A stretch of DNA of 64,000 nucleotides from Eubacteriales bacterium (GTDB lineage: Bacteria > Bacillota > Clostridia > Christensenellales > UBA1750): positions 4,300 to 68,299 of the forward strand of contig JAVBLU010000007.1 in the NCBI GenBank assembly GCA_031553225.1, read 5' to 3'. Of this stretch, positions 1 to 64,000 are shown one piece after another. Below the pieces are notes generated by a model, which saw only the letters and a program-made list of their open reading frames with translations, did no database searches and had not been told where the DNA came from. Position 1 is the first letter of the stretch; every line of letters starts with the position of its first letter. A program made the translations under genes and the position numbers.

Positions 1-1
1 G

Positions 2-982
2 TACGGCATCGACGGCGTGCACGGCCACACCCTGGAGGCCTTGAACGACGCCTACCACAAAGCGCGCGCCGCGGGCGGGTGCTACCGCCGCGTGCTCAAG
101 GAGCTCTGCCGCATCGAAGCGTCCGTTCTGGACGGGGGCACGCACGACGCCGACCCGCTTTTCTTCCGCACGGCATACAACATCGGCGCTCTGGTGCTGG
201 GCGGCTCGGCGCCTGCCTGCCGCAGGCTTGGCCGGTCGGCCGGCATGCCCGTGCGCAGCCTTGCCGACTACCTGGACGCGGTGGACGCCGTGCTCACGCG
301 CGGCTTTGACGAGCAGGGGTATGCGTGCCTCAAGAGCGCCATGGCCTATATGCGCTCGCTGTCCTTTCCCCTGCCCGCCCCGGCCGAGGCCGAGGCCGCC
401 TTTATGGACAACCAAAGAGCGTACGGCCACCTGCCCGACTGGGACGAGTCCGCCCCCCGCCCCGCGCCCGCGTTCGAGAACTTTGTGATGCACCACATTC
501 TGCGTTTCGCCGGCAAACGCGGCCTTGCCCTTCAGGTACACACGGGCCTGCAGGAGGGAAACGGCAACATTCTGGAGCACAGCCGCCCAACCCTTCTGAG
601 CAACCTGTTCCTCATGTACCCGGAGGTTCGCTTCGACCTGTTCCACATTGCTTACCCGTTCCAGCACGAGCTGTCGGCCCTGTGCAAAAACTTCCCGAAC
701 GTGTTCATCGACATGTGCTGGGCGCACATCATCTCCCCGCGCGCGTCCATGCTCGCCCTGGACGAGTGGCTGGACAGCGTACCCTACAACAAGATCTCCG
801 CCTTTGGGGGCGACTACTGCTTTGTGGACGCGATATACGGCCACCAGCTGCTGGCCAGGCAGGATGTGGCGCGGGTGCTCAGCCGCCGGGTATCCGCCGG
901 CGACATGTCCGCGCAGGCCGCCCTGGACGTGGCCCGGGCCGTGTTCTACGACAACCCCAAACGCATCCTGGGGCTCAGGTAG
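2..982 (+). CDS. Amidohydrolase-family (TIM-barrel metal-dependent hydrolase) protein, 5'-partial
   Basis: Frame is open to the window edge; motifs QVHTG, FDLFHIAYP, DMCWAHIISP and FGGDY are typical of amidohydrolase_2/uronate-isomerase-like proteins. Confidence 0.8.
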   Translation, partial: YGIDGVHGHTLEALNDAYHKARAAGGCYRRVLKELCRIEASVLDGGTHDADPLFFRTAYNIGALVLGGSAPACRRLGRSAGMPVRSLADYLDAVDAVLTRGFDEQGYACLKSAMAYMRSLSFPLPAPAEAEAAFMDNQRAYGHLPDWDESAPRPAPAFENFVMHHILRFAGKRGLALQVHTGLQEGNGNILEHSRPTLLSNLFLMYPEVRFDLFHIAYPFQHELSALCKNFPNVFIDMCWAHIISPRASMLALDEWLDSVPYNKISAFGGDYCFVDAIYGHQLLARQDVARVLSRRVSAGDMSAQAALDVARAVFYDNPKRILGLR

Positions 983-1002
983 ACGATGCTTCCGGCGTGA
1001 AA

Positions 1003-1032
1003 AAGCGCCCGTCCCGGCCGGGACGGGCGCTT
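1003..1032. terminator. Perfect 30-bp palindrome between convergent genes, likely terminator
   Basis: aagcgcccgtcccgg|ccgggacgggcgctt. Confidence 0.7.
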
Positions 1033-1051
1033 GTCGCGGGGGGGGCTTTGT

Positions 1052-1555
1052 CTATTTCTCCCAAATGGCTACGATTTCCCCGTAGATCATATAGTGCGGA
1101 TCGCCCTTGCCGTACCAGCGGGCGGCGATCTCCTCGGGGATGGGCGTGAGCGCCATGTCCAGCTGGTGTACCACGCGGCACTCGATGTGCAGGTCGGCCT
1201 CGGCGACGACCGGCGCGTCCACCGCCGAAGCGTTTTGCGGCGTAATGCCCGCGGCTTTCCACTTGTCGATGTCGCGGCCGGATTTCGTGCCGCACAGGGC
1301 GAGGGCGTCCGCCATGGCGCCGCGGGGGATGGACACGGTGAACACGCCCGAATTCTGTATGAGCGGCAGCGTATAGCGCGAGTGGCGCACGGGCGCGAGA
1401 AAGACGCCCCGCCCCCAGAAGTAGCCCACCGCGCCCCAGCCGATGGTCATGGTGTTCTGCGCGCCCTCGCATCTTGCCGAGAGGAACACGCCTTCCTTTT
1501 TGTCAAACTTCTCCGCCAACAGAGCCGCGGCCTGGGAAAGGCTCGCCTTCGTCAC
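1052..1555 (-). CDS. Flavin reductase family protein
   Basis: NTMTIGWG, VRHSRYT, FTVSIP, CGTKSGRDIDK and C-terminal HYMIYGEI motifs. Confidence 0.9.
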   Translation of the reverse strand: MTKASLSQAAALLAEKFDKKEGVFLSARCEGAQNTMTIGWGAVGYFWGRGVFLAPVRHSRYTLPLIQNSGVFTVSIPRGAMADALALCGTKSGRDIDKWKAAGITPQNASAVDAPVVAEADLHIECRVVHQLDMALTPIPEEIAARWYGKGDPHYMIYGEIVAIWEK

Positions 1556-1728
1556 TGCGCGTCACCCCTTTTTTGATCATGCCCACATTATACATCGTCC
1601 GGCCGCAAAACAGAAGACCCCGGCCAACGCCGGGGCCTTATACCCGCGGAAGGGATGCGCGCGCCTTTATCACCAGGCGGCATACAGGCGTTACAGTTGC
1701 GCCTGGGGCTCCGGGGCCCGCCCGATCG

Positions 1729-1929
1729 TCAGTCCCGAACGATTTCGCGCTGCCGGAACAGCAGGGTGATGGACCACAGGCCCGCAAGCCCGATGACAGA
1801 GTAAACGATGCGGGAGAGAAGCATGGCCTGCCCGCCAAAGATAAAGGACACGAAGTCAAACTGGAACAGGCCCACGAGCAGCCAATTGACCGCGCCCAGA
1901 ATAACGAGCACCAAAGCAAACCGATCCAA
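1729..1929 (-). CDS. DUF378 (YuzA-like) small membrane protein
   Basis: LVILGAVNWLLVGLFQFDFV...SRIVYSVIGLAGLW signature; TTG start 10 nt after AAGGAG. Confidence 0.9.
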   Translation of the reverse strand: MDRFALVLVILGAVNWLLVGLFQFDFVSFIFGGQAMLLSRIVYSVIGLAGLWSITLLFRQREIVRD

Positions 1930-2020
1930 ACAAATGCATCTCCTTTGAACGTTTGCTTCTATGATGCCCCATCCGGTCGAAAATCCATACAAAATGGCGT
2001 TTGGGTGCATTTTCCATGCA

Positions 2021-4204
2021 CTACTTTCTGGGCCAGGCCGCAATAAGGGTGGCGACGAGCGCCACGCCCACGTCCGCGAACACGGCCATCCACATGCCCG
2101 CGAGCCCCAGCGCGCCCAGCAGCAATACGGCCGCCTTCACGCTGAGCGCCATGGCGATGTTGAAGGCCACAACGCGGCGCGTCTCCCGGGCGATGCGCAT
2201 AGCGTCGGGCAGGCGGCCGATATCGTCGGTCATCAGTACGATGTCCGCCGCCTCGATGGCCGCGTCCGATCCAAGCGCGCCCATGGCGATGCCCACATCC
2301 GCTGAGGCGAGCACCGGCGCGTCGTTGATGCCGTCGCCCACAAACGCCGTCACCGCGCCCTTCTCCTGCCCGGCCATGATGGCCTGCAGCCGTTCCACCT
2401 TGCCGCCGGGCAGCAGGTCGGCGTGCACCTCGTCCAGGGGCAGCCCTTCGGCCATGCGCAGGGCGATGGCCCGGCGGTCGCCGGTGAGCATGGCCATGCG
2501 ACGCACGCCCGCGCGGCGCAGGGCGAGCAGCGTTTCCTGCACGCCGCTCTTAAGCTCGTCGGCCACCACGATGTAGCCCAGGTACTGGCCGCCGCGGGCG
2601 ACATGCACCGCGCCCTCGCTCTCCTGCGGGCAGGCGACGCCCCGGTCGTTGAGCAGGCGGGCGGCTCCGACGATCGTCTCCTCGCCGTCCACCAGAGCGG
2701 ACACGCCCAGGCCGGCGTGCTCGGTCACGTTTTGCGCGCTTAGGCCGCTCTCCCCCGCCGCGGCGATCGCTTTGGCCACGGGGTGGGTGGAGAACCGCTC
2801 GCACGCCGCGGCGATGGCCAGAAGCGACTCGGGCGCAACGCCCTGCGCGCCGCGCACGTCCGTCACCTGCAGCGCCCCTTTGGTGAGGGTGCCGGTCTTG
2901 TCGAACACCAGCGTATGCAGGCGCGCCAGCGCTTCCAGGTAATTGCCGCCCTTGACGAGCACACCCCGGCGCGAGCACGCGCCGATGCCCGAAAAGAACC
3001 CCAGCGGTATGGAGATGACCAGCGCGCACGGGCAGGAAACAACCAGAAACACGAGCGCCCGGTTGAGCCACATGGCGAACGGCTGCCCGAAGAGGAGAGG
3101 CGGTATGGCCGCCAGCAACGCCGCCAAAGCGATGACCAGCGGCGTGTACACGCGCGAGAACCGGGTGATGAACTGCTCGGTGGGCGCTTTTTGCGCAGCG
3201 GCGTTCTGCACCATATCCAAAATGCGCGACATGGTGGACTCGGCAAAGGGCTTTTGCACGCGCGCGGTCAATACGGCGCTCTTGTTCACCGCGCCGGAGA
3301 GCAGGCTTCCGCCCGGCCCCACCTCGCGCGGCACGGATTCGCCGGTGAGCGCAGAGGTATCCAGCTGGGAGCGGCCGTCCGTCACCTCGCTGTCCAGCGG
3401 CACGCGTTCGCCCGGCCAAATGACGATGTTCTCGCCCACGGCCACGTCCTGCGCGGGCAGAAGCGTCTCCCGACCGCCGCGCAGTACGCGCGCGCGATCC
3501 GGCCGGATGTCCATCAGCGCGCGGATGGAGCGCATGGAGCGGCGCAGCGCGGCGTTTTGAAAGTACTCGCCCACCTGATAGAAGACCATAACGCCCACGG
3601 CCTCGGCATAGTCGCCCAGGGCGATAGCGCCCACCGTGGCGATGGCCATCAGGAAGTTTTCGTCGAACAAGCGGCCGCGCAGCGTGTTGCGCAGCGCGCG
3701 GTACAGCACGTCGTACCCGGCCAGCGCATAGGCGCACAGAAGCAGCGCCGTCCGGAGGGGCGCGGGCAGGGGAAGCGCCGCGCACGCGATGAGAAGCGCC
3801 AGTGCGACGCCCACGCGCGCCCAAAGCACGCCCACGCCGCGTGCGCCTCCTGCGCGGTCGCCGTCGTGAGCGCCGCCGTCTTCCTCCACGTGGTCGTGGG
3901 CGTGCCCGCGCGCGCCGTCCTGTCCGGCGTGGCTATGATCGCAGCCGCAGCCGCGCTCCGCAGACTCTGCGTCCGCCTCCTGGCCGCCGAAGCGCAGCGT
4001 GACGCCCGGTTCGCAGCGGCGCACCACGCTTATCATGCGCGCGCGCGTCTCCGGTTCCGCCCGGCCGGCCACCCCTTCGTAGATGAGCAGGTCGGCGGTG
4101 ATATCGATGTGCGCCCGCCGCACCGCGCCCGCGCGCACGAGTGCGTCGGATAGCTGGCTTGCGCAGTTCGGGCAGTCGACGCCCTTGATCGTGCACTGTG
4201 CCAT
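2021..4204 (-). CDS. cadA: Heavy-metal (Zn/Cd/Pb) P1B-type ATPase
   Basis: HMA motif GVDCPNC, His-rich linker, LTGES, SCPCAL, DKTGTLT and GDGINDAP; start reassigned to ATG at 4204 (MAQCTIKG). Confidence 0.95.
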   Translation of the reverse strand: MAQCTIKGVDCPNCASQLSDALVRAGAVRRAHIDITADLLIYEGVAGRAEPETRARMISVVRRCEPGVTLRFGGQEADAESAERGCGCDHSHAGQDGARGHAHDHVEEDGGAHDGDRAGGARGVGVLWARVGVALALLIACAALPLPAPLRTALLLCAYALAGYDVLYRALRNTLRGRLFDENFLMAIATVGAIALGDYAEAVGVMVFYQVGEYFQNAALRRSMRSIRALMDIRPDRARVLRGGRETLLPAQDVAVGENIVIWPGERVPLDSEVTDGRSQLDTSALTGESVPREVGPGGSLLSGAVNKSAVLTARVQKPFAESTMSRILDMVQNAAAQKAPTEQFITRFSRVYTPLVIALAALLAAIPPLLFGQPFAMWLNRALVFLVVSCPCALVISIPLGFFSGIGACSRRGVLVKGGNYLEALARLHTLVFDKTGTLTKGALQVTDVRGAQGVAPESLLAIAAACERFSTHPVAKAIAAAGESGLSAQNVTEHAGLGVSALVDGEETIVGAARLLNDRGVACPQESEGAVHVARGGQYLGYIVVADELKSGVQETLLALRRAGVRRMAMLTGDRRAIALRMAEGLPLDEVHADLLPGGKVERLQAIMAGQEKGAVTAFVGDGINDAPVLASADVGIAMGALGSDAAIEAADIVLMTDDIGRLPDAMRIARETRRVVAFNIAMALSVKAAVLLLGALGLAGMWMAVFADVGVALVATLIAAWPRK

Positions 4205-4209
4205 GCGCT

Positions 4210-4614
4210 TCACTCTCCCGTCTGTTCGCCGTCTTCGTCGGAGCCGTGCCGTTCCGTGATATGCGCGATGCCCTGCGCAAAGACCGTCTGCACGTGCTCG
4301 TCCATCAGCGCATAGGCGATCTGTTTCCCCTGCCGCCTTCCCTGCACCAGGCGCGCCTGCTTGAGGACGCGCAGCTGGTGCGACACGGCCGACTGGGTCA
4401 TGCCCAGGAACTCGGCGATGTGACACACGCATAACGGGCCGTCGCTTAGGGCGAACAGGATGCGCACGCGCGTGCTGTCGCCCAGCACGCGGTAAAAGTC
4501 CGACAGGTTGTACAGGGTCTCCTCTCCGGGCATGCGCTGGGCCAGCGCAGCCATGCGCGCCTCGTGCTCCGCGATGATGTGGCCGGGTTCGCCGCAGGCG
4601 CAGGTCTCCGTCAT
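4210..4614 (-). CDS. ArsR/SmtB-family metal-sensing repressor (CadC/ZiaR-like)
   Basis: GDSTRVRIL, LCVCHIA, SQSAVSHQLRVLKQARLV and an alpha5-type DEHV...AHITE site; ATG after GAGGTG. Confidence 0.92.
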   Translation of the reverse strand: MTETCACGEPGHIIAEHEARMAALAQRMPGEETLYNLSDFYRVLGDSTRVRILFALSDGPLCVCHIAEFLGMTQSAVSHQLRVLKQARLVQGRRQGKQIAYALMDEHVQTVFAQGIAHITERHGSDEDGEQTGE

Positions 4615-4630
4615 CCCAATCACCTCAATT

Positions 4631-4652
4631 CATATGATCAACTGTTCATATG
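4631..4652. promoter_or_regulatory. SmtB/ArsR-type operator (inverted repeat)
   Basis: CATATGA-N8-TCATATG; the minus strand reads ATGAACAGTTGATCAT, resembling the SmtB core TGAACAGTTATTCA; lies between promoter and RBS. Confidence 0.8.
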
Positions 4653-4662
4653 TTCTGGGCTC

Positions 4663-4691
4663 ATTATATGCCCACGCCATGGTTATGTCAA
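4663..4691 (-). promoter_or_regulatory. sigmaA promoter of the arsR-cadA operon
   Basis: Exact TTGACA-17 nt-TATAAT on the minus strand. Confidence 0.9.
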
Positions 4692-4759
4692 GGGCATCTT
4701 TCTTCTGACCGGCCGTTGTGCTATACTTTTTATATAATCCGCATTGAAGGGGTGTGCCC

Positions 4760-5458
4760 ATGAGCCGTTTGGGCGATATGATCAAAAAGGAGCGGGAGAG
4801 CCGCAAGCTGTCCCCCCGCGACGCTGCGCGCGCCTGCGGGGTGGCGGAAGGCTACCTGTCGGAGGTAGAGTCCGGCCGCCGCATCATCAACGACGCGGAG
4901 GCCGCGCGCATTCTGCGCCGCATGGGCGCCGTGCAGCCCCAGGGCGATATGGGCGAGGCGAACTGGCTGGACGAAGCCCCCGCCGCCCCCAAAACGCCCG
5001 AACGCCCGGCCGCAAAGCCGGCGAGCCCGCCGGCAAGAAAGGACGAGGGCCCGGCGGACGCTTGGCTGGACGCGCTGGGCGGGGTGATGCGCCGCGTGCC
5101 CGTGCTGGACGCGGGCGGGCGCACGCTCGAGTACCGCCCCATGCCCGTGATGGGCGGCCTCATCGAGGGCGCGCCCGCGGACAAGGTTTTTTATTACCGC
5201 ATGCCGGACGACGCGCTGCTCGGCTACCGCCTGCGCGCGGGCGACCTGCTCTTCTGCGTGCCCGTCGCCGCCCCGCCCGAAGAAGCGACCCTGGTCTTTT
5301 CCCTGAAGGGCCAAACGCTGTGCCGCCGCGTGCAAAAGCTGGAGGGAAACCGGCTGCTTGTGCAAACGCTGGACGCGCGGCCCGCCTCGCAAACGCTTGC
5401 CCTGCGCGACGTTACGATTCTGGGACGGGCCGTGCGCGCGGAAATCTTGCTGCAATAA
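4760..5458 (+). CDS. XRE-family HTH regulator with C-terminal S24/LexA-like domain lacking the catalytic Ser/Lys
   Basis: N-terminal LGDMIKKERESRKLSPRDAARACGVAEGYLSEVESGRR; C-terminal RVPVL...YRMPDDALLGYRLRAGDLL...TLCRRV. Confidence 0.8.
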   Translation: MSRLGDMIKKERESRKLSPRDAARACGVAEGYLSEVESGRRIINDAEAARILRRMGAVQPQGDMGEANWLDEAPAAPKTPERPAAKPASPPARKDEGPADAWLDALGGVMRRVPVLDAGGRTLEYRPMPVMGGLIEGAPADKVFYYRMPDDALLGYRLRAGDLLFCVPVAAPPEEATLVFSLKGQTLCRRVQKLEGNRLLVQTLDARPASQTLALRDVTILGRAVRAEILLQ

Positions 5459-5476
5459 TACGCGGAAAGGATCCCC

Positions 5477-8400
5477 ATGGCTTTCTGTCATCTGCATCTG
5501 CATACCGAATACTCGCTGCTGGACGGCGCATGCCGCATCGGGCCGCTGGTTGCGCGCGCCAAGGAACTGCAGATGACGCATTTGGCCATCACCGACCACG
5601 GCGTTTTGTACGGCGCGGTGGATTTCTACCGCGCCTGCAAGGACGCGGGCATCGTGCCGGTGATCGGCTGCGAGGTGTACGTGGCCCCGGGCAGCATGCA
5701 GGATAAAACCTCCGCCGCGCGCGAGTACGCGCACCTGGTGCTGCTGTGCGAGAACCAAAAAGGCTGGCAGAACCTGATGGAGCTGTCCTCGCTTGGGTTT
5801 ACAAAGGGGTTCTACTATAAGCCGCGCATCGACTACGAAACGCTGGAGGCGCACGCCGAGGGACTCATCGCGCTGTCGGCCTGCCTTTCGGGCGACATCC
5901 CCCGCGCGCTGCTGGACGGCCGCTACGACACGGCCAAGGCCTTGGCGCTGCGGCTTGCCCGCGCCATGGGGCCGGATCGCTTCTATTTGGAAATGCAGGA
6001 GAACGGCCTTGCCGATCAGCGCGTGGTGAACCGCGAAATACAGCGTCTGGCGGCGGACACCGCCCTTCCCCTTGTGGCCACAAACGACGTGCACTACCTG
6101 CGTCAAAGCGACGCGCGCGCGCAGGAAGTGCTTATGTGCATCCAAACGAACAAGACGATGGACGATCCCGGCCGCATGCGCATGGAAACGGACGCGCTGT
6201 ACCTGCGCTCGGAGGAGGAGATGCGGGCGCTGTTCTCGTACTGCCCGCAGGCCGTGGAGAACGCGGCGCTGATCGCCGGCCGATGCCAAGTGGATTTTGA
6301 CTTTAAGTCGCGCCACCTGCCGCGTTTTACCCCGCCCGAAGGGGAAACGCCCGAGAACATGCTGCGCAGGCTGTGTGAAAAGGGCCTGCACGAGCGCTTT
6401 GCCGAGCCCGCGCAGGAGGCGTGGGACCGGCTGAACTACGAGCTCGCCATGATCGCTCACATGGGCTTTACGGAGTATTTCCTCATCGTTTGGGACTTCA
6501 TACGCTACGCGCGGGAAAACCACATTCTGGTGGGCCCGGGACGGGGCAGCGGCGCGGGATCGCTTGTGGCGTACACGCTGTATATCACGGGCGTGGACCC
6601 GCTCGCCTGCGGACTGATCTTCGAGCGGTTCTTAAACCCCGACCGCATCTCCATGCCCGATCTGGACATCGATTTTTGCTACGAGCGCCGGCAAAAGGTG
6701 ATCGACTATGTGACGGCGCGCTACGGGTCCGACCGCGTCTGCCAGATCATCACCTTCGGCACCATGGCGGCCCGCGCCGTGCTGCGCGACGTGGGACGGG
6801 CGCTGGGTTTCGCCTACAACGAGGTGGACCCCATCGCCAAGCTCGTGCCCTTCGCGCTGGACATGACGCTGGACAAGGCTTTAACCGTAAGCGCCGACCT
6901 GAAGAGCATGTACGACTCGGACGGGCGCGTACGGGAGCTGTACGACACGGCGCGCGCCCTGGAGGGCATGCCGCGCCACGCCTCCACGCACGCGGCGGGC
7001 GTGCTCATCACCGCCGATCCTGTCACGCGCTACGTGCCCGTGCAGACGAACGACGAGGTGGTCACCACCCAGTTCCCCATGAACACGGTGGAGAAGCTTG
7101 GCCTTCTGAAGATGGATTTTTTGGGGTTGCGCACGCTGACCGTGCTGCGCGATACCATGGTGATGCTGGGAGCCCGCGAGGACGAGGTGGAGGCCCGGCT
7201 GGCGGCCATCCCTTTAGACGACGAGGCGACCTACGCCCTTCTTGGCAGCGGGGACACGGACGGCGTGTTCCAAATGGAGTCCGGCGGCATGCGCCGCGTG
7301 CTTGTGGAGCTGAAACCGCACAGCCTGGAGGAGATTACCGCCGTCATATCCCTGTACCGGCCGGGGCCCATGGAGTCCATCCCCCGCTACATCGCCGGAA
7401 AAAAGAACCCCTCTCTTGTCACCTATCTGCACGAGTCGCTGGAGCCTATCCTGAACACCTCCTACGGCTGCATGGTGTACCAGGAGCAGGTGCTGCAGAT
7501 CGTACGCGACGTGGGCGGTTTTTCCATGGGCCGCGCCGACCTGATGCGCCGCGCCATGAGCAAAAAACAAAGGGACGTGATGGCCAGCGAAGGCGAGCAC
7601 TTCATCCGCGGAGCCATGGACAAGGGCATGCCCGAGGCGGCGGCCCGCCAGTTGTTTGACGAGATGAGCGCCTTTGCGCAGTACGCCTTCAACAAATCGC
7701 ATGCGGCAGCCTATGCGCTGATCGCCTACCAAACCGCGTACCTGAAGTACCATCACCCGCGCGAACTGATGGCGGCGCTCATGAACTCCATGCTGGGCAA
7801 CACGCAGAAAATCGCAGCGTATATACAGGGCCTCAAGCGCAAGGATATCCTCGCCCTGCCTCCGCACGTGAACCGCTCGGGGGCGCAGTTCTGCGTTGAA
7901 GAGGGCGGCCTTCGCTTCGGGCTCTCGGGCGTGAAAAACGTGGGACACACAGCGGTCGCGCACATCGTTTCCGAGCGGGAGCGCGCGCCCTTCACCGGCC
8001 TTGCGGACTTTTGCCGCCGCGCGGGCGAGGCGGCGGGCAAGCGGGGGCTGGAGTCCCTGATACGAGCGGGTGCGCTGGACGGCCTGGGCGCGAGCCGCGC
8101 GCAGATGATGGCCGTGTTCGAGCGCTTTATGGACGGCATGGCGGGCGAGCGCCGCCGCCAGGTGGAGGGACAGGTGTCCCTGTTTGGCGGGGAGATTGCC
8201 GAAGCCGCGCCGCCTCCGCTCCCTCAGGTGCCCGACTACCCGCCCCGCTACGCCCTGCAGCTGGAGAAGGAGGTGACGGGCATCTACCTGTCCGGCCACC
8301 CGCTGGACAGCATGCGCCCGCTGCTTGACCAGCTGGACGTGAACACCTCGCTGTTGTACGAGATGGCCGAGGAAGAGGACGCGCAGGCCCGCTACGATAA

Positions 8401-9037
8401 CATGCCCGTGCACCTGGGCGGCATCATCACCCAAAGCCGCCGCAAGCTGACGCGCAAAAACGCCATGATGGCCTTTGTGACGCTGGAGGACCTGTACGGA
8501 GCGATTGAAGCGCTCGTGTTTCCCAAGGCGGTGGAGCTGACCCCCCAGCTGCTGGAGGCCGACTCGTGCGTGGTGCTCCACGGGCGGCTCTCGCTGCGCG
8601 AGGATGAGGAGCCCAAGGTGGTTGTGGAGGCCGTCACGCCGCTGACGCAGGAAGGCCTGGCCGCTCCGCAGCGCTTTGCAGGGGGCGGCCGCTACGCAAA
8701 CGGCGGCGGGAACGGCAGCTATGCGCAGAAAACCCCTCCGCCGTCGCCGGAGGGGCCTGGGCCATACGATATGCCCGCGGAGGCGGCCGAGCCGGATCTG
8801 CCGCCCAAGTGCCCGGCATGCGGCGCGGCGCTGGTAAAGAGCAAAAAGGGCGGCTTTGGCTGCTCGCGCTTTCGCGAGGGCTGCCGCTTCGCCGTACCCG
8901 TGGACGCGCTGAAGAGCCTGGGCGGTCCGGCCATTGACGAAACTCTTCTGCTTCGCGCGCTGCGCGAGCGCGCCGCCGCCGTACCGGGCGGAACGGTTCT
9001 CCTGACGGACACGGGCCTGAGCTACACCCCGTTCTAG
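5477..9037 (+). CDS. dnaE: DNA polymerase III alpha subunit with atypical C-terminal zinc-ribbon extension
   Basis: PHP motifs HLHLHTEYSLLDG, TDHG and TNDVHY; GRGSGAGS, SMPDLDIDF, FNKSHA; OB fold; tail CPACG...FGCSRFREGCRF. Confidence 0.97.
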   Translation: MAFCHLHLHTEYSLLDGACRIGPLVARAKELQMTHLAITDHGVLYGAVDFYRACKDAGIVPVIGCEVYVAPGSMQDKTSAAREYAHLVLLCENQKGWQNLMELSSLGFTKGFYYKPRIDYETLEAHAEGLIALSACLSGDIPRALLDGRYDTAKALALRLARAMGPDRFYLEMQENGLADQRVVNREIQRLAADTALPLVATNDVHYLRQSDARAQEVLMCIQTNKTMDDPGRMRMETDALYLRSEEEMRALFSYCPQAVENAALIAGRCQVDFDFKSRHLPRFTPPEGETPENMLRRLCEKGLHERFAEPAQEAWDRLNYELAMIAHMGFTEYFLIVWDFIRYARENHILVGPGRGSGAGSLVAYTLYITGVDPLACGLIFERFLNPDRISMPDLDIDFCYERRQKVIDYVTARYGSDRVCQIITFGTMAARAVLRDVGRALGFAYNEVDPIAKLVPFALDMTLDKALTVSADLKSMYDSDGRVRELYDTARALEGMPRHASTHAAGVLITADPVTRYVPVQTNDEVVTTQFPMNTVEKLGLLKMDFLGLRTLTVLRDTMVMLGAREDEVEARLAAIPLDDEATYALLGSGDTDGVFQMESGGMRRVLVELKPHSLEEITAVISLYRPGPMESIPRYIAGKKNPSLVTYLHESLEPILNTSYGCMVYQEQVLQIVRDVGGFSMGRADLMRRAMSKKQRDVMASEGEHFIRGAMDKGMPEAAARQLFDEMSAFAQYAFNKSHAAAYALIAYQTAYLKYHHPRELMAALMNSMLGNTQKIAAYIQGLKRKDILALPPHVNRSGAQFCVEEGGLRFGLSGVKNVGHTAVAHIVSERERAPFTGLADFCRRAGEAAGKRGLESLIRAGALDGLGASRAQMMAVFERFMDGMAGERRRQVEGQVSLFGGEIAEAAPPPLPQVPDYPPRYALQLEKEVTGIYLSGHPLDSMRPLLDQLDVNTSLLYEMAEEEDAQARYDNMPVHLGGIITQSRRKLTRKNAMMAFVTLEDLYGAIEALVFPKAVELTPQLLEADSCVVLHGRLSLREDEEPKVVVEAVTPLTQEGLAAPQRFAGGGRYANGGGNGSYAQKTPPPSPEGPGPYDMPAEAAEPDLPPKCPACGAALVKSKKGGFGCSRFREGCRFAVPVDALKSLGGPAIDETLLLRALRERAAAVPGGTVLLTDTGLSYTPF

Positions 9038-9109
9038 CCCGCCTGCTGCCGACATGCCGCCGAAGCGCGCCGCATGCGGGCTTCGTCCGCTTTTATCAGG
9101 CCGCCGCGC

Positions 9110-9832
9110 CTACCTGGCCATGGTTTCGTACAGGGCGATGCCCGCGGCCACGGCCAGGTTCAGCGAGTCCACCAGGGGCGACTGAGGGATGCGCACGGCC
9201 TGGCCCATGCGGGAAAACTCCGGAGGCAGGCCCTCCGCCTCGTTGCCGAACACGAGCGCATAAGGCTCCCGCGGGGGCGCGAGCTCCGGCAGGGCGAGGG
9301 CGCCGTCCAGCATGAACGGGTACAGAGCGTACCCTGGATGCTCGGCGCGGTAGTCTTCAAAGGTTTCGTACGTTTTCGTGCGCAGGCGAAAGAGCGCGCC
9401 CATGGACGAGCGGGCCACATGCGGGTCGTGCACGTCCACGCACGGGGCGATGAGCGCGACGTCCGGCGCGGCAAAGCCCAGCGCGGCCCGCAGGATGGTG
9501 CCCACGTTCCCTGCGTCCGCCGCGCGCACGAGCACCGCCTGGCGCGGGCCGGTCAGCTGATCGGCCCACTTCTCGTACACGCCCACGGCGAAGCAGTTCC
9601 CCTTGGGCGAAAGGCGCGCGATGGCGCGGTCGTCCTCCTTGCAGGGCACCTGCAGGGCGGCGCACTCCCGCCGCAAGGCCGCGACGCCCTCGTTGCGCGC
9701 CCCCTGCGAGGACAGCAGCACGCACAGCGCCTTTTCCGGGCGGGCGCGCAATAGCTCCAGCGAAACGGACGCCCCCAGCGCGTAGCTGTGCGGCATCTCG
9801 CGCTTATAAGGCTTGTAGCGGGGAAGCTCCAT
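9110..9832 (-). CDS. TrmH/SpoU-family RNA methyltransferase
   Basis: DAGNVGTILR, LVFGNEAEGL and DSLNLAVAAGI SPOUT motifs; ATG after AAGGAGG. Confidence 0.92.
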   Translation of the reverse strand: MELPRYKPYKREMPHSYALGASVSLELLRARPEKALCVLLSSQGARNEGVAALRRECAALQVPCKEDDRAIARLSPKGNCFAVGVYEKWADQLTGPRQAVLVRAADAGNVGTILRAALGFAAPDVALIAPCVDVHDPHVARSSMGALFRLRTKTYETFEDYRAEHPGYALYPFMLDGALALPELAPPREPYALVFGNEAEGLPPEFSRMGQAVRIPQSPLVDSLNLAVAAGIALYETMAR

Positions 9833-9949
9833 ACCGCTTGCACCTCCTTGCGGCATTATATCACGGCCGGCGCAATCTTGCGCGCCCATGGTTCGTAAAG
9901 CCATTAATTGGGTATGAAAGGGCATACGGAAACGAAAGGAGATAAGACC

Positions 9950-10330
9950 ATGAAGAACCAAAGGACATACCTCATCTGCGATACCTGCAACACCATGGTC
10001 GGTTTGATGGACGACGGGGGCGGCACCGTTGTGTGCTGTGGCAAGCCCATGCGCGTGCTGGAGGCGAACACCACGGACGCGGCCAAGGAGAAGCATGTGC
10101 CGATCGCCGTGCGCGAGGGCTGCCTTCTGAAGGTGAGCGTCGGTTCGGCGGCGCACCCCATGACGGACGAGCACCACATCGCCTGGGTGGCCACGGCGCA
10201 GGGCGGGCACACCCAGCGCATAACGCTAAGCCCGAAGGACGCGCCCGCGGCGGAGTTCTGCGTGGAGGACGCTCCCCTCACCGTGTACGCCTACTGTAAC
10301 CTGCACGGCCTTTGGAAAGCGGAGGTATAG
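9950..10330 (+). CDS. dfx: Desulfoferrodoxin / superoxide reductase
   Basis: CDTCN...VCCG desulforedoxin domain; EKHVP, HPM..EHHI and YCNLHGLW. Confidence 0.93.
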   Translation: MKNQRTYLICDTCNTMVGLMDDGGGTVVCCGKPMRVLEANTTDAAKEKHVPIAVREGCLLKVSVGSAAHPMTDEHHIAWVATAQGGHTQRITLSPKDAPAAEFCVEDAPLTVYAYCNLHGLWKAEV

Positions 10331-10333
10331 CGC

Positions 10334-10852
10334 ATGACGCCCGAGGTGGAGCGCGCCCTACAAGAGCAAGTGCAGGCGGAGATGTACTCCGCCTATCTGT
10401 ACCTGGCCATGTCGGCCTGGGCGGGCCATGAGAACTGGCCAGGCCTGCGGAACTGGCTGTTCGTGCAGTACCAGGAAGAGACGCTGCATGCGCTCACCCT
10501 GCACGACCAGATCATCGGGCGCGGGGCGCGCTCGGTGCTCATGGCCATCGACGCCCCGCCCGCCGACTTTGGCAGCCACATCGACATCTTTCGGGCCGTG
10601 CTGAAGCATGAGCGCTACATCACCGGCCGCATCGGGGCCATCGCCACCCTGGCGCTCAAGGAGAACGACCACGCGCTCTATCAGTTCATTATGATTTACG
10701 TGAAGGAGCAGGTGGAGGAGGAAGCAAGCGCCACCGACCTTTTGCGGCGCGTGGAGCGCATCGGCGACAACCCCGGCCTTCTTGAGGCGCTGGACAAGGA
10801 GTTGGCCGCCCGCGTCTTTACGCCCAGCTTTGGCGCGGCGGCGCAGGCGTAG
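10334..10852 (+). CDS. ftnA: Non-haem ferritin
   Basis: EMYSAYLYLAM, QYQEETLHA, HERYIT and EQVEEE ferroxidase motifs. Confidence 0.92.
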   Translation: MTPEVERALQEQVQAEMYSAYLYLAMSAWAGHENWPGLRNWLFVQYQEETLHALTLHDQIIGRGARSVLMAIDAPPADFGSHIDIFRAVLKHERYITGRIGAIATLALKENDHALYQFIMIYVKEQVEEEASATDLLRRVERIGDNPGLLEALDKELAARVFTPSFGAAAQA

Positions 10853-10933
10853 GGTCTTTCCCCGCGCCGGATAAACGCGCAACAGCAGCCTGGCGGCTCG
10901 TTCTGCCGGGCTGCTCGCGTGCATGGCCCTTGG

Positions 10934-11743
10934 TTACAGCGGCTTTTTGCACAAAAAAATCTGATTGTAATCGAAGACGGCCGGCCCGGTTACGGGTACG
11001 ATCGCTGGGTCGCAGGCGTCCCCGTCGCACATCGTCACGACAAAGCCGACCCTGCGCAGTTTATCGGCAAAATCGCGGCCATACAGCCGCAGGTGATCGC
11101 TCTGCCCAAAGGCCATGGCGCGCCCGGCCGGGTCGTTGATGGACGGGTCCTCATACGTATCCGCCCTGTCCGGCAGAAGCGGAACGCTCAGCTCCACGCA
11201 GCCGCCCGGCCTGACGATGCGCAGCAGCTCGCGCAGCGCGGCGCCGTCGTCGTCCACATGCTCCAGAACGTGGTCGCAGGAAATGAAGTCGTACGCGCCG
11301 TCCGCAAAGGGCGTATGCTGGATATCCGCCCGAACGTCCGCGGATCTCTCGAACAGGTCGGCGCTGAGAAAGGACCGCTTCCTGCGCTTGAACCAAATGC
11401 GGTACGCATAGGCCGGGGCGAAGATGAGCACCTTGTCGGACGGGCGGGGCAGGGCGTTCTTATCCAGGTAGTCGCAGACGATGCGATGCCTTGGGTAGGA
11501 GCCGCAGTAGGGGCAAACGACGTCTCTGCGGGCGTTTTGGCCGGCTGCGCCGCCGTGCTGTTCCGCGCTGATCACAAACGTGTCGAAGCCGGAAAAATGA
11601 TGTCCGCAGCAGGGGCAACGGACGCGATCGCCCTTTAAACGCATGCGGCGGGGCAGCGACCCAAGGCGCATGTAGGCTGCCTTGCTTGCACGGAGCAGGC
11701 CGCGAGGCAAATGCTTCTTCGCCAAGCGCTTGATCGTTTCCAT
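10934..11743 (-). CDS. Class I SAM-dependent methyltransferase with N-terminal Cys-cluster
   Basis: CPCCG/CPYCGSYPRHR; ADIQHTPFADGAYDFISCDHVLEHV; RIVRPGG. Confidence 0.85.
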   Translation of the reverse strand: METIKRLAKKHLPRGLLRASKAAYMRLGSLPRRMRLKGDRVRCPCCGHHFSGFDTFVISAEQHGGAAGQNARRDVVCPYCGSYPRHRIVCDYLDKNALPRPSDKVLIFAPAYAYRIWFKRRKRSFLSADLFERSADVRADIQHTPFADGAYDFISCDHVLEHVDDDGAALRELLRIVRPGGCVELSVPLLPDRADTYEDPSINDPAGRAMAFGQSDHLRLYGRDFADKLRRVGFVVTMCDGDACDPAIVPVTGPAVFDYNQIFLCKKPL

Positions 11744-11802
11744 AAAAAGCTCTCCCTTCGTTGCGCTCACGCTGAGGAATCCATGCGGAGGAGGCGGCGC
11801 GT

Positions 11803-12765
11803 ATGGACAACCGGCCCGGCGTGGTCATCAACAACCAGGACATATACGAAGGCTGGGCCGATCTTGCGCACGGCGCGGGCATCGGCACGATCGCCCTGCA
11901 CGCTTTTCACCAGGACGGGTTCGTGGCCGGGCTGTACGATCTGCAAAGCATGATGCGCGGCGGGCGCGGTGCGGCCATGCTGCACCGGATGGACGAGCTG
12001 GGCCTTGAGCGCGAGTATATGCTGCACGCGGCGGAGTATCTGCTGCCGCGCGGGCTCTTCTGCGCACACCCAGAGTATTTTCGCATGGACGCAGCAGGCC
12101 GGCGCACGCCGGAGGGAAACTTGTGCCTGCACAGCCAGAACGCCCTGGATATCATGCGCGAGCGCGCCGTGCATCTTGTGCGCAGCCTTCCTTCCACCAC
12201 GCACCGCTACTACCTGTGGGCGGACGACCTGGCCGAGTGGTGCCGGTGCGACAGATGCCGCGCCTATTCGCCGGGCGAGCAGAACCTTCTGCTGATGAAC
12301 GCCCTGCTGCCCGCCGTGCAGGCGGCGGACGGAAAGGGCCGGCTTGCCTGCCTTGCGTACATGAACACGCTTCGGAGCGTGCCGGCGGCGGTGGCCCCGC
12401 TTCCCGGCGTGTTTCTGCAGTGGACCGGGCCGGGCATACTGACGCCCCGATGCACGAACTCCGTGCGTTTTCACCCCGACATGATGCGCGCGATGAACGG
12501 TTACCTGCGCAGCTTTGCCGGCCGGGAGGCCGTCGTGTTGGACTACTGGATCGACCATTCGGTGTACTGCCGCTGGAACAGGACGGGCGAGCGGTTCCGC
12601 TTTGACGAGGACTGCGCGCGGGAGGACATCGCCTTCTACAGGGCGGCGGGCTTTACGCAGCTGACGTCCTTTGCCTGCTTCTTCGACGAGGCGTACTTCC
12701 GCGCGCACGGCGAGGGGCCCGTGCGCTCCTTTGGCGCGCTGTTCGCGCAGGCGGCTAAGGGATAA
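11803..12765 (+). CDS. DUF4838-like uncharacterised TIM-barrel protein
   Basis: HPEYF...NLCLHS, WADD...WCRCDRC, LAYMNT and LDYWID pattern. Confidence 0.65.
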   Translation: MDNRPGVVINNQDIYEGWADLAHGAGIGTIALHAFHQDGFVAGLYDLQSMMRGGRGAAMLHRMDELGLEREYMLHAAEYLLPRGLFCAHPEYFRMDAAGRRTPEGNLCLHSQNALDIMRERAVHLVRSLPSTTHRYYLWADDLAEWCRCDRCRAYSPGEQNLLLMNALLPAVQAADGKGRLACLAYMNTLRSVPAAVAPLPGVFLQWTGPGILTPRCTNSVRFHPDMMRAMNGYLRSFAGREAVVLDYWIDHSVYCRWNRTGERFRFDEDCAREDIAFYRAAGFTQLTSFACFFDEAYFRAHGEGPVRSFGALFAQAAKG

Positions 12766-13459
12766 AACGAAGGACAAAATCCTGATAGCGGCGGTAAACG
12801 GCGAAATCGAGGAAGGCGCAGTGCCCCATGCCCTCCGCTTCCACATACGTCACGTCGTGGCCGCAGGCGCGCATGGCCGCCACAAGCCGGTCGGAATGCA
12901 TGGCCTTGCTCACCGATTGGTCGGCCGTGCCGTGTACCACAAAGTAGGGAACGCGGGGCATCGCGGCGGCCTGCTCGATGGGCGAGTTCTCGGCAAACGC
13001 CGCCTGCATGTCCCCCCCGTCCAAACCGTAGGCGTACACAAATGTGCGCGGCAGGTCCGGGCGTTCGGTCGCGTGGCAGCGCGGATCGGCGACCGGGCAG
13101 TTGCACGCCACCGCCGCGGGCTCCTTTTTCGCATAGCGCGCATAGATGAGCGCCGCGTGCCCGCCCATGCTGCCCCCGCGCAGGATGAGCGGCGTGCCGG
13201 ACGGTAAGCGATACTCCTGAAAAACGCGCCGCACAATCTCGTCCACGAGGGCGCGCGCCTGCCGGTTCATCCAGGACCAGGGCCCATAGTAGGGAAAGAC
13301 GCACAGCGCGCCCGAAGCGGCCAGCTCCAGCTCCTCCGTGTCGGGCAGCTTCTTCTCCATGGAGTAGCCCAGCCCATGGAAGGAGAGCACCACTGCGCGC
13401 ACAGGCCCCTTCACATAGGGCGCGCCCACAAAAGCGACGTCCGTCAGAGCGCCAAACAT
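12755..13459 (-). CDS. Alpha/beta hydrolase (S9/esterase-like)
   Basis: FHGLG, GGSMGG nucleophile elbow, VHGTADQSV, GMGH; ATG after GGAGGG. Confidence 0.85.
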   Translation of the reverse strand: MFGALTDVAFVGAPYVKGPVRAVVLSFHGLGYSMEKKLPDTEELELAASGALCVFPYYGPWSWMNRQARALVDEIVRRVFQEYRLPSGTPLILRGGSMGGHAALIYARYAKKEPAAVACNCPVADPRCHATERPDLPRTFVYAYGLDGGDMQAAFAENSPIEQAAAMPRVPYFVVHGTADQSVSKAMHSDRLVAAMRACGHDVTYVEAEGMGHCAFLDFAVYRRYQDFVLRFIP

Positions 13460-13617
13460 ATCTGTCCCTCCCATGCCTGCCCCGAGTATAGCATCCTGCC
13501 TTTTCAGAGGCAAGCCGCCCGGGCCGGAAATTCGCCACGGAAATTTCACGCCCCGTTCATGAAATAAACGTACGGATTGTGGTAAAATAGGAACATGGGC
13601 ACAAAGGAGGGGGCAGC

Positions 13618-13854
13618 ATGGAAAAAGCAGCCTTCGGTTTACAGGATACGATTTTGAACGCGGTGCGCAAGGAAAAGCTGCCCGTTACGGTACACCTGAT
13701 CAGCGGGCTGCCGCTCAAGGGCATCGTGCGCGGGTTTGACAACTTCGTGATCGTGCTGGAGGGCGACGGGAAACAGATGATGATCTATAAGCACGCCATC
13801 TCCACGGTCACCCCCAGCCGCTCCATCACGCTGAACCCGGAGCTTGATGCATGA
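13618..13854 (+). CDS. hfq: RNA chaperone Hfq
   Basis: LQDTILN..RK...VTVHLISG..LKG.V.GFDNF and QMMIYKHAISTV. Confidence 0.97.
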   Translation: MEKAAFGLQDTILNAVRKEKLPVTVHLISGLPLKGIVRGFDNFVIVLEGDGKQMMIYKHAISTVTPSRSITLNPELDA

Positions 13855-15083
13855 TCCGCCCGGAGGATGTCCGGCAAGCGGAAGAAGCCGCCGCGGGAGC
13901 GTTCTCCCGCGCGGCCGACACGGAACGCACCTGTTTTGCACGCGTGCTGCGCGCCTTCCAAAGCCAGCGCGTGGCGCTTGCGCATTTTTCCGGCAGCACC
14001 GGCTACGCTTACGGCGACCCGGGCCGCGACGTCTTCGAGCGCACGTTTGCCGCGGCGCTTGAGGCGCAATCTGCCCTGTGCCGCCCGCATATCGCCTCGG
14101 GCACGCACGCGCTGGCCGTGGCGCTCTTTGGGCTGCTTTCGCCGGGCGACACGCTCGTGTGCGGCTCGGGCCTTCCCTACGACACGCTGCACGAGGTGAT
14201 CGGCCTTAGCGGCGACGCGCCCGGGTCGCTGAAGCGCCTGGGCGTTTCCTGCGACGTGGTGCCGCTCGCTGAGGGCGGCGGCATCGACCTTGCCGCGCTG
14301 CAGCGCGCGCTGGACAAGCCCTCCGCGCGCGTGGTGGCGCTGCAGCGCTCGCGCGGGTACTCCTTTCGCCCCTCCCTTACGCAGGAGCCTCTGCGGCAGG
14401 CGATTGCCGCCGTACGCGCCGCGCGGCCGGACGCGCTCGTGCTGGTGGATAACTGCTACGGAGAGTTCGTGGAGGAGCACGAGCCCACCTATCACGGGGC
14501 CGACCTCATCGCCGGCTCGCTCATCAAGAACCCGGGCGGCGGCCTGGCCCCAACGGGCGGCTACGTTGCCGGCCGGGGCGATCTGGTGAACCGGTGCGCG
14601 GCGCGTTTGTACGCGCCGGGCGTCGGCGCAGAGATCGGCTCGTATGAACCGGGCTACCGCCTCTTCTTTCAGGGGCTGTTTTTGGCGCCGCACACCGTGC
14701 GCCAGGCAATCTGTTCGGCCGCCTTGGGCGCGGCGCTCTTTGAGCGGCTGGGGTACGAGGTGTCCCCCGGCCCGGGCGAGCTGCGGGCGGACATCATCCA
14801 GGCTGTGCGCCTGGGCGCGCCCGAGCGGCTGATCGCCTTCTGCCGCGCCGTGCAGGCCGCCTCCCCCGTGGACTCCTTCGCGGCGCCCGAGCCGTGGGCC
14901 ATGCCCGGCTACGCCGACGAGGTGATCATGGCCGCCGGGGCTTTCGTGCAGGGCGCAAGCATCGAGCTGTCCGCCGACGCGCCGCTGCGGCCGCCCTACA
15001 TCGCCTATCTGCAAGGGGGGCTCACCTACGAGCACGGGCGGGCGGCGCTGCTGGCCGCCGCGCAGGCCATAGGCCCCGCGTAA
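13851..15083 (+). CDS. YnbB-like PLP-dependent methionine gamma-lyase family ('aluminium resistance') protein
   Basis: STGYAYGD.GRD, SGTHAL, QRSRGYS, VDNCYGEFVE and GSLIKNPGGG. Confidence 0.92.
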   Translation: MIRPEDVRQAEEAAAGAFSRAADTERTCFARVLRAFQSQRVALAHFSGSTGYAYGDPGRDVFERTFAAALEAQSALCRPHIASGTHALAVALFGLLSPGDTLVCGSGLPYDTLHEVIGLSGDAPGSLKRLGVSCDVVPLAEGGGIDLAALQRALDKPSARVVALQRSRGYSFRPSLTQEPLRQAIAAVRAARPDALVLVDNCYGEFVEEHEPTYHGADLIAGSLIKNPGGGLAPTGGYVAGRGDLVNRCAARLYAPGVGAEIGSYEPGYRLFFQGLFLAPHTVRQAICSAALGAALFERLGYEVSPGPGELRADIIQAVRLGAPERLIAFCRAVQAASPVDSFAAPEPWAMPGYADEVIMAAGAFVQGASIELSADAPLRPPYIAYLQGGLTYEHGRAALLAAAQAIGPA

Positions 15084-15137
15084 GGCAAAGGGCGTCCTTC
15101 GCATTCCGCAGCTGCCTACGGGCGTGGAGGTGTGCGC

Positions 15138-15920
15138 ATGTTTCCCATCGGACAGGACGAGGCGCTTTCCATCATCAAAAAGGACAAGCTGTGCTATTTG
15201 TCCGACTACATCGCCCTGACCTCGCGCGGCGGACCGCCGCCGGCCGCCTACGCGCACGAGGGAACGCCCGGCGCGGCGCTGCTGTTGTACCAGGGCGGCG
15301 GGGGCGCACAGGCGTCGGTGGTAAACGGCCCGCCCGCCTTCGCGCTCGCCTGCCTTTCCTGGCTGTCCGGCGCGCATGAGCGCCTGCGCTTTACCTACAC
15401 CGCGCCCAAAGCGCCCGCGCGACTGAACCTGGGCAGCGCGTACTATACCGAGCGCATCACCAGAACCGTGCGTTATGCCAGCCTCGCCCCCCGCGATATC
15501 CTGTGGAACGGGCTGATTTACCAAAGGTTTTCTCGGCCCGACGCGCCTTACGCCCGCGCCTTCCGAGAGGACGTCAAAACGGACGCGCCCACCCTGCGCG
15601 AGGCGTTTCAAACGCACGTTCTGGGCGGCGCGGGCGACGTGTACGCGGCCATGAATCCGGACCACCGGGTGGTGGGGTACCTTCTGTGCCGTCCGGTCGT
15701 GGAGGACGTATGGGACGTGAGCTACGCCTACGTGCTGCCCGCCGTGCGCGACCATGGCATCGGCACGGCGCTTGTGGGCTACTACGCCGAGCAAAAGCGC
15801 AAGGAGGGCCAGGTGCCCTACTACAGCGGCGCGTTTAGCCCCTCCTCCGCCAAAGCCGTGGAACAGGCGGGGTTTTCTCCCTGCAGCGAGAGCATCTCGG
15901 CGGACCTTCTGCGCCTGTAA
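15138..15920 (+). CDS. GNAT-family acetyltransferase (C-terminal GNAT domain)
   Basis: YAYVLPAVRDHGIGTALV acetyl-CoA motif; GGAGG RBS. Confidence 0.75.
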   Translation: MFPIGQDEALSIIKKDKLCYLSDYIALTSRGGPPPAAYAHEGTPGAALLLYQGGGGAQASVVNGPPAFALACLSWLSGAHERLRFTYTAPKAPARLNLGSAYYTERITRTVRYASLAPRDILWNGLIYQRFSRPDAPYARAFREDVKTDAPTLREAFQTHVLGGAGDVYAAMNPDHRVVGYLLCRPVVEDVWDVSYAYVLPAVRDHGIGTALVGYYAEQKRKEGQVPYYSGAFSPSSAKAVEQAGFSPCSESISADLLRL

Positions 15921-16001
15921 AAACGGGCCGGTACAAGGCGCGGCAGGTACGCCCTGACGCGTTTTTTTGTTTATGGAGGCGAGCGCCCGCAGCAGCCGGG
16001 G

Positions 16002-16484
16002 TTACTTGTGGTACGGCTCGCCCGAAAGAATACGCTGGCCGCGGTAGATCTGTTCGAGCAGCATCAGCCGCGCCAGGGCGTGCGGGAAGGTGAGGGCCGA
16101 GAGGGAGAGCTTCACGTCCGCGCGGCTCATCGCCCCTTCGCTCAGGCCGTTGGATCCGCCGATGAGAAACACCATGCGCTTGCCCGTGTCGATATGCGCG
16201 GCCAGGGCGCGGGCGAACTTCTCGGAGGTGTGCGCCTCGCCCTGTATGCACAGCGCAAGCACCAAATCCTCCGGCCGCACGTGCCGCGCAAGCGCCTCCC
16301 ATTCTGCAGCTCGTACGCGCTCAAGCGAAAGCGGGTTGGCCTTTGCGGGGTCACGCTCGTCGGGCACCTCGCGCACCTCCAGCGCCATGTAGCGCTGAAG
16401 GCGTTTTTCGTATTCGGCGCAGGCGTCGCGGTAGAACGGCTCGTTCAGCCGCCCCACGCACAGAATCATCGCCCGCCCGCTCAT
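16002..16484 (-). CDS. rlmH: 23S rRNA pseudouridine-1915 N3-methyltransferase
   Basis: ILCVGRL.E...AEYEKRL, FLIGGSNG, LSLSALTFPH.LARL.LLEQIYR and GEPYHK; ATG overlaps the upstream TGA. Confidence 0.96.
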   Translation of the reverse strand: MSGRAMILCVGRLNEPFYRDACAEYEKRLQRYMALEVREVPDERDPAKANPLSLERVRAAEWEALARHVRPEDLVLALCIQGEAHTSEKFARALAAHIDTGKRMVFLIGGSNGLSEGAMSRADVKLSLSALTFPHALARLMLLEQIYRGQRILSGEPYHK

Positions 16485-17488
16485 GAAAGGCCCGGCAGGA
16501 AGAAAACGCGCACCGTATCCGCCAGATACAGGGCCGCGCAGCCGGCCAGCCCAAGCCAGTAGGGGATGTACGCCCAGGCCCGGGCCCGCTGAGGGGTCTC
16601 GCCGGGCAAAAGCAGGGTTTGGGAGCCGGGCCGCGGCGGGCGGACGGCCAGCTCGCGCCGGCGCAGGTGCCGCCACAGGAAATAAAGCCCCGCCGAAAGC
16701 CCGCCAAACAGCGCCACAAGCACGCAGAAGGACAGCATCTGCAGGGCGGGCGCGGGGAACATATCGCCCGAAGACAGGGCGCCCAGCGCCTGATCGTTCA
16801 TATACGGCAAAAGCCTTTGCATGCCGAAGCTGAGCAGGATGGCGAAGCTGTTGTTCGCCGCGTGGGCGATGACCGGCACAAAGATGGAACGGCTTTCGAT
16901 GCACAGCCACGTGAGGAACAGCCCGAGCAGCACGTGCCCAGGCAGGGCCGCAAGCGAGCCGTGCATGAGAGAAAAGCTGATGGAGCACAACAGGAAGGCC
17001 GCGCCGCGAAATCGCTGGCGGCCGCCTTCCAGACCCGGCAGAATGCCGCCGCGGAAGAGCCACTCTTCGCACACGCCGGGCAGAATGCCCGTAACGAACA
17101 ATGAAAGCACAAGCCCGGACGCGCTGTCCGGCACGAGCTGCTCGGCGGGGCTTGAGATGCTTTTCGCGCCGATCAGCTGCAAAACGGCGATCCACACGCC
17201 GGTCGCGTAGCTGATGGTGAGATACACCAGGAGCGAGAGCGGCACGATGAGCAGCGCCGACCATCCCGGGCTGCACAGCCGCAGCCCGCGGCCGCGCCCG
17301 AGCGCCAGCGTGAGGGCCAAGGCCGCAACGCCTATCGACAGGGGCGTTGCGAACATGGCGTACTGCGTGAGGGTTACGCCCCGCGGCGCCAGGAGCAAAC
17401 CAAATACCGCGCCGCCGATCAGAATGAGTCCCAGCCCCAGAAGGTAGGCAAGGCCGGAGTAAAGCACGCGTCTGGTCGCCCGATCCAT
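16481..17488 (-). CDS. CPBP/CAAX-family intramembrane glutamic endopeptidase
   Basis: PGVCEEWLFRG, FSLMH and VIAHAANN motifs; multiple hydrophobic helices. Confidence 0.92.
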   Translation of the reverse strand: MDRATRRVLYSGLAYLLGLGLILIGGAVFGLLLAPRGVTLTQYAMFATPLSIGVAALALTLALGRGRGLRLCSPGWSALLIVPLSLLVYLTISYATGVWIAVLQLIGAKSISSPAEQLVPDSASGLVLSLFVTGILPGVCEEWLFRGGILPGLEGGRQRFRGAAFLLCSISFSLMHGSLAALPGHVLLGLFLTWLCIESRSIFVPVIAHAANNSFAILLSFGMQRLLPYMNDQALGALSSGDMFPAPALQMLSFCVLVALFGGLSAGLYFLWRHLRRRELAVRPPRPGSQTLLLPGETPQRARAWAYIPYWLGLAGCAALYLADTVRVFFLPGLS

Positions 17489-17586
17489 CGAATCACCCTT
17501 TCCTTGCAATTATAGCACAATGAGCCGGCCGGACGAAATAGTTGGGACGAACGTTCACATTGTACGGGCCCGGGCGTATTGTAAAG

Positions 17587-17786
17587 CAGGTGGACAAACG
17601 GCGACGGACTCTGGGCGGTGCCCACCTCCAGCCGCGCCGCGCCGCCTCACACAAAAGAAACTCCTTCCTGGGGCACACGCAAAGGAATCATGGGACAATT
17701 GAATACCGCTCCTTCCGCCGGGGATGGTGGGGACTTCACCGGCAGAAAAGGGCGCCGCAACTTCCGCGGCGCTCTTTTTGTTTTGT
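17587..17786 (+). ncRNA. Candidate small RNA of unknown class
   Basis: TTCACA-17-TATTGT promoter at 17554-17582; intrinsic terminator at 17745-17786; no credible ORF between them; two CTCCTTCC motifs. Confidence 0.35.
17745..17786 (+). terminator. Intrinsic terminator
   Basis: aagggcgccgc-loop-gcggcgctctt followed by tttgttttgtt. Confidence 0.8.
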
Positions 17787-17869
17787 TATGTGCGGCTTCT
17801 CTGCCCATGCAGGCGGCCGACGCCCGGCCTCCCCTCGCGCGGCGCCGCCGTCTCGCGCCTTGATATGGG

Positions 17870-17898
17870 TTGACAGCTGCAGGCTGCGGCGATATAAT
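17870..17898 (+). promoter_or_regulatory. sigmaA promoter of ilvE
   Basis: Exact TTGACA-17 nt-TATAAT. Confidence 0.9.
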
Positions 17899-17933
17899 AC
17901 CCTAATTCGAAGCATGGAAGGGAGCGGCTCATT

Positions 17934-18995
17934 ATGGCGACACCGATCACGAAAGCGACCCACCTCAAGCAGAAACCGGCCGATGAAAGCAAGCTTGGGT
18001 TCGGCAAGCTCTTTACCGACCACATGCTCTTGATGGATTATCAGGAGGGCCGCGGCTGGTACGATTTGCGCATCGTGCCTTACAGCCCGTTCTCCTTTGA
18101 TCCGGCCACGTCCGTATTCCATTACGGCCAAGCCATTTTCGAGGGCCTGAAGGCGTACCGCGACGACAAGGGCGGCGTACGCCTCTTCCGCCCCATGGAA
18201 AACGTTCTGCGCTTCAACCGTTCCGCCGAGCGCATGTGCATCCCCCAAATGCCCGAGGAAGCCGTTCTTCAGGGTATCAAGGATCTGGTGCTGCTGGAAA
18301 AGGACTGGATTCCGCAGGCGCCGGACACGTCCATGTACATTCGCCCAACGATCATCGCCACCGACCCGGTGCTCGGCGTGAAGGCGTCCTCCACCTATCT
18401 GTTCTTCGTCATCCTCTCGCCCAGCGGCGCGTACTACGCCAGCGGCCTCTCCCCCATCAAGATTCACGTGGAGGACGAGTATGTGCGCGCGGTGCGCGGC
18501 GGCATCGGCTTCACCAAGGCGGCCGCCAACTACGCCTGCTCGCTGAAGGCGGGTGAGGACGCCAAGCACAAGGGCTACACCCAGGTTTTGTGGCTGGACG
18601 GCGTGGAGCAGAAGTACATCGAGGAAGTCGGCTCCATGAACATGTTCTTTAAGATCGGCGGCAAAATCGTCACCCCAGCGCTCAACGGGTCCATCCTGCC
18701 CGGCATCACGCGCGATTCCATCCTGAAGATGGCCGCGCACATGGGGTACCCGGTGGAGGAGCGCCGCCTGTCGCTTGAGGAAGTGGTGGCCGCCCACCAA
18801 AACGGCACGCTGGAGGAGGCCTTCGGTTCCGGCACGGCCGCCGTCGTCTCCCCTGTGGGTTGGCTTGGCGTACACGGCCGCGAGCTGGCCATCGGAAACG
18901 GCATCGGCCCGGTTACCCAGAAGCTGTATGACGCGCTCACCGCCCTGCAGTACGGGCGCGGGGCCGATCCCTTCGGCTGGAGCGTTACGCTGTAA
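17934..18995 (+). CDS. ilvE: Branched-chain amino acid aminotransferase
   Basis: LGFGKLFTDHM, FHYGQAIFEGLKAY, LYIRP-like MYIRP, GFTKAAANY, EEVGSMN and ILPGITR. Confidence 0.97.
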   Translation: MATPITKATHLKQKPADESKLGFGKLFTDHMLLMDYQEGRGWYDLRIVPYSPFSFDPATSVFHYGQAIFEGLKAYRDDKGGVRLFRPMENVLRFNRSAERMCIPQMPEEAVLQGIKDLVLLEKDWIPQAPDTSMYIRPTIIATDPVLGVKASSTYLFFVILSPSGAYYASGLSPIKIHVEDEYVRAVRGGIGFTKAAANYACSLKAGEDAKHKGYTQVLWLDGVEQKYIEEVGSMNMFFKIGGKIVTPALNGSILPGITRDSILKMAAHMGYPVEERRLSLEEVVAAHQNGTLEEAFGSGTAAVVSPVGWLGVHGRELAIGNGIGPVTQKLYDALTALQYGRGADPFGWSVTL

Positions 18996-19029
18996 GCGGC
19001 TGCGCGCCACGGTCGATCCGCGTTCAAAG

Positions 19030-19065
19030 CAAAGCTCCGTACGGCGTGCGCCGTACGGAGCTTTG
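19030..19065. terminator. Hairpin terminator after ilvE
   Basis: caaagctccgtacggcg-tg-cgccgtacggagctttg. Confidence 0.8.
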
Positions 19066-19069
19066 TGTC

Positions 19070-19428
19070 GGCGGCGATACGCCGATGCACCAAAGAACGC
19101 CGTATTTGTCGGTGGCGTAGCCTTACGGCGGGCTCCATGGGTATTCGTGCAAGCCATCGGTTTGGCCGTCCCGCTTCAGCGTCTCATGGGCGCGCAGCTG
19201 GGCGTCTTTGTGCGCAAAGCGCAGGCAGATGGCCACCGCGTTGCCTTTCTGTATCTCGTGCCGCGCGCGCGGCATAAGCGCCTATTTTTGCGCCCAGAGC
19301 ACCCATCTCCAGGTGGATCAGCCCGCCCTTGTCGCCGTATGCCTCGCCCGGGAGCGACGCGCCGAACGCCGCTGGTCGTGCGGAAACGAATCGTGCAGGC
19401 TGGCTGAGAAGATCAAAACGGATACCAA
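19070..19428 (-). pseudogene. Decayed VOC/PhnB-like (glyoxalase) gene
   Basis: Fragments in three frames: LVSVLIFS...DQ / AFGASL...LIHLEM / QKGNAVAICLRF...HETLKRDG...EYPWSPP*GYATDKYGVLWCIG; two frameshifts and a TAA at 19123-19125. Confidence 0.65.
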
Positions 19429-19451
19429 CCCCACCGCACCGCCCTTTCGGG

Positions 19452-20036
19452 TCAGGGTTCCCGCTCCATGGGGTTTAGGTTGAGGTTGAGGCGGCGGATG
19501 ATCTTTTCCAGGCGCCGGGCGCGCGCCTCCTCGGATTTTGCGTCAAAGTACAGGCCCGTGTAGGCGCGCTTGGCGGAGGGCGGCATGGCCATGAAGTGGG
19601 TAAACGCGGGCTCGGCCGGCTTGATCAGGTTCTCAAGCGCCATCACCTGGGCCTGTGAAATGGGCCCGGCTTCGGGGGCGTCCCACGCGCCGCTGCTTTT
19701 TGCTTCCTCTATTTTCGCACGGCCGCGGTCGGTCATCAGGCCCTGCGCTTCCAGTTCGGCAGCCAGCTTTTTGTTTTTGGGCGACCAGTTGCTGCCCTTT
19801 CTGCGCGGCGCAAAGTATTTCATGTACTTCGTTTGGTCAATGCTCTGCATTCGCCCGTCGATCCAGCCAAAGCACAGCGCCTCCTGCAGCGCCTCGCCGG
19901 CGCTCAGCGTTGCAGGGCCGGCCTGCTTGCCCAGCACCAGCCACACGCCGCCGCTCGCCGCGCCGTGCTCCGCAAGCCATGCCCGAAAATCAGCCCGGGT
20001 CGCAAACAGCATTTGCTCCAACCGGCTCGCCCCCAT
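19452..20036 (-). CDS. YdeI/OmpD-associated family protein
   Basis: FATRADFRAWL, EALCFGWIDG, F.PRRKGSNWS.KNK, GLMT..G and ARARRL; exact start uncertain (20036, 20021 or 20012). Confidence 0.9.
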   Translation of the reverse strand: MGASRLEQMLFATRADFRAWLAEHGAASGGVWLVLGKQAGPATLSAGEALQEALCFGWIDGRMQSIDQTKYMKYFAPRRKGSNWSPKNKKLAAELEAQGLMTDRGRAKIEEAKSSGAWDAPEAGPISQAQVMALENLIKPAEPAFTHFMAMPPSAKRAYTGLYFDAKSEEARARRLEKIIRRLNLNLNPMEREP

Positions 20037-20115
20037 TTGCTTCCAGTGTATCACCCGAGGCGGCCAAACACAATGGGCCGCCCGGTAGACCATGGCGCCG
20101 CCCCCACTTTTGCTC

Positions 20116-20144
20116 TTGACGGGAAGAGACCGGCGTGGTAATGT
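20116..20144 (+). promoter_or_regulatory. Probable sigmaA promoter of the leader/ABC operon
   Basis: TTGACG-17 nt-TAATGT. Confidence 0.55.
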
Positions 20145-20178
20145 AGGGATAATAAAATATGAAGGAGGTGGTGCGACG

Positions 20179-20319
20179 GTGAATATCAGGCTGACGGTGT
20201 CGGGCGGCCGCACATTCGTGAATATCGAATGCGTCGCGGGTTACACGTTCACATCCGGCGCGATGAGGGGGTATTCTGCCCAAAAATCGGTCGCGCCGCC
20301 CGACGCCAAGCCGTTTTAG
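20179..20319 (+). CDS. Putative 46-aa leader peptide (MNIRLTVSGGRTFVNIECVAGYTFTSGAMRGYSAQKSVAPPDAKPF)
   Basis: Strong RBS AAGGAGGTG ahead of a GTG start; lies between the promoter and a terminator upstream of the ABC genes. Confidence 0.6.
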   Translation: MNIRLTVSGGRTFVNIECVAGYTFTSGAMRGYSAQKSVAPPDAKPF

Positions 20320-20355
20320 GCGATCTTTGCATCGCCGTACGGGGATTGGACCAGG

Positions 20356-20388
20356 ACTGGCCGACCGTGTGTCGGCCGGTTTTTTGTT
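20356..20388 (+). terminator. Premature intrinsic terminator (attenuator) in the ABC operon leader
   Basis: actggccgac-cgtgt-gtcggccggt followed by tttttgtt, ~80 nt before the first ABC gene. Confidence 0.7.
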
Positions 20389-20465
20389 GCGAAAAAACAG
20401 CAGGTAAACCGGACGGCTCGCGGCGGTACATGGGCGGCGGCCGGGAAAAGCGAGGAAGGATCGAC

Positions 20466-21242
20466 ATGAACCGGTATTGGACGCACGGCCGCATGTGCGC
20501 GGCGCAGGCCTTCGACGGCGGCGTGTTCTATGTGTTCAGCGGCTACGCCCTGCGCGTTTTGCAGCCTGTGGTGCTCATGCTGCTGTGGCGGCAGCTTCTG
20601 TCCGGGTCGTCGCCGCCGCTGTCTCTGCGGGCGGTGCTCACCTATACGCTGTGGTCGTCGCTGCTGGCCCAGCAGCTCAACGTTCACACCACTGCCTGCG
20701 ACGATTTCTGGGACGGAAGCTTCGGCATGCGCTTCCTGCGTCCCGCGGGCGTTCTGTCGCAGGTGTTTGCCGAGACGGTCGGGCGGTGGGTTCCGGGGCT
20801 TTTGCTGTATACCCTGCCGGCTTTCGCTCTGGCGCTGCTCATCGGCATTCCGGCGGCTCCCGTAACGCCCGTGGCAGGGCTGCTCGGCGGGGCTTCCCTG
20901 CTGCTCTCCGTATCGCTTGGGTTCGCGGTGGACTTTTTGTTCATGTCGCTCTCGGTCAACTGGAAGAACGCCTCCTATCAGGCGGTCATCCTGCGCTCGG
21001 CCGTCATGAAGGTGTGCTCAGGCGCGGTCATCCCGTTTGCCGCGCTGCCCGGGGCCGTGGGCGCGGTGCTCTCCTGCCTTCCGTTTGGCGCGCTGGCGGG
21101 CGCTCCGCTGTCCATCTACGCGGGGCTGTCCGCCCCGCTGCAGCCCATCCTGCTGCAGGTTTTCTGGAACGCCGCGCTGTGGCCGCTGGCGCTTTATTGC
21201 GTGCGACGCAGCGAGGAAAAGCTGGTGAGTTTCGGTGGATAG
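20466..21242 (+). CDS. ABC-2 family exporter permease (DUF990/EvrB-like)
   Basis: Six TM-like segments, FWDGSFGMRFLRP motif, GAVIPF; partner of the next two genes. Confidence 0.85.
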   Translation: MNRYWTHGRMCAAQAFDGGVFYVFSGYALRVLQPVVLMLLWRQLLSGSSPPLSLRAVLTYTLWSSLLAQQLNVHTTACDDFWDGSFGMRFLRPAGVLSQVFAETVGRWVPGLLLYTLPAFALALLIGIPAAPVTPVAGLLGGASLLLSVSLGFAVDFLFMSLSVNWKNASYQAVILRSAVMKVCSGAVIPFAALPGAVGAVLSCLPFGALAGAPLSIYAGLSAPLQPILLQVFWNAALWPLALYCVRRSEEKLVSFGG

Positions 21243-22086
21243 GCTTTTGTGGATCGGCCGGCGCTACGGCCAGCTGATGGGCCTGAAAGCGCGCATGGAC
21301 CTTGCGTGGTACCTGCGCGACCGGCGCGTGGTGCTCATCTGCATGGGCACGGACGCCGTTTCCGCCGTGGCGTCGGTGATGGCGGTGTACTTTCTGGCCG
21401 AGCGCTTCGACGGGCTGTGCGGCCTTACGCGGCCGCAGGTGTTGTTTATGCTCGGGTTCGGGCTGCTCATCGAGGGACTGCGCATGGTGTTCTTTGGCAA
21501 CGACAACGCCAGCGCGCCCTCGCGGCGCTTCGGACGGGGCCAGGTGGACCACATGCTGATGCAGCCCGTGCCCGTTTGGCTGCAGCTGATCACCGACGGC
21601 TTTGCGCCCGTCACCAGCCTGGCCGTGTTCCTGTCGGGCGCGGCGTTTACCGCCTGGGCCATCCATCAGCTGGCCCTGCCGCTGAGCATCCTGTGGTGGG
21701 CGCGGTTTGCCGGGCAGCTTGTGAGCGCGCTGGGCGTGCTGATGGGCTTCACCTACCTCACGTCCGTACCGGCGTTCTACGCGCCCGTGGCCGCGGAGGA
21801 AATCTCCTCCACCGTTGGGAGCTTCTTCAGCTCGCTCAAGCCCTTCCCACTGGGCGGCCTGGGCGGGGGCGCGCGGTTTTTGCTCACGGTTTTGCTGCCC
21901 GTCGGTCTAACGGCCTGGTACCCCGCCAGCGCTCTGCTGACGCCCGCGCACCCGCTGCAGCTGTGGGCCGCGCCCGCCATGGCGCTGGCGCTCATCGCCG
22001 CGAGCGCATTCTTCCTACGAAAGGGGCTTGACCATTATGTCCGCGTCGGTTCGCCGCGCTACTCGCGCAGGGGATTTCGCAATTGA
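21235..22086 (+). CDS. ABC-2 family exporter permease (DUF990/EvrC-like)
   Basis: GQVDHMLMQP motif, multiple TM helices, YPASALL. Confidence 0.85.
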   Translation: MDRLLWIGRRYGQLMGLKARMDLAWYLRDRRVVLICMGTDAVSAVASVMAVYFLAERFDGLCGLTRPQVLFMLGFGLLIEGLRMVFFGNDNASAPSRRFGRGQVDHMLMQPVPVWLQLITDGFAPVTSLAVFLSGAAFTAWAIHQLALPLSILWWARFAGQLVSALGVLMGFTYLTSVPAFYAPVAAEEISSTVGSFFSSLKPFPLGGLGGGARFLLTVLLPVGLTAWYPASALLTPAHPLQLWAAPAMALALIAASAFFLRKGLDHYVRVGSPRYSRRGFRN

Positions 22087-22918
22087 ACTGTCGCACCTGA
22101 CCAAAACGTATGCGCAGTGGCAGCGCAGCTTTCGCTTGAAGGATTTGGGCCGCAGCCTTCTGCGGCCGCAGACCAGGGAAGTACACGCCCTGCAGGACGT
22201 GAGCCTCACCGTGCGGCGCGGCGAGTTTGTGGCCTACGCGGGCCCGAACGGCGCGGGCAAATCCACCACCATGAAGCTGCTCAGCGGCATGCTCGCCCCC
22301 ACGAGCGGGGACGCCTACGCACTTGGCCTGCACCCGCGAAAGGCGCGCATCCAGCTGATGAAGCGCGCGGGCGTGTTGTTTGGCCAGCGCTCGGAGCTGT
22401 GGTGGGACCACCCGGTGGCCATGAGCTTTGAGTGGAAGCGCACGGTGTGGGACATCCCGCAGCACACCTACGAGCGCATGCGCGCCATGGTATGCGAGCT
22501 GCTGGGCCTTGGCCCCCTTATGCAAACCTTTGCCCGGGAGTTGTCGCTGGGCCAGCGCATGCGCTGTGATCTGGGCCTTCTGTTGCTGCACGAGCCGGAG
22601 CTGCTTTTGCTGGACGAACCCACGCTTGGCCTGGACGTGCTCGCCAAGCAGCAGCTGATCGCCTTTTTGAAGCACCTCCACAGGGAGGACGGCGTCACCA
22701 TCCTCGTCACCTCGCACGACATGGACGACCTGCAGGAGATGGCGCAGCGCCTTATTCTCATATCCGGCGGACGCATCGCCTTTGACGGCACGTTTGACGC
22801 GCTGCGCGGCGCAGCGCCCGCGCCGCTCACCGTGGAGCAAACCGTAACGCGCGGCGCGCCCATCGAGCAGGTCATCGCCTCGCTGTACCAGCGCTGGGCC
22901 AGCGAAGCCGCCACGTAG
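22037..22918 (+). CDS. ABC exporter ATP-binding protein (EvrA/COG4586-like)
   Basis: GPNGAGKST Walker A, LSLGQRMR signature, LLLLDEPT and VTSHDM; FGQRSELWWD family motif. Confidence 0.92.
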   Translation: MSASVRRATRAGDFAIELSHLTKTYAQWQRSFRLKDLGRSLLRPQTREVHALQDVSLTVRRGEFVAYAGPNGAGKSTTMKLLSGMLAPTSGDAYALGLHPRKARIQLMKRAGVLFGQRSELWWDHPVAMSFEWKRTVWDIPQHTYERMRAMVCELLGLGPLMQTFARELSLGQRMRCDLGLLLLHEPELLLLDEPTLGLDVLAKQQLIAFLKHLHREDGVTILVTSHDMDDLQEMAQRLILISGGRIAFDGTFDALRGAAPAPLTVEQTVTRGAPIEQVIASLYQRWASEAAT

Positions 22919-23060
22919 CCCGCCCCGCAACGACCAAAACCCCGCTTCGCGCATTTTGCGGCGGTCTGACCTGCGCCCCCCCTTCCCGGCGCGCGCCACG
23001 CGGCAAACCGCCGTGCGCGCCGCCAACTTGCGCCATTCGCCGCACGCCTCGCCGACACGC

Positions 23061-23099
23061 CGAAGGCCCGGCGGCGCTTACAGCGCCGCCGGGCCTTCG
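23061..23099. terminator. Long GC hairpin between convergent operons
   Basis: cgaaggcccggcggcgct-tac-agcgccgccgggccttcg. Confidence 0.75.
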
Positions 23100-23248
23100 C
23101 ATATTGAATCTTTGGTCCGCCCGCCCGTGGGAAACCGCTCTCCATTCCCCGTGCAGGATCCAAGGGACGCAATCTCCCGGCGGGTGGGCGGAGGGCTACG
23201 CCTTTCGCGCTGCGCAGCCGCTTCCGCGCCCTGTAACCCGCCGCGCCT

Positions 23249-25357
23249 CTATCCCCGCTCGGCGATGCGCGCGTTTGCGTGAATATGGCCGCCGCAGGAG
23301 CCTAAGATCCCGTCGATGACGGCGTTGGGCCCGATGTCGCCGTCCACGCGCCCAACGTTGCCGCGTACGCGCCCGTTGAAGCAGCCGCAGACGCGCTCGA
23401 CATTGCCGCCCACGCGGCCGTCCAGATCGCCTTTGATGACGCCCTTCACGTGACGGCCCACGTTGCCGCGCAGGGCGCCGCATACGTCGCCTTCCACATC
23501 GCCGCCCACGTTGCCGGTCAGATCGGCCTTCACGGATCCCCTCACGCTGCCGCCTACGTTGCCGCGCAGGCACCCGCCTATGTCGCCCTCCACGTTGCCG
23601 CCTACGCTGCCCAGCAGATCGCCCTTGACGCAGCCCTTGACGGAGCCGCCCATAGACCCGCTCATGATGCCGCCGATGTCGCCGTGTACGCTGCCGCCCA
23701 TTCGGCCTGCCATGTCGCCTCCGACGGATCCGCGCACATCGCCTCCAACCGCACCCACAATGCGGCCTTGCACGTTGCCCATAACCGACCCGGCCACCAT
23801 GCCCAGAAGGTCGCCGTCGATCTGCGGGAGATTGCCCGTTGTGTTGCCGGAGAAATGGCCGCCATCGTAGCGCGCGTTGGGCGTGTTGTGCAGGTGTGGG
23901 CCGCCGACGGCGCCGTGGAAGGGGAAACCTTCGCCCAGGCTGATGCGGATGTCCGGATGGACGTGCGCGTGGACCGGCCCGTGGCGGCGGCCCTCGCCTT
24001 CACGGCCGAAGAGCTCCACGCCCTCCGGGAACCCGCCGCCAATTTTGGCGCTGCGGTGAATGCGCCCTTCGCAGACTGCAAGCTTGCCATCAATAGTCGC
24101 CTCCGGTCCGATGTCGCCGCATACGCAGCCTACGTTTCCTTTTATTTTGCCGTTCAGGCACCCGCCGATGCGGGACACGTCGCTCTCTACAACGCCGTTC
24201 ACGTCGCCGTCGATCTCACCTGACACGCATTTCACGCGGCCGTTTACATCGCCTTCGATGCGGCCCTTCACCGTACCGCTCACAACGCCGTTCAGCTCGC
24301 CCTGTATGCTGCCGGTCACGTCGCCGCTCACCCGGCCGTTCAGATCGCCCTCGACGTTCCCTTCCACCGATCCGCCCACGATGCCGTTCAGATCACCCAT
24401 CACGTTGCCCTGAACCGCCAGACCCACCTTGCCGTTCAGGTCGCCGTGCAGGCTGCCCTTGAGCTCCTGAGCGACGATGCCGTTCAAGTCGCCGCAGACC
24501 TTGCCTTCCAGATAACCGCCGACTTTGCCGTTCAGGTCGCCGCAAACGTCGCCCTTCATGCAGCCGCCGATCGTGCCGTTTAGATCGCCGAGCACGTTGC
24601 CTTCCATATGGCCGGCGATTTTGCCGTTCATATCGGCGGAAACGTCGCCCTTCATATTGCCCAGAACCTGGCCGTCCAGATCGCCGGCTGCGTTGCCGTT
24701 CAGGTCGCCCTGCACAACCCCGTCGAAGCTTTCGGGCAGATCGCCTTGCATATCGCCGGAAATGAGATTCCCTTTGCGTTCGGCGCGCTCTTGCTGGCGC
24801 ATGCCGTGGCGCGCATGGCGCATGGCTCTGCCCGCTTCGCGTGCCGCGTCGCGGCCGATACGGGCGGCCTCGTGGGCGGCTCGCGCGGCCTCGCGGCCCA
24901 TCTCGTGCATGCTCTGATGGAAGTCCTGGCGGAAGTCCTCTTCCTCCCGCTCCTCACTCCGCACCGGCGGCACCGGCGGAACGGGAGGTACCGGCGGGAC
25001 CGGAGGCACGGGCGGGACCGGAGGCACGGGCGGAGAGGGCGGTGCGCTCGGTTCGGCCTGCCCGGGCGCGTCCTTGCGCTGCTGAAAGCCCCGCTTCATG
25101 TTTTGGGCCAGATCGCGGGCCATATCGCCCACATCGCGGCCAAAGCGCCCCATGTCGCGTCCGAACTTGTCCATATCCACGTAGAAGCCGGAACCGCGCT
25201 TCTTCTCGTTCTCCGGCCAGGGTTTTTTCGCGTCGGCCTGCTCCCATGCGGCGTCCTCGGGCTTGCCCTGCATGGCGGAGATCAGCTTATCCGCTTCCTC
25301 GGCGGAGAGGCGGCCCGCCTGCACTTCCTCCAGTATCTTTTTTAGCTGCTCATTCAT
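23249..25357 (-). CDS. 702-aa repeat protein: SHOCT/YvlB-like N-terminus, (PPV)8 linker, two Gly-rich tetrapeptide-repeat domains
   Basis: MNEQLKKILEEVQAGRLSAEEADKLISAM start; RBS GGAGGAGAAGG; ATG overlaps the DUF2089 stop; G-x-[VILM]-x repeats at 24032-24772 and 23249-23863. Confidence 0.85.
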   Translation of the reverse strand: MNEQLKKILEEVQAGRLSAEEADKLISAMQGKPEDAAWEQADAKKPWPENEKKRGSGFYVDMDKFGRDMGRFGRDVGDMARDLAQNMKRGFQQRKDAPGQAEPSAPPSPPVPPVPPVPPVPPVPPVPPVPPVRSEEREEEDFRQDFHQSMHEMGREAARAAHEAARIGRDAAREAGRAMRHARHGMRQQERAERKGNLISGDMQGDLPESFDGVVQGDLNGNAAGDLDGQVLGNMKGDVSADMNGKIAGHMEGNVLGDLNGTIGGCMKGDVCGDLNGKVGGYLEGKVCGDLNGIVAQELKGSLHGDLNGKVGLAVQGNVMGDLNGIVGGSVEGNVEGDLNGRVSGDVTGSIQGELNGVVSGTVKGRIEGDVNGRVKCVSGEIDGDVNGVVESDVSRIGGCLNGKIKGNVGCVCGDIGPEATIDGKLAVCEGRIHRSAKIGGGFPEGVELFGREGEGRRHGPVHAHVHPDIRISLGEGFPFHGAVGGPHLHNTPNARYDGGHFSGNTTGNLPQIDGDLLGMVAGSVMGNVQGRIVGAVGGDVRGSVGGDMAGRMGGSVHGDIGGIMSGSMGGSVKGCVKGDLLGSVGGNVEGDIGGCLRGNVGGSVRGSVKADLTGNVGGDVEGDVCGALRGNVGRHVKGVIKGDLDGRVGGNVERVCGCFNGRVRGNVGRVDGDIGPNAVIDGILGSCGGHIHANARIAERG
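24962..25033 (-). repeat. Eight tandem 9-bp units encoding (Pro-Pro-Val)8
   Basis: Units caccggcgg, caccggcgg, aacgggagg, taccggcgg, gaccggagg, cacgggcgg, gaccggagg, cacgggcgg, with synonymous variation. Confidence 0.95.
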
Positions 25358-25718
25358 GGTCCTTCTCCTCCGTCGTCAGCATGTTTAAGGCTTCCGTCAC
25401 ATCTATTTCGCCGTTTTGCAGGCGCTGCAGCGCGTCGCGCCGGGCGTTGACGGCGGGCTGGCCCAGGGCCTGGGCGATGTCGTCCAGACGGGCGCGCACA
25501 GTGGGATAGCTGATCCCCAGTTCCTTCTCCATATCGCGGATGTTGCCGCGGCAGCGGATGAAGCTGACGACGAAATCCTTTTGCGCTTCGTTTAAGGTGG
25601 CGAAACGGTCGACGGCGAACTCCCCTTCGATGGCCGTCCTGCAGGCGGGGCAGCGAAGTCGTTCAACCCGCAGACCGGACGCGCAGACGGGACAGGCGGA
25701 AATTGTGGCGTTTGGCAT
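25350..25718 (-). CDS. DUF2089-family Zn-ribbon/HTH protein
   Basis: CPVC...LRCPACRTAIEGEF and F...RGNIRDMEKELGISYPTVRARLD. Confidence 0.93.
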   Translation of the reverse strand: MPNATISACPVCASGLRVERLRCPACRTAIEGEFAVDRFATLNEAQKDFVVSFIRCRGNIRDMEKELGISYPTVRARLDDIAQALGQPAVNARRDALQRLQNGEIDVTEALNMLTTEEKDHE

Positions 25719-25950
25719 GCGAATCACTTTCCTTTTCCATTTGGTTTACGCCATTATCTTAGCACACGTCTAATAAAAGTCAATAGTCAAATTGAAATAT
25801 TCAATATTTATTTTGCAAGATCATGAAATTGCAATTCATAGTCATTCAAATTTCATTTAGTGAGATATTTTTTGTTCACATGGAGGACTTTTGCAGCTTG
25901 TATCGAATAGTCTTTCTTTATATCATGGGATATCGAGGAGGTCGTTGTAC

Positions 25951-27141
25951 ATGCAGCTGTCCAAGCGGGTAGCGGGCATCGCCCCGTCCATCACCCTGGA
26001 GATAGATGCCAAGGCGAAGGCCATGCAGGCGCAGGGCCTGGACGTGGTGGGCTTTGGGGCCGGCGAGCCGGACTTTGCCACCCCGTCCTTTATTCGGGAG
26101 GCAGGCAAGCAGGCCATCGACGCCGGCAAAACGAAATACACGCCCGCGTCCGGCGCGCCGGACCTGCGCGCCGCCGTGTGCGAGAAGCTGGCGCGCGACA
26201 ACGCTCTTGCCTACAAGCCCGAGCAGATCATCATCTCCAGCGGCGCGAAGCACTCGCTCTTCAACGCGTTCCAGGCGCTGATCAACGAAGGCGACGAGGT
26301 GATCATCCCCTCGCCCTGTTGGGTGAGCTATCCGGAGATGGTGCGTATGGCGGGCGGCGTGCCCGTGTTCGTGCCCGGCCTTGAGTGTGACGACTTCAAA
26401 CCCACCATCCAGGCAATCGCCGCGGCCGTGTCCCCCCGCACGCGCGCCTTCGTTCTGAACACGCCCAACAACCCCAACGGCCACGTGTACACGGCCGCCG
26501 AGCTCGCGGCCATCGCCGGCCTCGCCGCCACGCACGATTTCACCGTCGTATCCGACGAGATTTACGAGCTGCTCACCTATGATGGCGACTGCCCGCCCTC
26601 CATCGCCACGCTTCCGGGCATGATCGAGCGCACGGTGGTGGTCAACGGCGTGTCCAAGGCCTACGCCATGACCGGCTGGCGCATCGGGTACACGGCCTCG
26701 CCGCTGCCGCTTGCCAAGGCCATGGGCAACTTCCAAAGCCACGCCACTTCCGCCCCCGCCACCATGTGCCAGGCTGCGGCCACCGCGGCCCTGCGCGGGT
26801 CCATGGACGAGGCCATCGCCATGAAGGCCGAGTTCGACCGCCGCCGCCGCCTCATCCATGGCCTGATCAACGCCGTCCCCGGCCTTTCCGCCCGCTTGCC
26901 AGCCGGTGCGTTTTATATTATGATGAACATATCCGCCGTTTTGGGCAAAAGCTACGAAGGGCGCGCCATCAAGGGCTCCATGGATTTTGCAGACGCCCTG
27001 CTGCAGGGCGAGCAGTGCGCCGTGGTGCCCGGCCTTGCCTTTGAAGCCGACGCCTACTGCCGCCTGTCCTACGCCACCTCATTACAAAACATCGAAAAGG
27101 GCCTTGCCCGCATCGCCGCTTTTGTGGGCAAACTGAAATAG
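25951..27141 (+). CDS. Class I PLP aminotransferase (aspartate aminotransferase-like)
   Basis: GAGEPDF, SGAKHSL, NTPNNPNG, SDEIYE, NGVSKAYAMTGWRIGY and GAFY. Confidence 0.93.
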   Translation: MQLSKRVAGIAPSITLEIDAKAKAMQAQGLDVVGFGAGEPDFATPSFIREAGKQAIDAGKTKYTPASGAPDLRAAVCEKLARDNALAYKPEQIIISSGAKHSLFNAFQALINEGDEVIIPSPCWVSYPEMVRMAGGVPVFVPGLECDDFKPTIQAIAAAVSPRTRAFVLNTPNNPNGHVYTAAELAAIAGLAATHDFTVVSDEIYELLTYDGDCPPSIATLPGMIERTVVVNGVSKAYAMTGWRIGYTASPLPLAKAMGNFQSHATSAPATMCQAAATAALRGSMDEAIAMKAEFDRRRRLIHGLINAVPGLSARLPAGAFYIMMNISAVLGKSYEGRAIKGSMDFADALLQGEQCAVVPGLAFEADAYCRLSYATSLQNIEKGLARIAAFVGKLK

Positions 27142-27156
27142 GAAGGATGTGTAGAA

Positions 27157-28548
27157 TTGCTCGAGTTCAGCAAGCAGACCAATCTGCTGGAACAGGCAAA
27201 GTACAAATATCAGCTTCAGGACGTGGACGAGCCCAACCTGTACCGTGAGCTTTACGAGTACACGTCCATCCCCAAAATCCCCTTCAACCACCGCCTTGTG
27301 CCCATGAACATGGCGCAGAACATATATATAACCGACACCACCTTCCGCGACGGCCAGCAGAGCGTGTCGCCCTTCTCCGTGGAGCAGATCGTGACGCTGT
27401 ACAAGCTGCTGGCCGAGCTGGGCGGCCCCAAGGGCATCGTGCGCCAGAGCGAATTCTTCATCTATTCCGAAAAGGACCGCGAAGCGGTGCGCCGCTGCCA
27501 GGACCTGGGCCTTCCCTTCCCGGAGGTGACCAGCTGGATTCGCGCCGACGAGCGCGACTTTCAGCTCGTCAAATCCATGAACCTGCGCGAGACGGGCATT
27601 CTTGTGTCCTGCTCCGATTACCACATCTTCAAAAAAATGAAGATGAAGCGCTCCCAGGCCATGGACAAGTACCTGGGCATCGTCAAGTCCGCCCTGTCGC
27701 AGGGCATCGTTCCGCGCTGCCATTTCGAGGACATCACCCGCGCCGATTTTTACGGCTTTGTGGTGCCCTTCGCGACGGCTCTGATGGACCTTGCGCACGA
27801 ATCGGGCATCGCCATCAAGATTCGCGCGTGCGACACGCTCGGCTACGGCGTGTCCTTCCCGGGCGCGGCCATGCCCCGGTCCGTGCCGGGCATCATGTAC
27901 GGCCTGCGCCATTATGCCGAAGTGCCGGAGTACTGCCTTGAGTGGCACGGCCACAACGACTTCTACAAGGTGGTCACCAACGCTTCAACGGCCTGGCTGT
28001 ACGGCTGCTCCGCCGTGAACTGCGCCCTGCTGGGCATTGGCGAGCGCACAGGTAACTGCCCCCTGGAGGCCATGGCCATCGAGTACGCCTCCTTCCGCGG
28101 CACGAGCGACGGCATGGACTACACGGCCATCACCCGCATCGCCGAATACTTCGAGCGGGAGATCGGCATTCCCATTCCGCCCCGCACGCCTTTCGTAGGC
28201 CGCTCCTTCAATGCCACGCGGGCAGGCATCCACGCCGACGGCCTGCTGAAGGATGAGGAGATCTACAACATCTTCGACACGGGCGCCATACTAAACCGCC
28301 CCGCCACCGTGTCCGTGGACTCGCACTCCGGTTTGGCGGGCATCGCACACTGGGCAAACGGCTTTTACAAGCTGAAGGGCGAGCGTGCCCTAGACAAGCG
28401 CGCCGAGGTCATCCAGGGCGTAAAGGTGCTTGTGGACGCTTTGTACGAACAGGGCCGCAACACCGTAATGGGGGACGACGAGCTGGACTCCTTCGTGCGC
28501 GAGGTGGACCCGGACCTGCACCGCACGATCGCCCTTGGCGGCAAATAG
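27157..28548 (+). CDS. Re-citrate synthase (DRE-TIM family, often mis-annotated as 2-isopropylmalate synthase)
   Basis: DTTFRDGQQS, PEVTSWIRA, SCSDYHIFKK, RCHFEDITRADFYGFVVPF, KIRACDTLG and EWHGHNDFY match the clostridial Re-CS type as recalled. Confidence 0.85.
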   Translation: MLEFSKQTNLLEQAKYKYQLQDVDEPNLYRELYEYTSIPKIPFNHRLVPMNMAQNIYITDTTFRDGQQSVSPFSVEQIVTLYKLLAELGGPKGIVRQSEFFIYSEKDREAVRRCQDLGLPFPEVTSWIRADERDFQLVKSMNLRETGILVSCSDYHIFKKMKMKRSQAMDKYLGIVKSALSQGIVPRCHFEDITRADFYGFVVPFATALMDLAHESGIAIKIRACDTLGYGVSFPGAAMPRSVPGIMYGLRHYAEVPEYCLEWHGHNDFYKVVTNASTAWLYGCSAVNCALLGIGERTGNCPLEAMAIEYASFRGTSDGMDYTAITRIAEYFEREIGIPIPPRTPFVGRSFNATRAGIHADGLLKDEEIYNIFDTGAILNRPATVSVDSHSGLAGIAHWANGFYKLKGERALDKRAEVIQGVKVLVDALYEQGRNTVMGDDELDSFVREVDPDLHRTIALGGK

Positions 28549-28672
28549 GATTCGCGCGGAGGGCGCCTGGCAGCAGGCCCCTCCGCTGTGCATATCGCCC
28601 GAAAAGCGGACAAGCGCATGGAGTTTGCGTTTTAATGCGATGGGCCGGACAGGCTGAAGGGAGGGGGCGGCG

Positions 28673-29599
28673 ATGAGGCCCGAGCTATCGGTGGTCGTGC
28701 CCATGTACAACGAACAGGAGGTCATCGCACAGACGCACAAGCGGCTGGGCGAGGTGCTCACGCAGGCGGGCATCGACTTTGAGCTGGTGTTTGTGAACGA
28801 CGGCTCGCGGGACGACACCGCGGCCATCGTCCGCTCGCTGATGGCGGGCGACAAGCGGCTGCGGCTGATTGACTTTGCGCGCAACTTTGGGCAGGAGAGC
28901 GCCGTGTCGGCCGGGCTTGCATACGCGCGCGGGCAGGCGGTCGTGCTCATCGACGCGGACCTGCAGGACCCGCCCGAAGCCGTGCCCGAGATGATGAAGC
29001 TGTGGAAACAGGGCTTTGACGTGGTGTACGGCCAGCGCGCGGAGCGGCAGGGCGAATCGGCGTTCAAGCGGCTGTCGGCCTTTATGTTCTACAGGGTGCT
29101 CGACCGGCTGTCCGGGGTGCGTATCCCCAAAGACACCGGGCACTTCCGCCTGATGGACCGCAAGGTTGTGGACGTGATTAACCGCATGCCCGAGCACAAC
29201 CGCCTGATGCGCGGGATGGTCGCGTGGGTGGGCTTTCGGCAGACGCCCTACGTGTTCCGGAGGGAGGAGCGCTGGGCCGGAACGACCAAGTACACCCTCA
29301 AGAGCATGGTCAAGCTGGCCACGGACGGCATATTCAGCTTTTCCGGGGCGTTCCTGAAGCTTCCCGCGTGGCTGGGAGGCATCTTGCTTGCGTTCGGGGT
29401 GCTGCTTCTCATCGCCTGCGCGGTGTTTTCGTGGGGCGTGGGCGTCGCGGGCATCGCGGTTCAGTTGGCGCTTTGCGGCCTCGTGCTGGCCGTGCTCGGC
29501 CTGATGGGGCAGTATCTGCTGCGCGCGCTGGAGGAGGTGCGCGGGCGGCCGCTGTACATCGTGCGCACGGCCGAAGGGTTTGACGAAGAGACGGAATAA
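28673..29599 (+). CDS. GT2 glycosyltransferase (GtrB/YkoT-like polyprenol-phosphate glycosyltransferase)
   Basis: VVPMYNE, VNDGSRD, RNFGQE.A, IDADLQDPP and two C-terminal TM helices. Confidence 0.93.
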   Translation: MRPELSVVVPMYNEQEVIAQTHKRLGEVLTQAGIDFELVFVNDGSRDDTAAIVRSLMAGDKRLRLIDFARNFGQESAVSAGLAYARGQAVVLIDADLQDPPEAVPEMMKLWKQGFDVVYGQRAERQGESAFKRLSAFMFYRVLDRLSGVRIPKDTGHFRLMDRKVVDVINRMPEHNRLMRGMVAWVGFRQTPYVFRREERWAGTTKYTLKSMVKLATDGIFSFSGAFLKLPAWLGGILLAFGVLLLIACAVFSWGVGVAGIAVQLALCGLVLAVLGLMGQYLLRALEEVRGRPLYIVRTAEGFDEETE

Positions 29600-29643
29600 T
29601 CGGCCGCCCGCATGCAAACGCTGCAGGGTGTGTGAGGAGTTTG

Positions 29644-30765
29644 ATGCAGATGATCGATCCGCGTATGACCAAGCTGGCGGACACGCTTGTGACCTACTCG
29701 TGCAAGCTTTGCCCCGGCGAGCGCGTGCTCATTGAAAACACAGGCATAGAGAGCGACATGGTGGCCGAGCTGGTGCGCGCGGCGTACAGGGCCGGGGCGC
29801 AGCCCTTCGTATGGCTGCGCGACCCCAAGGTGCAACGCGCGCTGCTTATGGGCGCGCCCTGCGAACAGCTGGACCACATGGCCGAGCACGACGGCGCGTT
29901 CATGAAAACCATGCAGGCGTACATCGGCCTGCGCTCGCCGGACAACGCCTGCGAGAGCGCCGACGTGCCGGGCGCAAAACAGGACGAATACGCCCGGCGC
30001 TACGCAAAGCCCGTACACTCGCAAATACGCGTGCCGCAAACCAAGTGGGTGGTGCTGCGCTACCCCACCCCCTCCATGGCGCAGTCGGCCGGGCGGTCCA
30101 CGGAGGATTTCGAGCAGTTCTACTTCGACGTGTGCACGATGGATTACGCGGCCATGTCCCGCGCCATGGACCCGCTTGTGGCGCTTATGCAGCGCACGGA
30201 CAAGGTGCGCATCACCGCGCCGGGCACGGATTTGACCTTCTCCATCAAGGGGATACCGGCGGTGAAGTGCGACGGGCAGTGCAACATCCCCGACGGCGAG
30301 GTGTACACCGCCCCGGTTCGGGAAAGCGTGCAGGGCACGCTGCGCTACAACACGCCCACCGTGCACTCGGGGATAACGCACGAGGGCGTAACGCTGCGCT
30401 TTGAGCGCGGCAAAATCGTGGAGGCATCCTCCAGCAACACCGCCGAGTTGACCCGCGTGTTGGACACGGACGAGGGCAGCCGGTACGTGGGCGAGTTCGC
30501 CATCGGCGTGAACCCCTACATTCACCACGCCATGAAGGACACCCTTTTCGACGAGAAAATCGCCGGATCCTTCCATTTCACGCCGGGCAACTGCTACGAT
30601 GAAGCGCCCAACGGCAACAAATCCGCCATCCACTGGGACATGGTGCTCATCCAAACCCCGGCGTACGGCGGGGGCGAAATGTACTTCGACGGCGTGCTGG
30701 TCCGGCGGGACGGCCAGTTCGTTTTGCCTGAACTGCTCGGATTGAACCCCGACCAGCTGCGGTAA
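29644..30765 (+). CDS. M29 aminopeptidase (AmpS/PepS-like)
   Basis: GTDLTFS, NIPDGEVYTAP, GEFAIG, TLFDEKI.GSFH and SAIHWDMV. Confidence 0.93.
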   Translation: MQMIDPRMTKLADTLVTYSCKLCPGERVLIENTGIESDMVAELVRAAYRAGAQPFVWLRDPKVQRALLMGAPCEQLDHMAEHDGAFMKTMQAYIGLRSPDNACESADVPGAKQDEYARRYAKPVHSQIRVPQTKWVVLRYPTPSMAQSAGRSTEDFEQFYFDVCTMDYAAMSRAMDPLVALMQRTDKVRITAPGTDLTFSIKGIPAVKCDGQCNIPDGEVYTAPVRESVQGTLRYNTPTVHSGITHEGVTLRFERGKIVEASSSNTAELTRVLDTDEGSRYVGEFAIGVNPYIHHAMKDTLFDEKIAGSFHFTPGNCYDEAPNGNKSAIHWDMVLIQTPAYGGGEMYFDGVLVRRDGQFVLPELLGLNPDQLR

Positions 30766-30772
30766 GTTCTCA

Positions 30773-30790
30773 TTGTGAGAAATTTAACAA
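30773..30790. promoter_or_regulatory. Putative Rex operator upstream of gap
   Basis: TTGTGAG-AAAT-TTAACAA versus consensus TTGT(G/T)AA-N4-TT(A/C)ACAA. Confidence 0.6.
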
Positions 30791-30798
30791 TTGAGCCC

Positions 30799-30827
30799 TT
30801 GCCTTCGAGAATAAAAGAAGGTAGAAT
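30799..30827 (+). promoter_or_regulatory. sigmaA promoter of gap
   Basis: TTGCCT-17 nt-TAGAAT. Confidence 0.7.
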
Positions 30828-30857
30828 AGGCACGATGTTCTAATAGGTCCATACTAA

Positions 30858-31883
<1,026 letters not shown>

Positions 31884-31897
31884 CAGCTACAGCGCAT

Positions 31898-31925
31898 GGG
31901 CGCCCCTCCGGCCGGAGGGGCGCCC
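31898..31925. terminator. Perfect 28-bp palindrome after gap
   Basis: gggcgcccctccgg|ccggaggggcgccc. Confidence 0.65.
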
Positions 31926-32012
31926 GTTCTTACGCCGCCCAAAAAGGCGGCGCGCCCGTCCGGCGCCCGGCCGCGTTTTTTGCAAATGCCGCCGGGCGTG
32001 TGGAATTTGGGC

Positions 32013-32041
32013 TTGCACTTTCCCGCGCCATGCGCTATAAT
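32013..32041 (+). promoter_or_regulatory. sigmaA promoter of the tRNA
   Basis: TTGCAC-17 nt-TATAAT. Confidence 0.8.
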
Positions 32042-32059
32042 AACGCACGTGCCTTTCGC

Positions 32060-32136
32060 GGGGATGTAGCTCAGTTGGTTGGAGCGCTACGTTCACATCG
32101 TAGAAGTCGGGGGTTCGAGCCCCTCCATCCCCACCA
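32060..32136 (+). tRNA. tRNA-Val (anticodon CAC)
   Basis: GGGGATG/CATCCCC acceptor stem, GCTC/GAGC D-arm, CTACG-TTCACAT-CGTAG anticodon arm, TTCGA T-loop, discriminator A plus encoded CCA. Confidence 0.95.
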
Positions 32137-32462
32137 CGCGCAGCGCTGGGAGCCGTTTGGGTTCCCGGCGTTTTTGTCTGCCGCAAAGGTCCGCGTATCG
32201 GGGTATGCCCTCCCTTCGTTGCGTGGTTGATGGATCTTGTAACATCTGAGAGTGTTCAAGGCCGATTCGCGACCGCCCACCCCATTTATTGTGTTATTTT
32301 CGGGTAAAAAGCCGGGAAAAGCGAACAATGCGTTCAACCATGGCGGCCGTTGCATGGAAATTGCGACAAAAGTGTTGCAGCGGCTTGACACTGAAAGGCA
32401 ATTGTGGGAAAATAAGCTCAGACTTCATAGGAAGCACCAGAAAAAGAGAGGGGTCATTACCA

Positions 32463-33059
32463 ATGCGCAAATCGTACAAGCTGCTCAGTTGCTTGCTGGC
32501 TGCGGGCCTTCTGTTCGCGTTCCTCCTGCCCTCCGCCGGCGCTGTCGTCAACCTGTCCCTGGGCAACCTGGTCAACTCCAACGTGTACACGGCCACCGTC
32601 AGCGCCATGAGCGTTAAGGTTGGCGGCCAGGCCATCGATGCCGTGAAGCAGGAAGACGGTTCCTGGCTGTTCACGCTGCCCGCCGGCACCAACGCCGCCA
32701 AGCTGATCGTGAACCTGACCATGCCCGAGGGCACCGTGTCCAAGCCCTACTCCGGCACCCAGGTTGACCTGAGCAACGCCTTTACGTACGAGATCACCTC
32801 CCGCGACGGCCTGAAGAGCTCCGTGACGGTGAGCGCCGTCGTCGAGCCCGCGATTCCCGCCATCGTCACCACCACCAAGACGATCAGCTCCTACACCCGC
32901 GTGTACAAGAGCGCCGACCTCAAGGCCGTGCATATGGCCCACCTGCAAAAGGGCGACAAGGTCGAGCTGATCGAGGTCACCGGCGACTGGGCGAAGATCC
33001 TTTGGGAGAACACGGCCGATGTGACCCCCGGCTACGTTCCGGCCAAGCTGCTCAAATAA
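32463..33059 (+). CDS. Secreted protein with Ig/cadherin-like beta-sandwich and C-terminal SH3b domain
   Basis: Signal peptide ending SAGA; TLPAGT...LSNAFTYEITS sandwich; LQKGDKVELIEVTGDWAKI...GYVPAKLL SH3b; promoter TTGACA-17-GAAAAT upstream. Confidence 0.75.
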   Translation: MRKSYKLLSCLLAAGLLFAFLLPSAGAVVNLSLGNLVNSNVYTATVSAMSVKVGGQAIDAVKQEDGSWLFTLPAGTNAAKLIVNLTMPEGTVSKPYSGTQVDLSNAFTYEITSRDGLKSSVTVSAVVEPAIPAIVTTTKTISSYTRVYKSADLKAVHMAHLQKGDKVELIEVTGDWAKILWENTADVTPGYVPAKLLK

Positions 33060-33229
33060 CTCCTCTTTTTTGAGATTTGCGCCCCGCTTGCGGGGCGCTT
33101 TTTGTTGCGCCGTTTCCACTGCGGCGCACCCTCCTTTCGCCCGGGCCTTCGCATGGCCGGAGCCTCGCACGCCGGACCCGCCAATCCGCCGGTCAAGACC
33201 GCAAAGCGCAACGATGATTGCGTGGTCAT

Positions 33230-33259
33230 GCACATATCGGTTTTCATATCCATACGATA
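33230..33259 (+). promoter_or_regulatory. sigmaK-type (mother-cell sporulation) promoter
   Basis: GCACA-16 nt-CATACGATA matches the sigmaK consensus ACA-16-CATA---TA. Confidence 0.6.
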
Positions 33260-33292
33260 CACCGGAAGATATCTCAAGGAGGTCCCCATCCC

Positions 33293-34165
33293 ATGAGTTC
33301 TTGCGGTTGTGATGGCTCTCTCAATCGTTTTACGATGACATCCTGGTTTGGCGGCTTTGGCATGACCGGCTGGTCCGGATGCGGCTGCGGCGGCAACACG
33401 CTCGGCGCGCGCGCGGCTTGCTCGCACTGTGCGCCCAGCGTCAACAACTGTGTTCCCTTCCCCTTCCTGCCCCCCTTGGCGCCCACGGTCACCCAGCCGG
33501 CGTTCGGCCTCTCCTTCGCGGTAATCGACGAGCAGGGCCATGCGCTGATGGGCGCCGAATTCGCCCTGCTGGACCCCGCGACCCAGCAGGTGCGCTACAC
33601 CGCTGTCTCCAACCTGCAGGGCGTCGCCACCTTCAACAACATTACCCCCGGCCGCTACACCCTCGTGCAAACCCTGCCCGCCGGCGGCTTCGCGCCCGTG
33701 GAGGAGAGCTTTACGGTGGTTATGGGCCCGGGCGGTTACGCCGATGTGGACGGCCTGCCCGCCTCGCAGTTCCGCTTCCCCGCCAGCATGCCCGCCACGC
33801 GTTTCCAGCTGAAGTTTATGAAGACCGACAACCAAAGCGCGGGCCTGGGCGGCGCAACCTTCGGCCTGCGCAACCTGCAGAACGTGGACGTGGCCACGGC
33901 CGTGTCGGACGGCGCCGGCCTCGTCACCTTCAACAACCTGCCCTCCGGCACGTATACGCTGTATGAGCAGAGCGCGCCCGCCGGCTATACGCCCTCCGCA
34001 AGGACCTTCCCGGTGGAGGTGGACGCCACGGGCGCGGTGCACATCTACGGCCTGCGGCCCGCAGGCGCAGGCATTGGCGTTGGCATTCAGGACAGCTCCG
34101 TCGTCAACACGCCCATCGACCCGGGCCTTACCGAGCAAAGCGCCCGGCTGCGCGCCAGCCGCTAG
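33293..34165 (+). CDS. Cys/Gly-rich N-terminus plus two SpaA/Cna-B (prealbumin-like) domains, with no signal peptide or LPXTG
   Basis: GAEFAL...G.ATF.NI.PGRYTL.Q..PAGF and KTD...GATFGL...LPSGTYTLYEQSAPAGY repeats; RBS AAGGAGG. Confidence 0.8.
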   Translation: MSSCGCDGSLNRFTMTSWFGGFGMTGWSGCGCGGNTLGARAACSHCAPSVNNCVPFPFLPPLAPTVTQPAFGLSFAVIDEQGHALMGAEFALLDPATQQVRYTAVSNLQGVATFNNITPGRYTLVQTLPAGGFAPVEESFTVVMGPGGYADVDGLPASQFRFPASMPATRFQLKFMKTDNQSAGLGGATFGLRNLQNVDVATAVSDGAGLVTFNNLPSGTYTLYEQSAPAGYTPSARTFPVEVDATGAVHIYGLRPAGAGIGVGIQDSSVVNTPIDPGLTEQSARLRASR

Positions 34166-34384
34166 CCCAAACCGGCCGCATCCCTGCAGAGCCCGCCGGA
34201 TAGGCGGGCTCTGCGTGCCCAAGACAAACCAGCCCTGCAGTTGCCTGCGGCCATTTTGCATCGCGGCCCCGAAACGCAGAATTCTCATGCAACACCGCCT
34301 TGCGCGCCGCCGGTTTCCAGATGGAATATATCCCTACCCCTACCATCCTGCTTGACTTTCTCCCGTTCTATCCGATATAAATAA

Positions 34385-36571
34385 ATGATGAGATATGCGC
34401 CGGAGGGATGCAGTGTGCGGCACAACGGGGCGATGGCGGGGCGATGGTTGCCCGCACTCGCCCGTATGAGCGATCAGCGTCACCTGTCCGCCGTGCGCAA
34501 CGGCTTTGCCCGTCTGATGCCCCTGATGCTGGCAGGGGCATTCGCCGTGCTCATCAACCAGTTTCCTCTGCCGGCGTACCAGCGCCTGATGCTCGGGTTG
34601 TTTGGAGATAACTTCCAAATTTTTGGCAGGATCGTGTACAAGGCAACCTACAACGTGGTGTCCATGGCCGCAGTGCTCAGCGTCTGCGGGCAGCTGTGCG
34701 GCTGGTACAACGAACACCGGCGCATGAACATACACCAGCCCTCGGCCATGCTTACGGCCCTTGCGTGCTACATGTGCGTGTGCTACACGGCAGATGATTT
34801 CCTGTCGCTGGACGCCCTGGGCACCAAAGGGCTGCTGCCCGCCATCGTGGTCGCTTTGGTGGTGGCCGAATGCTGCGCGCTCATGTTCCGCCTCACCAAG
34901 CGCGGGCGGCAGGTCACCATCTTTACGCAGCAGCGCGGCGGGTTGGAGATGTCGGACACGCTGCACAACCTGTGGCCGAGCGTCGCCATCATCGCCCTGT
35001 TCGGGCTAGTGCGCTGCGCCTTAAACGCCATGCACCTGGGGCCGCTGCACGAGACGATATACCGCGCGCTCAGCACGCAGTTCGCCGGCCAGGCGAACAC
35101 GCTGGGCACGGCGCTCAAGTTCAACCTGGCGTCTCAGCTTTTGTGGACGATGGGCATTCACGGCAACAACGTGCTGGACGAGATCGTGAAGATGCTCTAC
35201 AACCCCGCCATGCAGGCCAACGTCAGCGACGTGGCGGCCGGGCTCGCGCCCACGCATCTCTTCACCAAAACATTCTTCGACACCTTTGTGTACATGGGCG
35301 GGTGCGGCTCCACGCTGTGCTATCTGCTGGCGGTCGCCATTACGCCCAAGGCGGACAAACATTTGGCGCGCCTGGCCGCGCCCCCTTCGCTGTTCAACAT
35401 CAACGAGCCCCTGATGTACGGCATCCCCATCGTGTGGAACCCCATCTACCTGCTGCCCTTCGTGCTGGCGCCAACGGCCATGGTGCTGCTCTCCGCGGGC
35501 GCGCTGAGCGCGGGGCTGGTGCCCTATACGCGCATGGAAGTGACGTGGGTTGCGCCGGTGTTCTTCTCCGGCGTAACGGCCACGGGTTCCGCGGCGGGCG
35601 CGCTGCTGCAGGCCGTGAACCTGGCGGTGGGCACGGCCATTTACCTGCCCTTTGTGCGCTTCGACGGGCGAGAGCGCGCGCGCCGCTTCCAGGCCTGCTT
35701 TGCCGACATGCTGCGCGCCATGGAGGACCGCGACCAAACCCCCGCGAGCGTGCTCTCGCGCCAGGACAGCACGGGCGAGATGGCCCGCGCGCTGGCCAAC
35801 GACCTTCTGTCGGCGCGCGCGGAGGAGTTCTTTTTGCTATACCAGCCGCAGGTGGACGCATCCACCGGCCGCATGCGCGCCGCCGAGGCGCTGCTGCGCT
35901 GGCAGCATCCGGTGCACGGCCTGGTTCCGCCGCTCGGGTTCATACCTCTGGCCGAGCACAACGGATCCATGGCGAGGATCGGCGCGCTGGTTGTGCAGAG
36001 CGCCTGCCGCGCGCGCGCGCAATGGGCCGCCGCGGGCATGGACGACGCCGTGTATGTGAGCGTGAACGTATCGGCCGTGCAGTTCCGCGATCCTGGCTTT
36101 AGCAGTCTTGTGCTGCTCACCTTGCAACAGAACCGGCTCTCCCCGCGGCAGCTTGAGCTGGAGGTGACCGAGTCCGTGGCCATGACCGCGGATGTCGCGA
36201 CCATGTCGAACCTGACGGGCCTGCATGAGGCCGGGGTGCGCATCGCCATCGACGATTTCGGCATGGGGTATTCCTCGCTCGTGTACATCAACCGCTTCCC
36301 CGTGGATACCCTGAAGGTGGACAAGGCCCTCTCGCGCGGGGCGATGACCAACGCGCAGAGCGTGGACATCGTGCGCGCCATCCTGTCCATGTGCGAATCG
36401 TTGAACATCCACGCCGTTGTGGAGTACGCCGAGACGGCGGAGCAGATCGCCCTGCTGCGCAGCATCGGATGTGACACCTTCCAGGGCTACTACTACTCCA
36501 AGCCCGTCGCTGTCGACGCCATTCCCCTCTTCGCCCGCGCCCGGCTCCCGGGCGGCGACGCCACGCGCTGA
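34385..36571 (+). CDS. PTS IIC (cellobiose/lactose-type) - EAL phosphodiesterase fusion
   Basis: AVRNGF...MP, GIHG, MGG.GSTL and LFNINEP.MYGIPIV.NP; then YQPQ, EALLRW, SVNVS, ELEVTES, DDFGMGYSS, KVDK and QGYYYSKP; start may be 34430. Confidence 0.9.
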   Translation: MMRYAPEGCSVRHNGAMAGRWLPALARMSDQRHLSAVRNGFARLMPLMLAGAFAVLINQFPLPAYQRLMLGLFGDNFQIFGRIVYKATYNVVSMAAVLSVCGQLCGWYNEHRRMNIHQPSAMLTALACYMCVCYTADDFLSLDALGTKGLLPAIVVALVVAECCALMFRLTKRGRQVTIFTQQRGGLEMSDTLHNLWPSVAIIALFGLVRCALNAMHLGPLHETIYRALSTQFAGQANTLGTALKFNLASQLLWTMGIHGNNVLDEIVKMLYNPAMQANVSDVAAGLAPTHLFTKTFFDTFVYMGGCGSTLCYLLAVAITPKADKHLARLAAPPSLFNINEPLMYGIPIVWNPIYLLPFVLAPTAMVLLSAGALSAGLVPYTRMEVTWVAPVFFSGVTATGSAAGALLQAVNLAVGTAIYLPFVRFDGRERARRFQACFADMLRAMEDRDQTPASVLSRQDSTGEMARALANDLLSARAEEFFLLYQPQVDASTGRMRAAEALLRWQHPVHGLVPPLGFIPLAEHNGSMARIGALVVQSACRARAQWAAAGMDDAVYVSVNVSAVQFRDPGFSSLVLLTLQQNRLSPRQLELEVTESVAMTADVATMSNLTGLHEAGVRIAIDDFGMGYSSLVYINRFPVDTLKVDKALSRGAMTNAQSVDIVRAILSMCESLNIHAVVEYAETAEQIALLRSIGCDTFQGYYYSKPVAVDAIPLFARARLPGGDATR

Positions 36572-36732
36572 GACGGCCCGTTCGTAGAAAAACGCCGCAC
36601 GCGCGCCGCCCCCGCGTCCCCTTTGCGCATCCCCCCACGCAGTTCACAAAGAGAAACGGGACAAGTCCTTATCGGCAACATGGCGAAGGATCTGCATGGC
36701 AGACCCTTCGCCGCTGCTCTTCACTGAACCCC

Positions 36733-38307
36733 TTATGGAACGCTGACCTGCTCCGCCAGAAAGTCCAGCAGGCGTTGTCCGTCGCCGCTTTGCCCGTCAC
36801 GCTGGCGTAGGGCGTCCGCCCGCTCCCGCGCCGCCGCAGCCTCGGGGACGACCACACCGCCGTACAGCGCCTGGTGCAAGGCGGCGTACGCCGCGCTCAC
36901 CTTTTCGGCCGGGTCCGCAAGCCCGTATCGCTCCCACCCCTCCTTCATCGCGCTCAGGTCGGCGCGCAGGGCGATGGGATATGTGACGGCGCGCACCTCC
37001 TCATCCAGGTTGAGCGGGCGGTTGGCCGCGGCGGCGTGCTCCATATCCCCCCGAAGGAAGCAGCTGCGCTGCTGCCAGTCCCAGTAGGTGATGCCGTGCG
37101 CCAGCGCGCTCACAGCGCCCTGCGGGGTGCGCTCGAAGTCGACGCCTTCCTTGCCGTACACGACGAGACTGTATGCGTCCGGGCTCTCCAGCCATTCCAG
37201 AAAGCGCAGGAATCCGGCGCTGTCCGCGCCCTTTCCCACAAGAGCGTACATGCCCACCGTGAACGGCTCGCCCGTGTCCACTTTGGGCAGGGCGTCCGGG
37301 TACAGGATGCTCACGCGGTACCCTGTCCAGTCGATATCGCGAATCGCCGGGTAATACGTTTCCCACTGGCTGAAACCGGCCATCACCTCGGCCAGATTCA
37401 TGAGCAGCGTTGGGTATTCCTCCAGACGGAAGGAAGGCTTCTGGCGGAGTGTTCCGCCGTTCCAGAAATCCATCAGCCCTTCCTTGTTCCAGGCGATCCA
37501 CTCGCCGTAAGCGTCCGTGCATTCCCGCAGGGACGCGGCGTCCACAAACCCGCGGGTGGCGGTGCTGTAGAACAGGCCGCAGAAGGGCGCGCGCAGGCGG
37601 TACATGAACTCGTCCGCGCTCACGTAGCCCCATTGCGGCATAAACAGCGACATGGCCGTATAGCCGGGCGTATTGCGCCGCCGGGTGTCGTTGACGAAGG
37701 GCGCGGCCGCGCCGGGAACGCTTTGCGGATGTGCCTGCCTGATGCGCTGCAGCAGCGCTTTGTACTCCTCTGCGGTGCGCACCGCCCCGCCGTACGCACT
37801 GTACACGTCCTCCTTGATGAGCACGGCCGGCCGCAGCAGGGGCGGCGCTTGCATGCTGACCGGCAACATGCTCAGCCGCTCTTCACTGCCGCTCAGGAGC
37901 GCGCAACGCCGGAGGTAGCCCGGCGCGAGGGAGAGCGCTTCCTGGTAGACGTCGCGCGCCGCGCCCTCCCCAATGAGCGCCTTGGCCGTTTCCTCCGCGG
38001 CGAACACCACCGCGTCCTGCTCCAGCGCCCCGCGCGCGAAGGCGGCGTATTCGGCGGCATAGTCCTGCGTTCCGCCTTTGTACACCTCAAGGGTCAGCTC
38101 GATCCCCTCCTGAGCGAGCAGCTGCTCGGCGTAGCGCAGGTAGGGCGTTTGATCCGCGAGCGTGGCCATGGGGAAAACGATGCGCAGACGCCGCCCGTCT
38201 CCCTGGACGCCCTGCGGCGCGGGCGGCGCCGCCGTCGGTCCGCCCGCCGCAGGCGCGCAAGCGGTGAATACAATGAGACAAAGCAAAAAAATGGCGGCTC
38301 TGCGCAT
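36733..38307 (-). CDS. Lipoprotein, extracellular solute-binding-protein-like
   Basis: Lipobox FTAC after a hydrophobic signal; FLRFLEWL..PDAY.LVVYG.EGVDF typical of carbohydrate SBPs; RBS AAGGAGG. Confidence 0.7.
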   Translation of the reverse strand: MRRAAIFLLCLIVFTACAPAAGGPTAAPPAPQGVQGDGRRLRIVFPMATLADQTPYLRYAEQLLAQEGIELTLEVYKGGTQDYAAEYAAFARGALEQDAVVFAAEETAKALIGEGAARDVYQEALSLAPGYLRRCALLSGSEERLSMLPVSMQAPPLLRPAVLIKEDVYSAYGGAVRTAEEYKALLQRIRQAHPQSVPGAAAPFVNDTRRRNTPGYTAMSLFMPQWGYVSADEFMYRLRAPFCGLFYSTATRGFVDAASLRECTDAYGEWIAWNKEGLMDFWNGGTLRQKPSFRLEEYPTLLMNLAEVMAGFSQWETYYPAIRDIDWTGYRVSILYPDALPKVDTGEPFTVGMYALVGKGADSAGFLRFLEWLESPDAYSLVVYGKEGVDFERTPQGAVSALAHGITYWDWQQRSCFLRGDMEHAAAANRPLNLDEEVRAVTYPIALRADLSAMKEGWERYGLADPAEKVSAAYAALHQALYGGVVVPEAAAARERADALRQRDGQSGDGQRLLDFLAEQVSVP

Positions 38308-38532
38308 GCGATCGGCCTCCTTCGCCGCCGCATGGCGGCAAGCGCTCAACCCATAAAATGGAATCATCACCGCCATTGTACCACGCGCGTTCGGCCGGGC
38401 AATCCATGGCCGTCCAAAACCCGCAAACGCGTGTGTCAGGCATACAAACGGCTCGCCTGAGCGCGATCCTTCAGCGGCGCGACAAAGCCGCGGACCTTCG
38501 TCCGCGGCTTTTGCGGTGCGCTAAAAAGCTGC

Positions 38533-39072
38533 TTACGGAAACAGCGGAAGCTCCTGCAGGAAGATGATATCGGTGCGTTTGCAGGCGTCGCCCTCGGCCA
38601 AGATGGCCGCGCGGGCGGCCACGACGCCTCCGGCCTTCTCCACCAGGCGTTCGACGGCGGAGATGGATTCGCCGGTGGAGATCACGTCGTCGATGATGGC
38701 GACGCGCTTGCCCCGCACGCACGCCGCATCGTGCCCGTCCAGGCACAGGGTCTGCTTCTTTTGCGTGGTGATGGATTCCACCTCGTCCACCAGGGGCGCG
38801 TCCATATACGGTTTGACGGACTTGCGCGCCACCAGGTAGCGCGGATGGCCCATCAGCCGGGCGATTTCATGCACGAGCGGTATCCCCTTGGCCTCGGCCG
38901 TAATGAGGACGTCCACCGGCGGCAGACGCTTCACGATGAGGGGCGCGCAGTGAACGACCACCTCGCAGTCGCCCAAAATGACGAAGCTGGCGATGGAGAG
39001 CTCGGGCGTGAGGCGCAGGATGGGCAGCGTGCGCGCAAGGCCCTGTATGTTGACGGTATAGGTTTTGTCCAC
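38533..39072 (-). CDS. Purine (adenine-type) phosphoribosyltransferase family protein
   Basis: TAEAKGIP, VARKS.K and VAIIDDVISTGES PRPP-binding loop. Confidence 0.9.
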   Translation of the reverse strand: MDKTYTVNIQGLARTLPILRLTPELSIASFVILGDCEVVVHCAPLIVKRLPPVDVLITAEAKGIPLVHEIARLMGHPRYLVARKSVKPYMDAPLVDEVESITTQKKQTLCLDGHDAACVRGKRVAIIDDVISTGESISAVERLVEKAGGVVAARAAILAEGDACKRTDIIFLQELPLFP

Positions 39073-39103
39073 AAAAACACCTTCTTGCTTTCGATAAAGA
39101 CCG

Positions 39104-40174
39104 CTACAGGCCGAGAACCAGCTTGAGCAAAATGCCTGCCACCATGCCCACGAACGGGTCCACGATGGCCGTGACGACCATGGTCACCCCGCCCAGCACC
39201 TGCGTGCCCGCCGGACCGGCAAAGGCCATGGCGCCGTCGATGGGCACCGTAACGAACGCGCCAAGCACGAACAGGAACCCGGCGATGGACTGCGCGGGCA
39301 CAAACTTGCCGATCTTGGGCAGCAGCCCCAGGAACAGAACGACGGCCATCAGGCCCATCATCAAAATGCCCGCCAGCTGCGCGTGCGGCGCGGCCGCCGT
39401 GGCGGAGATGATGGCCTCCACCGGCCCGCCGCCAAAGAGCGAGGAGACGGAATCGGCCAGGCCGGAGTAGATGGTCAGGTGGTCGATGTTGGCCGAAACG
39501 CCGGCAATGCTGCCCGTGATGTTGCCAAAGGCGATGTTGGCGCCCACGGTGAGGCAGGTAAGCGCCAGCGTGCCGCGCACAACGTTAAAGTTTACCGTCG
39601 GGGGCTGAAGCCGGAACTTGGCCATCTGCTCGGCCTTTACCTCATCCGGGCGCTGGCCGCACAAATACCCTGCCACCGAGGAGACGACAACGGAGGCGAT
39701 GATGGTGTACACGAGCTGGTTGCCCTGGTTCTGCGTGAGCAGGTACACGATGAGGCCCACGCCCAGCGACACGCCGCCCACGATCTTGTTCTGCTTCACC
39801 ATGTCGATGGCCACGCGCGCCAGCATGATGCCAACGCCCGCCATCATGCCCGCCACGATGATGTCGCCGGCGAAGTCGGTGATGAGCTTGAGCAGCCCGA
39901 ACAGCCCGAGCACCGCCATGATCAGGCCGGCAAAAAACACCATGGACAACCGCTCGCGCAGGGTGCGGCCCATGGTGCCGGCCAGCGTGATGGTCTCCGC
40001 CTGGAAGGAGATGGGCACCACCGACGAAAGCAGCAGGCAGCCGATGATGCCCACCCCGAACCCCAGCGCCGTGGGCACGGAGGCAAACCCGTACGCGAGC
40101 GCGAGCAGGCCCTGCGGCAGGCCGTTGAGCAAAACGCCAAGCGCGGCCAGGATATCCTTGATGATGTCCGCCAT
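39104..40174 (-). CDS. NCS2/AzgA-like nucleobase permease
   Basis: About 10 TM segments; PISFQAETI, GGGPVEAIISAT and IAGFLFVLG; co-transcribed with the PRTase. Confidence 0.8.
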   Translation of the reverse strand: MADIIKDILAALGVLLNGLPQGLLALAYGFASVPTALGFGVGIIGCLLLSSVVPISFQAETITLAGTMGRTLRERLSMVFFAGLIMAVLGLFGLLKLITDFAGDIIVAGMMAGVGIMLARVAIDMVKQNKIVGGVSLGVGLIVYLLTQNQGNQLVYTIIASVVVSSVAGYLCGQRPDEVKAEQMAKFRLQPPTVNFNVVRGTLALTCLTVGANIAFGNITGSIAGVSANIDHLTIYSGLADSVSSLFGGGPVEAIISATAAAPHAQLAGILMMGLMAVVLFLGLLPKIGKFVPAQSIAGFLFVLGAFVTVPIDGAMAFAGPAGTQVLGGVTMVVTAIVDPFVGMVAGILLKLVLGL

Positions 40175-40308
40175 GTAATCCTCATCCCCCTACGTACATT
40201 CGTCCGGCATCGTCGTGCCGGACGCTTCAGGACGCCTGCCTTGCGCTCTCCGGGCGGTTTTGGGAACCCGGGAGAGCCGTAAGGCGCGCGCCCGTGCGTG
40301 TCGGCACG

Positions 40309-40337
40309 ATTATACCAACGGCTGCGGGAGATGACAA
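40309..40337 (-). promoter_or_regulatory. sigmaA promoter of the NCS2-PRTase operon
   Basis: TTGTCA-17 nt-TATAAT on the minus strand, leaving a ~130-nt leader. Confidence 0.8.
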
Positions 40338-40371
40338 GCCGAAAGATCAGCAAAATTTTGCGTTTGTCTGG

Positions 40372-43300
40372 TTATTCCACGGATTTAAGCGATTCCACCA
40401 TGTTCACGCCGTTCAGTTTGGGCCGCATCAGCAGGAACACGAGCGAGGCGAACAACAGCGTGAGCGCGCCCGCCAACGCGTAAGAGAGCTTGCTGATGTG
40501 GAGCGAAAAGAGGATCATATCCACCTCGGCGGTTTGCATGACGAAGCGGTGGAGAAACACGCCCAGCACCAGCCCGACCCCTATGCCGATGAGCGTAAGC
40601 AGGAAGGATTCGCGCATGATGTAGTCGCTCACCTCGCGCTTGGTAAAGCCCAGCACCTTGATGGTGGCCAGTTCGCGCACGCGCTCGGCGATGTTGATGT
40701 TCGTGAGGTTGTAGAGCACCGCGAAGGCCAGCGCGCCGGCCGAGGCGACCAGCACATACACGATGATGTTGAGCTGCTCGAACATATCGCGCACGCTCTC
40801 CAGCTTGTCGGTGGTGAAGATGGAGGCGAGCACGCCGTCCTGCGCGAGCAGCTTCTCCGCCAGGGCGGACTGCGCGCTCTGGGAGGTGTCCGAAAGGAAG
40901 ACTGTGGCGGCGTTGTGCACGGGCGGGCGGCCGTAGATGCTTTCATAGGTGGCGTCGGTCATGAACATGTAGTGCTCCACGTAGTTTTCGGTAACGCCCA
41001 GCACGGTGGCGCTGCGCACGTTGTTGTCCGCGTCGGTGAAGGCGAGGGTGCTGCCGGGCGAAAGGCTGAGCAGCCGCGCCAGCTTGACGGACACGATCAC
41101 TCCGCCGTCGGTTAAGGAGAGGGGCTGCCGCTCGGGGAAGGTGCGCAGGGTGTACATGCGGCCAAACACGTCCAGCTGGTCGCTCCTGCCCGCGGTGAGC
41201 AGGTACGGCTCCACCGTGCGGGCGCTGGAGGCGCAGGTGACGCTCTCCTGGCGCTGCCACAAAACGTCCGTGGCGCCGTTCTTCAGCAGCAAATCGCTGA
41301 GGCCGTCCTGAGAGACGCTCAGCTTGGGCACGTCCACAGGCACGAAAGCGTCGTAGTGCCAGATGTGCTGGAACTGCTGCACGGGCACGTCCCCGAGGGA
41401 GTCCTTGATGCCAAAGCCTGTGAGCAGCAGCGCGGTGCAGCCAGAGATACCCAAAATGGTCATCAGGAAGCGCTGCTTGTAGCGGAACAGGTTGCGCAGC
41501 GACACCTTCCAGGAGAAGGGCGTGCGGTTCCAAACGAAAGCGATGCGCTCCAGCAAAATGCGCTTGCCCGGGCTGGGCGCTTTGGGGCGCAGCAGGTTGG
41601 CGGGCGTTTCATGAAGCTCCGCGCGCGTGGCGTTGACGGCCGAGAGAAGGATGATGCCGATGCACAGCGATACAGCCATGACCTGCGGCCGCGTTTGGAA
41701 GGGCAGAAGCGAGGGCGGAAGGTTGTAGGCCATGCCATAAGCGTTTGTGATGAGGCTGGGGAAAAAATACTGCCCCAGGACCATGCCCCCGGCCGAGCCC
41801 AGGGCGCTTGCCAAAAAGGCGTAGATGACGTATTTCATGGCGATGGCCGCTTTGCTGTACCCCATCATCTTCATGGCGCCGATCTGGGCGCGCTGCTCGT
41901 CCACCATGCGCGTCATGGTGGTGAGGGAGATGAGCACGGCCACCACGAAGAACACCATGGGGAATACCACGCCGATGGCCGCGATGCGCTCGGCGTTGGC
42001 GTAGTAATCCTGATAGGAGGGCAGACCGGCGCGCGTGGAGACGTACCACTTGGGTTTGTCCAGGTCCGCCAGCTCTTGCTTGGCGTCGGCCAATTCCTTG
42101 TGCGCGTCGGCGATCTTTTGGCCGGACTCAGCCTCCTGCTCGTCATACTCCCTCTGGCCGTCGGCCAGCTCGGCGCGGCCGTCGTCCAGCTTCTGCTGGG
42201 CGTCGGCTATCTTTTCCTCGCCCTCCTGCTTGCCCTTGTCGTAGTCGATGTAGCCCTGGCGCAGGTCGGCCCTGCCATCGTCCAGGGTCACCTGGCCGCG
42301 GTTCAGTTCGCGCCAGCCGTCGTCCAGCTCGGCGCGCCCGTCCGCAAGCTCGGCTTTGGCGTCGGCCAGCTTGGCCTCGGCGTCGCGGAACTCGGCTTCC
42401 TTGTTTTCAAACTCCTTCACGCCGTCGCGGTACTTGCGCAGGCCGTCCTGATACTTCAGGTTGCCCTGCATCCAGTCGTCCTCGCCTTTTTGATACTGCC
42501 AAAGGCCGTCCCTGTACTGGGCCTCGCCCGCGCGGTACTGCGCATCGGCGCTGTCCCGCGCGGCGATCAGGGCCTGAAGGCTTGTGAAGGGCGGCGGTAC
42601 AACGCCGTACTGCTGGGCTGCGGCGATCGCCTGGTCCAGCTGCCGGATCTGCTCGGCGCCCGCGTCCAGCTGCTGCTTGGCGCTCTCCAGCTGCGGCTTG
42701 GTCGCGTCCAGCTTGCGGCGGGACAGCTCGATCTGCGTCTGCGCGGCGGAGATGTCCTCACCGGCCTGACGGATTTCCTCGCGGCCCTCTTCCAGCTTTA
42801 CGCGGCCGTCCTCCAGGTCGATCACGCCCTGGTCGTACTCGGCCTTGCCCTCCTGCCAGGTGACCTCGCCGTCCTCCAGCTTTATGCGGCTGTCGTCCAG
42901 CTCCCTCTGGCCGTCGGCGATCTCCCGCTCTGCGTCCTTGAGCTTCTTCATGGCTTTGGCCAGCTCGTCCTGCAGCTCCGCGCGGCCCTCGTCCAGCTCC
43001 TTCTGGCCGTCGTCAATCTTCACCTGCGCGTCCTGCATGGTCCGGCGGGCGTCTGCAAGCTTCTCCTCGCGCTCGCGCTCGCCGTCGGCCAGCTCCTTCT
43101 CCGCGTCGGAAATCTTGCCGCCCGCCTCGTCCATAATCTCCTGATACCGTCCGTCCTGGCGCGCGGCGGCCACGGCTTCCACGCGCCCTTTGGCGGCGTC
43201 GGCCATGTCCTTGTAGGGCTGTTCACCGCAGTCCAGCTCCGCCGCGCCTTTCATGCCCATGTACACGGCCGTGTACACCTCGGTGATAAAGTTCTCCTGC

Positions 43301-43905
43301 GGCAGCATAACAAAGCCGACGGCCATACCGTCGCCCACGGTGGCCGGGATGGTTTTGTGGGTGACATACAGGGGCAGGCGCACCGTGCCCACCACCGTGT
43401 ACGCGTCCTGCGAAAGGAAATCGCCGATGGGATCCTCGCGGCCGGACTGAAGCGCAATGCTGTCGCCCGCCTGCAGCTGCATGGCCCCGGCGAGCAGGTC
43501 GGACACGACGCACTCCCCGGGCGCCTGCGGCAGCCGCCCGGACAGCAGCATGGGCTTGTTGAGCGGCGCGTCCGGCGCGTAAGCGTGCAGCTTCACAACG
43601 TACTGCCGCTCGGTACGCGGCCCGTCCGCCAGGGCATCCATGGCATAGGAGGGCATGACGGTCAGGCCGTCGTCCGCCCGAAGGGCCTGTATGTCCTTAT
43701 CCGAGAAGCCAAGGGTGGATACCGCCTGCAGGTCGAGCAGGGACAGCTCGTCAAAATACCGGTCGGCCGTTAACCGCATGTCCGGCGATACGGAGCGCAG
43801 GCCCGCAAAGGACCCAACGCCCAGCATGCTGATGATCAGAATGGAAAAGAAGCGGCCAAACGTGCCCTTGAACTGCCGCAGTAGGTTCTTCAGATATGCG
43901 TTCAT
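40372..43905 (-). CDS. FtsX/MacB-like ABC permease with long extracellular coiled coil
   Basis: RFFSILIISMLGV, TTMTRMVDEQRAQIG.MK.MGY, RNLFRYK.RF and ERVRELATIKVLGF; heptad-rich segment at ~42050-43130. Confidence 0.93.
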   Translation of the reverse strand: MNAYLKNLLRQFKGTFGRFFSILIISMLGVGSFAGLRSVSPDMRLTADRYFDELSLLDLQAVSTLGFSDKDIQALRADDGLTVMPSYAMDALADGPRTERQYVVKLHAYAPDAPLNKPMLLSGRLPQAPGECVVSDLLAGAMQLQAGDSIALQSGREDPIGDFLSQDAYTVVGTVRLPLYVTHKTIPATVGDGMAVGFVMLPQENFITEVYTAVYMGMKGAAELDCGEQPYKDMADAAKGRVEAVAAARQDGRYQEIMDEAGGKISDAEKELADGEREREEKLADARRTMQDAQVKIDDGQKELDEGRAELQDELAKAMKKLKDAEREIADGQRELDDSRIKLEDGEVTWQEGKAEYDQGVIDLEDGRVKLEEGREEIRQAGEDISAAQTQIELSRRKLDATKPQLESAKQQLDAGAEQIRQLDQAIAAAQQYGVVPPPFTSLQALIAARDSADAQYRAGEAQYRDGLWQYQKGEDDWMQGNLKYQDGLRKYRDGVKEFENKEAEFRDAEAKLADAKAELADGRAELDDGWRELNRGQVTLDDGRADLRQGYIDYDKGKQEGEEKIADAQQKLDDGRAELADGQREYDEQEAESGQKIADAHKELADAKQELADLDKPKWYVSTRAGLPSYQDYYANAERIAAIGVVFPMVFFVVAVLISLTTMTRMVDEQRAQIGAMKMMGYSKAAIAMKYVIYAFLASALGSAGGMVLGQYFFPSLITNAYGMAYNLPPSLLPFQTRPQVMAVSLCIGIILLSAVNATRAELHETPANLLRPKAPSPGKRILLERIAFVWNRTPFSWKVSLRNLFRYKQRFLMTILGISGCTALLLTGFGIKDSLGDVPVQQFQHIWHYDAFVPVDVPKLSVSQDGLSDLLLKNGATDVLWQRQESVTCASSARTVEPYLLTAGRSDQLDVFGRMYTLRTFPERQPLSLTDGGVIVSVKLARLLSLSPGSTLAFTDADNNVRSATVLGVTENYVEHYMFMTDATYESIYGRPPVHNAATVFLSDTSQSAQSALAEKLLAQDGVLASIFTTDKLESVRDMFEQLNIIVYVLVASAGALAFAVLYNLTNINIAERVRELATIKVLGFTKREVSDYIMRESFLLTLIGIGVGLVLGVFLHRFVMQTAEVDMILFSLHISKLSYALAGALTLLFASLVFLLMRPKLNGVNMVESLKSVE

Positions 43906-43909
43906 GCCC

Positions 43910-44614
<705 letters not shown>

Positions 44615-44692
44615 GGTCGTCTTCCTTATATACGCATTTCCATCATGAGTATATCAGAAAAAACATCAATTTCTACTGATAATACGCATTGT

Positions 44693-45364
44693 TTAAAGTT
44701 TGTTCATGCGCTGTAATAGTTTTTCCGTCACCGCGGGCACTCCGCCGATGTCGTCCGCCAGGGCGTCCGCGCCGGCTGCCAGCAACGCCTCGTCCGGGAA
44801 GGAGGTGCGCACGGCCACGCACAGCATGCCCGCCGACTTGGCGGCCTGCACGCCGGATACGGCGTCCTCCACCACGATGCAAAAGGCCGGATCCGCGCCG
44901 ATGGCCGCGGCGGCGGCCAGGTAGATGTCCGGCTCCGGCTTCTTGCGCTCCACGTCGTTGCCGGTGACGAGCGCGCCGAAGGTGTCCTCGGGGATGCCCG
45001 CCACGCGCAGGTTGGCCGACACCTTCACCCGGTCGGCCGAAGAGGCCAGCGCCAGGCGGCAGCCCGTTTGCCGCAGAGCGGCAAGCGTGCCGCGCGTATC
45101 CTTGTAGACGTACAGCGCATCGTCTACGAGCGTCAGGTAGATATCGTACACCAGATCCTTCATTTCGGGGCGGTAGGGCACGCCGTACTTTTCGGCCACG
45201 CCGCCGATGAAGCGGATCTCGCCCATACCGGTAAAGGGCTTGAAGTCCTCTTCCCGCGCGCGCACGCCAAAGCGCAAAAGGCCCTCGATGGCCGCCTTGG
45301 TGATCACCGGCTCGGAGTCCACCAGCACACCGTCCATATCGAACAAAAACGACCACTTTTTCAC
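44693..45364 (-). CDS. HAD-IA family phosphatase (beta-phosphoglucomutase-like)
   Basis: FDMDGVLVDSE, LASSA, KKPEPDIYL and VEDAVSGV.AA. Confidence 0.9.
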   Translation of the reverse strand: MKKWSFLFDMDGVLVDSEPVITKAAIEGLLRFGVRAREEDFKPFTGMGEIRFIGGVAEKYGVPYRPEMKDLVYDIYLTLVDDALYVYKDTRGTLAALRQTGCRLALASSADRVKVSANLRVAGIPEDTFGALVTGNDVERKKPEPDIYLAAAAAIGADPAFCIVVEDAVSGVQAAKSAGMLCVAVRTSFPDEALLAAGADALADDIGGVPAVTEKLLQRMNKL

Positions 45365-45532
45365 TGTTCATCGCTCCTTTTGCTTCAGTAGCATAGCACA
45401 TCGGCGCGCGGATGTCATTGCCGGCGCAGGCTTTCTCGCCGGCCGCGCATTGCTTTGGCAGATTTCGGCCAAAATGGTGGGGATGTATGCGCCGCGCGAG
45501 CGGCCGCATGTGCGTAAGGAGCGATTGCAGCT

Positions 45533-48500
45533 TTGAGTGCCCCTTTCTTCATCTGGCTGACCATCGGGCTGTGCATGCTGGCGGTGGCGGCGGTCGGATA
45601 CGTCGCGCGGCTCACGCGCGCCCTGTCCCTTCCGCCTGCGCCGCGCTCGGCCCGCCTTTCGGACGAGGAGCTCGTGGAGCACGCGCGCGACCTGGCCGTG
45701 CAGATCCGCCTGCAGGGCATTCGGCCGGCCGCGCCCGCCGCGGGCGTAACGCGGCAGCTGCAGCAGTGCCACGCAAAGCTTGCCCAGGCGGCCGTGCGGG
45801 GCGAGGAACTCGTGCCCGCCTCACGGTGGGTGATCGACCACGCGCCACGGCTTTTGGAGAGCGCCGCGGCGCTGCAGGAGCGCCTTGTCCGCGTGCCTAT
45901 GCTGCCCGCGCCCTCAAAGGGGATCTACGCGGGCCTTCCGCGCATCTACGCCCTAGCGGCGGAGCTATGCGCGCACACGGACGCGCACGTGTGCCGCGAG
46001 AACATCGACCGCTTCCTGCGCGCTTATCAGGCCACAGCCCCCCTGCGCCTTGCCGAGCTGTGGGCCATGCCGCTGATGCTGCAGCACGCGCTGCTTTTGC
46101 AGGCGGTGGCCGTCGCGCAGGACTGCGTGCGCGCCCAGGACCAGCGCCGCACCGCCGACGCCTTTGCCGACGCGCTGCAGGCCGGAAGCGCGCTCTACCC
46201 GGGCGAGCCAAAGGGATTCGGCGCGGCCTTCGTGGAGCGTCTGGCCGCCCGCCTGCGCGAAGAAGCCGCTCCTTCCGACGCCATGGGATGGCTGCAGGAC
46301 CGCCTGCGCGAGCGCGACGTGCAGCTGGATCTGGTGATCGCCTCCGAGCACCGCCGCCAGGCGCGCAACCAGGCCGTGATCGGCAACGCAGTGACCTCGC
46401 TGCGGCTGTTGACGCAGCTGAACTGGACGGAGGTGTGCGAGGCGCTCTCTCCCGTGGACGCCGAGCTGCGCGCCGACCCGGCAGGCGTATACCCGCGCAT
46501 GGACCTGCCCTCGCGCGATCTGTACCGCCGCGCGGTCACCCGGATGTCCGTGGCGTCCGGCAAGCCCGAGTCCTTCGTGGCGCACGCCGCGCTGCAGCTG
46601 AGCCGCGACCACGAGGCAGACGACCGCCGCGCGCACGTAGGATGGTACCTGCTCTCGGGCGGGGAGGGCGCGCTCATCGAGACGATCGGCCGGGTGTGGC
46701 TGCCCATGCGCGTGGCCCGGTTTTTCCGCGCGCACGCGCAAACCCTGTATGTGCTGGGCGCGTGGGCGCTCTCCACGGGGCTTTCCCTGCTTGGGGCGTA
46801 CGTTCTGCGCGCGCAGTTTTTTTGGCCGTACGCGGCGTTTTTGCTCACCGTGCCCGCGCAAACCGCGGCGCAGATCTGGCTCATCCGCATCGTGCGCCGC
46901 CTGTGCCCCCCGCGCATCCTTCCGCGCCTTGCGCCGGGCGACATGACCGGCAAAAACGCCCTGCTCGTGGTGCCAACGCTCATCACCAGCCCCGAGAAGG
47001 CGGCCGCACTGGCGCGCTCCCTGGAAACGCACTACCTGAGCAACCGCCTGCCCGAGCTGTCCTTCGCGCTGCTCACCGACTTCGCCGACGCGGACGCGGC
47101 AAGCCTGCCGGGCGACGCGGCGGTGCTGGCCGCCGCGCAGGAGCAGATCGACGCTTTGAACTGCCGCTGGGGCAAGCGCTTCTATCTGCTGCACAGGCCG
47201 CGCATGTGGAACGCGACGCAGCGCCGCTTTATGGGGTGGGAGCGCAAGCGCGGGGCTCTGCTGGAGCTGAACCGTTTCCTTCTGGGCGGCGTGTCCGGCT
47301 TTGTGGACGCCGACAGCGCCCTTGTGGGAGTCACGCACGTGATCACCCTCGACCAGGACACCATGCTGCCGCCCGGCGCCGCCGCCCAGCTGCTCGGCGT
47401 GGCGCTGCACCCCCTAAACCGCGTGGGCGAGGTGGAGGGCAGGCGCGTCGGGACGGCGGTGTTCGCCCCGCGCGCAGGCACGCCCCTGTCGCATATCAGC
47501 ACCCGCCTGCAAAAGATGATGGGCGGCCCGGCCGGCGTGGACTACTACGCCAGCGCGGTGTCGGACGTGTATCAGGACCTGTGCGGCCAGGGCATCTTCT
47601 GCGGCAAGGGCGTGTATGACGTGCGCGCCTTCCACGACGCCACGTCCTCGGCCCTGCCCCTAAACGCCATTCTGTCTCACGATCTGATCGAGGGGCTGCT
47701 CAGCGGGGCGGCGCTGGTTTCGGACGTGGTGCTCTTTGACGCCCCGCCGCAAACGCTGCACTCCTTCGCCATGCGCCTGCACCGCTGGACGCGCGGCGAC
47801 TGGCAGCTGCTTCCCTTCTTGCTGCCCTACGCCAAGGACGCGCACGGGCGGCCGCGGCGCACGGGCTTTTCGCTTCTGGCGGGGTACAAAATATTCGACA
47901 ACCTGCGCCGAAGCCTCGCCCCCGCGGCCTTCGTGCTGTGCGCGCTGGCCGCGGCCTGGCTGCGCCTTCCCGGGCTTTTGTATATCGCCTTTGTGCTTAC
48001 GTTCTTCGACTGGGTATTTCTCGTGTTTGCGGTGTTTCAGCCCGCGCGCTACCGCGACATCGGCCGCCAGCTTGCGCAAACGCTGCAGCGCCTTGCGCTC
48101 TCCCCTCTGGAGGCCGCGCTGGGCGTGGACGCGGCGGTCCGCTCGCTCGTGCGCGTGCTCTTCACCCGCCGGCACCTGCTGGACTGGGTGACCGCCGCCG
48201 ACGCCGACCGCACGGCCCGCCGAAGCTATCTGCGCCGGTGCGCCGCCGGGCCGGCGCTGGGGGTTGCCATGCTCCTGTCGCCCTTTTTCGGCTTTGGGCC
48301 GTCCACGCCGGCGCTGGACCTGTGCGCGCTGCTCCTTGGCGCGCTGTGGGCGCTGCTTCCGGCTTTCGCGGCTTATCTCTCCCGCCCTCTGCCCCCCGCT
48401 GCGCGGCCGGACGCGGCGGACGAGCCCTTCCTGCGCGGCGCGGCGCTGCGCACCTGGCGGTTCTTTGAACAAAGCGTGACGGACGCCGAGCACGGCCTGC

Positions 48501-51500
48501 CGCCGGACAACGTGCAAACCATGCCGAACAAGGGTCCCGCGCGGCGAACCTCCCCCACGAACATCGGGCTGTACCTGGCGTCCTGCGCCGCCGCGCATGC
48601 GCTCGGGTTCATCTCCGCCACCGAGCTTGCGCGGCGGTGCGGCCAAACGCTTCAGGCGCTGGAGGGGCTGCCCAAGTGGCGCGGGCACACCCTCAACTGG
48701 GTATCCACGGCCGACCTGACCGCCCTGGCGCCCCGTTACGTATCCGCCGTGGACAGCGGGAACCTGGCCGCCTGCCTGTGGACGCTCAGCCAGGCGCTGC
48801 GCGCCGTGTCCGGCGAGGACGCCGAGCTTTTGCGTCGCGGCGTGGAGGCCCGCCTGCGCGTGGCCGCCGAGGAAGGATTCGACGCGGAGGGACCGCTGCA
48901 CGCCCTGTTGTCGGACGCGCCGGACAAGGGCCTGCGCGCTTGCGCCGCCGCGCTGGCCGACGCCCCCCTTCCCCTGGCCGCGGAAGGGGGGGCCGCGGCC
49001 GCCTCCGCCGTGCGCGCCCTGGCCATGCCCGTCGCCCGCCAGGAGCTGCTGCGCCTGGCCGAGCGCGCCGACGCCCTGGCGGACGCCATGGACTTTGCCG
49101 CCCTGTACGACCCGCACCGCCGCCTGTTTGCCATCGGCTTTGACATGGAAGCGGACGCGCTCTCGGACGCGCACTACGACCTGCTCGCCTCGGAATCGCG
49201 GCTCTTGTCCTTCGTGGCCATCGCCAAGGGCGACGTGCCGGCCGAGCACTTTTCCCGCCTCGGGCGGCCGGTGGGCATGACGGGCAGGGGCGCTGTGCTC
49301 CTCTCCTGGGGCGGCACGATGTTCGAGTACCTCATGCCCCCGCTCCTGCTCACCGAGCGGCCCGGATCTCTCCTGCACCAGACGGCCGTCAACGCCGTTT
49401 GGGCGCAGCGGGCGCGGGACGCCAAAGCGCCCTGGGGCGTGTCCGAGTCGGGCTACTGCGCCTTCGACCTGCAGCTCAACTACCAGTACCGCGCCTTTGG
49501 CGTCACGTCGCTTGCCCTGCGCGGCGGCACCGAGGAGGACATGGTGGTTGCGCCTTACGCCTCCGCGCTGGCGCTTTGCGTGCAGCCGTCCGCCGCGGCC
49601 GGCAACATGCGCCTCATGGCGCAGATGGGATGGCTAACCCCCGAGGGCTTCATCGAGGCCGCGGACTATGCCCCCGCGCGCACGGAGGGCGAACGCTACC
49701 GCCTGGTGCGCAGCGGCATGGCGCACCACCAGGGCATGACGCTGCTCTCGCTGTGCAACGCCTTAACGGACGGCCTTATGCGGGCGCTGTTTCTCGCCGA
49801 CCCTCGCGTTTTGGCGCACGACCTGCTCCTTCAGGAGCGCGCGGGGCTCCCGCCGCGCCTCCCCGAGCGCCGTGCCCTGCAGCTGTCCGAGGCGCCCCTG
49901 CGCCGACCGCCCCGCATGCAGCGCAGGTGCGTGGACGGTCACTCCCCCCTACCCGACACGCACCTGCTGGCGGGCGGGGGTACGATGCTCGTGTGCACGG
50001 CGGCCGGGCTGTGCTTCGCCGGCCGGGACGGCACGCGCTGGAACCGCTACGGATCCGACCCGTCGGATACGCGCTACGGCATCTGCTTCTACCTGCGCGA
50101 CCCGGACACGGACGAAGTATGGGGAGCGCATCCCCGCGGCGGCGGAAGCGCGCAGGAATCCGCCTGCGTCTTTTCCCCCGACCGCGCCGTGTACACGCGC
50201 CTCTGCGGCGGCATACACTCCACGCTCACGGCCTTCGTATCGCCGGAAAACGGCGCGGTGCTCGTTACGCTGGAGCTTGTGAATCGCTCCGAGCGCACCC
50301 GGACGATCGAGGCGACCTCCTTCTTTGAGGCGACGCTCTCCCCGCACGACGCGGACGTGGCGCACCAGGCCTTCCGCAACCTGTTCATCGAAGCGCAGCC
50401 CGTGCCCGACGGAGTGCTCCTGTCCCGCCGCCCGCGCGAACAGGGCGGGGCGACCGAGCGGCTGCTGCACGTCTGCCTTGCAGCGGACGGCGCGCCTCCG
50501 CCCGATTTTACGGCCGGTCGCGCCGCGTTCCTTCACCGCGGCCAGGACGCGCGCCACCCGCTTGGCCTGCACGAAGCGCTGCCGGGCGAAGCGGGCGGCG
50601 TGCTGGACCCGTGCGCCGCGCTCCGCCGCGTCGTTTCCCTGCCTTCCGGAGGCCGCGCAGAGCTGACTTTTGCGCTGTGCTCCGCCGCGTCGCCCGAGGA
50701 AGCCCGCGCCTTCTGCGACTCGCTGCGCGGTGATGGCGTGCGCCGCGCGCTGGATCTGGCGGGTACGTACGCCCAGGTGGAAACGACGTATCTGGGCCTC
50801 ACCCGTCCGCAGTTCAAAACCTGGCACCGCGCGGCAGCCTGCGCGCTGTTCGCGGGCCTTCCGCCCGGCTCGCGCGCGCCCTACCTGCCCGCCTGCCGCG
50901 GCACGGCGGCAGATCTGTGGCGCTTCGGGCTGTCCGGAGACCTGCCCATCGTAGCGGTGCGCCTGAACGACGTATCCCAGCTGGCGCTTCTGCGCCAGGC
51001 GCTGCAGATGCACGCGCTGTGGCGCCTTAAAGGCCTGCAGGCCGATCTGCTCGTGCTGAACGAATCAGGCGGTGATTACCTGCGCCCGCTGCATACGCGC
51101 ATCCTGGAGGAAGTGGAGCACAGCGGCGCGCGCGAGCGCGTGGCCCGGCCGGGCGGGGTCTACCTGGTGGACGGCCACGCGCTGAGCGATGAGAGCCGGG
51201 CCTTCCTGCTCGGCGTATCCTGCCTGTTGCTGCAGGGCGAGGGCGACATCGCCAAAGAGCTCGCCCTCATCGGCCGGGCGGACCCCGGGCAAGCGGCCGG
51301 GATTCGCCCGCGGCCGGCCCTCGCCCCTTCCGCCCTGCCCATCGCGCGCTTGGCGTCGGACAACGGCGTGGGCGGCTTTGACGCTACCGCCTACGTGGTG
51401 CGCCTGCACGACGGCCGCGGCGCGCCTGCGCCCTGGTGCAACGTGCTGGCGAACGAGCGCTTCGGCGCGCTCGTCTCCGACCGCGGCACAGGCTATACCT

Positions 51501-53701
51501 GGGCGGAAAACGCGCGCGAGGCGCAGATCACGCCCTTCACGAACGATCCGGTGAGCGACCCGTACGCCGAGTGCCTGTACCTGCGCGACGAGGCCGGCGC
51601 GGCGTGGTCGCCGCTGCCCGGACCGGCATCCCCGCCGGGCGAGACGCGCTGCCGCCACGACATAGGCGCCACCTATTTTTACAGCGCGGCGGGCGGGCTG
51701 CTCGGCGCCGTATCCGTGCATGTGGACGCGGCACTCCCCGTGAAATGCTATCTGCTCACCCTGGACAACCCCTCGCCCCGCGAGCGCCGCCTGACGGCCT
51801 TCTTTGCCGCGCGGCTGCGCATGGGCTGCGCCGTGGACGACTGCTTTACCGCCAGCGCTCCCTCGGAGGACGGCGCGTATGTATACGGCCGCGCGCTGCG
51901 CGGCGGCATGCCCGGCGTAAGCCTCGCCTGGGCCCCGGGACGGCAGGCCGTTCTGGGCGGCGACCTGCGCCCCTTCTTTGGCGAGGGCGGACCGGAGAAC
52001 CCGGACGCGCTTGGCGAGGCGCAGTGGTCGGGCTCGTTTTCAGGATCGCTCCCCGGCCTGATCCTCGCCGCAGAGGTGAGCGTGCCCGCAGGCGGCCAGG
52101 CGCAGGTGGCCTTCGCGCTGGGCTGGGTGCAGGATGAAGCCTCCGCGCCCGCCCTCCTGCGCGCCTTCCAGCCGCAGCGCTCGCTGAAAGGGGCGCTCAA
52201 GGCCTGGTCCGCGCGCCTGTCGGCTTTTACGCTTCCGGATAAATCGCCCGAGGCGCAGCTCGCGTGCCGGTGGCTTCCCTATCAAACGTGGGCCTGCCGC
52301 ATGTGGGGCCGCACGGGGTTCTACCAGGCGGGCGGCGCGTTCGGCTTCCGCGACCAGCTGCAGGACTGCCTGCTGATCGTTCACTACGACCCCGCGCTGG
52401 TTCGCGCCCATCTGCTGCGCTGCGCCGCGCACCAGTTTGAGGAGGGCGACGTGCAGCACTGGTGGCACGAGCCCCGCCGCGGCGTGCGCACGCGCATCAG
52501 CGACGACATGCTCTTTTTGCCTTACGTGCTGTGCGATTATGTTCAGGTGACCGGCGACCGCACGATCCTTTCCGAGGTCGTTCCCTACTTAAGCGCGCCG
52601 CCCCTGCCGGACGGACGCGAGGACGATTATGGCTCGCCCGGCGTTTCCCAGCAGCAGGAAAGCCTGCTGGGCCACGCGCGGCGGGCGATCAGCCGCGCAT
52701 GCCGCTTCGGCGCGCACGGCCTGCCTTTGATGGGCACGGGCGACTGGAACGACGCCATGAACCGCGTGGGCGCGCAGGGGCGCGGCGAATCCGTTTGGCT
52801 TGCCTGGCTTCTCATCACGGTGCTGCAACAATTTGCCGCGCTGCTGCGGCAGGAGGAACAGGCGAGCGAGGCGGCCATGCTGGAAGGCACGGCCCGCGAG
52901 GTGCTCGCCGCGGTGGAGGAGCACGGCTGGGACGGCATGTGGTACCGCCGCGCCTTTGACGACGACGGACAGCCGCTCGGCTCGCTTTCCGGGCGCGAAT
53001 GCCGGATCGACTTAATCGCTCAAAGCTGGGCGGTTATCTGCGGCGCGGGTGACCGCGGCCGGGCGCAGCAGGCGCTGGACTGCGCCATGGAAGAACTGCT
53101 GGACGAGCAGTCGGGCGTTTTGCGCCTTCTGTGGCCGCCCTTCAACGGCGCGCAGTATCAGCCCGGGTACATCCAGGGCTACCTCCCCGGCGTGCGCGAA
53201 AACGGCGGCCAGTACACGCACGCCGCGGCCTGGGCCGTGATGGCGCTGGCCATGGAGGGCGACATGGAGCGCGCCTGGGCGCTCTTCCGTCTGCTGCTGC
53301 CCACTTCGCGCACCGACAGCCCCGAGGGCGTTTTCGCCTACAAAACCGAGCCGTACGTGATGGCCGCCGACGTGTACTCGTGCGCGCCGCACGCCGGCCG
53401 GGGCGGCTGGACGTGGTACACCGGCTCCGCCGCGTGGATGGCGCGCGTGTACCGCGAACACCTGCTTGGCCTCACGGTCCGCGGCGGCCGCGTGCGCCTT
53501 GCGCCGCGCTGGACGCCTTCGGGCGAGGCGCACGCGGACATCCGCCGCGAGAAGACGACGCTTTGCCTGCACGCCTTTTGCGGGCCCGGCCCGCTGCGCG
53601 TCACCCTGGACGGCGCCCCTGTCGCGGGCGAGGATGTGGCCATGCCGACGGACGGCCGCACGCATGAGGCCGTGTTCGACCGGCGGCCGGTTGCGCAGTA
53701 A
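45533..53701 (+). CDS. Cyclic beta-1,2-glucan synthase-like protein (GT84 + cyclisation domain + GH94 phosphorylase; Cgs/NdvB type)
   Basis: GWERKRG, ITLDQDT, GKGVYD, SHDLIEG and RWTRGDWQ; TSPTNIG, YDLLASE.RL, SWGGTMFEYLMP and WGVSES; GGAFGFRDQLQD, GDWND, ENGGQYTHAA and GGWTWYTGSA. Confidence 0.9.
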   Translation: MSAPFFIWLTIGLCMLAVAAVGYVARLTRALSLPPAPRSARLSDEELVEHARDLAVQIRLQGIRPAAPAAGVTRQLQQCHAKLAQAAVRGEELVPASRWVIDHAPRLLESAAALQERLVRVPMLPAPSKGIYAGLPRIYALAAELCAHTDAHVCRENIDRFLRAYQATAPLRLAELWAMPLMLQHALLLQAVAVAQDCVRAQDQRRTADAFADALQAGSALYPGEPKGFGAAFVERLAARLREEAAPSDAMGWLQDRLRERDVQLDLVIASEHRRQARNQAVIGNAVTSLRLLTQLNWTEVCEALSPVDAELRADPAGVYPRMDLPSRDLYRRAVTRMSVASGKPESFVAHAALQLSRDHEADDRRAHVGWYLLSGGEGALIETIGRVWLPMRVARFFRAHAQTLYVLGAWALSTGLSLLGAYVLRAQFFWPYAAFLLTVPAQTAAQIWLIRIVRRLCPPRILPRLAPGDMTGKNALLVVPTLITSPEKAAALARSLETHYLSNRLPELSFALLTDFADADAASLPGDAAVLAAAQEQIDALNCRWGKRFYLLHRPRMWNATQRRFMGWERKRGALLELNRFLLGGVSGFVDADSALVGVTHVITLDQDTMLPPGAAAQLLGVALHPLNRVGEVEGRRVGTAVFAPRAGTPLSHISTRLQKMMGGPAGVDYYASAVSDVYQDLCGQGIFCGKGVYDVRAFHDATSSALPLNAILSHDLIEGLLSGAALVSDVVLFDAPPQTLHSFAMRLHRWTRGDWQLLPFLLPYAKDAHGRPRRTGFSLLAGYKIFDNLRRSLAPAAFVLCALAAAWLRLPGLLYIAFVLTFFDWVFLVFAVFQPARYRDIGRQLAQTLQRLALSPLEAALGVDAAVRSLVRVLFTRRHLLDWVTAADADRTARRSYLRRCAAGPALGVAMLLSPFFGFGPSTPALDLCALLLGALWALLPAFAAYLSRPLPPAARPDAADEPFLRGAALRTWRFFEQSVTDAEHGLPPDNVQTMPNKGPARRTSPTNIGLYLASCAAAHALGFISATELARRCGQTLQALEGLPKWRGHTLNWVSTADLTALAPRYVSAVDSGNLAACLWTLSQALRAVSGEDAELLRRGVEARLRVAAEEGFDAEGPLHALLSDAPDKGLRACAAALADAPLPLAAEGGAAAASAVRALAMPVARQELLRLAERADALADAMDFAALYDPHRRLFAIGFDMEADALSDAHYDLLASESRLLSFVAIAKGDVPAEHFSRLGRPVGMTGRGAVLLSWGGTMFEYLMPPLLLTERPGSLLHQTAVNAVWAQRARDAKAPWGVSESGYCAFDLQLNYQYRAFGVTSLALRGGTEEDMVVAPYASALALCVQPSAAAGNMRLMAQMGWLTPEGFIEAADYAPARTEGERYRLVRSGMAHHQGMTLLSLCNALTDGLMRALFLADPRVLAHDLLLQERAGLPPRLPERRALQLSEAPLRRPPRMQRRCVDGHSPLPDTHLLAGGGTMLVCTAAGLCFAGRDGTRWNRYGSDPSDTRYGICFYLRDPDTDEVWGAHPRGGGSAQESACVFSPDRAVYTRLCGGIHSTLTAFVSPENGAVLVTLELVNRSERTRTIEATSFFEATLSPHDADVAHQAFRNLFIEAQPVPDGVLLSRRPREQGGATERLLHVCLAADGAPPPDFTAGRAAFLHRGQDARHPLGLHEALPGEAGGVLDPCAALRRVVSLPSGGRAELTFALCSAASPEEARAFCDSLRGDGVRRALDLAGTYAQVETTYLGLTRPQFKTWHRAAACALFAGLPPGSRAPYLPACRGTAADLWRFGLSGDLPIVAVRLNDVSQLALLRQALQMHALWRLKGLQADLLVLNESGGDYLRPLHTRILEEVEHSGARERVARPGGVYLVDGHALSDESRAFLLGVSCLLLQGEGDIAKELALIGRADPGQAAGIRPRPALAPSALPIARLASDNGVGGFDATAYVVRLHDGRGAPAPWCNVLANERFGALVSDRGTGYTWAENAREAQITPFTNDPVSDPYAECLYLRDEAGAAWSPLPGPASPPGETRCRHDIGATYFYSAAGGLLGAVSVHVDAALPVKCYLLTLDNPSPRERRLTAFFAARLRMGCAVDDCFTASAPSEDGAYVYGRALRGGMPGVSLAWAPGRQAVLGGDLRPFFGEGGPENPDALGEAQWSGSFSGSLPGLILAAEVSVPAGGQAQVAFALGWVQDEASAPALLRAFQPQRSLKGALKAWSARLSAFTLPDKSPEAQLACRWLPYQTWACRMWGRTGFYQAGGAFGFRDQLQDCLLIVHYDPALVRAHLLRCAAHQFEEGDVQHWWHEPRRGVRTRISDDMLFLPYVLCDYVQVTGDRTILSEVVPYLSAPPLPDGREDDYGSPGVSQQQESLLGHARRAISRACRFGAHGLPLMGTGDWNDAMNRVGAQGRGESVWLAWLLITVLQQFAALLRQEEQASEAAMLEGTAREVLAAVEEHGWDGMWYRRAFDDDGQPLGSLSGRECRIDLIAQSWAVICGAGDRGRAQQALDCAMEELLDEQSGVLRLLWPPFNGAQYQPGYIQGYLPGVRENGGQYTHAAAWAVMALAMEGDMERAWALFRLLLPTSRTDSPEGVFAYKTEPYVMAADVYSCAPHAGRGGWTWYTGSAAWMARVYREHLLGLTVRGGRVRLAPRWTPSGEAHADIRREKTTLCLHAFCGPGPLRVTLDGAPVAGEDVAMPTDGRTHEAVFDRRPVAQ

Positions 53702-53777
53702 ACGCAGTCGTTTCCTCTGTTCACGGCGGCATGTTTGTGATAGAATAGTCAAACACGAGTCCAAAGGAGAGATGGAA

Positions 53778-54713
53778 ATGCCTCTGGTCAATACGAAGGA
53801 AATGTTTAAAAAGGCGTACGCGGGCGGATACGCGGTGGGCGCGTTCAACGTCAACAACATGGAAATGGTGCAGGCCATCACCGAAGCGGCTAAGCTGGAG
53901 AACGCGCCGCTCATCCTGCAGGTGTCCTCCGGCGCGCGCAAATACGCCAAGCACGTCTATCTGATGAAGCTGATCGAGGCGGCCGTGGAGGACACGGGCC
54001 TGCCCATCGCGGTGCACCTGGACCACGGCGACTCGTTCGAATTGTGCAAGTCGTGCATCGACGGCGGCTTTACGTCCGTGATGATCGACGGCTCGCACCA
54101 CTCCTTCGCCGACAACATCGCCGTAACCCGGCAGGTGGTGGAGTACGCGCACGCCCGCGGGGTAAGCGTGGAAGGCGAGCTCGGCCGCCTTGCGGGTATC
54201 GAGGACGCGGTGAACGTCTCCTCCGAGGACGCCCAGTTTACCGACCCCGACGAGGTGTGCGAGTTTGTGGAAAAAACCGGCGTGGACTCTTTGGCCATCG
54301 CCATCGGCACCTCGCACGGCGCGTACAAGTTTAAGCCCGGCCAAACGCCCCGCCTGCGCTTCGACGTTCTGGAGGAGATCAGCAGGCGGCTTGCGGGCTT
54401 TCCCATCGTGCTGCACGGCGCGTCCTCGGTGATGCCCGAGTACGTCAAGATGATCAACGAGTTCGGAGGGGCCATGCCCGACGCCATCGGCATCCCCGAG
54501 GAGATGCTGCGCAAGGCCGCGTCCATGGCCGTGTGCAAGATCAACATCGATTCCGACCTGCGCCTGGCCATGACGGGCGAGATCCGCCGCCACTTCGCCC
54601 AGCACCCCGACCACTTCGATCCGCGCCAGTACCTGACCGACGCCAGAAACGGCGTGCGCGACATGGTGCGCCACAAGCTGACCGCGGTTCTTGGCTGCAA
54701 CGGCAAGGCGTAG
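53778..54713 (+). CDS. fba: Class II fructose-1,6-bisphosphate aldolase
   Basis: AVGAFNVNNME, VHLDHG, SVMIDGS, VEGELG, IGTSHGAYK, VLHGASS and KINIDSD. Confidence 0.97.
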   Translation: MPLVNTKEMFKKAYAGGYAVGAFNVNNMEMVQAITEAAKLENAPLILQVSSGARKYAKHVYLMKLIEAAVEDTGLPIAVHLDHGDSFELCKSCIDGGFTSVMIDGSHHSFADNIAVTRQVVEYAHARGVSVEGELGRLAGIEDAVNVSSEDAQFTDPDEVCEFVEKTGVDSLAIAIGTSHGAYKFKPGQTPRLRFDVLEEISRRLAGFPIVLHGASSVMPEYVKMINEFGGAMPDAIGIPEEMLRKAASMAVCKINIDSDLRLAMTGEIRRHFAQHPDHFDPRQYLTDARNGVRDMVRHKLTAVLGCNGKA

Positions 54714-54779
54714 GCGCCGGGCATCCGGCCCCGCAAGGTAAGGCAACGAGCGTCAGCATACGAAAGGAGGTCGTGCCGC

Positions 54780-55253
54780 ATGCCGGAGGCGGAGCACAAA
54801 CCGCTTGCGCAAAACCGCAAGGCGCGGCACGACTACTTTGTTGAGGACACGCTGGAGGCGGGGTTGGAGCTGTACGGCACGGAGGTGAAGTCCATCCGCG
54901 CCGGGGCGTGCAACCTGAAGGACTGCTACGCCGCCGTGAAGGACGGCCAGGTTTTCGTGCACGGCATGCACATATCGCCCTACGAAAAGGGCAACGTGTT
55001 CAACCGCGACCCCCTGCGGCCCAAGCGGCTGCTGCTGCACAAGAGCGAGATTCGCTACCTGCAGGGCGAGGTGATGCGCGAGGGGCGCACGCTGGTGCCC
55101 CTGTCGCTGTATCTGGTGAAGGGCCGGGTGAAGCTGCAGCTGGCCGTGTGCAAGGGCAAGAAGCTGTACGACAAGCGCGACGACGCCGCCGAGCGCGACG
55201 CCGAGCGCGATATGGAGCGCGCCCTGCGCAACGAGCGGCGCCGGGAGGGATAG
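54780..55253 (+). CDS. smpB: SsrA-binding protein
   Basis: [40 protein letters not shown] and KGKKLYDKR. Confidence 0.98.
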
Positions 55254-55255
55254 GC

Positions 55256-55737
55256 ATGGCGTTCCCCACGCGCATCGTGGCCGCCGCGGGCTATGTGCCG
55301 GACCGCGCGGGCCGCGTGCTGCTTATCAAAACACAGCACCGCGGATACGATTGTACCGGAGGCCAGATCGAGGCCGGCGAAAGCGTGGAGCAAGGCGTGC
55401 TGCGGGAAATTCTGGAGGAGAGCGGCGGCGTCGCCCGGGTGCGCGCGCTCGTGGGCGTCTACTCGGTGGTGTCGCAGGGCGTGTACGACGACGGCACAAC
55501 CCCCGTGCCCGCCAAGGTGGTGTTCGGTTTTCTGTGCGGCTAGGAATCCGGCGACCTGCGCACCTGCGAGGAATCCTCCGAGGTGTTGTGGTGTGATCCG
55601 CAGGAAGCGCTGGCGCTTGTGAGCGCCCCGGCCAGCCGCATGCGGCTGGAAAACGCCCTGCGCTTTCATGGCCGAACGCGCCTGGCGCCTAGGAATTGCA
55701 TCCGGTCTTCCGTCTGCTCAGCGACCGCCTTCTGTAG
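55256..55737 (+). pseudogene. Interrupted NUDIX hydrolase
   Basis: NUDIX box GGQIEAGESVEQGVLREILEESG; in-frame TAG at 55541-55543, then ESGDLRTCEESSEVLW...; a shifted frame gives *ELHPVFRLLSDRLL* (TAG at 55690 and 55735). Confidence 0.75.
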
Positions 55738-55816
55738 CGCAAGGGCGGTCTTTTTGTCGCCGTGCGCCGTGGGCCCCGGCATGCCACGCGCCAAAGCCGC
55801 ATAGCATGGGCCGGGG

Positions 55817-56311
55817 GTGGTGGATTTGCCCAAGGACCGTCCGGCGTTCCGCGGGCTGGCCGGCGTGGCCGGCGCGCTGGCCGCCTTGCTGCCGAGCGCT
55901 TTGGGCGCGGCCTTGCTGCCCGCGCATATGGCGTGGTACGCTTCGCTGGCCATGCCGCCCCTGCCCATACCGGCGGCTGCGCCGGCGTGGGCCTTCGCCG
56001 CGGCATGCGCGCTCTTTGGCGTCACGGCCGGGCTGCTGGCACAGCGCTACATCAAGGAAAAGGACGTGGAGCGCCGCACGGCCGCGCTGACGCTCGCGCG
56101 GCTTTTCCTTCTGCTGCTTGTGCCGTGCGCCTTTGCCATGCGCCAAATCGCACTGTGCGTGCTCGCGGCGTTTATGCTGCCCGTATCAGCCGCGGCTCTG
56201 TGCGGCCGCGCCCGGCCCTTGTGCCCGGCCGCGCCGTATCTGCTGGCCGCCGAGGCGCTTCCGGAGAGCGCGCTTCTTGTTTTTGCGTACGCCCTGGCGC
56301 TGCTTAATTAG
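55817..56311 (+). CDS. Membrane protein, divergent TspO/MBR-like
   Basis: WYASLAMPPLP.PAAAPAW resembles the TspO WY..L.KP...PP.W motif; about five hydrophobic helices. Confidence 0.5.
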   Translation: MVDLPKDRPAFRGLAGVAGALAALLPSALGAALLPAHMAWYASLAMPPLPIPAAAPAWAFAAACALFGVTAGLLAQRYIKEKDVERRTAALTLARLFLLLLVPCAFAMRQIALCVLAAFMLPVSAAALCGRARPLCPAAPYLLAAEALPESALLVFAYALALLN

Positions 56312-56404
56312 GCGGACGCAGGCGCGCATCCGCGCAGGCGGGTGCCCATGAGAAAGCGGCGAGCGCCCCGCTCAGGGCGCTCGCCGCTTGACCACCGCCG
56401 GACG

Positions 56405-57793
56405 CTACGGCACGGCCAGGTCGATATAATACTCTTTGTCATAGTACGTGAAATACACGGCGATATAGTAGGTCCCCTCTTCGTAGGGGATGGGCTGTCC
56501 CGGTTCCACGTAGTGCGCTCCGGTCGTGGACGTGTACAGGATGGAGCGCACCTGCGCGCGTTCGGGCAGGTGATAGACGTAGGACGGAGGCGAGCCGCGC
56601 GGGTCGCCCTCTATGTACGCCGCGCTGAGCGTATACGGCACGGCCTTTGCGGGCACCAGGCTTTCCGCGCGTGCGATGTATCCCTGCCCGTTCAGCGTAA
56701 AGAGGGCCTCGAAGCGCACCGTGTACGGCTCGCTTCGGCGGGGGAAGCTGGCAGCGCCCCCCGGCATGTCGGCTTCCTGGCCTTCCTCGCCGCCGGCGAG
56801 TGACAGCATGCGCCCCCCGCGGGGCAGCCGGCACAGGGCGGTGACGGTCTCCGGCCGTACGAGGGTGGTCAGCTGCAGGTACTGCCCGCCGTCCGCGTCC
56901 GGGTCGGGCTCCGGATCGGGCGGGCCTTCGGCGGCCGCTTCGCCCCGAATGGCAAAGGTCGTCAGCGTCTCCACCGTGCGGACCGATCCCGCCTGCACAT
57001 AGCCTTCCGTTTGGCCCGAACGCACCCGGCAGCGGCTGCCGCTTCCCTCCATCAGCAGGGGCGCGCCGGGCGGTAGCGTGCCCGTCTGCGGCGCGCCGTC
57101 CTGCGGCCCGGCGTACACGGGGGTTTCCTTCAGCGTCACCGCAAGCGGCAACGCGTCCGTGTCCATGGGCGTCAGCTTTCCGCTCGCCTTGGCCACATAC
57201 ACCGCGTCAAAGCCGGAAAGTACCAGGTAGGCGTCCTTCTCCTCCAGCAGCAGCGGGTACTCCGCCCCTTCCCTCAGCAGCTTCTTGCGGCCGGTCATAT
57301 CCTGCCGGAAGAAGGCGTTGTCCCCTTCGGTCATGTACACCGCCGCGGGCAGTGCCACGGCGGTCATGCTGGCTGCGGGCGCCTCGCCCATGCCCGCAAG
57401 CGTCACGCGAATCTGCGTTTTTCCCTGTGGCAGCACCACCCGCAGGCGCAGGCGCGCGCTCTCCCCCGGCATCAGGGACAGCGCGACCGTCCCGGCGGCC
57501 TGCTCTGCTGCCGCAAAGGCGTACGGCTGCGCGCGCAGGTCCGCCGAGGCGATGGGCACAGCCCCAAGCACGCCGCTGCAACGCGCTTCCACCCTGCCCT
57601 CCATGCGGATGCGGCCCTGGTTGCGCACGTCCACGTCGAAGGCGAATAACCGCCCGGCGACCGGCGTCGCCTCGCCCGCCGCCACAAGCAGCGTAAGACC
57701 CGCCGCCCTGGCGGGTATGGGTGAAACCGCCGCGCAGCACACAAGCGCCAATACAAGAGCCAAAGCTTTCCTCCCGCGCGCCGCGCGCCTCAT
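56405..57793 (-). CDS. Secreted multi-domain protein with SH3b-like domains
   Basis: Signal peptide ending PARA; ETPVYAGP...GTLPPG...GYVQAGSV SH3-like repeat; G-rich RBS. Confidence 0.7.
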   Translation of the reverse strand: MRRAARGRKALALVLALVCCAAVSPIPARAAGLTLLVAAGEATPVAGRLFAFDVDVRNQGRIRMEGRVEARCSGVLGAVPIASADLRAQPYAFAAAEQAAGTVALSLMPGESARLRLRVVLPQGKTQIRVTLAGMGEAPAASMTAVALPAAVYMTEGDNAFFRQDMTGRKKLLREGAEYPLLLEEKDAYLVLSGFDAVYVAKASGKLTPMDTDALPLAVTLKETPVYAGPQDGAPQTGTLPPGAPLLMEGSGSRCRVRSGQTEGYVQAGSVRTVETLTTFAIRGEAAAEGPPDPEPDPDADGGQYLQLTTLVRPETVTALCRLPRGGRMLSLAGGEEGQEADMPGGAASFPRRSEPYTVRFEALFTLNGQGYIARAESLVPAKAVPYTLSAAYIEGDPRGSPPSYVYHLPERAQVRSILYTSTTGAHYVEPGQPIPYEEGTYYIAVYFTYYDKEYYIDLAVP

Positions 57794-57942
57794 GCGGCTC
57801 CCCCCCTTCCCATTCCTTCGCCAGACCCGCCTGTGAGGCAATTATATCATAATATGACAGAAAAAAACCGCCCGCCGCCGTATTGGGGTTGTGAATCCAG
57901 CGCGGCATGGCGTATAATGGAGCGGTTGGGAGGCGGCTGTTG

Positions 57943-59004
57943 ATGACACAGCGGGAACTCTTCGCCGCAACGCTCGCGCACCGCTCCACCGGGCGCTTTT
58001 TGTACTACGCCGGGTTCATAGCGGAAACGGAAGCCGCCCTGCGCAAGTACGTAAACATGAAGCCGGAGGAGAGCGTCGCCGAGCGCTTTGGCTGCTTTGT
58101 GCAACAAAATGTAACCTTGAGGGAGCCGGACGGCCATCGCCCGCCCTCGTTCGAGCGGTATTTCGCGGACATGGAGCGCCCCGCTGGCGCGCGCATCAAC
58201 TGGCTGGGCGTACTGGAGATTCCCGGCAGCGTCTTTCACTTTACGCACTACGTAAGCCCCTTGCGCAACTGCGGCAGCGTTGCGGAGATGGCGGATTTCC
58301 CCTTCCCCTCCGCCCAAGGGTACACGGACGGCCACATGGCCGCCGAGGTGGCCGCCTTGCACGACGAGGGCTTGATCGCCCGCACGTGGGTGGGCCACCA
58401 GTATGAAAACGCCTGGCAGGTGCGCGGCTACGAAGAGTTTTTGATGGACATGGCGCTTTGCCCCGAGGTGCCGCACTTTGTGATGGCGCAGATGCAAAAA
58501 CCCGCCCTGGCGCGCGCCGTGGCGGCTGCCCGGGCGGGGTGCGATATGATCTCAACCGGCGACGACGTGGCCAACCAGCGCGCGCTCATGTTCAAACCCG
58601 AGCAGTGGCGCACGTTCATCAAGGCGTACTGGAAACCCGTGTACGACCAGGCGCGCGCCATCAAACCGGACATCGCCATCTGGTACCACTCCGACGGCAA
58701 CATCGCCGCCATCCTGCCCGAGCTGGTGGAGCTTGGGGTGAGCGTTCTCAACCCCGTGCAGCCCGAGTGCCTGGACGTGCACGCCCTGAAGGAGCGGTTT
58801 GGCGCGCAGCTCGTGCTGGACGGGGTGATCGGCACCCAGAGCACCATGCCCTTCGGCTCGCCCGCCCAGGTGAAGGCCGCCGTGCGTCAAGCAAAGCGCG
58901 ATCTGGGCTACGACGGGGCGCTCATCCTCTCCCCCACGCACGTGCTGGAGCCGGACGTGCCCCCGCGCAACATCACGGCCTTCTTTGAAGCTTGCGCCGA
59001 GTGA
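57943..59004 (+). CDS. Uroporphyrinogen decarboxylase-like (URO-D/MtaA superfamily) protein of unknown function
   Basis: TGDDVANQ..LMF.PEQWR, WYHSDGN, LNPVQPE, IGTQSTMPFG.P..V and SPTH; promoter TTGTGA-18-TATAAT at 57889-57918. Confidence 0.88.
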   Translation: MTQRELFAATLAHRSTGRFLYYAGFIAETEAALRKYVNMKPEESVAERFGCFVQQNVTLREPDGHRPPSFERYFADMERPAGARINWLGVLEIPGSVFHFTHYVSPLRNCGSVAEMADFPFPSAQGYTDGHMAAEVAALHDEGLIARTWVGHQYENAWQVRGYEEFLMDMALCPEVPHFVMAQMQKPALARAVAAARAGCDMISTGDDVANQRALMFKPEQWRTFIKAYWKPVYDQARAIKPDIAIWYHSDGNIAAILPELVELGVSVLNPVQPECLDVHALKERFGAQLVLDGVIGTQSTMPFGSPAQVKAAVRQAKRDLGYDGALILSPTHVLEPDVPPRNITAFFEACAE

Positions 59005-59049
59005 TCCCGGCGTGACTTATAACACAAACGATTCGGGAGGCAGGGAGCT

Positions 59050-60045
59050 ATGCTGGACAAGGTACGCATCGGAATCGTAGGCTGCGGAGGCATGAACAAC
59101 GGCCACGCGGACCGGTTGCTGCGCATGGAGGACGTCGAGGTTGTGGCAGTGGCGGACCCCGTGCTGGAGCGCCGGGAGGCCATGGCCAAAAAGATGTCGG
59201 CCAAGCGGCTGTACGTCGACCACAGGGCCCTGTTTGAGGGCGAACGCGACCTGGACGCGCTATTCATCGCCGTGCCGCCCGCCGAGCACAAGGGCATCGA
59301 GGAGGAGGCCGTCGCGCGCAAGTGGGCCATCAAGGTGGAAAAGCCCATGACGCTGGACCCTGTTCAGGCCCGGAACATCGCCGCCGCCATCGACAAGGCG
59401 GGCATCGTGTCGGCCGTCGGCTTCCAGGACCGCTTCCTGCAGACCTCCGACCGCATCAAAGACGCCCTGCCGGGCTTGGACGTGGGCGTTGTGTACGGCA
59501 CGTGGGCGGGCGGCATTCCGGGCGTTGCGTGGTGGCGCACGTACGACACGTGCGGGGGCCAGCTTACCGAGCAGAATATCCACCTGGTGGACCTGCTGCG
59601 CTATTTCTTCGGCGAGGTGCAGGAGGTGTACGCGCGCGAGTTCCACGGCATTGTGGTGCCGGAGCGCGACTGCCCCGGCTACGACAACCAGGACGCCTCC
59701 GTGGCCGTGTTCACCATGAAGAGCGGACTCGTGGCCACGCTGTTCTCGGCCTGCTACCTGATCGGCGGCGCCGTATCCCCCATCAACGGCCTGACGATCC
59801 TTGGCAAGCAGCAGTCCATCGAGTACAGCCTGCGCAAGCATGTGCGCTTCATCACCGGCGAGAAGGAAATCTTGTACCCGAACAAGAACGACCCGCTGTT
59901 TGACTCCAACCGCGCCTTCATCGAGGCCGTAAAGCGCGCCGACCCGACCCGCGTGCGCTCGCCGTACCGCGACGCCCTTAAAACGTTGGAGGCGTGCTTC
60001 GCCGCCAACGAGTCCATGCGGACGAACAGGCCCGTCGTTTTGTAA
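59050..60045 (+). CDS. Gfo/Idh/MocA-family oxidoreductase
   Basis: IGIVGCGG, VAVAD, VEKPM, VGFQDRF and GGQLTEQNIHLVDL. Confidence 0.93.
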   Translation: MLDKVRIGIVGCGGMNNGHADRLLRMEDVEVVAVADPVLERREAMAKKMSAKRLYVDHRALFEGERDLDALFIAVPPAEHKGIEEEAVARKWAIKVEKPMTLDPVQARNIAAAIDKAGIVSAVGFQDRFLQTSDRIKDALPGLDVGVVYGTWAGGIPGVAWWRTYDTCGGQLTEQNIHLVDLLRYFFGEVQEVYAREFHGIVVPERDCPGYDNQDASVAVFTMKSGLVATLFSACYLIGGAVSPINGLTILGKQQSIEYSLRKHVRFITGEKEILYPNKNDPLFDSNRAFIEAVKRADPTRVRSPYRDALKTLEACFAANESMRTNRPVVL

Positions 60046-60057
60046 GGGGGCGGTTGC

Positions 60058-60879
60058 ATGATCAAGCTGTCCGCCTGTATCGAGATGCTGTTCCGCGAGC
60101 TGCCCTTCGAAGAGCGCGTGGCGGCGGCGGCCGAGGCCGGCCTTCAGGCCGTGGAGTTCTGGGGCTGGGACAACAAGGACCTGCCCGCTGTCGCGGGGGC
60201 GCTGGCCGCCGCAAAGCTCCCCCTCGCCGGGCTGTGCATCGGCACCCGCGACGAGGCGAAAAAGAAGCAGTGGGGCGCGCGTGGCCTCTTGGACCGGCGC
60301 AATCATGAGCTGTTCCTGTCCATGATCCAGGAGAGCGCCGCCGCCACGGCCGATCTGCTGAACGTCCGCACCTACATCGTCACCGTGGGTCAAGAGCTGC
60401 CCATACCGCGCTACCTGCAGCACGCTTCCATCGTGGACGGCCTGCGCAGGGCCGCGCCGCTGTGCGAGAAGCTGGGCATTACGCTCGTTGTAGAGCCCCT
60501 CAACCCCATGGTGAACCACCGGGGGTACTACCTCGCCTCCTCCTACGAGGCCTTCGACATTCTGCGCCAGGTGGAATCGCCCGCGGTGAAGCTGCTGTTC
60601 GACATCTACCACCAGCAGATCACCGAAGGGAATCTGATCGACAACCTGACCATGAACGCGCCCTACATCGGCCACATACACGTGGCGGACGTGCCCGGCC
60701 GCAACCAGCCCGGTACGGGTGAAATCGCTTACGACCGCGTGCTTGCCGCCTTAAACGGCGCGGGATACGGCGGGTATGTGGGGCTTGAGTACCTTCCCAA
60801 GGACTGCACGACGGCGCAAAGCCTTGCGCACATCAAGGCCGTGGCCGCGGCCGTGAACGCCGCGGAGGGCGGCGTGTGA
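60058..60879 (+). CDS. Hydroxypyruvate-isomerase-like TIM-barrel (AP_endonuc_2) protein
   Basis: GLQAVEFW, LVVEPLN, LLFDIYHQQ..EG, HIHVADVPGRNQPGTGEI and VGLEY. Confidence 0.92.
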   Translation: MIKLSACIEMLFRELPFEERVAAAAEAGLQAVEFWGWDNKDLPAVAGALAAAKLPLAGLCIGTRDEAKKKQWGARGLLDRRNHELFLSMIQESAAATADLLNVRTYIVTVGQELPIPRYLQHASIVDGLRRAAPLCEKLGITLVVEPLNPMVNHRGYYLASSYEAFDILRQVESPAVKLLFDIYHQQITEGNLIDNLTMNAPYIGHIHVADVPGRNQPGTGEIAYDRVLAALNGAGYGGYVGLEYLPKDCTTAQSLAHIKAVAAAVNAAEGGV

Positions 60880-60958
60880 GGCGGCGGGCAAGCACCCCGC
60901 GGGAAAGCGCCGGACAAAGAGCGCCGGCATGTGAGGTTATCGCAAGGAGGGCTAAACC

Positions 60959-61813
60959 ATGAGCGAGACACTGTTTCCCCGCACAAGCGTAGGCGGCGTG
61001 TCCCTGCCGCGCATGATCATCGGCTCGAACTGGCTGCTGGGCTGGAGCCACACCTCCTCCTCGGCGGACAAGATGATCAACGCCCGCAACCGCAACCGCG
61101 ACGCCATCGCCGATATTGTGAAAACGTTTCTGGACCGTGGCGTGGATGCGTTTATGGGGCCCATGGTGGACAACATGGTCGCCTACGAGGGGATCCGCGA
61201 GGCCGAACAGCGCACGGGCAAAAAGGTGATCGTGGTGGACACGCCCATTCTGGACGTGAGCGACACGCCCGAGGCGCGCAGGGCCACCAATGAGCGCATC
61301 AAGCTCTGCGCCAAGCAGGGTGCCACGTTCTGCTTCCCGCACCACTCCTCCATGGAACAGATGATGAACAAGCACGCGCGCAACATCGGCCGCCTGCCGG
61401 ATTACCTGGCCATGATCCGCGACGCGGGCATGATTCCGGGGCTCTCCGCGCACATGCCCGAAGCCGTGGTGTTCTCCGACGAGATGGGGTACGACGTGGA
61501 GACCTACATCCAGATCTACAACTGCATGGGCTTTTTGATGCAGGTGGAAATCGAGTACATCAACAAGGTGATCTGGGCGGCCAAGAAGCCCGTCATGACC
61601 ATCAAGGCCATGGCCGCCGGGCGCTGCTCGCCCTTCGTGGGCCTCAACTTTTCCTATGCCACCCTGCGCCCGTGCGACATGGTGACCGTGGGGTGCCTCA
61701 CGCCCGAGGAAGCCGTGGAGGACATCGAGATCGGCCTGGCCGCCATCGAGCGCCGCCAGCCCATGATCGACGGGCGTTCCTCCCCCAACAAAACCCCCAT
61801 CATGCAAAAATAG
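60959..61813 (+). CDS. Conserved hypothetical protein, aldo/keto-reductase-like fold suspected
   Basis: SVGGVSLPRMIIG resembles AKR N-termini; PGLSAH and KPVMTIKAMAAGR resemble AKR C-terminal motifs. Confidence 0.55.
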   Translation: MSETLFPRTSVGGVSLPRMIIGSNWLLGWSHTSSSADKMINARNRNRDAIADIVKTFLDRGVDAFMGPMVDNMVAYEGIREAEQRTGKKVIVVDTPILDVSDTPEARRATNERIKLCAKQGATFCFPHHSSMEQMMNKHARNIGRLPDYLAMIRDAGMIPGLSAHMPEAVVFSDEMGYDVETYIQIYNCMGFLMQVEIEYINKVIWAAKKPVMTIKAMAAGRCSPFVGLNFSYATLRPCDMVTVGCLTPEEAVEDIEIGLAAIERRQPMIDGRSSPNKTPIMQK

Positions 61814-62153
61814 CCGGCCAGGCGCGATACGCGCCTCAGCCTGCACCGCCGCAAAGGGCCGCCCCGCTGTAAAGCCGGGCGGCCCTTTAACCGAGGACAG
61901 CCTTCCGCTGCGCGGGGGGGCTTGGTTAGGCCTGGGCCGTGGTCTCTCGGCCCAGCATGTTGTCGCGGAATGGTTGCCTACGGCCGGGAAACGTTCCCCG
62001 CGTGGCGAGACAAAGCGATGATCGCCCGGCAAGGCCGCTGCGGCAGCGCGCCGTACACGCCGCCCCTCATTTTACAGACGTTTGCCCGACTCTCCGGGCG
62101 CTTTACGCAGGCAGGCCGCGGAACGATCCTGTCTTCACTCCGAGGAGGCGGTT

Positions 62154-62786
62154 TCACAAAAACTCCTGCAGCTCCCAGAGGGAGGCGACGGTGAAATCGG
62201 CGATGGGATTTGCGGCCGCGCCGGGGCGAAAGTAGCAGGCGGCGATGCCGGCACGCTTGGCGGCCAGCAGATCGATATCGCGGTCGCCGATCATCACGGC
62301 GTCCTCCCCGCGCATGGCGTGTTTCTCCTTCAGGTACAGGATGGCGTCCGGTTCGGGCTTGCGCGCAAAGCGGTGGAATTGCGGCTCGCCGGTGACAAAG
62401 TCGGTAAAAAAACCGAGGAAACCGTGCGCTTTGAGCATGGCGAGGGAGGACTCGGCGCGGTGCGTGTACAGATAGTTGAAGCGGCCGCTGCGCGCGACGG
62501 CCTCGCAAACGGCGTATGCGCCGGGAAAGGGCAGGCACATGACCGGCTCCAGCTGCGCGCGCAGCTCGGCAAAGCGCTGCGCAACGCTGGGCGGCAAGCC
62601 GTGCTTGGCCTCGTAGTGCTGCGCGGCCAAATCCATGCGCACCTGCATGCGCTGCGCGATCTCCTCCTCCGCCTCATGCACGCCCGCCTCCTGCAGGGCC
62701 AGGCTGTAGGCGCGGGTGATGGCGGGGTATGTGTCCATCAGCGTTCCGTCAAAGTCCCAGAGCACATGCCGGTACAAATCACTCAC
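62154..62786 (-). CDS. HAD-IA family hydrolase
   Basis: WDFDGTLMDTYP, YTHR, RKPEPDAI and MIGDRDIDL.AA. Confidence 0.92.
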   Translation of the reverse strand: MSDLYRHVLWDFDGTLMDTYPAITRAYSLALQEAGVHEAEEEIAQRMQVRMDLAAQHYEAKHGLPPSVAQRFAELRAQLEPVMCLPFPGAYAVCEAVARSGRFNYLYTHRAESSLAMLKAHGFLGFFTDFVTGEPQFHRFARKPEPDAILYLKEKHAMRGEDAVMIGDRDIDLLAAKRAGIAACYFRPGAAANPIADFTVASLWELQEFL

Positions 62787-62945
62787 CTCTCCTCCACTAT
62801 AGCACAGGCGGACGACGCAGAACAGTCACAAACGGACGCCGAAGAAGCGCAGCGCGTCAGTGATGCCGCACCCTGCGAACGGCGTGTTATACGCAAAGGC
62901 CCGGCAGCCTCGGCTGCCGGGCCTTTGCGGCGCTGTACGGGCGGG

Positions 62946-63362
62946 TTACGGCAGAACGATGCTGCCATAGTAGGGATCCTGCGCGTTGTACATGGAGCCC
63001 ACGCCGCGGCTGGAGTCCGGCAGGAGCGGGTTGCCCGTGCCGTCCCAGGCGGAAAGGGCGGCGCTGTAGTTCTCAAGGGCCAGGCTGGCGTCCAGCTGGG
63101 TCATCTGCCCGGCCAGCACGCAGTTATGCAGATACGCCTGTTCCTGGTTGATGAGCGCCTGCTTCACCTGAGGAACCATGCCGCGCTCGGTGGCCAGGTC
63201 GCCCACCGAATAGCCGCCGTCCAGGGCGGTCTGCAGTTCCTCGTCTGTCATGCCGAAGAAGGACGCCATGTTTGAGGTATTGCCCGCGGCAAACGCCACG
63301 CTCGATACGAGCAGCACGGATACGGCCATCGCGAGGGCGACCCAGGTACGAATTCGTTTCAT
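62946..63362 (-). CDS. Small secreted hypothetical protein (YckD/DUF2680-like helical)
   Basis: Signal peptide ending AFA; FFGMTDEELQTALDGG.SV..LA.ERG; RBS GGAAAGGGG. Confidence 0.65.
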   Translation of the reverse strand: MKRIRTWVALAMAVSVLLVSSVAFAAGNTSNMASFFGMTDEELQTALDGGYSVGDLATERGMVPQVKQALINQEQAYLHNCVLAGQMTQLDASLALENYSAALSAWDGTGNPLLPDSSRGVGSMYNAQDPYYGSIVLP

Positions 63363-63503
63363 CTTGCATTCCCCTTTCCTTGCCGGCGATCTTCTCGCCA
63401 CGCGTTCAGGATAGCCCGGGAATGTGAAAGAAACGTGTTCGTTATGTGATGATTTGCCAGTTCTTCCATGTATTTTTTGTTAATAGAGTGTGAACCGCCT
63501 CGT

Positions 63504-64000
63504 TCAGGCGATGCGCACCGCCGTAACGCTGGCCGCCGGAAGGGTGAGCGTGAGCGCGCCGTTTGCGAAGGCGGCCGCGAGCGGCGCGGGCGCTACGGCG
63601 TCCGGCTCCTCGAAGGTGTTGCATGTGTCCGGCGCTCCCGCGCACAGCGTTTCCGCCTTGGCGGTTCCGGCAACGCCGGGCAGGGCGATGGTGAGCGGGA
63701 GGGCCTCGCTGAAGGAGGCGTTGCACAGCGTGAGCGTAAGCGACCCGTCCCCCGAAAGGGACGCGGCGGCGGAGAGCTGGGGCACGCCGTTTGTGACGAC
63801 GTTCCGGGGGATGTGCACGGGCAGATACGCAGCGTCCATGTGCGGGGCGAGCATGCGGAAAACGTGGTAGGTTGGCGTCTTTATCATGCGCGGCCCGTCG
63901 GTGAGCAGCACGGCCTGCAGCACGTTGATGGTTTGGGCGATGTTCGCCATGCGCACGCGGGCGTGGTGCCGGGCAAAGATGTGCAGCGTAAGGCCGGCCA
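63504..64000 (-). CDS. GH51 alpha-L-arabinofuranosidase, C-terminal part (5'-partial)
   Basis: RMANIAQTINVLQA, TPTYHVFRM, NTFEEP..V.P and LPAASV. Confidence 0.9.
   Translation of the reverse strand, partial: AGLTLHIFARHHARVRMANIAQTINVLQAVLLTDGPRMIKTPTYHVFRMLAPHMDAAYLPVHIPRNVVTNGVPQLSAAASLSGDGSLTLTLCNASFSEALPLTIALPGVAGTAKAETLCAGAPDTCNTFEEPDAVAPAPLAAAFANGALTLTLPAASVTAVRIA

Follow-up and report, generated by a model that had tools for sequence, protein, structure and literature searches.

A DnaE1-type DNA polymerase III alpha subunit carrying a topoisomerase III-like zinc-ribbon unit in the place of its usual C-terminal domain

The window, i.e., the whole stretch of 64,000 nucleotides that was analysed, belongs to the genome of a gut member of the Clostridia and contains on its forward strand a dnaE gene whose open reading frame (ORF; 5477..9037) runs uninterrupted for 1186 amino acids to a stop codon, as read from the ORF list and the translation. 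The features of this gene are as follows.

5477..9037, + strand: dnaE, DnaE1-type DNA polymerase III alpha subunit (ORF list, translation, Pfam, NCBIfam)
DnaE residues 5-175: PHP domain (Pfam)
DnaE residues 295-550: DNA_pol3_alpha core (Pfam)
DnaE residues 553-716: finger domain (Pfam)
DnaE residues 794-877: HHH_6 (HhH) domain (Pfam)
8411..8644, + strand: OB fold, the last ordinary DnaE domain (residues 979-1056; Pfam PF01336, E 2.7e-09)
8663..8677, + strand: APQRF, possibly left over from the first strand of the C-terminal domain that was lost (residues 1063-1067)
8678..8806, + strand: Gly/Pro-rich low-complexity linker (residues 1068-1110, within a stretch that starts at about residue 1059)
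8807..8902, + strand: predicted four-Cys zinc ribbon (residues 1111-1142)
8903..9034, + strand: post-ribbon subdomain, predicted to fold into a helix and three strands after a GGP turn (residues 1143-1186)

Upstream of dnaE, a 234-aa ORF (4754-5458, + strand) encodes HTH_3/HTH_31 and Peptidase_S24-like domains of the LexA/phage-repressor type and stops 19 nt short of the start codon of dnaE, so that the two genes may be co-transcribed. The position of the catalytic Ser in this ORF reads, by eye, P-D-D-A and not G-x-S-M. The dnaE gene of B. subtilis has been reported to be a member of the SOS regulon (PMC3000357). Farther upstream, within 2021-4623, the gene of an ArsR-family regulator (4210-4623, - strand) adjoins an 803-aa ORF that by eye resembles a P-type ATPase (DKTGT), including a metal-binding motif at the N-terminus and a His-rich stretch. 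Downstream, at 9908-10852 (+ strand), lies a desulfoferrodoxin (superoxide reductase) gene with a ferritin-like gene directly after it, which looks like the oxidative-stress pair of an anaerobe; a SpoU-type methylase gene on the opposite strand (9110-9868) adjoins this pair.

The domain architecture of DnaE is highly conserved, and all five ordinary domains, i.e., PHP, polymerase core, fingers, HhH and OB fold, were found in this protein by Pfam and in the usual order. The metal ligands of the PHP domain and the PDxD motif are recognisable in the sequence, and a clamp-binding-like motif, QVSLF, is internal to the protein. The NCBIfam model of the Clostridia-type DnaE, PRK06826, matched the whole protein with 1539.6 bits (cut-off 1260) over model positions 3-1074 of 1151, showing that the usual C-terminal ~75 residues are absent. 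The end of the OB fold is conserved with relatives as far as ...GRLSLREDEEPK..., and the sequence after the OB fold reads ...TPLTQEGLAAPQRFAGGGRYANGGGNGSYAQKTPPPSPEGPGPYDMPAEAAEPDLPPKCPACGAALVKSKKGGFGCSRFREGCRFAVPVDALKSLGGPAIDETLLLRALRERAAAVPGGTVLLTDTGLSYTPF, followed by the stop codon. The original prediction had described an ORF that runs without a stop past the OB fold, via a Gly/Pro linker, into a zinc ribbon in place of the usual tau-binding tail, and the sequence is exactly as quoted there.

The ordinary C-terminal domain (CTD) consists of ~70 residues after a short linker, of the type ...LYLRL...PG..PV...LLG..NV.L, and was present in every other complete DnaE of the family or order whose end was read. 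A comparison by hhalign of the tail with a profile of 34 ordinary CTD sequences gave a probability of 1.2% for an alignment of 27 tails and of 0.2% for the two DnaE tails described below. A tblastn search of the whole genome with the domains of six relatives found no significant match to the CTD, which shows that the CTD has not been relocated to another gene. Together with the incomplete coverage of PRK06826, these comparisons bear out the predicted absence of the tau-binding tail and indicate that the CTD has been lost from DnaE, not diverged. In relatives from genus g5, the place of the APQRF motif after the OB fold reads A(R)PQRFYVKV..., and the corresponding residues in the second tailed DnaE (genome G008) are AGRLF, which suggests a replacement breakpoint just after APQRF, a motif so short that it serves as a hint only.

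The origin of the tail was indicated when the whole protein was searched against relatives in six frames: residues ~1100-1185 also matched the ends of frames of ~700-825 aa. One of these frames, a 774-aa protein with Toprim and Topoisom_bac domains, is located on contig C8 of the same genome and is, from its sequence, a type IA topoisomerase of the topoisomerase III (Topo III)-like kind. This enzyme is 39% identical to the DnaE tail (E 1.4e-9), and a long Pro/Ala-rich linker precedes its ribbon, after which its tail reads GCPLCGAQLLAGEKGYSCARWREGCAFRIARGD... A six-frame search using the last 82 residues of DnaE as the query gave matches in 64 of 401 sampled genomes of the order (E 1e-12 to 1e-4), and all but three of these matches were frames of ~700-850 aa or longer frames that proved to be Topo III. 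The best Topo III matches, with E values of 1.3e-12 to 1.4e-9 per genome, cover tail residues 7-81 of 82. The four Cys do not vary among 27 aligned tails, whose consensus is CPLCG..V.EN.KAF.CS.WR.GC.FT.WK..L.R.GGP.L...... Two ribbon patterns, scanned against one genome from each species, returned at least 548 relatives; among the best 80 of these, which were classified, 69 were Topo IA enzymes (from Clostridia, Bacteroidota, Campylobacterota and others), the others were frames truncated at contig ends or unclassified, and none was a DnaE. A further apparent match in the same genome, the third, is a 314-aa frame on contig C5 that is aldo/keto reductase-like by eye and was treated as chance.

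These matches identify the tail, at the level of sequence, as a homologue of the C-terminal unit of Topo III from the same order, i.e., of the ribbon together with a short alpha/beta part. The type IA topoisomerase origin originally proposed is upheld by the Topo III C-termini, which match at E 1e-9 to 1e-12 per genome, and the repeats of topoisomerase I (TopA) were set aside as nearest relatives of the tail in favour of the C-terminal units of Topo III. The spacing C-x2-C ... C-x(4-9)-C of the four Cys in Zn_ribbon_Top1 (PF01396) is present in the tail. The PF01396 scores of 14.1, 17.7, 19.1 and 19.6 bits, however, all lie below the gathering cut-off of 32, so that formal membership of this family is not reached; the 19.1-bit match spans residues 7-38 of the tail (P0003). 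When the whole genome was searched in six frames with PF01396, the tail ranked next after the three TopA ribbons (58, 56 and 34 bits), and hhalign of the tail against these three ribbons gave a probability of 75% (E 2.5e-5). Thus, the claim of a topoisomerase-type ribbon stands as regards the homology to Topo III and the invariant Cys, but not as regards TopA repeats, and the proposed HMM comparison yielded a match that stays sub-threshold.

The part that follows the ribbon is less readily assigned to a known family. No match to Toprim_Crpt (PF13342) was found in this genome at E <= 1, and this model matches 6 of the 27 aligned tails. In the DnaE and order-type tails, the post-ribbon part is ~11 residues shorter than canonical Toprim_Crpt, and hhalign of this short form against canonical Toprim_Crpt repeats gave a weak match (probability 17%, E 1.4e-3). 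The post-ribbon part may therefore be a shortened Toprim_Crpt, which is a reasonable, if provisional, label. In two public Topo III-like proteins, P0009 (1530 aa) and P0018 (1158 aa), the ribbon plus Toprim_Crpt unit occurs five to seven times in tandem and is clearly a module that can be repeated. In a 211-aa metagenomic protein, P0075, the N-terminal ~130 residues resemble the start of glycyl-tRNA synthetase and the ribbon module comes directly after them, so that P0075 is either a further host protein for the module or the product of a chimeric contig.

The four ribbon Cys of the window's DnaE are C1112, C1115, C1129 and C1136 (nt 8810-12, 8819-21, 8861-63 and 8882-84). The ribbon starts with KCPACGAALVKSKKGGFGCSRFREGCRFAV..., and ~45 residues follow it up to the stop codon. 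Aromatic residues flank the third Cys in F1127-G-C1129-S-R-F1132, which aligns with the [FY]-x-C-x-x-[YW] of TopA and Topo III ribbons; in the tail of G008, a Val replaces the first of these aromatics. An AlphaFold2 (AF2) model based on the alignment of 27 sequences gave the tail a mean pLDDT of 85.4 and shows three strands in the ribbon, then a helix and a sheet of three strands. In the numbering of the 82-residue tail (P0003), the ribbon strands are residues 14-17, 22-25 and 35-37, and the post-ribbon part consists of a helix (51-60) and three strands (62-65, 68-72 and 77-81). According to this model, the module comprises the ribbon plus ~45 more folded residues, not a ribbon alone, so that the four-Cys ribbon of the original prediction is present but does not account for the whole tail. 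With the AF2 tail model as query, Foldseek gave no significant match in the PDB or BFVD; this null result tells little either way for a small two-part module of 82 residues, whose parts may be arbitrarily oriented. Searches of PDB sequences with the tail by phmmer and hmmsearch gave only chance zinc-finger matches.

The Topo III-type tail was found on DnaE in 2 of 20 species genomes of the family, which represent nine genera: G000 (this genome, genus g1) and G008 (genus g9). A survey of DnaE C-termini in the clade thus shows the same architecture, with diverged sequence, in a second genus, and the CTD is retained in the other relatives. The sample of 401 genomes from the order yielded no third tailed DnaE. 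Among 5.8 billion proteins, the query itself was the only match to the tail region alone and the only sequence to cover the tail when the OB fold was included in the search. Six DnaE proteins of the collection were read, five long ones (1174-1208 aa) and a sixth of 1162 aa, and all have ordinary CTDs, which lie behind longer linkers. Among metagenome contigs, 12 DnaE loci were found, with an ordinary CTD in all eight C-termini that were read. A representative library gave 265 tail matches and no DnaE, but this search is uninformative on tailed DnaEs, as clustering at 50% identity would hide them behind representatives with an ordinary CTD. The tailed DnaE gives a well-known enzyme an architecture that is both new and rare.

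With the tails excluded, a maximum-likelihood analysis of the DnaE cores placed G000 and G008 as sisters with support of 100/99. The two tails are 31-36% identical, whereas the cores are 60% identical, and 25 alignment columns are identical between the tails, including CP-x-CGA-x-L, CSR-x-x-EGC-x-F, DA, GP and several hydrophobic positions. The linkers of both proteins contain SYAQ in the alignment. The simplest account of these sequences would be a single replacement of the CTD in the common ancestor of G000 and G008. The dnaE neighbourhoods of the two genomes show no synteny.

A tree of the tails, built from 88 columns and showing long branches, joined the DnaE tails of both genomes to the tail of the Topo III of G000 itself (support 81/82). 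CGA-x-L is common to all three, and none of them has T-x-W-K, a conserved motif located behind the fourth Cys of most Topo III tails in the alignment. This grouping points to the lineage's own topB as the probable donor of the tail. No topoisomerase III gene was found in G008, a genome which is 84% complete and in which TopA (L167) and the DnaE tail were the only matches. In two other genera of the family, the Topo III genes (G001:C125; G017:C158/C77; L165, L166) match the enzyme of G000 only as far as its residue ~660-700 and seem, from their sequences, to be without the ribbon unit; two of these genes contain an in-frame TGA.

This genome encodes one DnaE and one PolC, and a PolC frame of 1432 aa is also present in G008. 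The original prediction spoke of DnaE as "the replicase", a designation which has to be corrected, since PolC is also encoded and DnaE is therefore not the sole replicase. The PolC plus DnaE1 system of Clostridia, including its division of labour, has been described as experimentally uncharacterised (PMC3919608). The DnaX frames of the two tailed genomes, 577 and 628 aa, compare with 531-681 aa in relatives, and these normal lengths give no sign that the C-terminus of tau was lost together with the CTD of DnaE.

The overall reading that we favour, with moderate confidence, is that a topB-derived unit replaced the CTD of DnaE, was kept in both genera and provides a single-stranded DNA (ssDNA) tether in the place of anchoring by tau. 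The sequences show that the CTD was exchanged, in the common ancestor of g1 and g9, for a low-complexity linker and a single C-terminal unit of the Topo III type, probably taken from topB of the lineage itself. Loss or replacement of the CTD has precedent among DnaE proteins, and SSB instead of tau holds the DnaE of B. subtilis at forks (PMC3919608, PMC3000357). The functional part, argued from analogy, is put forward more tentatively, with chances that we place at or slightly under even: the tail would be a zinc- and ssDNA-binding, flexible tether to the template that takes over from the link to tau. The ribbon would bind one Zn, and the aromatics beside its third Cys would hold ssDNA in the manner of type IA topoisomerase ribbons; aromatics at those positions of E. 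coli Topo I stack on ssDNA bases (PMC9369019, PMC4678816). Carried on a flexible linker of ~45 residues, the ribbon could keep DnaE attached to template ssDNA close to the end of the primer and might so substitute for the tau-mediated anchoring provided by the lost CTD, and PolC would retain the link to tau. The nucleic-acid-binding surface may, however, be altered, given the loss of T-x-W-K and the Val at the first aromatic position in G008.

A serious, if somewhat unlikely, alternative is that the module is not a DNA binder but a protein-docking adaptor shared by Topo III and DnaE, in which case the same unit would occur on both enzymes because both need the same partner at the fork, e.g., the SSB tail, the DnaX complex or the helicase. 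The presence of the same unit on two different fork enzymes of one genome is what such an adaptor would produce, and there are parallels in model organisms: SSB and the DnaX complex have been reported to bring E. coli Topo III to forks (PMC7140829), the DnaE of B. subtilis gathers and is retained at forks through the C-terminus of SSB rather than through tau (PMC3000357), and the zinc ribbons of E. coli Topo I bind RNA polymerase as well (PMC4678816). The absence of the aromatic/basic WK motif from the DnaE versions also fits a module that has lost its DNA contact and kept its fold. However, E. coli Topo III is without such a ribbon (PMC9369019), so that its recruitment to forks is independent of the module, and the aromatic positions of ssDNA-binding ribbons are retained in the window's copy. 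In a broader form of this docking idea, which we regard as unlikely, the ribbon and the short alpha/beta part would constitute a portable fork-targeting adaptor that binds a component of the replisome (again the SSB tail, the DnaX complex or the helicase) and brings the Topo III of Clostridia and Bacteroidota to forks. If this were true, the transplant onto DnaE would amount to a natural experiment in which one anchor of a PolC plus DnaE1 replisome proved exchangeable for the other.

It is quite improbable that the tail is a tolerated, functionless leftover of recombination at a CTD that is dispensable when PolC is present. Many DnaE3 and all DnaE2 proteins are without a CTD (PMC3919608), divergence between G000 and G008 is far greater in the tails than in the cores, and motifs conserved in Topo III have been lost from the DnaE tails, all of which a leftover would allow. 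On the other hand, the four Cys, CP-x-CGA, CSR-x-x-EGC-x-F, DA and GP, among the 25 identical columns, survive across two genera, AF2 predicts a compact fold, and a useless tail of 128 residues should have gathered stop codons over such divergence.

A chimera of assembly or binning, in which a topB-like 3' end was mis-joined to dnaE, could be suspected in a draft genome of 66 contigs. It is nevertheless very unlikely, because the assemblies of G000 and G008 are independent and their tails are only 31-36% identical: the same fusion, with diverged sequence and a homologous linker, is present in another genus. In addition, GC content is even across 8550-9100 with no break at the junction, the reading frame is continuous, and the genome's own Topo III, at just 39% identity, is not the source of a mis-join. 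That the tail is an ordinary CTD diverged past recognition, with four Cys by chance, can practically be dismissed, as its position in the protein and the resemblance of APQRF to the start of a CTD are outweighed by the hhalign probabilities of only 1.2% and 0.2% against the CTD profile and by Topo III matches that are significant across the whole 75 residues.

In the E. coli replisome, the CTD serves as the handle with which tau holds on to the polymerase. The swap in the only DnaE of this genome implies that the tau handle is dispensable for DnaE in a PolC plus DnaE1 system, and that a predicted ssDNA-binding or shared docking unit can stand in for it. It also draws attention to the ribbon plus Toprim_Crpt unit of Topo III, which is widespread and occurs in hundreds of species in one scan. 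The effect is limited in that the swap is known from two uncultured genera only.

Compared with known systems, the tail occupies the same place as the CTD of canonical DnaE1, straight after the OB fold; that CTD, which binds tau in E. coli (PMC3919608), is without a Cys ribbon and shows no detectable homology to the tail. The C-terminal unit of Topo III, on the other hand, is 30-47% identical to the DnaE tail across the ribbon and the post-ribbon part and shares with it CP-x-CG, CS-x-W/F-x-x-GC-x-F, GGP and a preceding low-complexity linker. The two differ in that the Topo III unit sits on a Toprim/Topoisom_bac core, whereas the DnaE tail is a single copy on a polymerase, and in that both DnaE tails are without the T-x-W-K motif. 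The D5-D7 ribbons of E. coli TopA have the C-x2-C ... C-x6-C spacing in common with the tail, and aromatics on both sides of the third Cys are likewise common to the tail and the E. coli Topo I ribbons (PMC9369019, PMC4678816); unlike the TopA-type repeats, the DnaE ribbon carries an extra alpha/beta part after it. A precedent for the replacement of a DnaE1 CTD by a small zinc-binding domain is the second DnaE1 of Desulfococcus oleovorans (Timinskas et al. 2014, PMC3919608; also PMC12926913), in which the CTD is replaced by a Lar-like zinc domain. That domain belongs to a different family (PF14354, Lar, rubredoxin-type), and the altered DnaE of D. oleovorans is an extra copy that accompanies a typical one; the genome analysed here has no DnaE other than the altered one.

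Follow-up and report, generated by a model that had tools for sequence, protein, structure and literature searches.

Ahead of three genes for an ABC-2 exporter, the window (the whole stretch of 64,000 nucleotides analyzed here, GCA_031553225.1 JAVBLU010000007.1:4300-68299, from a Eubacteriales bacterium) carries a promoter, a short open reading frame (ORF) and an intrinsic terminator, which raises the question of whether and how translation of the ORF decides if transcripts from this promoter reach the exporter genes. The promoter, a strong ribosome binding site, the 46-codon ORF, the terminator and the ABC genes were all found where the first-pass annotation of the sequence had placed them (Table 1). 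A consensus promoter scanner did not call the window promoter because its -10 hexamer matches the consensus at only three of six positions, and a terminator scanner did not call the terminator (stem 20353-20383, T6 at 20380-85, -19.8 to -20.3 kcal/mol), probably because pairing in the stem can continue into the T-run. Between 20388 and 20466 the consensus scan detected no promoter-like site.

The operon has the composition of EVE/DUF990 ABC-2 exporters, with two PF06182 membrane subunits and one ABC ATPase in a single operon, and related loci have the same gene composition; the EVE family corresponds to DUF990 in TCDB (PMC5417439). Against NCBIfam, the ATPase gave only generic ABC ATPase matches, which stayed under the cut-offs.

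Table 1. Elements of the leader and genes of the exporter operon, in window coordinates.
Feature	Position	Strand	Remarks
Promoter	20116..20144	+	read from the sequence; position agrees with the family
-35 box TTGACG	20116-21	+	followed by a 17-nt spacer
Extended -10 TGgTAATGT	20136-44	+	3' of the 17-nt spacer
Transcript start (predicted)	~20150-53	+	
Shine-Dalgarno GAAGGAGGTGGTG	20162-74	+	
Shine-Dalgarno block GAAGGAGGUGGUG	20162..20176	+	family consensus GAAAGGUGGUGAGAGG, with invariant G/A columns
P1 5' strand GGUGGUGCGA	20167-76	+	within and just past the Shine-Dalgarno block
Leader ORF MNIRLTVSGGRTFVNIECVAGYTFTSGAMRGYSAQKSVAPPDAKPF	20179..20319	+	GTG start at 20179, ends with TAG at 20319, 46 codons
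Part selected as peptide (from alignments), codons 2-27	20182..20259	+	family motif V-F-x-N-C-E-C-I-K-G-Y-A-F
Hairpin H1	20213..20231	+	CAUUCG, loop UGAAUAU, CGAAUG
Hairpin H3	20267..20281	+	GGG and CCC invariant in 21/21 leaders
Segment X, including AAAAAUCGGUCG of the first-pass annotation	20282..20300	+	candidate antiterminator
P1 3' strand UUGCAUCGCC	20327..20336	+	starts 8 nt 3' of the ORF stop
Intrinsic terminator	20353..20385	+	core stem CUGGCCGAC/GUCGGCCGG, loop CGUGU, then U6
ABC-2 permease 1, 258 aa	20466..21242	+	PF06182 at 1.3e-5 (weak)
ABC-2 permease 2, 283 aa	21235..22086	+	PF06182 at 1.2e-22
ABC ATPase, 296 aa	22028..22918	+	PF00005 at 4.6e-22

Recovery and distribution of the leader family

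Comparative evidence places the window leader in a conserved family of mRNA leaders from Clostridia, translated and highly structured, that had not been described before. The first-pass annotation had suggested looking for the peptide upstream of other DUF990 operons; searches through the permease and through the peptide yielded 20 further leaders (21 including the window), each located before the same operon, which is degraded in one case (L033). Common to all 21 are an open frame of 46-73 codons, a GGG...CCC hairpin, a long-range helix and a terminator. Three orthologous operons, located through permease 1 alone (~39% identity), are all preceded by this type of leader, and two further leaders came from metagenomes. 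A profile of six peptides matched 52 peptide clusters, mostly of 66-67 aa, among 1.84 billion representatives, including Sgly_2657 of Syntrophobotulus glycolicus, annotated as a hypothetical protein by gene callers. Fourteen loci were fetched through the peptide (eight clusters, with two redundant copies); in 13 of these, 75-120 nt separate the ORF from the downstream operon, which comprises permease 1, a PF06182 permease 2 and the ATPase as far as the contig extends. The genes flanking leader and operon differ at every locus, and the genome of the window holds a single copy of each.

Besides the cultured S. glycolicus, the sources of the members are metagenomes of gut, biogas and sediment; the window itself comes from an invertebrate gut metagenome, and its locus was absent from the RNA runs of the same study. 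Used as the sole query of a word-based protein search, the window peptide found just itself, and a DNA search of 60 relatives with the leader returned only short chance matches; the family surfaced only once orthologous operons were in hand. The pattern AAGGTGGTGRRAGGN{0,2}RTGAA had no matches in 400 genomes of the class, and a peptide-profile search of 400 genomes of the order recovered only the genome of the window and one genus, indicating that the family is rare among reference genomes. The peptides have no relatives in Pfam, NCBIfam or PDB. Likewise, Rfam gave no match above noise for the window (E<=10) and none for seven family loci (E<=0.1), on which grounds a T-box or known riboswitch was rejected.

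Reading frame, RNA structure and terminator

The promoter and the initiation region are placed uniformly across the family. Relative to the start codon, 19 of the 21 leaders have a -35 box at -60 to -63, and 12, the window among them, have a strict TGnTAnnnT extended -10 at -40 to -43. The Shine-Dalgarno sequence agrees with the anti-Shine-Dalgarno at 11 of 12 positions, and the start column holds only ATG or GTG throughout (21/21), the two replacing each other within one alignment column (L023, L033 and the window). The homologous ORFs of the other 20 leaders span 51-73 codons, so that the window form is the shortest of the family. That the ORF is always open is a claim biased by recovery, since most members were found through the ORF and only six leaders independently of it. 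Over the ORF span the other two frames contain 58 and 57 stops, while the probability that a shuffled ORF remains open is 0.02-0.30 per sequence. Among the close relatives of clade A, indels within the ORF are 3 and 6 nt long, and those after the stop 2, 2 and 2 nt. These comparisons show that the leader ORF is kept open and in frame and, indirectly, through selection on the frame, that it is translated.

Two kinds of constraint follow each other along the ORF. For codons 2-27, the entropy by codon position is 22.7/21.1/36.7 (permutation p<5e-5), and the conserved Ile and Val columns use all Ile and Val codons. AF2 modeling gives a beta-hairpin at residues 2-17 only (model pTM 0.30). In clade A, divergence by codon position across the leader is 0.127/0.108/0.126, with a synonymous fraction of 0.19, compared with 0.101/0.032/0.339 and 0.74 for the adjacent permease. 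As far as substitution patterns tell, codons 2-27 are shown to be selected as peptide, and the remainder together with the sequence after the stop as in-frame RNA structure. Neither a stall motif nor a run of regulatory codons was identified in the leader ORF.

P1 is a long-range helix in which the Shine-Dalgarno/start region (20167-76) pairs with a segment just upstream of the terminator (20327-36), thereby sequestering the initiation signals in a helix of 10-15 bp. All 21 leaders can form P1, with energies of -20 to -31 kcal/mol, and its cognate strands out-pair non-cognate ones in all nine lineages; in the window alone it is no better than in shuffles. In the window the ORF ends 8 nt before the P1 3' strand, whereas the other 20 leaders have this strand within the ORF, immediately ahead of the stop. 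The consensus structure has 92% of cells paired, as against 36-50% when the partners are slid, and contains nine pairs changed on both sides, compared with 3.6 in shuffles (2 of 500 as high); the leaders also fold more stably than shuffles, with z-scores of -1.9 to -3.1. Hairpin H1 recurs as helix 2 of the clade B consensus, where 95% of its cells are paired; relative to clade B, the window carries a U-A to C-G exchange. The last C of H3 lies 103 nt past the start codon in the window; this spacing is found in 14 of the 21 leaders and is 100 or 106 nt in the others. Immediately 3' of H3 the window has AAAAA, where 17 of the other leaders have UUUU. P1, the family-wide conserved alternative structure, had not been noticed in the first-pass annotation.

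A terminator of -13 to -25 kcal/mol occupies the same place in all 21 leaders, 9-53 nt downstream of the ORF stop. In clades A and B only ~25-35 nt separate the terminator end from the permease start, leaving no room for a promoter, and in most members a second one would not fit. As antiterminator, the first-pass annotation had proposed a 12-bp duplex of 20282-93 with 20373-84 and, alternatively, a CGGUCG/CGACCG pairing with the 5' arm. Both can form, at -14.0 and -8.6 kcal/mol, respectively, but neither the duplex nor the pairing with the 5' arm rises above what shuffled sequence offers in this GC-rich leader. When the upstream sequence was dinucleotide-shuffled, the best partner of the 3' arm (-19.2 kcal/mol observed, -17.7 +/- 2.2 shuffled) was equaled in 22% of the shuffles, and that of the 5' arm (-19.4 observed, -18.4 shuffled) in 32%. 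Segment X is the best candidate antiterminator within the window and could pair with either terminator arm, at predicted energies of -18.6 kcal/mol (5' arm) and -18.9 kcal/mol (3' arm plus U-tract). The covariation with the terminator that this pairing would lead one to expect did not extend across the family: a cognate preference was seen in five of nine lineages, clearly only in the window and clade A, and weakly in clade B. For the 5' side of H3 against the terminator 5' arm, no cognate preference was found. In clade B, L037, L038 and L016, GG(G)UAUUCAA in the 5' arm and loop of the terminator has its complement in UUGAAUGCC, a sequence that overlaps the 3' strand of P1; the corresponding candidate antiterminator helix is UUGAAUGCC/GGGUAUUCAA. 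For the window and clade C, the P1 3' strand is not clearly complementary to the terminator, and the candidate antiterminator helices are conserved rather than covarying.

Upon equilibrium folding, the terminator is >90% formed at any single ribosome position, so that any antitermination would have to be kinetic. A drop was seen only when ribosomes were queued; with the lead P-site at codon 34, for instance, the formed fraction in the window was 0.34. Since the equilibrium masking scan predicts no antitermination by a single ribosome, it is of no use as a test of mechanism. The proposal of the first-pass annotation that a ribosome stalled early in the leader would release the antiterminator is tentative.

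Explanations for the leader

The general reading put forward by the first-pass annotation, a translated leader and a terminator that gate a DUF990/EVE-type exporter, is strongly backed by the comparative data, because the leader is conserved together with the operon, its frame is held, ATG and GTG replace each other at the start and the terminator is found in 21/21 leaders. More specifically, we consider 20116-20465 to be, with a probability of about 0.62, a cis-acting transcription attenuator that depends on ribosomes and controls whether transcripts from its own promoter continue into the exporter genes. In a leader without a ribosome, P1 would close and the terminator would form, so that transcription stops. 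A ribosome that reaches the end of the ORF would cover the P1 3' strand, which in most family members overlaps the segment complementary to the terminator 5' arm, and the terminator would form again, making OFF the default state. By contrast, ribosomes delayed near the start would mask the Shine-Dalgarno/start strand, as would a queue behind a ribosome arrested around codons 28-36 while its exit tunnel contains the conserved peptide; the downstream strand thus freed could capture a terminator arm while the terminator is still incomplete, allowing read-through into the exporter genes. The signal that slows the ribosomes could be a translation inhibitor or the substrate of the exporter.

A more far-reaching and distinctly tentative proposal is that the leaders form a new class of attenuator that senses ribosome occupancy of its own initiation site, through peptide arrest at the invariant hairpin and a ribosome queue. 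Here the 5' strand of the anti-antiterminator would be the Shine-Dalgarno/start region itself, and the nascent beta-hairpin peptide (residues ~2-27) would arrest the lead ribosome at the invariant hairpin, perhaps depending on a drug or the exporter substrate. The hairpin lies 100-106 nt downstream, which would correspond to about three ribosome footprints, such that the queue would cover the start site and leave the downstream strand free to block the terminator. If so, one short ORF would carry two codes, for a peptide in the first third and for RNA structure in the remainder.

A riboswitch-like or protein-binding RNA would explain several of the same observations. In such an RNA a small molecule or protein would bind the P1-enclosed domain, made up of H1, the invariant GGG/CCC hairpin and, in the 66-codon forms, further helices, and by stabilizing or opening P1 would set terminator formation; translation would be secondary, serving, for instance, to clear or reset the RNA. 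The uniform constraint on the three codon positions from codon 28 to the end and in all of clade A, the invariant nucleotides at fixed spacing, the folds that surpass shuffles and the succession of closing helix and terminator, which is typical riboswitch architecture, are in agreement with such an RNA. Yet the closing helix has as its 5' strand an almost perfect Shine-Dalgarno sequence together with a start codon that alternates between ATG and GTG, the frame is held over 46-73 codons with indels in multiples of three, and codons 2-27 have coding periodicity. Moreover, Rfam returned nothing for the window or the seven family loci, and an OFF switch closed by its ligand would be an odd design for an exporter. 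Taken together, we regard this explanation as improbable.

We give equally little credence to a functional micropeptide, that is, an exporter subunit, substrate, signal or bacteriocin-like product with an ABC-2 immunity or export partner, in which case the terminator would be a leaky gene-end signal that fixes the ratio of peptide to transporter. The amino-acid-level selection on the N-terminal ~26 residues, the confident AF2 prediction of the beta-hairpin and the annotation of the ORF as a hypothetical protein by gene callers fit this proposal, as does the layout, which recalls lantibiotic loci, where a structural gene and a partial terminator are followed by ABC-2 genes. However, the clade A peptide evolves neutrally although its nucleotides are conserved, the C-terminal two thirds are without coding periodicity, and lengths and C-termini vary widely, with the window form truncated at 46 aa. 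The peptide, whose model reaches a pTM of only 0.30 and which has no database relatives, carries no signal or GG-leader motif, its own Shine-Dalgarno sequence is sequestered by P1, and the flanks, which differ in every locus, hold no modification or processing genes nearby. A bacteriocin/RiPP identity was rejected on account of the missing processing genes and the neutral peptide evolution in clade A. Finally, a window-only coincidence of a chance ORF and chance complementarities in GC-rich DNA beside an ordinary terminator is extremely unlikely. The shuffle-like quality of P1 and the 12-bp duplex in the window alone and the shuffle probability of ~0.2 for a 46-codon open frame would fit it, but it is contradicted by twenty homologous leaders with the same parts, order, spacing and operon.

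To our knowledge, bmrBCD is the only well-studied precedent for leader-peptide attenuation of an ABC exporter, and the attenuator proposed here would add a second, unrelated and much more elaborate leader family, spread across Clostridia. The family precedes DUF990/EVE exporters and could lead to the inducer and hence the substrate of these exporters in Firmicutes. It would also offer a natural case in which peptide-level and RNA-level selection are separated along a single ORF, and a design that uses the leader's own ribosome binding site as sensor strand. The family would extend the catalogues of RNAs and leader peptides and would allow better annotation of ~50 or more clusters of 'hypothetical 66-aa proteins'.

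Comparison with known systems

We know of no comparable leader described for EvrABC. As an exporter, EvrABC (TCDB 3.A.1.141, Ethyl Viologen Exporter, DUF990) likewise consists of two PF06182 permeases and one ABC ATPase, but the gene order of the window operon (permease, permease, ATPase) differs from it, and the sequence points to no substrate.

With the arrest peptides ErmCL/ErmBL, MsrDL, TnaC, SpeFL and SecM, the leaders would share the idea of a conserved nascent segment (here residues ~12-25) in the exit tunnel while the ribosome stands at the invariant hairpin (codons 30-35) and refolding of the mRNA controls the downstream genes. None of the known arrest motifs occurs in the present leaders, in which arrest is putative, and in most of these systems the ORF is far shorter, or the target is translation or Rho and not an intrinsic terminator.

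With the classical trp, his and pheL attenuators, the proposed mechanism would share the four-segment logic (pairs 1:2, 2:3 and 3:4), the placement of the stop, such that a terminating ribosome covers segment 2, and the state without translation, in which 1:2 and 3:4 form and transcription terminates. In contrast to these, the present leaders carry no runs of regulatory codons, would use the initiation region itself as segment 1 and have an ORF that is longer by a factor of 3-5; a structured domain of ~170 nt lies between segments 1 and 2, and the genes controlled encode an exporter.

The closest counterpart is the Bacillus subtilis bmrB (yheJ) leader of bmrBCD, a translated ORF of 162 nt directly upstream of ABC exporter genes, which contains an intrinsic terminator and predicted antiterminator and anti-antiterminator structures, and whose read-through requires leader translation and can be induced with antibiotics that target the ribosome (Reilman et al., 2014, PMC4191407). 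Both systems place a small ORF and an intrinsic terminator before ABC exporter genes. No sequence relationship to bmrB was detected, as judged from the list of peptide-profile matches; the matches listed are mostly of 45-80 aa and family-like, and no Bacillus bmrB-type protein was recognized among them. Furthermore, the terminator lies inside the ORF in bmrB but 3' of the stop in the present family, the candidate anti-antiterminator strand is here, unlike in bmrB, the leader's own Shine-Dalgarno/start region, and part of the peptide is conserved in the present family. The exporter is a three-gene ABC-2 system (DUF990/EVE), whereas bmrB controls a BmrCD-type heterodimer. The window leader is probably analogous to BmrB-bmrCD, while being unrelated in sequence and differently wired.

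Conservation of the leader and its exporter operon

All elements that the first-pass annotation had described, namely a promoter, a strong RBS, a 46-codon ORF, a terminator and the ABC genes, are present when positions 19800-20700 and the ORF listing are read (see table). The label "EvrABC-type" for the exporter is fair, since PF06182 corresponds to DUF990, which is treated in TCDB as the ethyl viologen exporter (EVE, EvrABC) family 3.A.1.141 (PMC5417439). The window promoter and terminator both escaped a simple scanner; the -10 hexamer matches the consensus at three of six positions, and the terminator was probably missed because its stem can extend into its own T-run. The promoter is divergent from a YdeI/OmdA-family ("bacteriocin-protection") gene on the minus strand (19452-20087), which is not conserved beside other leader-family members, and the operon is convergent with a minus-strand gene (23249-25357) whose 702-aa product is SHOCT-like at its N-terminus and contains a (PPV)n run as well as long Gly-x-x-x repeats.

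Features of the leader and operon (window coordinates)
Feature	Position	Strand	Detail or basis
Promoter	-35 TTGACG 20116-21, 17-nt spacer, extended -10 TGgTAATGT 20136-44	+	read from sequence
Shine-Dalgarno block GAAGGAGGTGGTG	20162-74	+	read from sequence
Leader ORF, 46 codons	GTG 20179 to TAG 20317-19	+	ORF listing
Hairpin H1	20213-31		inside long-range helix P1
Terminator, GC-rich hairpin and U6 tail	20353-85	+	-19.8 to -20.3 kcal/mol
Permease 1, 258 aa	20466-21242	+	PF06182, weak
Permease 2, 283 aa	21235-22086	+	PF06182, 1e-22
ABC ATPase	22028-22918	+	domain search

Searches with the leader DNA and with the window peptide alone returned no relatives. Permease 1 orthologues (~39% identity) were found in three MAGs (L009, L010, L011) and on metagenome contigs (L015, L016, L017), and each of these operons directly follows one and the same series of elements: promoter, GAAAGGTGGTGA, a 51-67-codon ORF, the GGG..GCCCTTTT motif, terminator, and the SD and start of the permease. 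A profile of six leader peptides yielded 52 hits at E<1e-3, mostly of 66-67 aa, among 1.84 billion representative proteins (consensus MNIsvFaSgGnVFvNCECIkGyAFknA..R.KSALLPVICA.F..LRDNCAHF.R.ECLLPH), and named members, such as Sgly_2657 from cultured Syntrophobotulus glycolicus DSM 8271, came in through a word search based on the enlarged alignment. Looking for the peptide upstream of DUF990 operons, as had been suggested, places the same leader directly before these permease-found operons and likewise at 13 of the 14 peptide-found loci (8 clusters, two loci being redundant copies), where the ORF lies 75-120 nt upstream of a ~255-aa permease, a ~282-aa PF06182 permease and an ATPase of ~338 aa, as far as the contigs extend. 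The genes flanking leader and operon vary between loci. Within the order of the window, three genomes of another genus have a more similar leader, and the window's own genome holds exactly one leader and one such operon. Rfam, Pfam, NCBIfam and PDB gave no match to the leader RNA or peptide. The comparative set comprised 21 leader DNA sequences from about 9 lineages, including the lineage groups referred to as clades A and B; a leader family of this size, with the same operon, contradicts the possibility that the leader is not conserved.

Two loci depart from this arrangement. At L018 (1050-1520) an orthologous ABC-2 operon (permease 1 at 41% identity) occurs without the leader, the end of the preceding gene lying only a few bases before the permease start. 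At L033 (3859-5374) the leader is intact, the permease genes downstream are broken up into fragments of 85 and 208 aa, and there is a TnpW-like gene just upstream; this locus is a decaying copy of the module. In S. glycolicus (L031, 1-3812) leader and operon adjoin a phage-type integrase, HicAB and Gp49/HTH toxin-antitoxin-like pairs, neighbours which hint that the module can occupy a mobile or island region. The peptide profile also matched 17 separate stretches of a 1370-aa protein (P0008; E=1.7e-14), probably as an artefact of repeats or low complexity.

RNA architecture and selection on the leader ORF

In all folds the SD/start region pairs with a segment shortly before the terminator (20167-76 with 20327-36 in the window), forming the helix P1. 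It is found in every one of the 21 leaders (-20 to -31 kcal/mol) and reaches from about -16 to +6 relative to the start codon. The P1 strands change in step between lineages, pairing GGUGAGAGGUAU with AUGCCUCUUGCC, GGUGGGAGGC with GCCUCCUGCC in another lineage, GUGAAAGG with CCUUUCAC in a further one, and GGUGGUGCGA with UUGCAUCGCC in the window, and the cognate strands outpair those of other lineages in nine of nine lineages. For eight 66-codon-type leaders, 92% of cells in the consensus structure are paired versus 36-50% with the partners slid, and both-side pair changes number 9 versus 3.6 ± 1.6 in shuffles (2/500 as high). Besides H1, P1 encloses the hairpin H3, whose GGG and CCC are invariant in 21/21 leaders and whose last C, counted from the first base of the start codon, lies at exactly 103 nt in 14 leaders and at 100 or 106 nt in the others. 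In 20 leaders the ORF runs a few codons past the P1 3' strand before it stops, so that a terminating ribosome would sit on this strand; the window is the exception, with the stop 8 nt before it. A strong terminator follows the leader in 21/21, and in clades A and B no more than about 25-35 nt separate its end from the permease start, so that the operon there can be transcribed by read-through alone.

In the 21 leaders 11 of the 12 SD-block positions match the anti-SD, and the start column contains ATG or GTG only, with exchanges inside clades (ATG in L023 versus GTG in its relatives; GTG in L033 and the window). The -35 box lies 60-63 nt before the start codon in 19/21 leaders and a strict extended -10 (TGnTAnnnT) 40-43 nt before it in 12/21, the window promoter fitting both positions exactly. 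Indels in clade A, whose members are closely related, are of only 6 and 3 nt within the ORF and of 2, 2 and 2 nt past the stop. The other two frames across the ORF spans contain 58 and 57 stops, and a shuffled ORF remains open with a probability of 0.02-0.30 per sequence; since the ORF itself led to all but six of the leaders, its constant openness is subject to some ascertainment bias. The open and maintained frame, the ATG/GTG exchange and the clade A indels in multiples of 3 nt thus argue against an untranslated leader. The TAG of the window may be a recent truncation, since its ORF is the shortest of the family and the sole one stopping before the P1 3' strand.

Other reading frames overlap this region. 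But for the single TAG, the window leader frame is open for 96 codons (20179-20469) and ends in a TGA overlapping the permease start (ACATGAAC). A seven-codon mini-ORF in another frame (20159-20182; ATG AAG GAG GTG GTG CGA CGG TGA) overlaps the SD and leader start of the window, with no sign of conservation seen. In clade A and L015 an ATG-TGA "start-stop" after the SD (L009:256-262, and the same place in L010, L015 and L019-L021) overlaps the GTG that opens the long frame (GGAUGUGAAG); L023 reads GGAUAUGAAG at this site, so that the start-stop is removed and the GTG turned into ATG.

Divergence by codon position in the clade A leader ORF is 0.127/0.108/0.126 per site (synonymous fraction 0.19), compared with 0.101/0.032/0.339 (0.74) in the adjacent permease gene. 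Since its three codon positions diverge equally, the amino-acid sequence of the clade A leader is not selected; even at third positions it changes at about a third of the rate of neighbouring synonymous sites, a hallmark of constraint acting on the RNA. Codons 2-27 of the other clades, the window included, behave as protein-coding sequence (entropy by codon position 22.7/21.1/36.7; permutation p<5e-5), and the conserved columns use all three Ile and all four Val codons. Periodicity is flat for codons 28-37 (p=0.91), as for codons 28-66 of clade B (p=0.32), and the seeming residue preferences after codon 27 are nucleotide patterns (R/W/G as NGG, S/C/Y/F as UNY, and an invariant GCC CUU UU). The product is not a folded small protein, as AF2 with the family alignment predicted a confident β-hairpin at residues 2-17 only (mean pLDDT 65.7, pTM 0.30). 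The N-terminal third of the product matters as a peptide.

A ligand- or protein-binding RNA, for which translation would be secondary, accounts for the strong RNA constraint but leaves the start-codon behaviour, frame maintenance and coding periodicity unexplained, and is unlikely. Similarly improbable is a gene for a functional micropeptide, followed by a leaky terminator: the selected N-terminus would be accounted for, but the peptide evolves neutrally in clade A, the C-termini are variable, the ribosome-binding site is self-sequestered and partner genes are absent. Chance can be dismissed in view of the leader family.

Alternative pairings and a possible attenuation mechanism

The 12-bp duplex proposed as antiterminator (20282-93/20373-84) can form (-14.0 kcal/mol; -18.9 extended), as can the CGGUCG/CGACCG pairing (-8.6 kcal/mol), but partners just as good are available to both terminator arms in dinucleotide-shuffled upstream sequence (window leader 59% GC). 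The best upstream partner of the 3' arm reaches -19.2 versus -17.7 ± 2.2 kcal/mol in shuffles (22% as good), that of the 5' arm -19.4 versus an average of -18.4 (32% as good), and at least four upstream window segments offer the arms pairings of about -18.6 to -18.9 kcal/mol. Because the arms pair equally well with shuffled sequence, the window by itself establishes no particular alternative structure. The best window partner for either arm is segment X (20282-20300), which contains the 12-mer; across lineages, a preference of the X-homologous segment for its own terminator 3' arm is seen in the window and clade A and weakly in clade B, but not in L011, L015, L037 or L038.

Another candidate is UUGAAUGCC in clade B, L037, L038 and L016, which shares nucleotides with the P1 3' strand and is complementary to GG(G)UAUUCAA of the terminator 5' arm and loop; in some members this pairing is the predicted minimum-energy structure before the terminator 3' arm is transcribed. 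A similar overlap occurs in clade A, L011 and L015. Both strands of the UUGAAUGCC candidate are conserved, not covarying, with mismatches in two members, and complementarity of the P1 3' strand to the terminator was not found in the window or its nearest relatives. In equilibrium folding with a masked ribosome the terminator is >90% formed at every single-ribosome position; masking a queue from the start codon onwards lowers it to 0.34 in the window (lead P-site codon 34) and to 0.00-0.08 in L009 (codons 25-28). Since the equilibrium terminator falls only with a queue, any antitermination must be kinetic.

Taken as comparative sequence evidence, these features suggest, with a probability of about 0.62, that the leader is a ribosome-dependent attenuator. 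A four-segment attenuator fits the facts, in which segment 1 is the leader's own SD/start region, segment 2 the P1 3' strand and its surroundings, and segments 3 and 4 the two terminator arms. Without a ribosome, 1 would pair with 2 and 3 with 4, so that transcription stops; a ribosome at the ORF end would cover segment 2, and 3 would again pair with 4, likewise halting transcription. Ribosomes held on or near the start would mask segment 1, so that segment 2 (X in the window) could capture a terminator arm and allow read-through. The masking could be direct, or result from a queue behind a ribosome arrested at about codons 28-36 while the conserved peptide occupies the tunnel. This specific version, combining initiation-site occupancy with an arrest peptide, is tentative and rather doubtful. 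The start-to-H3 distance of 100-106 nt corresponds to about three ribosome footprints and would fit a queue, but could equally well reflect a peptide-length requirement or a pause site.

Comparison with bmrB-bmrCD

The closest known system is bmrB-bmrCD of B. subtilis, where a translated 162-nt leader ORF contains the terminator, with a predicted antiterminator and anti-antiterminator, and its translation renders the ABC exporter inducible by ribosome-targeting antibiotics (PMC4191407). The present family resembles it in outline and is not a member, since homology is not detectable in the peptide profile search, the terminator lies past the ORF rather than inside it, the initiation region would serve as anti-antiterminator, the exporter is of the ABC-2 class, unlike bmrCD, and the peptide, unlike that of bmrB, is partly conserved.

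Follow-up and report, generated by a model that had tools for sequence, protein, structure and literature searches.

A DUF2089 gene and a hairpin-tagged double beta-solenoid gene form a transcribed two-gene operon, possibly a self-contained regulatory module, in a gut Clostridia bacterium

The minus strand of the window (the whole stretch of 64,000 nucleotides analysed, from a gut Clostridia bacterium) carries two genes that together make up an operon: a DUF2089 gene (25350-25727) and, overlapping it by 8 nt, a 702-aa open reading frame (23249-25357). With about even confidence, we take the pair to be a self-contained regulatory module that is transcribed and whose regulator is tuned by a solenoid protein docking on it through a hairpin. 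Most likely, the DUF2089 protein is a DNA-binding transcription factor acting at least at its own promoter, and the partner tunes transcription by docking onto it via a hairpin that the two proteins appear to share. Operons of this type are known solely through comparative genomics, and the present one is a rare variant. DUF2089 regulators occur widely: one scan of species genomes matched more than 500 loci, and Bacteroides, Thermus, Deinococcus and Thermotoga have them. None is known to have been characterised, the papers found treating the protein as an unknown.

The regulator matches the two DUF2089 family profiles of Pfam (PF22747 and PF09862) well above their cut-offs: Zn_ribbon_DUF2089 with 53.8 bits (cut-off 27.6) and DUF2089-HTH with 78.4 bits (cut-off 33.4). 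Both Pfam and the AlphaFold2 model place a zinc ribbon at about 25599-25694 and a helix-turn-helix (HTH) at about 25461-25595. The N-terminal CxxC...CxxC ribbon has four cysteines that are invariant in the alignment, and is modelled as a beta-hairpin of two strands, followed by a three-helix HTH (helices 44-84) and a C-terminal helical hairpin (H90-101/H107-119). This last element (about 25362-25442) also has a weak SHOCT-like Pfam match (residues 100-119, E 0.15). The gene encodes 125 aa if translation starts at the GTG at 25727; a start at the ATG, at 25718, gives 122 aa. Its Shine-Dalgarno sequence GGAAAAGGAAAG (25727-25738) abuts and overlaps the GTG but lies 6 nt upstream of the ATG, and hence the ATG start is favoured.

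Upstream lies a sigma-70-like promoter, TTGACT-16-(TG)TAAGAT (25756..25783, minus strand), with 9/12 matches and an extended -10 TG; the DUF2089 promoters of relatives have the same TTGAC..TGnTAnnnT layout. An AT-rich palindrome, AAATATTgAATATTT (25795..25809, minus strand), is found 12 nt upstream of the -35 hexamer and may serve as an operator. Among the 12 DUF2089 promoters examined, most have an inverted repeat, rich in AT, that lies a few bp upstream of TTGAC; in L016, L110, L111 and the paralogous locus of the window's own genome (L026), it is more distal, weaker or missing. Both arms of the relatives' repeats co-vary, which fits a hairpin structure equally well as an operator.

The operon is transcribed, as shown by assembled metatranscriptome contigs. 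At 99+% identity, these cover positions 23110-25701 including the gene junction, which a single RNA contig (25270-25539) crosses; being assembled contigs, they can contain DNA and are silent on regulation. In the one gut metatranscriptome used, RNA depth was about 3-4 over the operon, whereas many other genes in the window reached 10-35. The operon is flanked by a convergent ABC exporter gene and a divergent aminotransferase gene, and a search for an intrinsic terminator 3' of the operon found none.

The two genes meet in the string ATGAATGA (25350..25357, minus strand), where the DUF2089 stop codon overlaps the partner's ATG (25355-25357). The partner's ribosome-binding site GGAGGAGAAGG (25361-25371, minus strand) lies 4 nt upstream of this ATG, within the coding end of DUF2089. 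The original prediction took the overlap as a sign of translational coupling. The overlap itself is present, but is peculiar to the window genome, as the corresponding gaps in relatives are 13-40 nt.

At the partner's N-terminus is a SHOCT-like two-helix hairpin (residues 4-34; 25256..25348, minus strand), modelled as H2-13 and H19-31 with a pLDDT of 93-96. It matches the 32-residue bihelical SHOCT-like_DUF2089-C model (PF22746) marginally, with 27.1 bits against a cut-off of 27 (E 3e-6), and 7/20 relatives match it at E<=0.01. When the C-terminal hairpins of DUF2089 proteins were aligned with the N-terminal hairpins of the partners, hhalign returned a probability of 93.9% (E 1.5e-7), showing at the level of sequence profiles that the hairpins of regulator and partner are homologous.

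A linker region follows (24779..25174, minus strand), with an amphipathic helix at residues 62-96 (the DMDKFGRD... segment), an uninterrupted run of eight PPV units at 109-132 and a long Ala/Arg-rich helix at 136-193, both helices being predicted by AlphaFold2. In relatives, the corresponding place is taken by a low-complexity acidic linker and a helix. The highest 19-residue Kyte-Doolittle mean in the partner is 1.06, indicating that it has no transmembrane helix or signal-peptide core; the DUF2089 protein likewise has no transmembrane segment. The partner's layout as first read (a two-helix N-terminus, amphipathic helix, (PPV)8, Ala/Arg helix, and no transmembrane segment or signal peptide) is thereby borne out by Pfam, AlphaFold2 and hydropathy. 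Its N-terminus had also been likened to those of LiaX and YvlB, and here the SHOCT-like hairpin is indeed shared, but the resemblance goes no further.

The remainder of the partner consists of two modules of G-x-[VLIM]-x repeats. Module A (residues 197-440; 24038..24769, minus strand) ends in the cap GDIGPEATIDGKLAVCEGRIHRSAKI and reaches a pLDDT of 96, while module B (residues 513-702 plus the stop codon; 23249..23821, minus strand) carries the cap GDIGPNAVIDGILGSCGGHIHANARI with a pLDDT of 80-90. The first position of the four-residue period is glycine in 38/42 repeats of module A and 33/37 of module B, and the third is V, L, I or M, far above chance. There is also a 16-residue super-period (autocorrelation 0.41-0.48). 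With 44% identity (E 1e-39), the modules are paralogous, and the AlphaFold2 monomer prediction models both confidently as beta-solenoids. Between them lies a His/Gly/Pro-rich linker (residues 441-512; 23822..24037, minus strand) that is predicted to be disordered (pLDDT 27-50). No remnant of a second SHOCT hairpin was found in this linker in any frame. Its GFPEG/GFPFHG motifs faintly echo G[AVI]PFE, found in the linker of the relatives' second gene.

The G-x-[VLIM]-x repeat constitutes a large family without a name. It comprises 859 representative clusters, occurs in phage fibre proteins as well, and reached the curated cut-off of no Pfam model among the members tested. Because the repeat swamps the word filter, a word-indexed homologue search returned only two good matches, and we used an exhaustive search instead. 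Foldseek found nothing in the PDB at E<=1e-3 (the best match, at E 0.01 and TM 0.15-0.26, being the Ca-dependent antifreeze beta-helix 3p4g), and hence the fold cannot be named after any solved structure. We discarded the top PDB sequence matches, an ARID protein and pyridoxal kinase, as low-complexity GQMP/GHMN repeats. Gly-zipper Pfam matches in distant repeat proteins were considered periodicity artefacts.

In two members of the family (P0001 and P0002), the repeat follows an Arg-rich helix and is fused to an XRE-type HTH, while in P0057 it is fused to a C-terminal HTH_23/HTH_7. The fusions to XRE and to HTH_23 are independent of one another, and the repeated fusion of the solenoid to an HTH argues that it belongs to the regulatory device. 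A further member, P0044, has an XRE-like N-terminal sequence resembling that of P0001 and P0002, as judged by eye.

The gene order is conserved. Every protein that combines a SHOCT-like hairpin with these repeats and has readable upstream DNA is encoded directly behind a DUF2089 gene, at nine Christensenellales loci and on two metagenome contigs, where P0053 and P0022 follow at 20-33 nt. At 9/9 of the relatives' loci with enough flanking sequence, DUF2089 is followed on the same strand by one or two such genes. We read the Christensenellales downstream genes by hand; automatic picking of the first start codon per frame missed several. Conservation of the pairing supports this part of the original prediction. 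Across the ten loci compared, nothing but DUF2089 and the solenoid gene(s) is conserved, and we reject a conserved third component, whether membrane protein or sigma factor.

It had further been supposed that short SHOCT-like proteins or DUF4097 proteins are usually encoded behind DUF2089 genes. Our neighbourhood survey over diverse bacteria agrees, with a match to Toastrack (DUF4097) in 26/51 downstream partners and to SHOCT-like_DUF2089-C in 24/51. At L043, the partner combines both (SHOCT 3-33, DUF4097 156-395) in a layout like that of the window partner, but with a different beta-helix. In Toastrack partners from Chloroflexi, the hairpin is C-terminal. The hairpin is thus the recurrent element of most partners and the beta-helix the variable one. 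Neither the window partner nor 19 relatives match the Toastrack profile (PF13349), and profile-profile alignment of the solenoid partner family with 15 Toastrack partners (hhalign) aligned the SHOCT-like hairpin and nothing else. A solenoid without detectable Toastrack homology in the same operon position supports the proposal that another solenoid has taken Toastrack's place.

We propose the following mechanism, in which DNA binding, docking, autoregulation and any signal are predicted. The DUF2089 protein, with its zinc ribbon, HTH and probable SHOCT-like hairpin, would bind DNA, at least at its own promoter, and through the overlapping stop and start codons the partner would be produced in step with it. 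The partner, presumably cytoplasmic, consists of its hairpin, a flexible linker, a long helix and two beta-solenoid modules. Its hairpin would dock on that of the regulator, and the bulky, possibly self-associating solenoid would act on the regulator by holding, releasing or co-activating it, according to its own state and to any signal that might set that state. The solenoid fills the place that Toastrack has in most DUF2089 operons. A sensor role for the partner is one possibility among several.

More speculatively, and we regard this as rather unlikely, G-x-[VLIM]-x solenoids may serve bacterial transcription factors as an input or assembly domain that has so far gone unrecognised, either through direct fusion to an HTH (XRE, HTH_23) or through non-covalent attachment by a SHOCT-like "docking code". 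By associating with itself in the cytoplasm, the solenoid would then sequester and release its own DUF2089 regulator, as a membrane-independent partner switch driven by polymer state.

Alternatively, the solenoid could have a job of its own as a bactofilin-like polymer, forming a cytoskeleton or scaffold, with DUF2089 only switching the gene and the hairpin serving self-assembly or membrane attachment. We consider this possible but doubtful. Sub-threshold Bactofilin matches occur in 4/20 family members (best 23.9 bits, E 5e-5), the family profile matches BacA (2n3d) at E 0.012, and the 18-residue repeats of the relatives' second gene resemble bactofilin windings; SHOCT-like hairpins have also been predicted to be sub-membrane domain anchors (Ravi et al. 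2024, PMC11237479). However, no member reaches the Bactofilin cut-off (PF04519, 27.9 bits), and the window protein has no match at all. A purely structural job also sits poorly with the repeated fusion of the same repeat to an HTH, and with a hairpin that regulator and partner alike seem to carry.

The original prediction raised the possibility of an envelope-stress or sensing system; in such a version, a LiaX/YvlB-like pair would sense envelope stress or antimicrobial peptides, with the solenoid detecting membrane damage. DUF2089-Toastrack contexts have been proposed as lia operon analogues (Ravi et al. 2024, PMC11237479), YvlB and LiaX are Toastrack proteins of Psp-like operons induced by membrane-active peptides, and next to the second DUF2089 locus of the window genome lie genes for an ECF sigma factor and a holin-family membrane protein of the YvlD type. 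At the window locus itself, however, this reading finds no support: the operon includes no PspA, PspC, LiaF, transmembrane protein or sigma factor, and none is conserved across the ten loci compared. As both proteins lack a transmembrane segment and the solenoid is not a Toastrack, we find such a role unlikely here.

It is very unlikely that the repeat region is an intertwined homotrimeric beta-helix fibre of the T4 gp5 or phage tail fibre type, and the gene a domesticated phage-fibre module. Profile matches to the C-terminal beta-helix of T4 gp5 (E 9e-6 to 7e-5), together with a model made only for the monomer, make a trimeric fibre possible, and 7/20 members have sub-threshold Gp5_trimer_C matches. 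Ten of the 859 representatives with the repeat were scanned, and two of these ten have a tail-fibre Mtd_N domain; the N-termini of many others look tail-fibre-like by eye. Among viral models, Foldseek gave weak matches to fibre proteins, with TM scores so low (0.07-0.17) that we treat them as uninformative. Against this, every match falls under its curated cut-off (for the Gp5 trimer profile PF22178, 30.9 bits, compared with 19 bits for the window protein and E 1.8e-6 for the best relative, also below cut-off). There are no phage genes nearby, the SHOCT hairpin and the DUF2089 linkage are cellular, and AlphaFold2 predicts a confident single-chain solenoid; a trimeric state would in any case be compatible with the regulatory module proposed here. 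Finally, although this 65% GC region has several long overlapping open reading frames on both strands, the idea that the 702-aa frame is open by chance is effectively refuted by protein-level conservation across genomes (including the metagenome homologue P0053, of different composition), the strict four-residue period, the confidently modelled fold and the RNA contigs covering the operon.

Related Christensenellales (Ca. Spyradocola, Catabacter and UBA7102; loci L015-L024) have a three-gene version of the operon, with a DUF2089 gene and two paralogous SHOCT-like/GxVx genes. The DUF2089 proteins are 49-55% identical, and the cap motif GDIxxGAxIxGxV and the promoter layout are the same. In these relatives, the solenoid genes are kept apart and each encodes a hairpin, whereas in the window genome the two neighbouring paralogues have merged into a single gene, whose 702-aa product has one hairpin and a His/Gly-rich linker that is new. 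At L015 and L023, the two genes are in frame with only a stop codon and one codon between them, suggesting fusion through stop loss. The window variant is also the simplest form of the system, with one regulator and one soluble partner and no membrane proteins. Split two-gene versions and direct HTH-solenoid fusions provide natural controls, making it a convenient entry point for asking whether the hairpin is a protein-protein docking tag and how a beta-helix partner affects a transcription factor.

Among known systems, bactofilins (PF04519; BacA, PDB 2n3d) share a cytoplasmic Gly/Val-rich right-handed beta-helix, with 18-residue windings also seen in the relatives' second gene, but the window repeat has a period of 16 (4x4) rather than 18. 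LiaX (Enterococcus) and YvlB (B. subtilis) likewise have an N-terminal SHOCT-like helical part, then a beta-helical domain, and no transmembrane segment. Their beta-helix is a Toastrack, unlike the window solenoid, and their operons, liaXYZ and yvlABCD, also encode PspC-like and holin-like membrane proteins and answer to LiaR or sigma-W rather than to DUF2089. The triple-stranded beta-helix of T4 gp5 and the GxVx repeats of tail fibres show the same Gly-hydrophobic periodicity with an eight-residue period (profile E about 1e-5), but gp5 is an intertwined trimer of a virion, whereas the window protein is cellular and tied to a transcription factor. Comparative genomics has also catalogued operons centred on DUF2089 whose partners are SHOCT-like and Toastrack proteins (Ravi et al. 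2024, mSystems, PMC11237479). Their regulators combine a zinc ribbon, an HTH and a SHOCT-like hairpin, an architecture that the window regulator probably has as well; there too, the hairpin-tagged partner has a terminal beta-helical domain, the operon linkage is tight, and the function is predicted, as it is here. The window operon differs in its G-x-[VLIM]-x solenoid without detectable Toastrack homology, in having no LiaI-LiaF-TM, PspC, B-box or sigma-factor gene, and in fusing two solenoid modules into one protein.

The locus is best read as a regulator-partner module. Its first gene (25350..25727, minus strand) encodes 125 aa from a GTG start, or 122 aa from the ATG at 25718. By Pfam, the 125-aa product is assigned firmly to DUF2089; Zn_ribbon_DUF2089 (53.8 bits) and DUF2089-HTH (78.4 bits) both exceed their curated cut-offs, and residues 100-119 give a weak SHOCT-like match. 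In the AlphaFold2 model, built with ten homologues, the ribbon has two strands, the HTH has three helices and the C-terminus folds into a helical hairpin. The stop codon of this gene and the ATG of the following ORF overlap (ATGAATGA), and a ribosome-binding site (GGAGGAGAAGG) lies within the end of the DUF2089 gene. Among the loci compared, the 8-nt overlap is peculiar to the window genome.

The partner ORF (23249..25357, minus strand) encodes 702 aa. Residues 4-34 match SHOCT-like_DUF2089-C in Pfam, only just reaching the threshold (27.1 bits vs 27). Further along are a modelled helix (residues 62-96), eight consecutive PPV units (109-132), and C-terminal to these a 58-residue Ala/Arg-rich helix, also from the AlphaFold2 model. 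Two repeat modules, A (197-440) and B (513-702), have between them a His/Gly-rich linker predicted to be disordered. Both have a 4-residue period, with Gly first and V/L/I/M third (GxVx), and a super-period of 16 residues; they are 44% identical (E 1e-39) and share the terminal cap GDIGPxAxIDGxL...IH..A.I. The original prediction had described the overlap, the SHOCT-like N-terminus, (PPV)8, the Ala/Arg helix and the repeats, and each element was confirmed. Its claim that the partner lacks a transmembrane helix or signal peptide was borne out by hydropathy, which revealed neither such a helix nor a signal-peptide core (19-residue maximum 1.06).

In the AlphaFold2 model of the partner, made with 19 homologues, each module is a regular beta-solenoid formed by a single chain (pLDDT up to 96 for A and 80-90 for B), and the N-terminal hairpin has pLDDT 93-96. 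The partner could instead be a bactofilin-like structural protein simply regulated by DUF2089, and sub-threshold bactofilin matches do occur in 4 of 20 family members, the best at 23.9 bits vs a cut-off of 27.9. A further alternative is an intertwined trimeric fibre resembling gp5; the C-terminal triple beta-helix of T4 gp5 gives a sub-threshold profile match among PDB chains (E ~1e-5), and Gp5_trimer_C is sub-threshold in 7/20 members. No solved structure is convincingly similar, the best Foldseek hit in the PDB being a Ca-dependent antifreeze beta-helix (E 0.01). Since matches to known families are sub-threshold or absent and the modelled fold is a solenoid, the GxVx domain is, on these models, a beta-helix of an unnamed family, its single-chain state being predicted.

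The repeat protein is present in 13 of 41 related genomes, most of them from the window's own family; these relatives are Christensenellales (Ca. Spyradocola, Catabacter and Christensenella sp. UBA7102). We read wider regions around their loci, nine of which had enough flank, while two more were cut by contig ends. In all nine, a DUF2089 gene (49-55% identical) lies immediately upstream on the same strand, followed by one, usually two, paralogous solenoid genes, each with a SHOCT-like N-terminus, an acidic linker, GxVx repeats and a cap like that of the window protein. Two more distant SHOCT-like+GxVx proteins from an exhaustive protein search (P0053 and P0022) are encoded 20-33 nt behind a DUF2089 gene. 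The pairing, set as a test of the original prediction, is therefore conserved. Across ten loci compared, the only common genes are DUF2089 and the solenoid genes, and membrane proteins, Psp/Lia components and sigma factors are all missing from the unit. This argues against the LiaX-like stress sensor originally proposed, an envelope-stress role that was borrowed from Toastrack contexts and is unsupported at a membrane-free locus.

What sets the window genome apart from its relatives is a single protein that bears both modules and just one hairpin. At two Christensenellales loci, L015 (6409-6415) and L023 (5955-5961), paralogous solenoid genes are in frame with only the stop codon and one codon between them, so stop loss would be a simple route to the fused gene. 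Their arrangement looks like a ready-made precursor of it. The DNA run and RNA contigs contain no indel at the fused gene, which rules out assembly error as the origin of the fusion.

Contigs from one invertebrate-gut metatranscriptome, which contains 59% of the operon's sampled words, tile 23110-25701 at 99+% identity, and one (25270-25539) spans the gene junction; the flanks (22600-23095 and 25710-26300) have no coverage. Operon depth is ~3-4, which is in the lowest range for the organism in that sample, many of its genes reaching 10-35. These data are evidence that the unit is real, co-transcribed and expressed in vivo at a basal level, with the caveat that contigs gauge expression poorly and may include DNA. 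Elsewhere in the window, 30673-32006 reaches a word depth of 1600-4300 (vs 3-35 elsewhere); many contigs there match at just 95-99% identity, so the region probably holds a conserved gene, expressed at a high level, that gathers reads from several organisms.

At 25783..25756 (minus strand) the sequence resembles a sigma-70-type promoter, and an AT-rich palindrome, AAATATTgAATATTT, is upstream of the -35 at 25795-25809; the inverted-repeat region was noted as 25795-25856. In most of 12 DUF2089 promoters, a -35 close to consensus (TTGAC) is preceded, at a distance of a few bp, by the end of an AT-rich inverted repeat (3-8 bp in L015 8199-8378, L017 7626-7805, L020 4608-4787 and L023 7757-7936). 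Spyradocola-type loci have arms of 12-16 bp that co-vary between genomes through compensatory changes. These repeats are candidate operators for autoregulation, or could be structural elements instead.

Comparison by hhalign shows the regulators' C-terminal hairpins to be homologous to the partners' N-terminal ones (probability 93.9%, E 1.5e-7, 28 columns); the two differ in flavour (..L.RGEIT.E.A.. in regulators, ..IL.AVA.G.L[ST]PEEAD.. in partners). On the regulator-partner reading, the partner's own hairpin would dock onto that of DUF2089, and the solenoid protein, once docked, would modulate transcription. HTH domains are also fused directly to GxVx repeats. P0001, a stand-alone gene, and P0002 have an N-terminal XRE-type HTH, with an Arg-rich helix before the repeat as in the window; P0044 has, by eye, the N-terminal sequence of these two (locus L027 6001-7197 for this entry), and P0057 carries a C-terminal HTH_23/HTH_7. 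Independent fusions of this kind are a classic sign of two parts that act jointly. The stand-alone proteins that join XRE or HTH_23/HTH_7 to GxVx repeats would seem to make up a class of one-component regulators, as yet unnamed, whose members carry a beta-solenoid domain. The repeat itself occurs in 859 representative clusters (matches P0011-P0160), some with giant proteins as long as 3954 aa; ten matches were scanned, of which two (P0065 and P0083) have a tail-fibre Mtd_N domain and several are Pfam-labelled solely via spurious Gly-zipper matches.

A species-genome scan gave >500 DUF2089 loci, and we read the downstream gene in the best 80. There were 51 partners no shorter than 95 aa; Toastrack (DUF4097) is matched by 26 of them and SHOCT-like_DUF2089-C by 24. 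This verifies the rule given in the original prediction, by which short SHOCT-like proteins or DUF4097 beta-solenoid proteins usually follow DUF2089. The layout of hairpin, linker and Toastrack is exact in some partners (e.g. locus L043). In Chloroflexi (Chloroflexota) Toastrack partners (L047, L073, L088, L097 and others; alignment A6), the hairpin is C-terminal (consensus RLxxLRALERGxxDxxxAxRRL) and the gene overlaps the regulator gene by 4 nt. A second DUF2089 operon, classical in type, lies elsewhere in the window's own genome (G000:C43:9379-12946 = L026 6379-9946). There, DUF2089 comes first and a 163-aa SHOCT-like protein next, followed by a Phage_holin_4_2 (YvlD-family) membrane protein and an ECF sigma factor, then a small ORF and lastly a membrane protein bearing double zinc ribbons. 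At the window's locus, the solenoid occupies the position held by Toastrack elsewhere, as had been predicted; it has zero matches to the Toastrack profile, and in profile-profile comparison with 15 Toastrack partners the SHOCT-like hairpin alone aligns.

The survey agrees with Ravi et al. 2024 (PMC11237479), the one paper treating the family, which split DUF2089 into ZnR, HTH and SHOCT-like parts and took the contexts in which it occurs with Toastrack, LiaI-LiaF-TM, B-box, PspC and sigma factors to be possibly lia-like. We found no experimental work on any DUF2089 protein, which the literature elsewhere names merely as unknown. The class of DUF2089 with a SHOCT-tagged beta-helical partner is thus already catalogued by comparative genomics. 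What is new is the GxVx solenoid partner, confined mainly to one Christensenellales family, together with its occurrence as a fused double module and the repeated joining of HTH domains to the solenoid.
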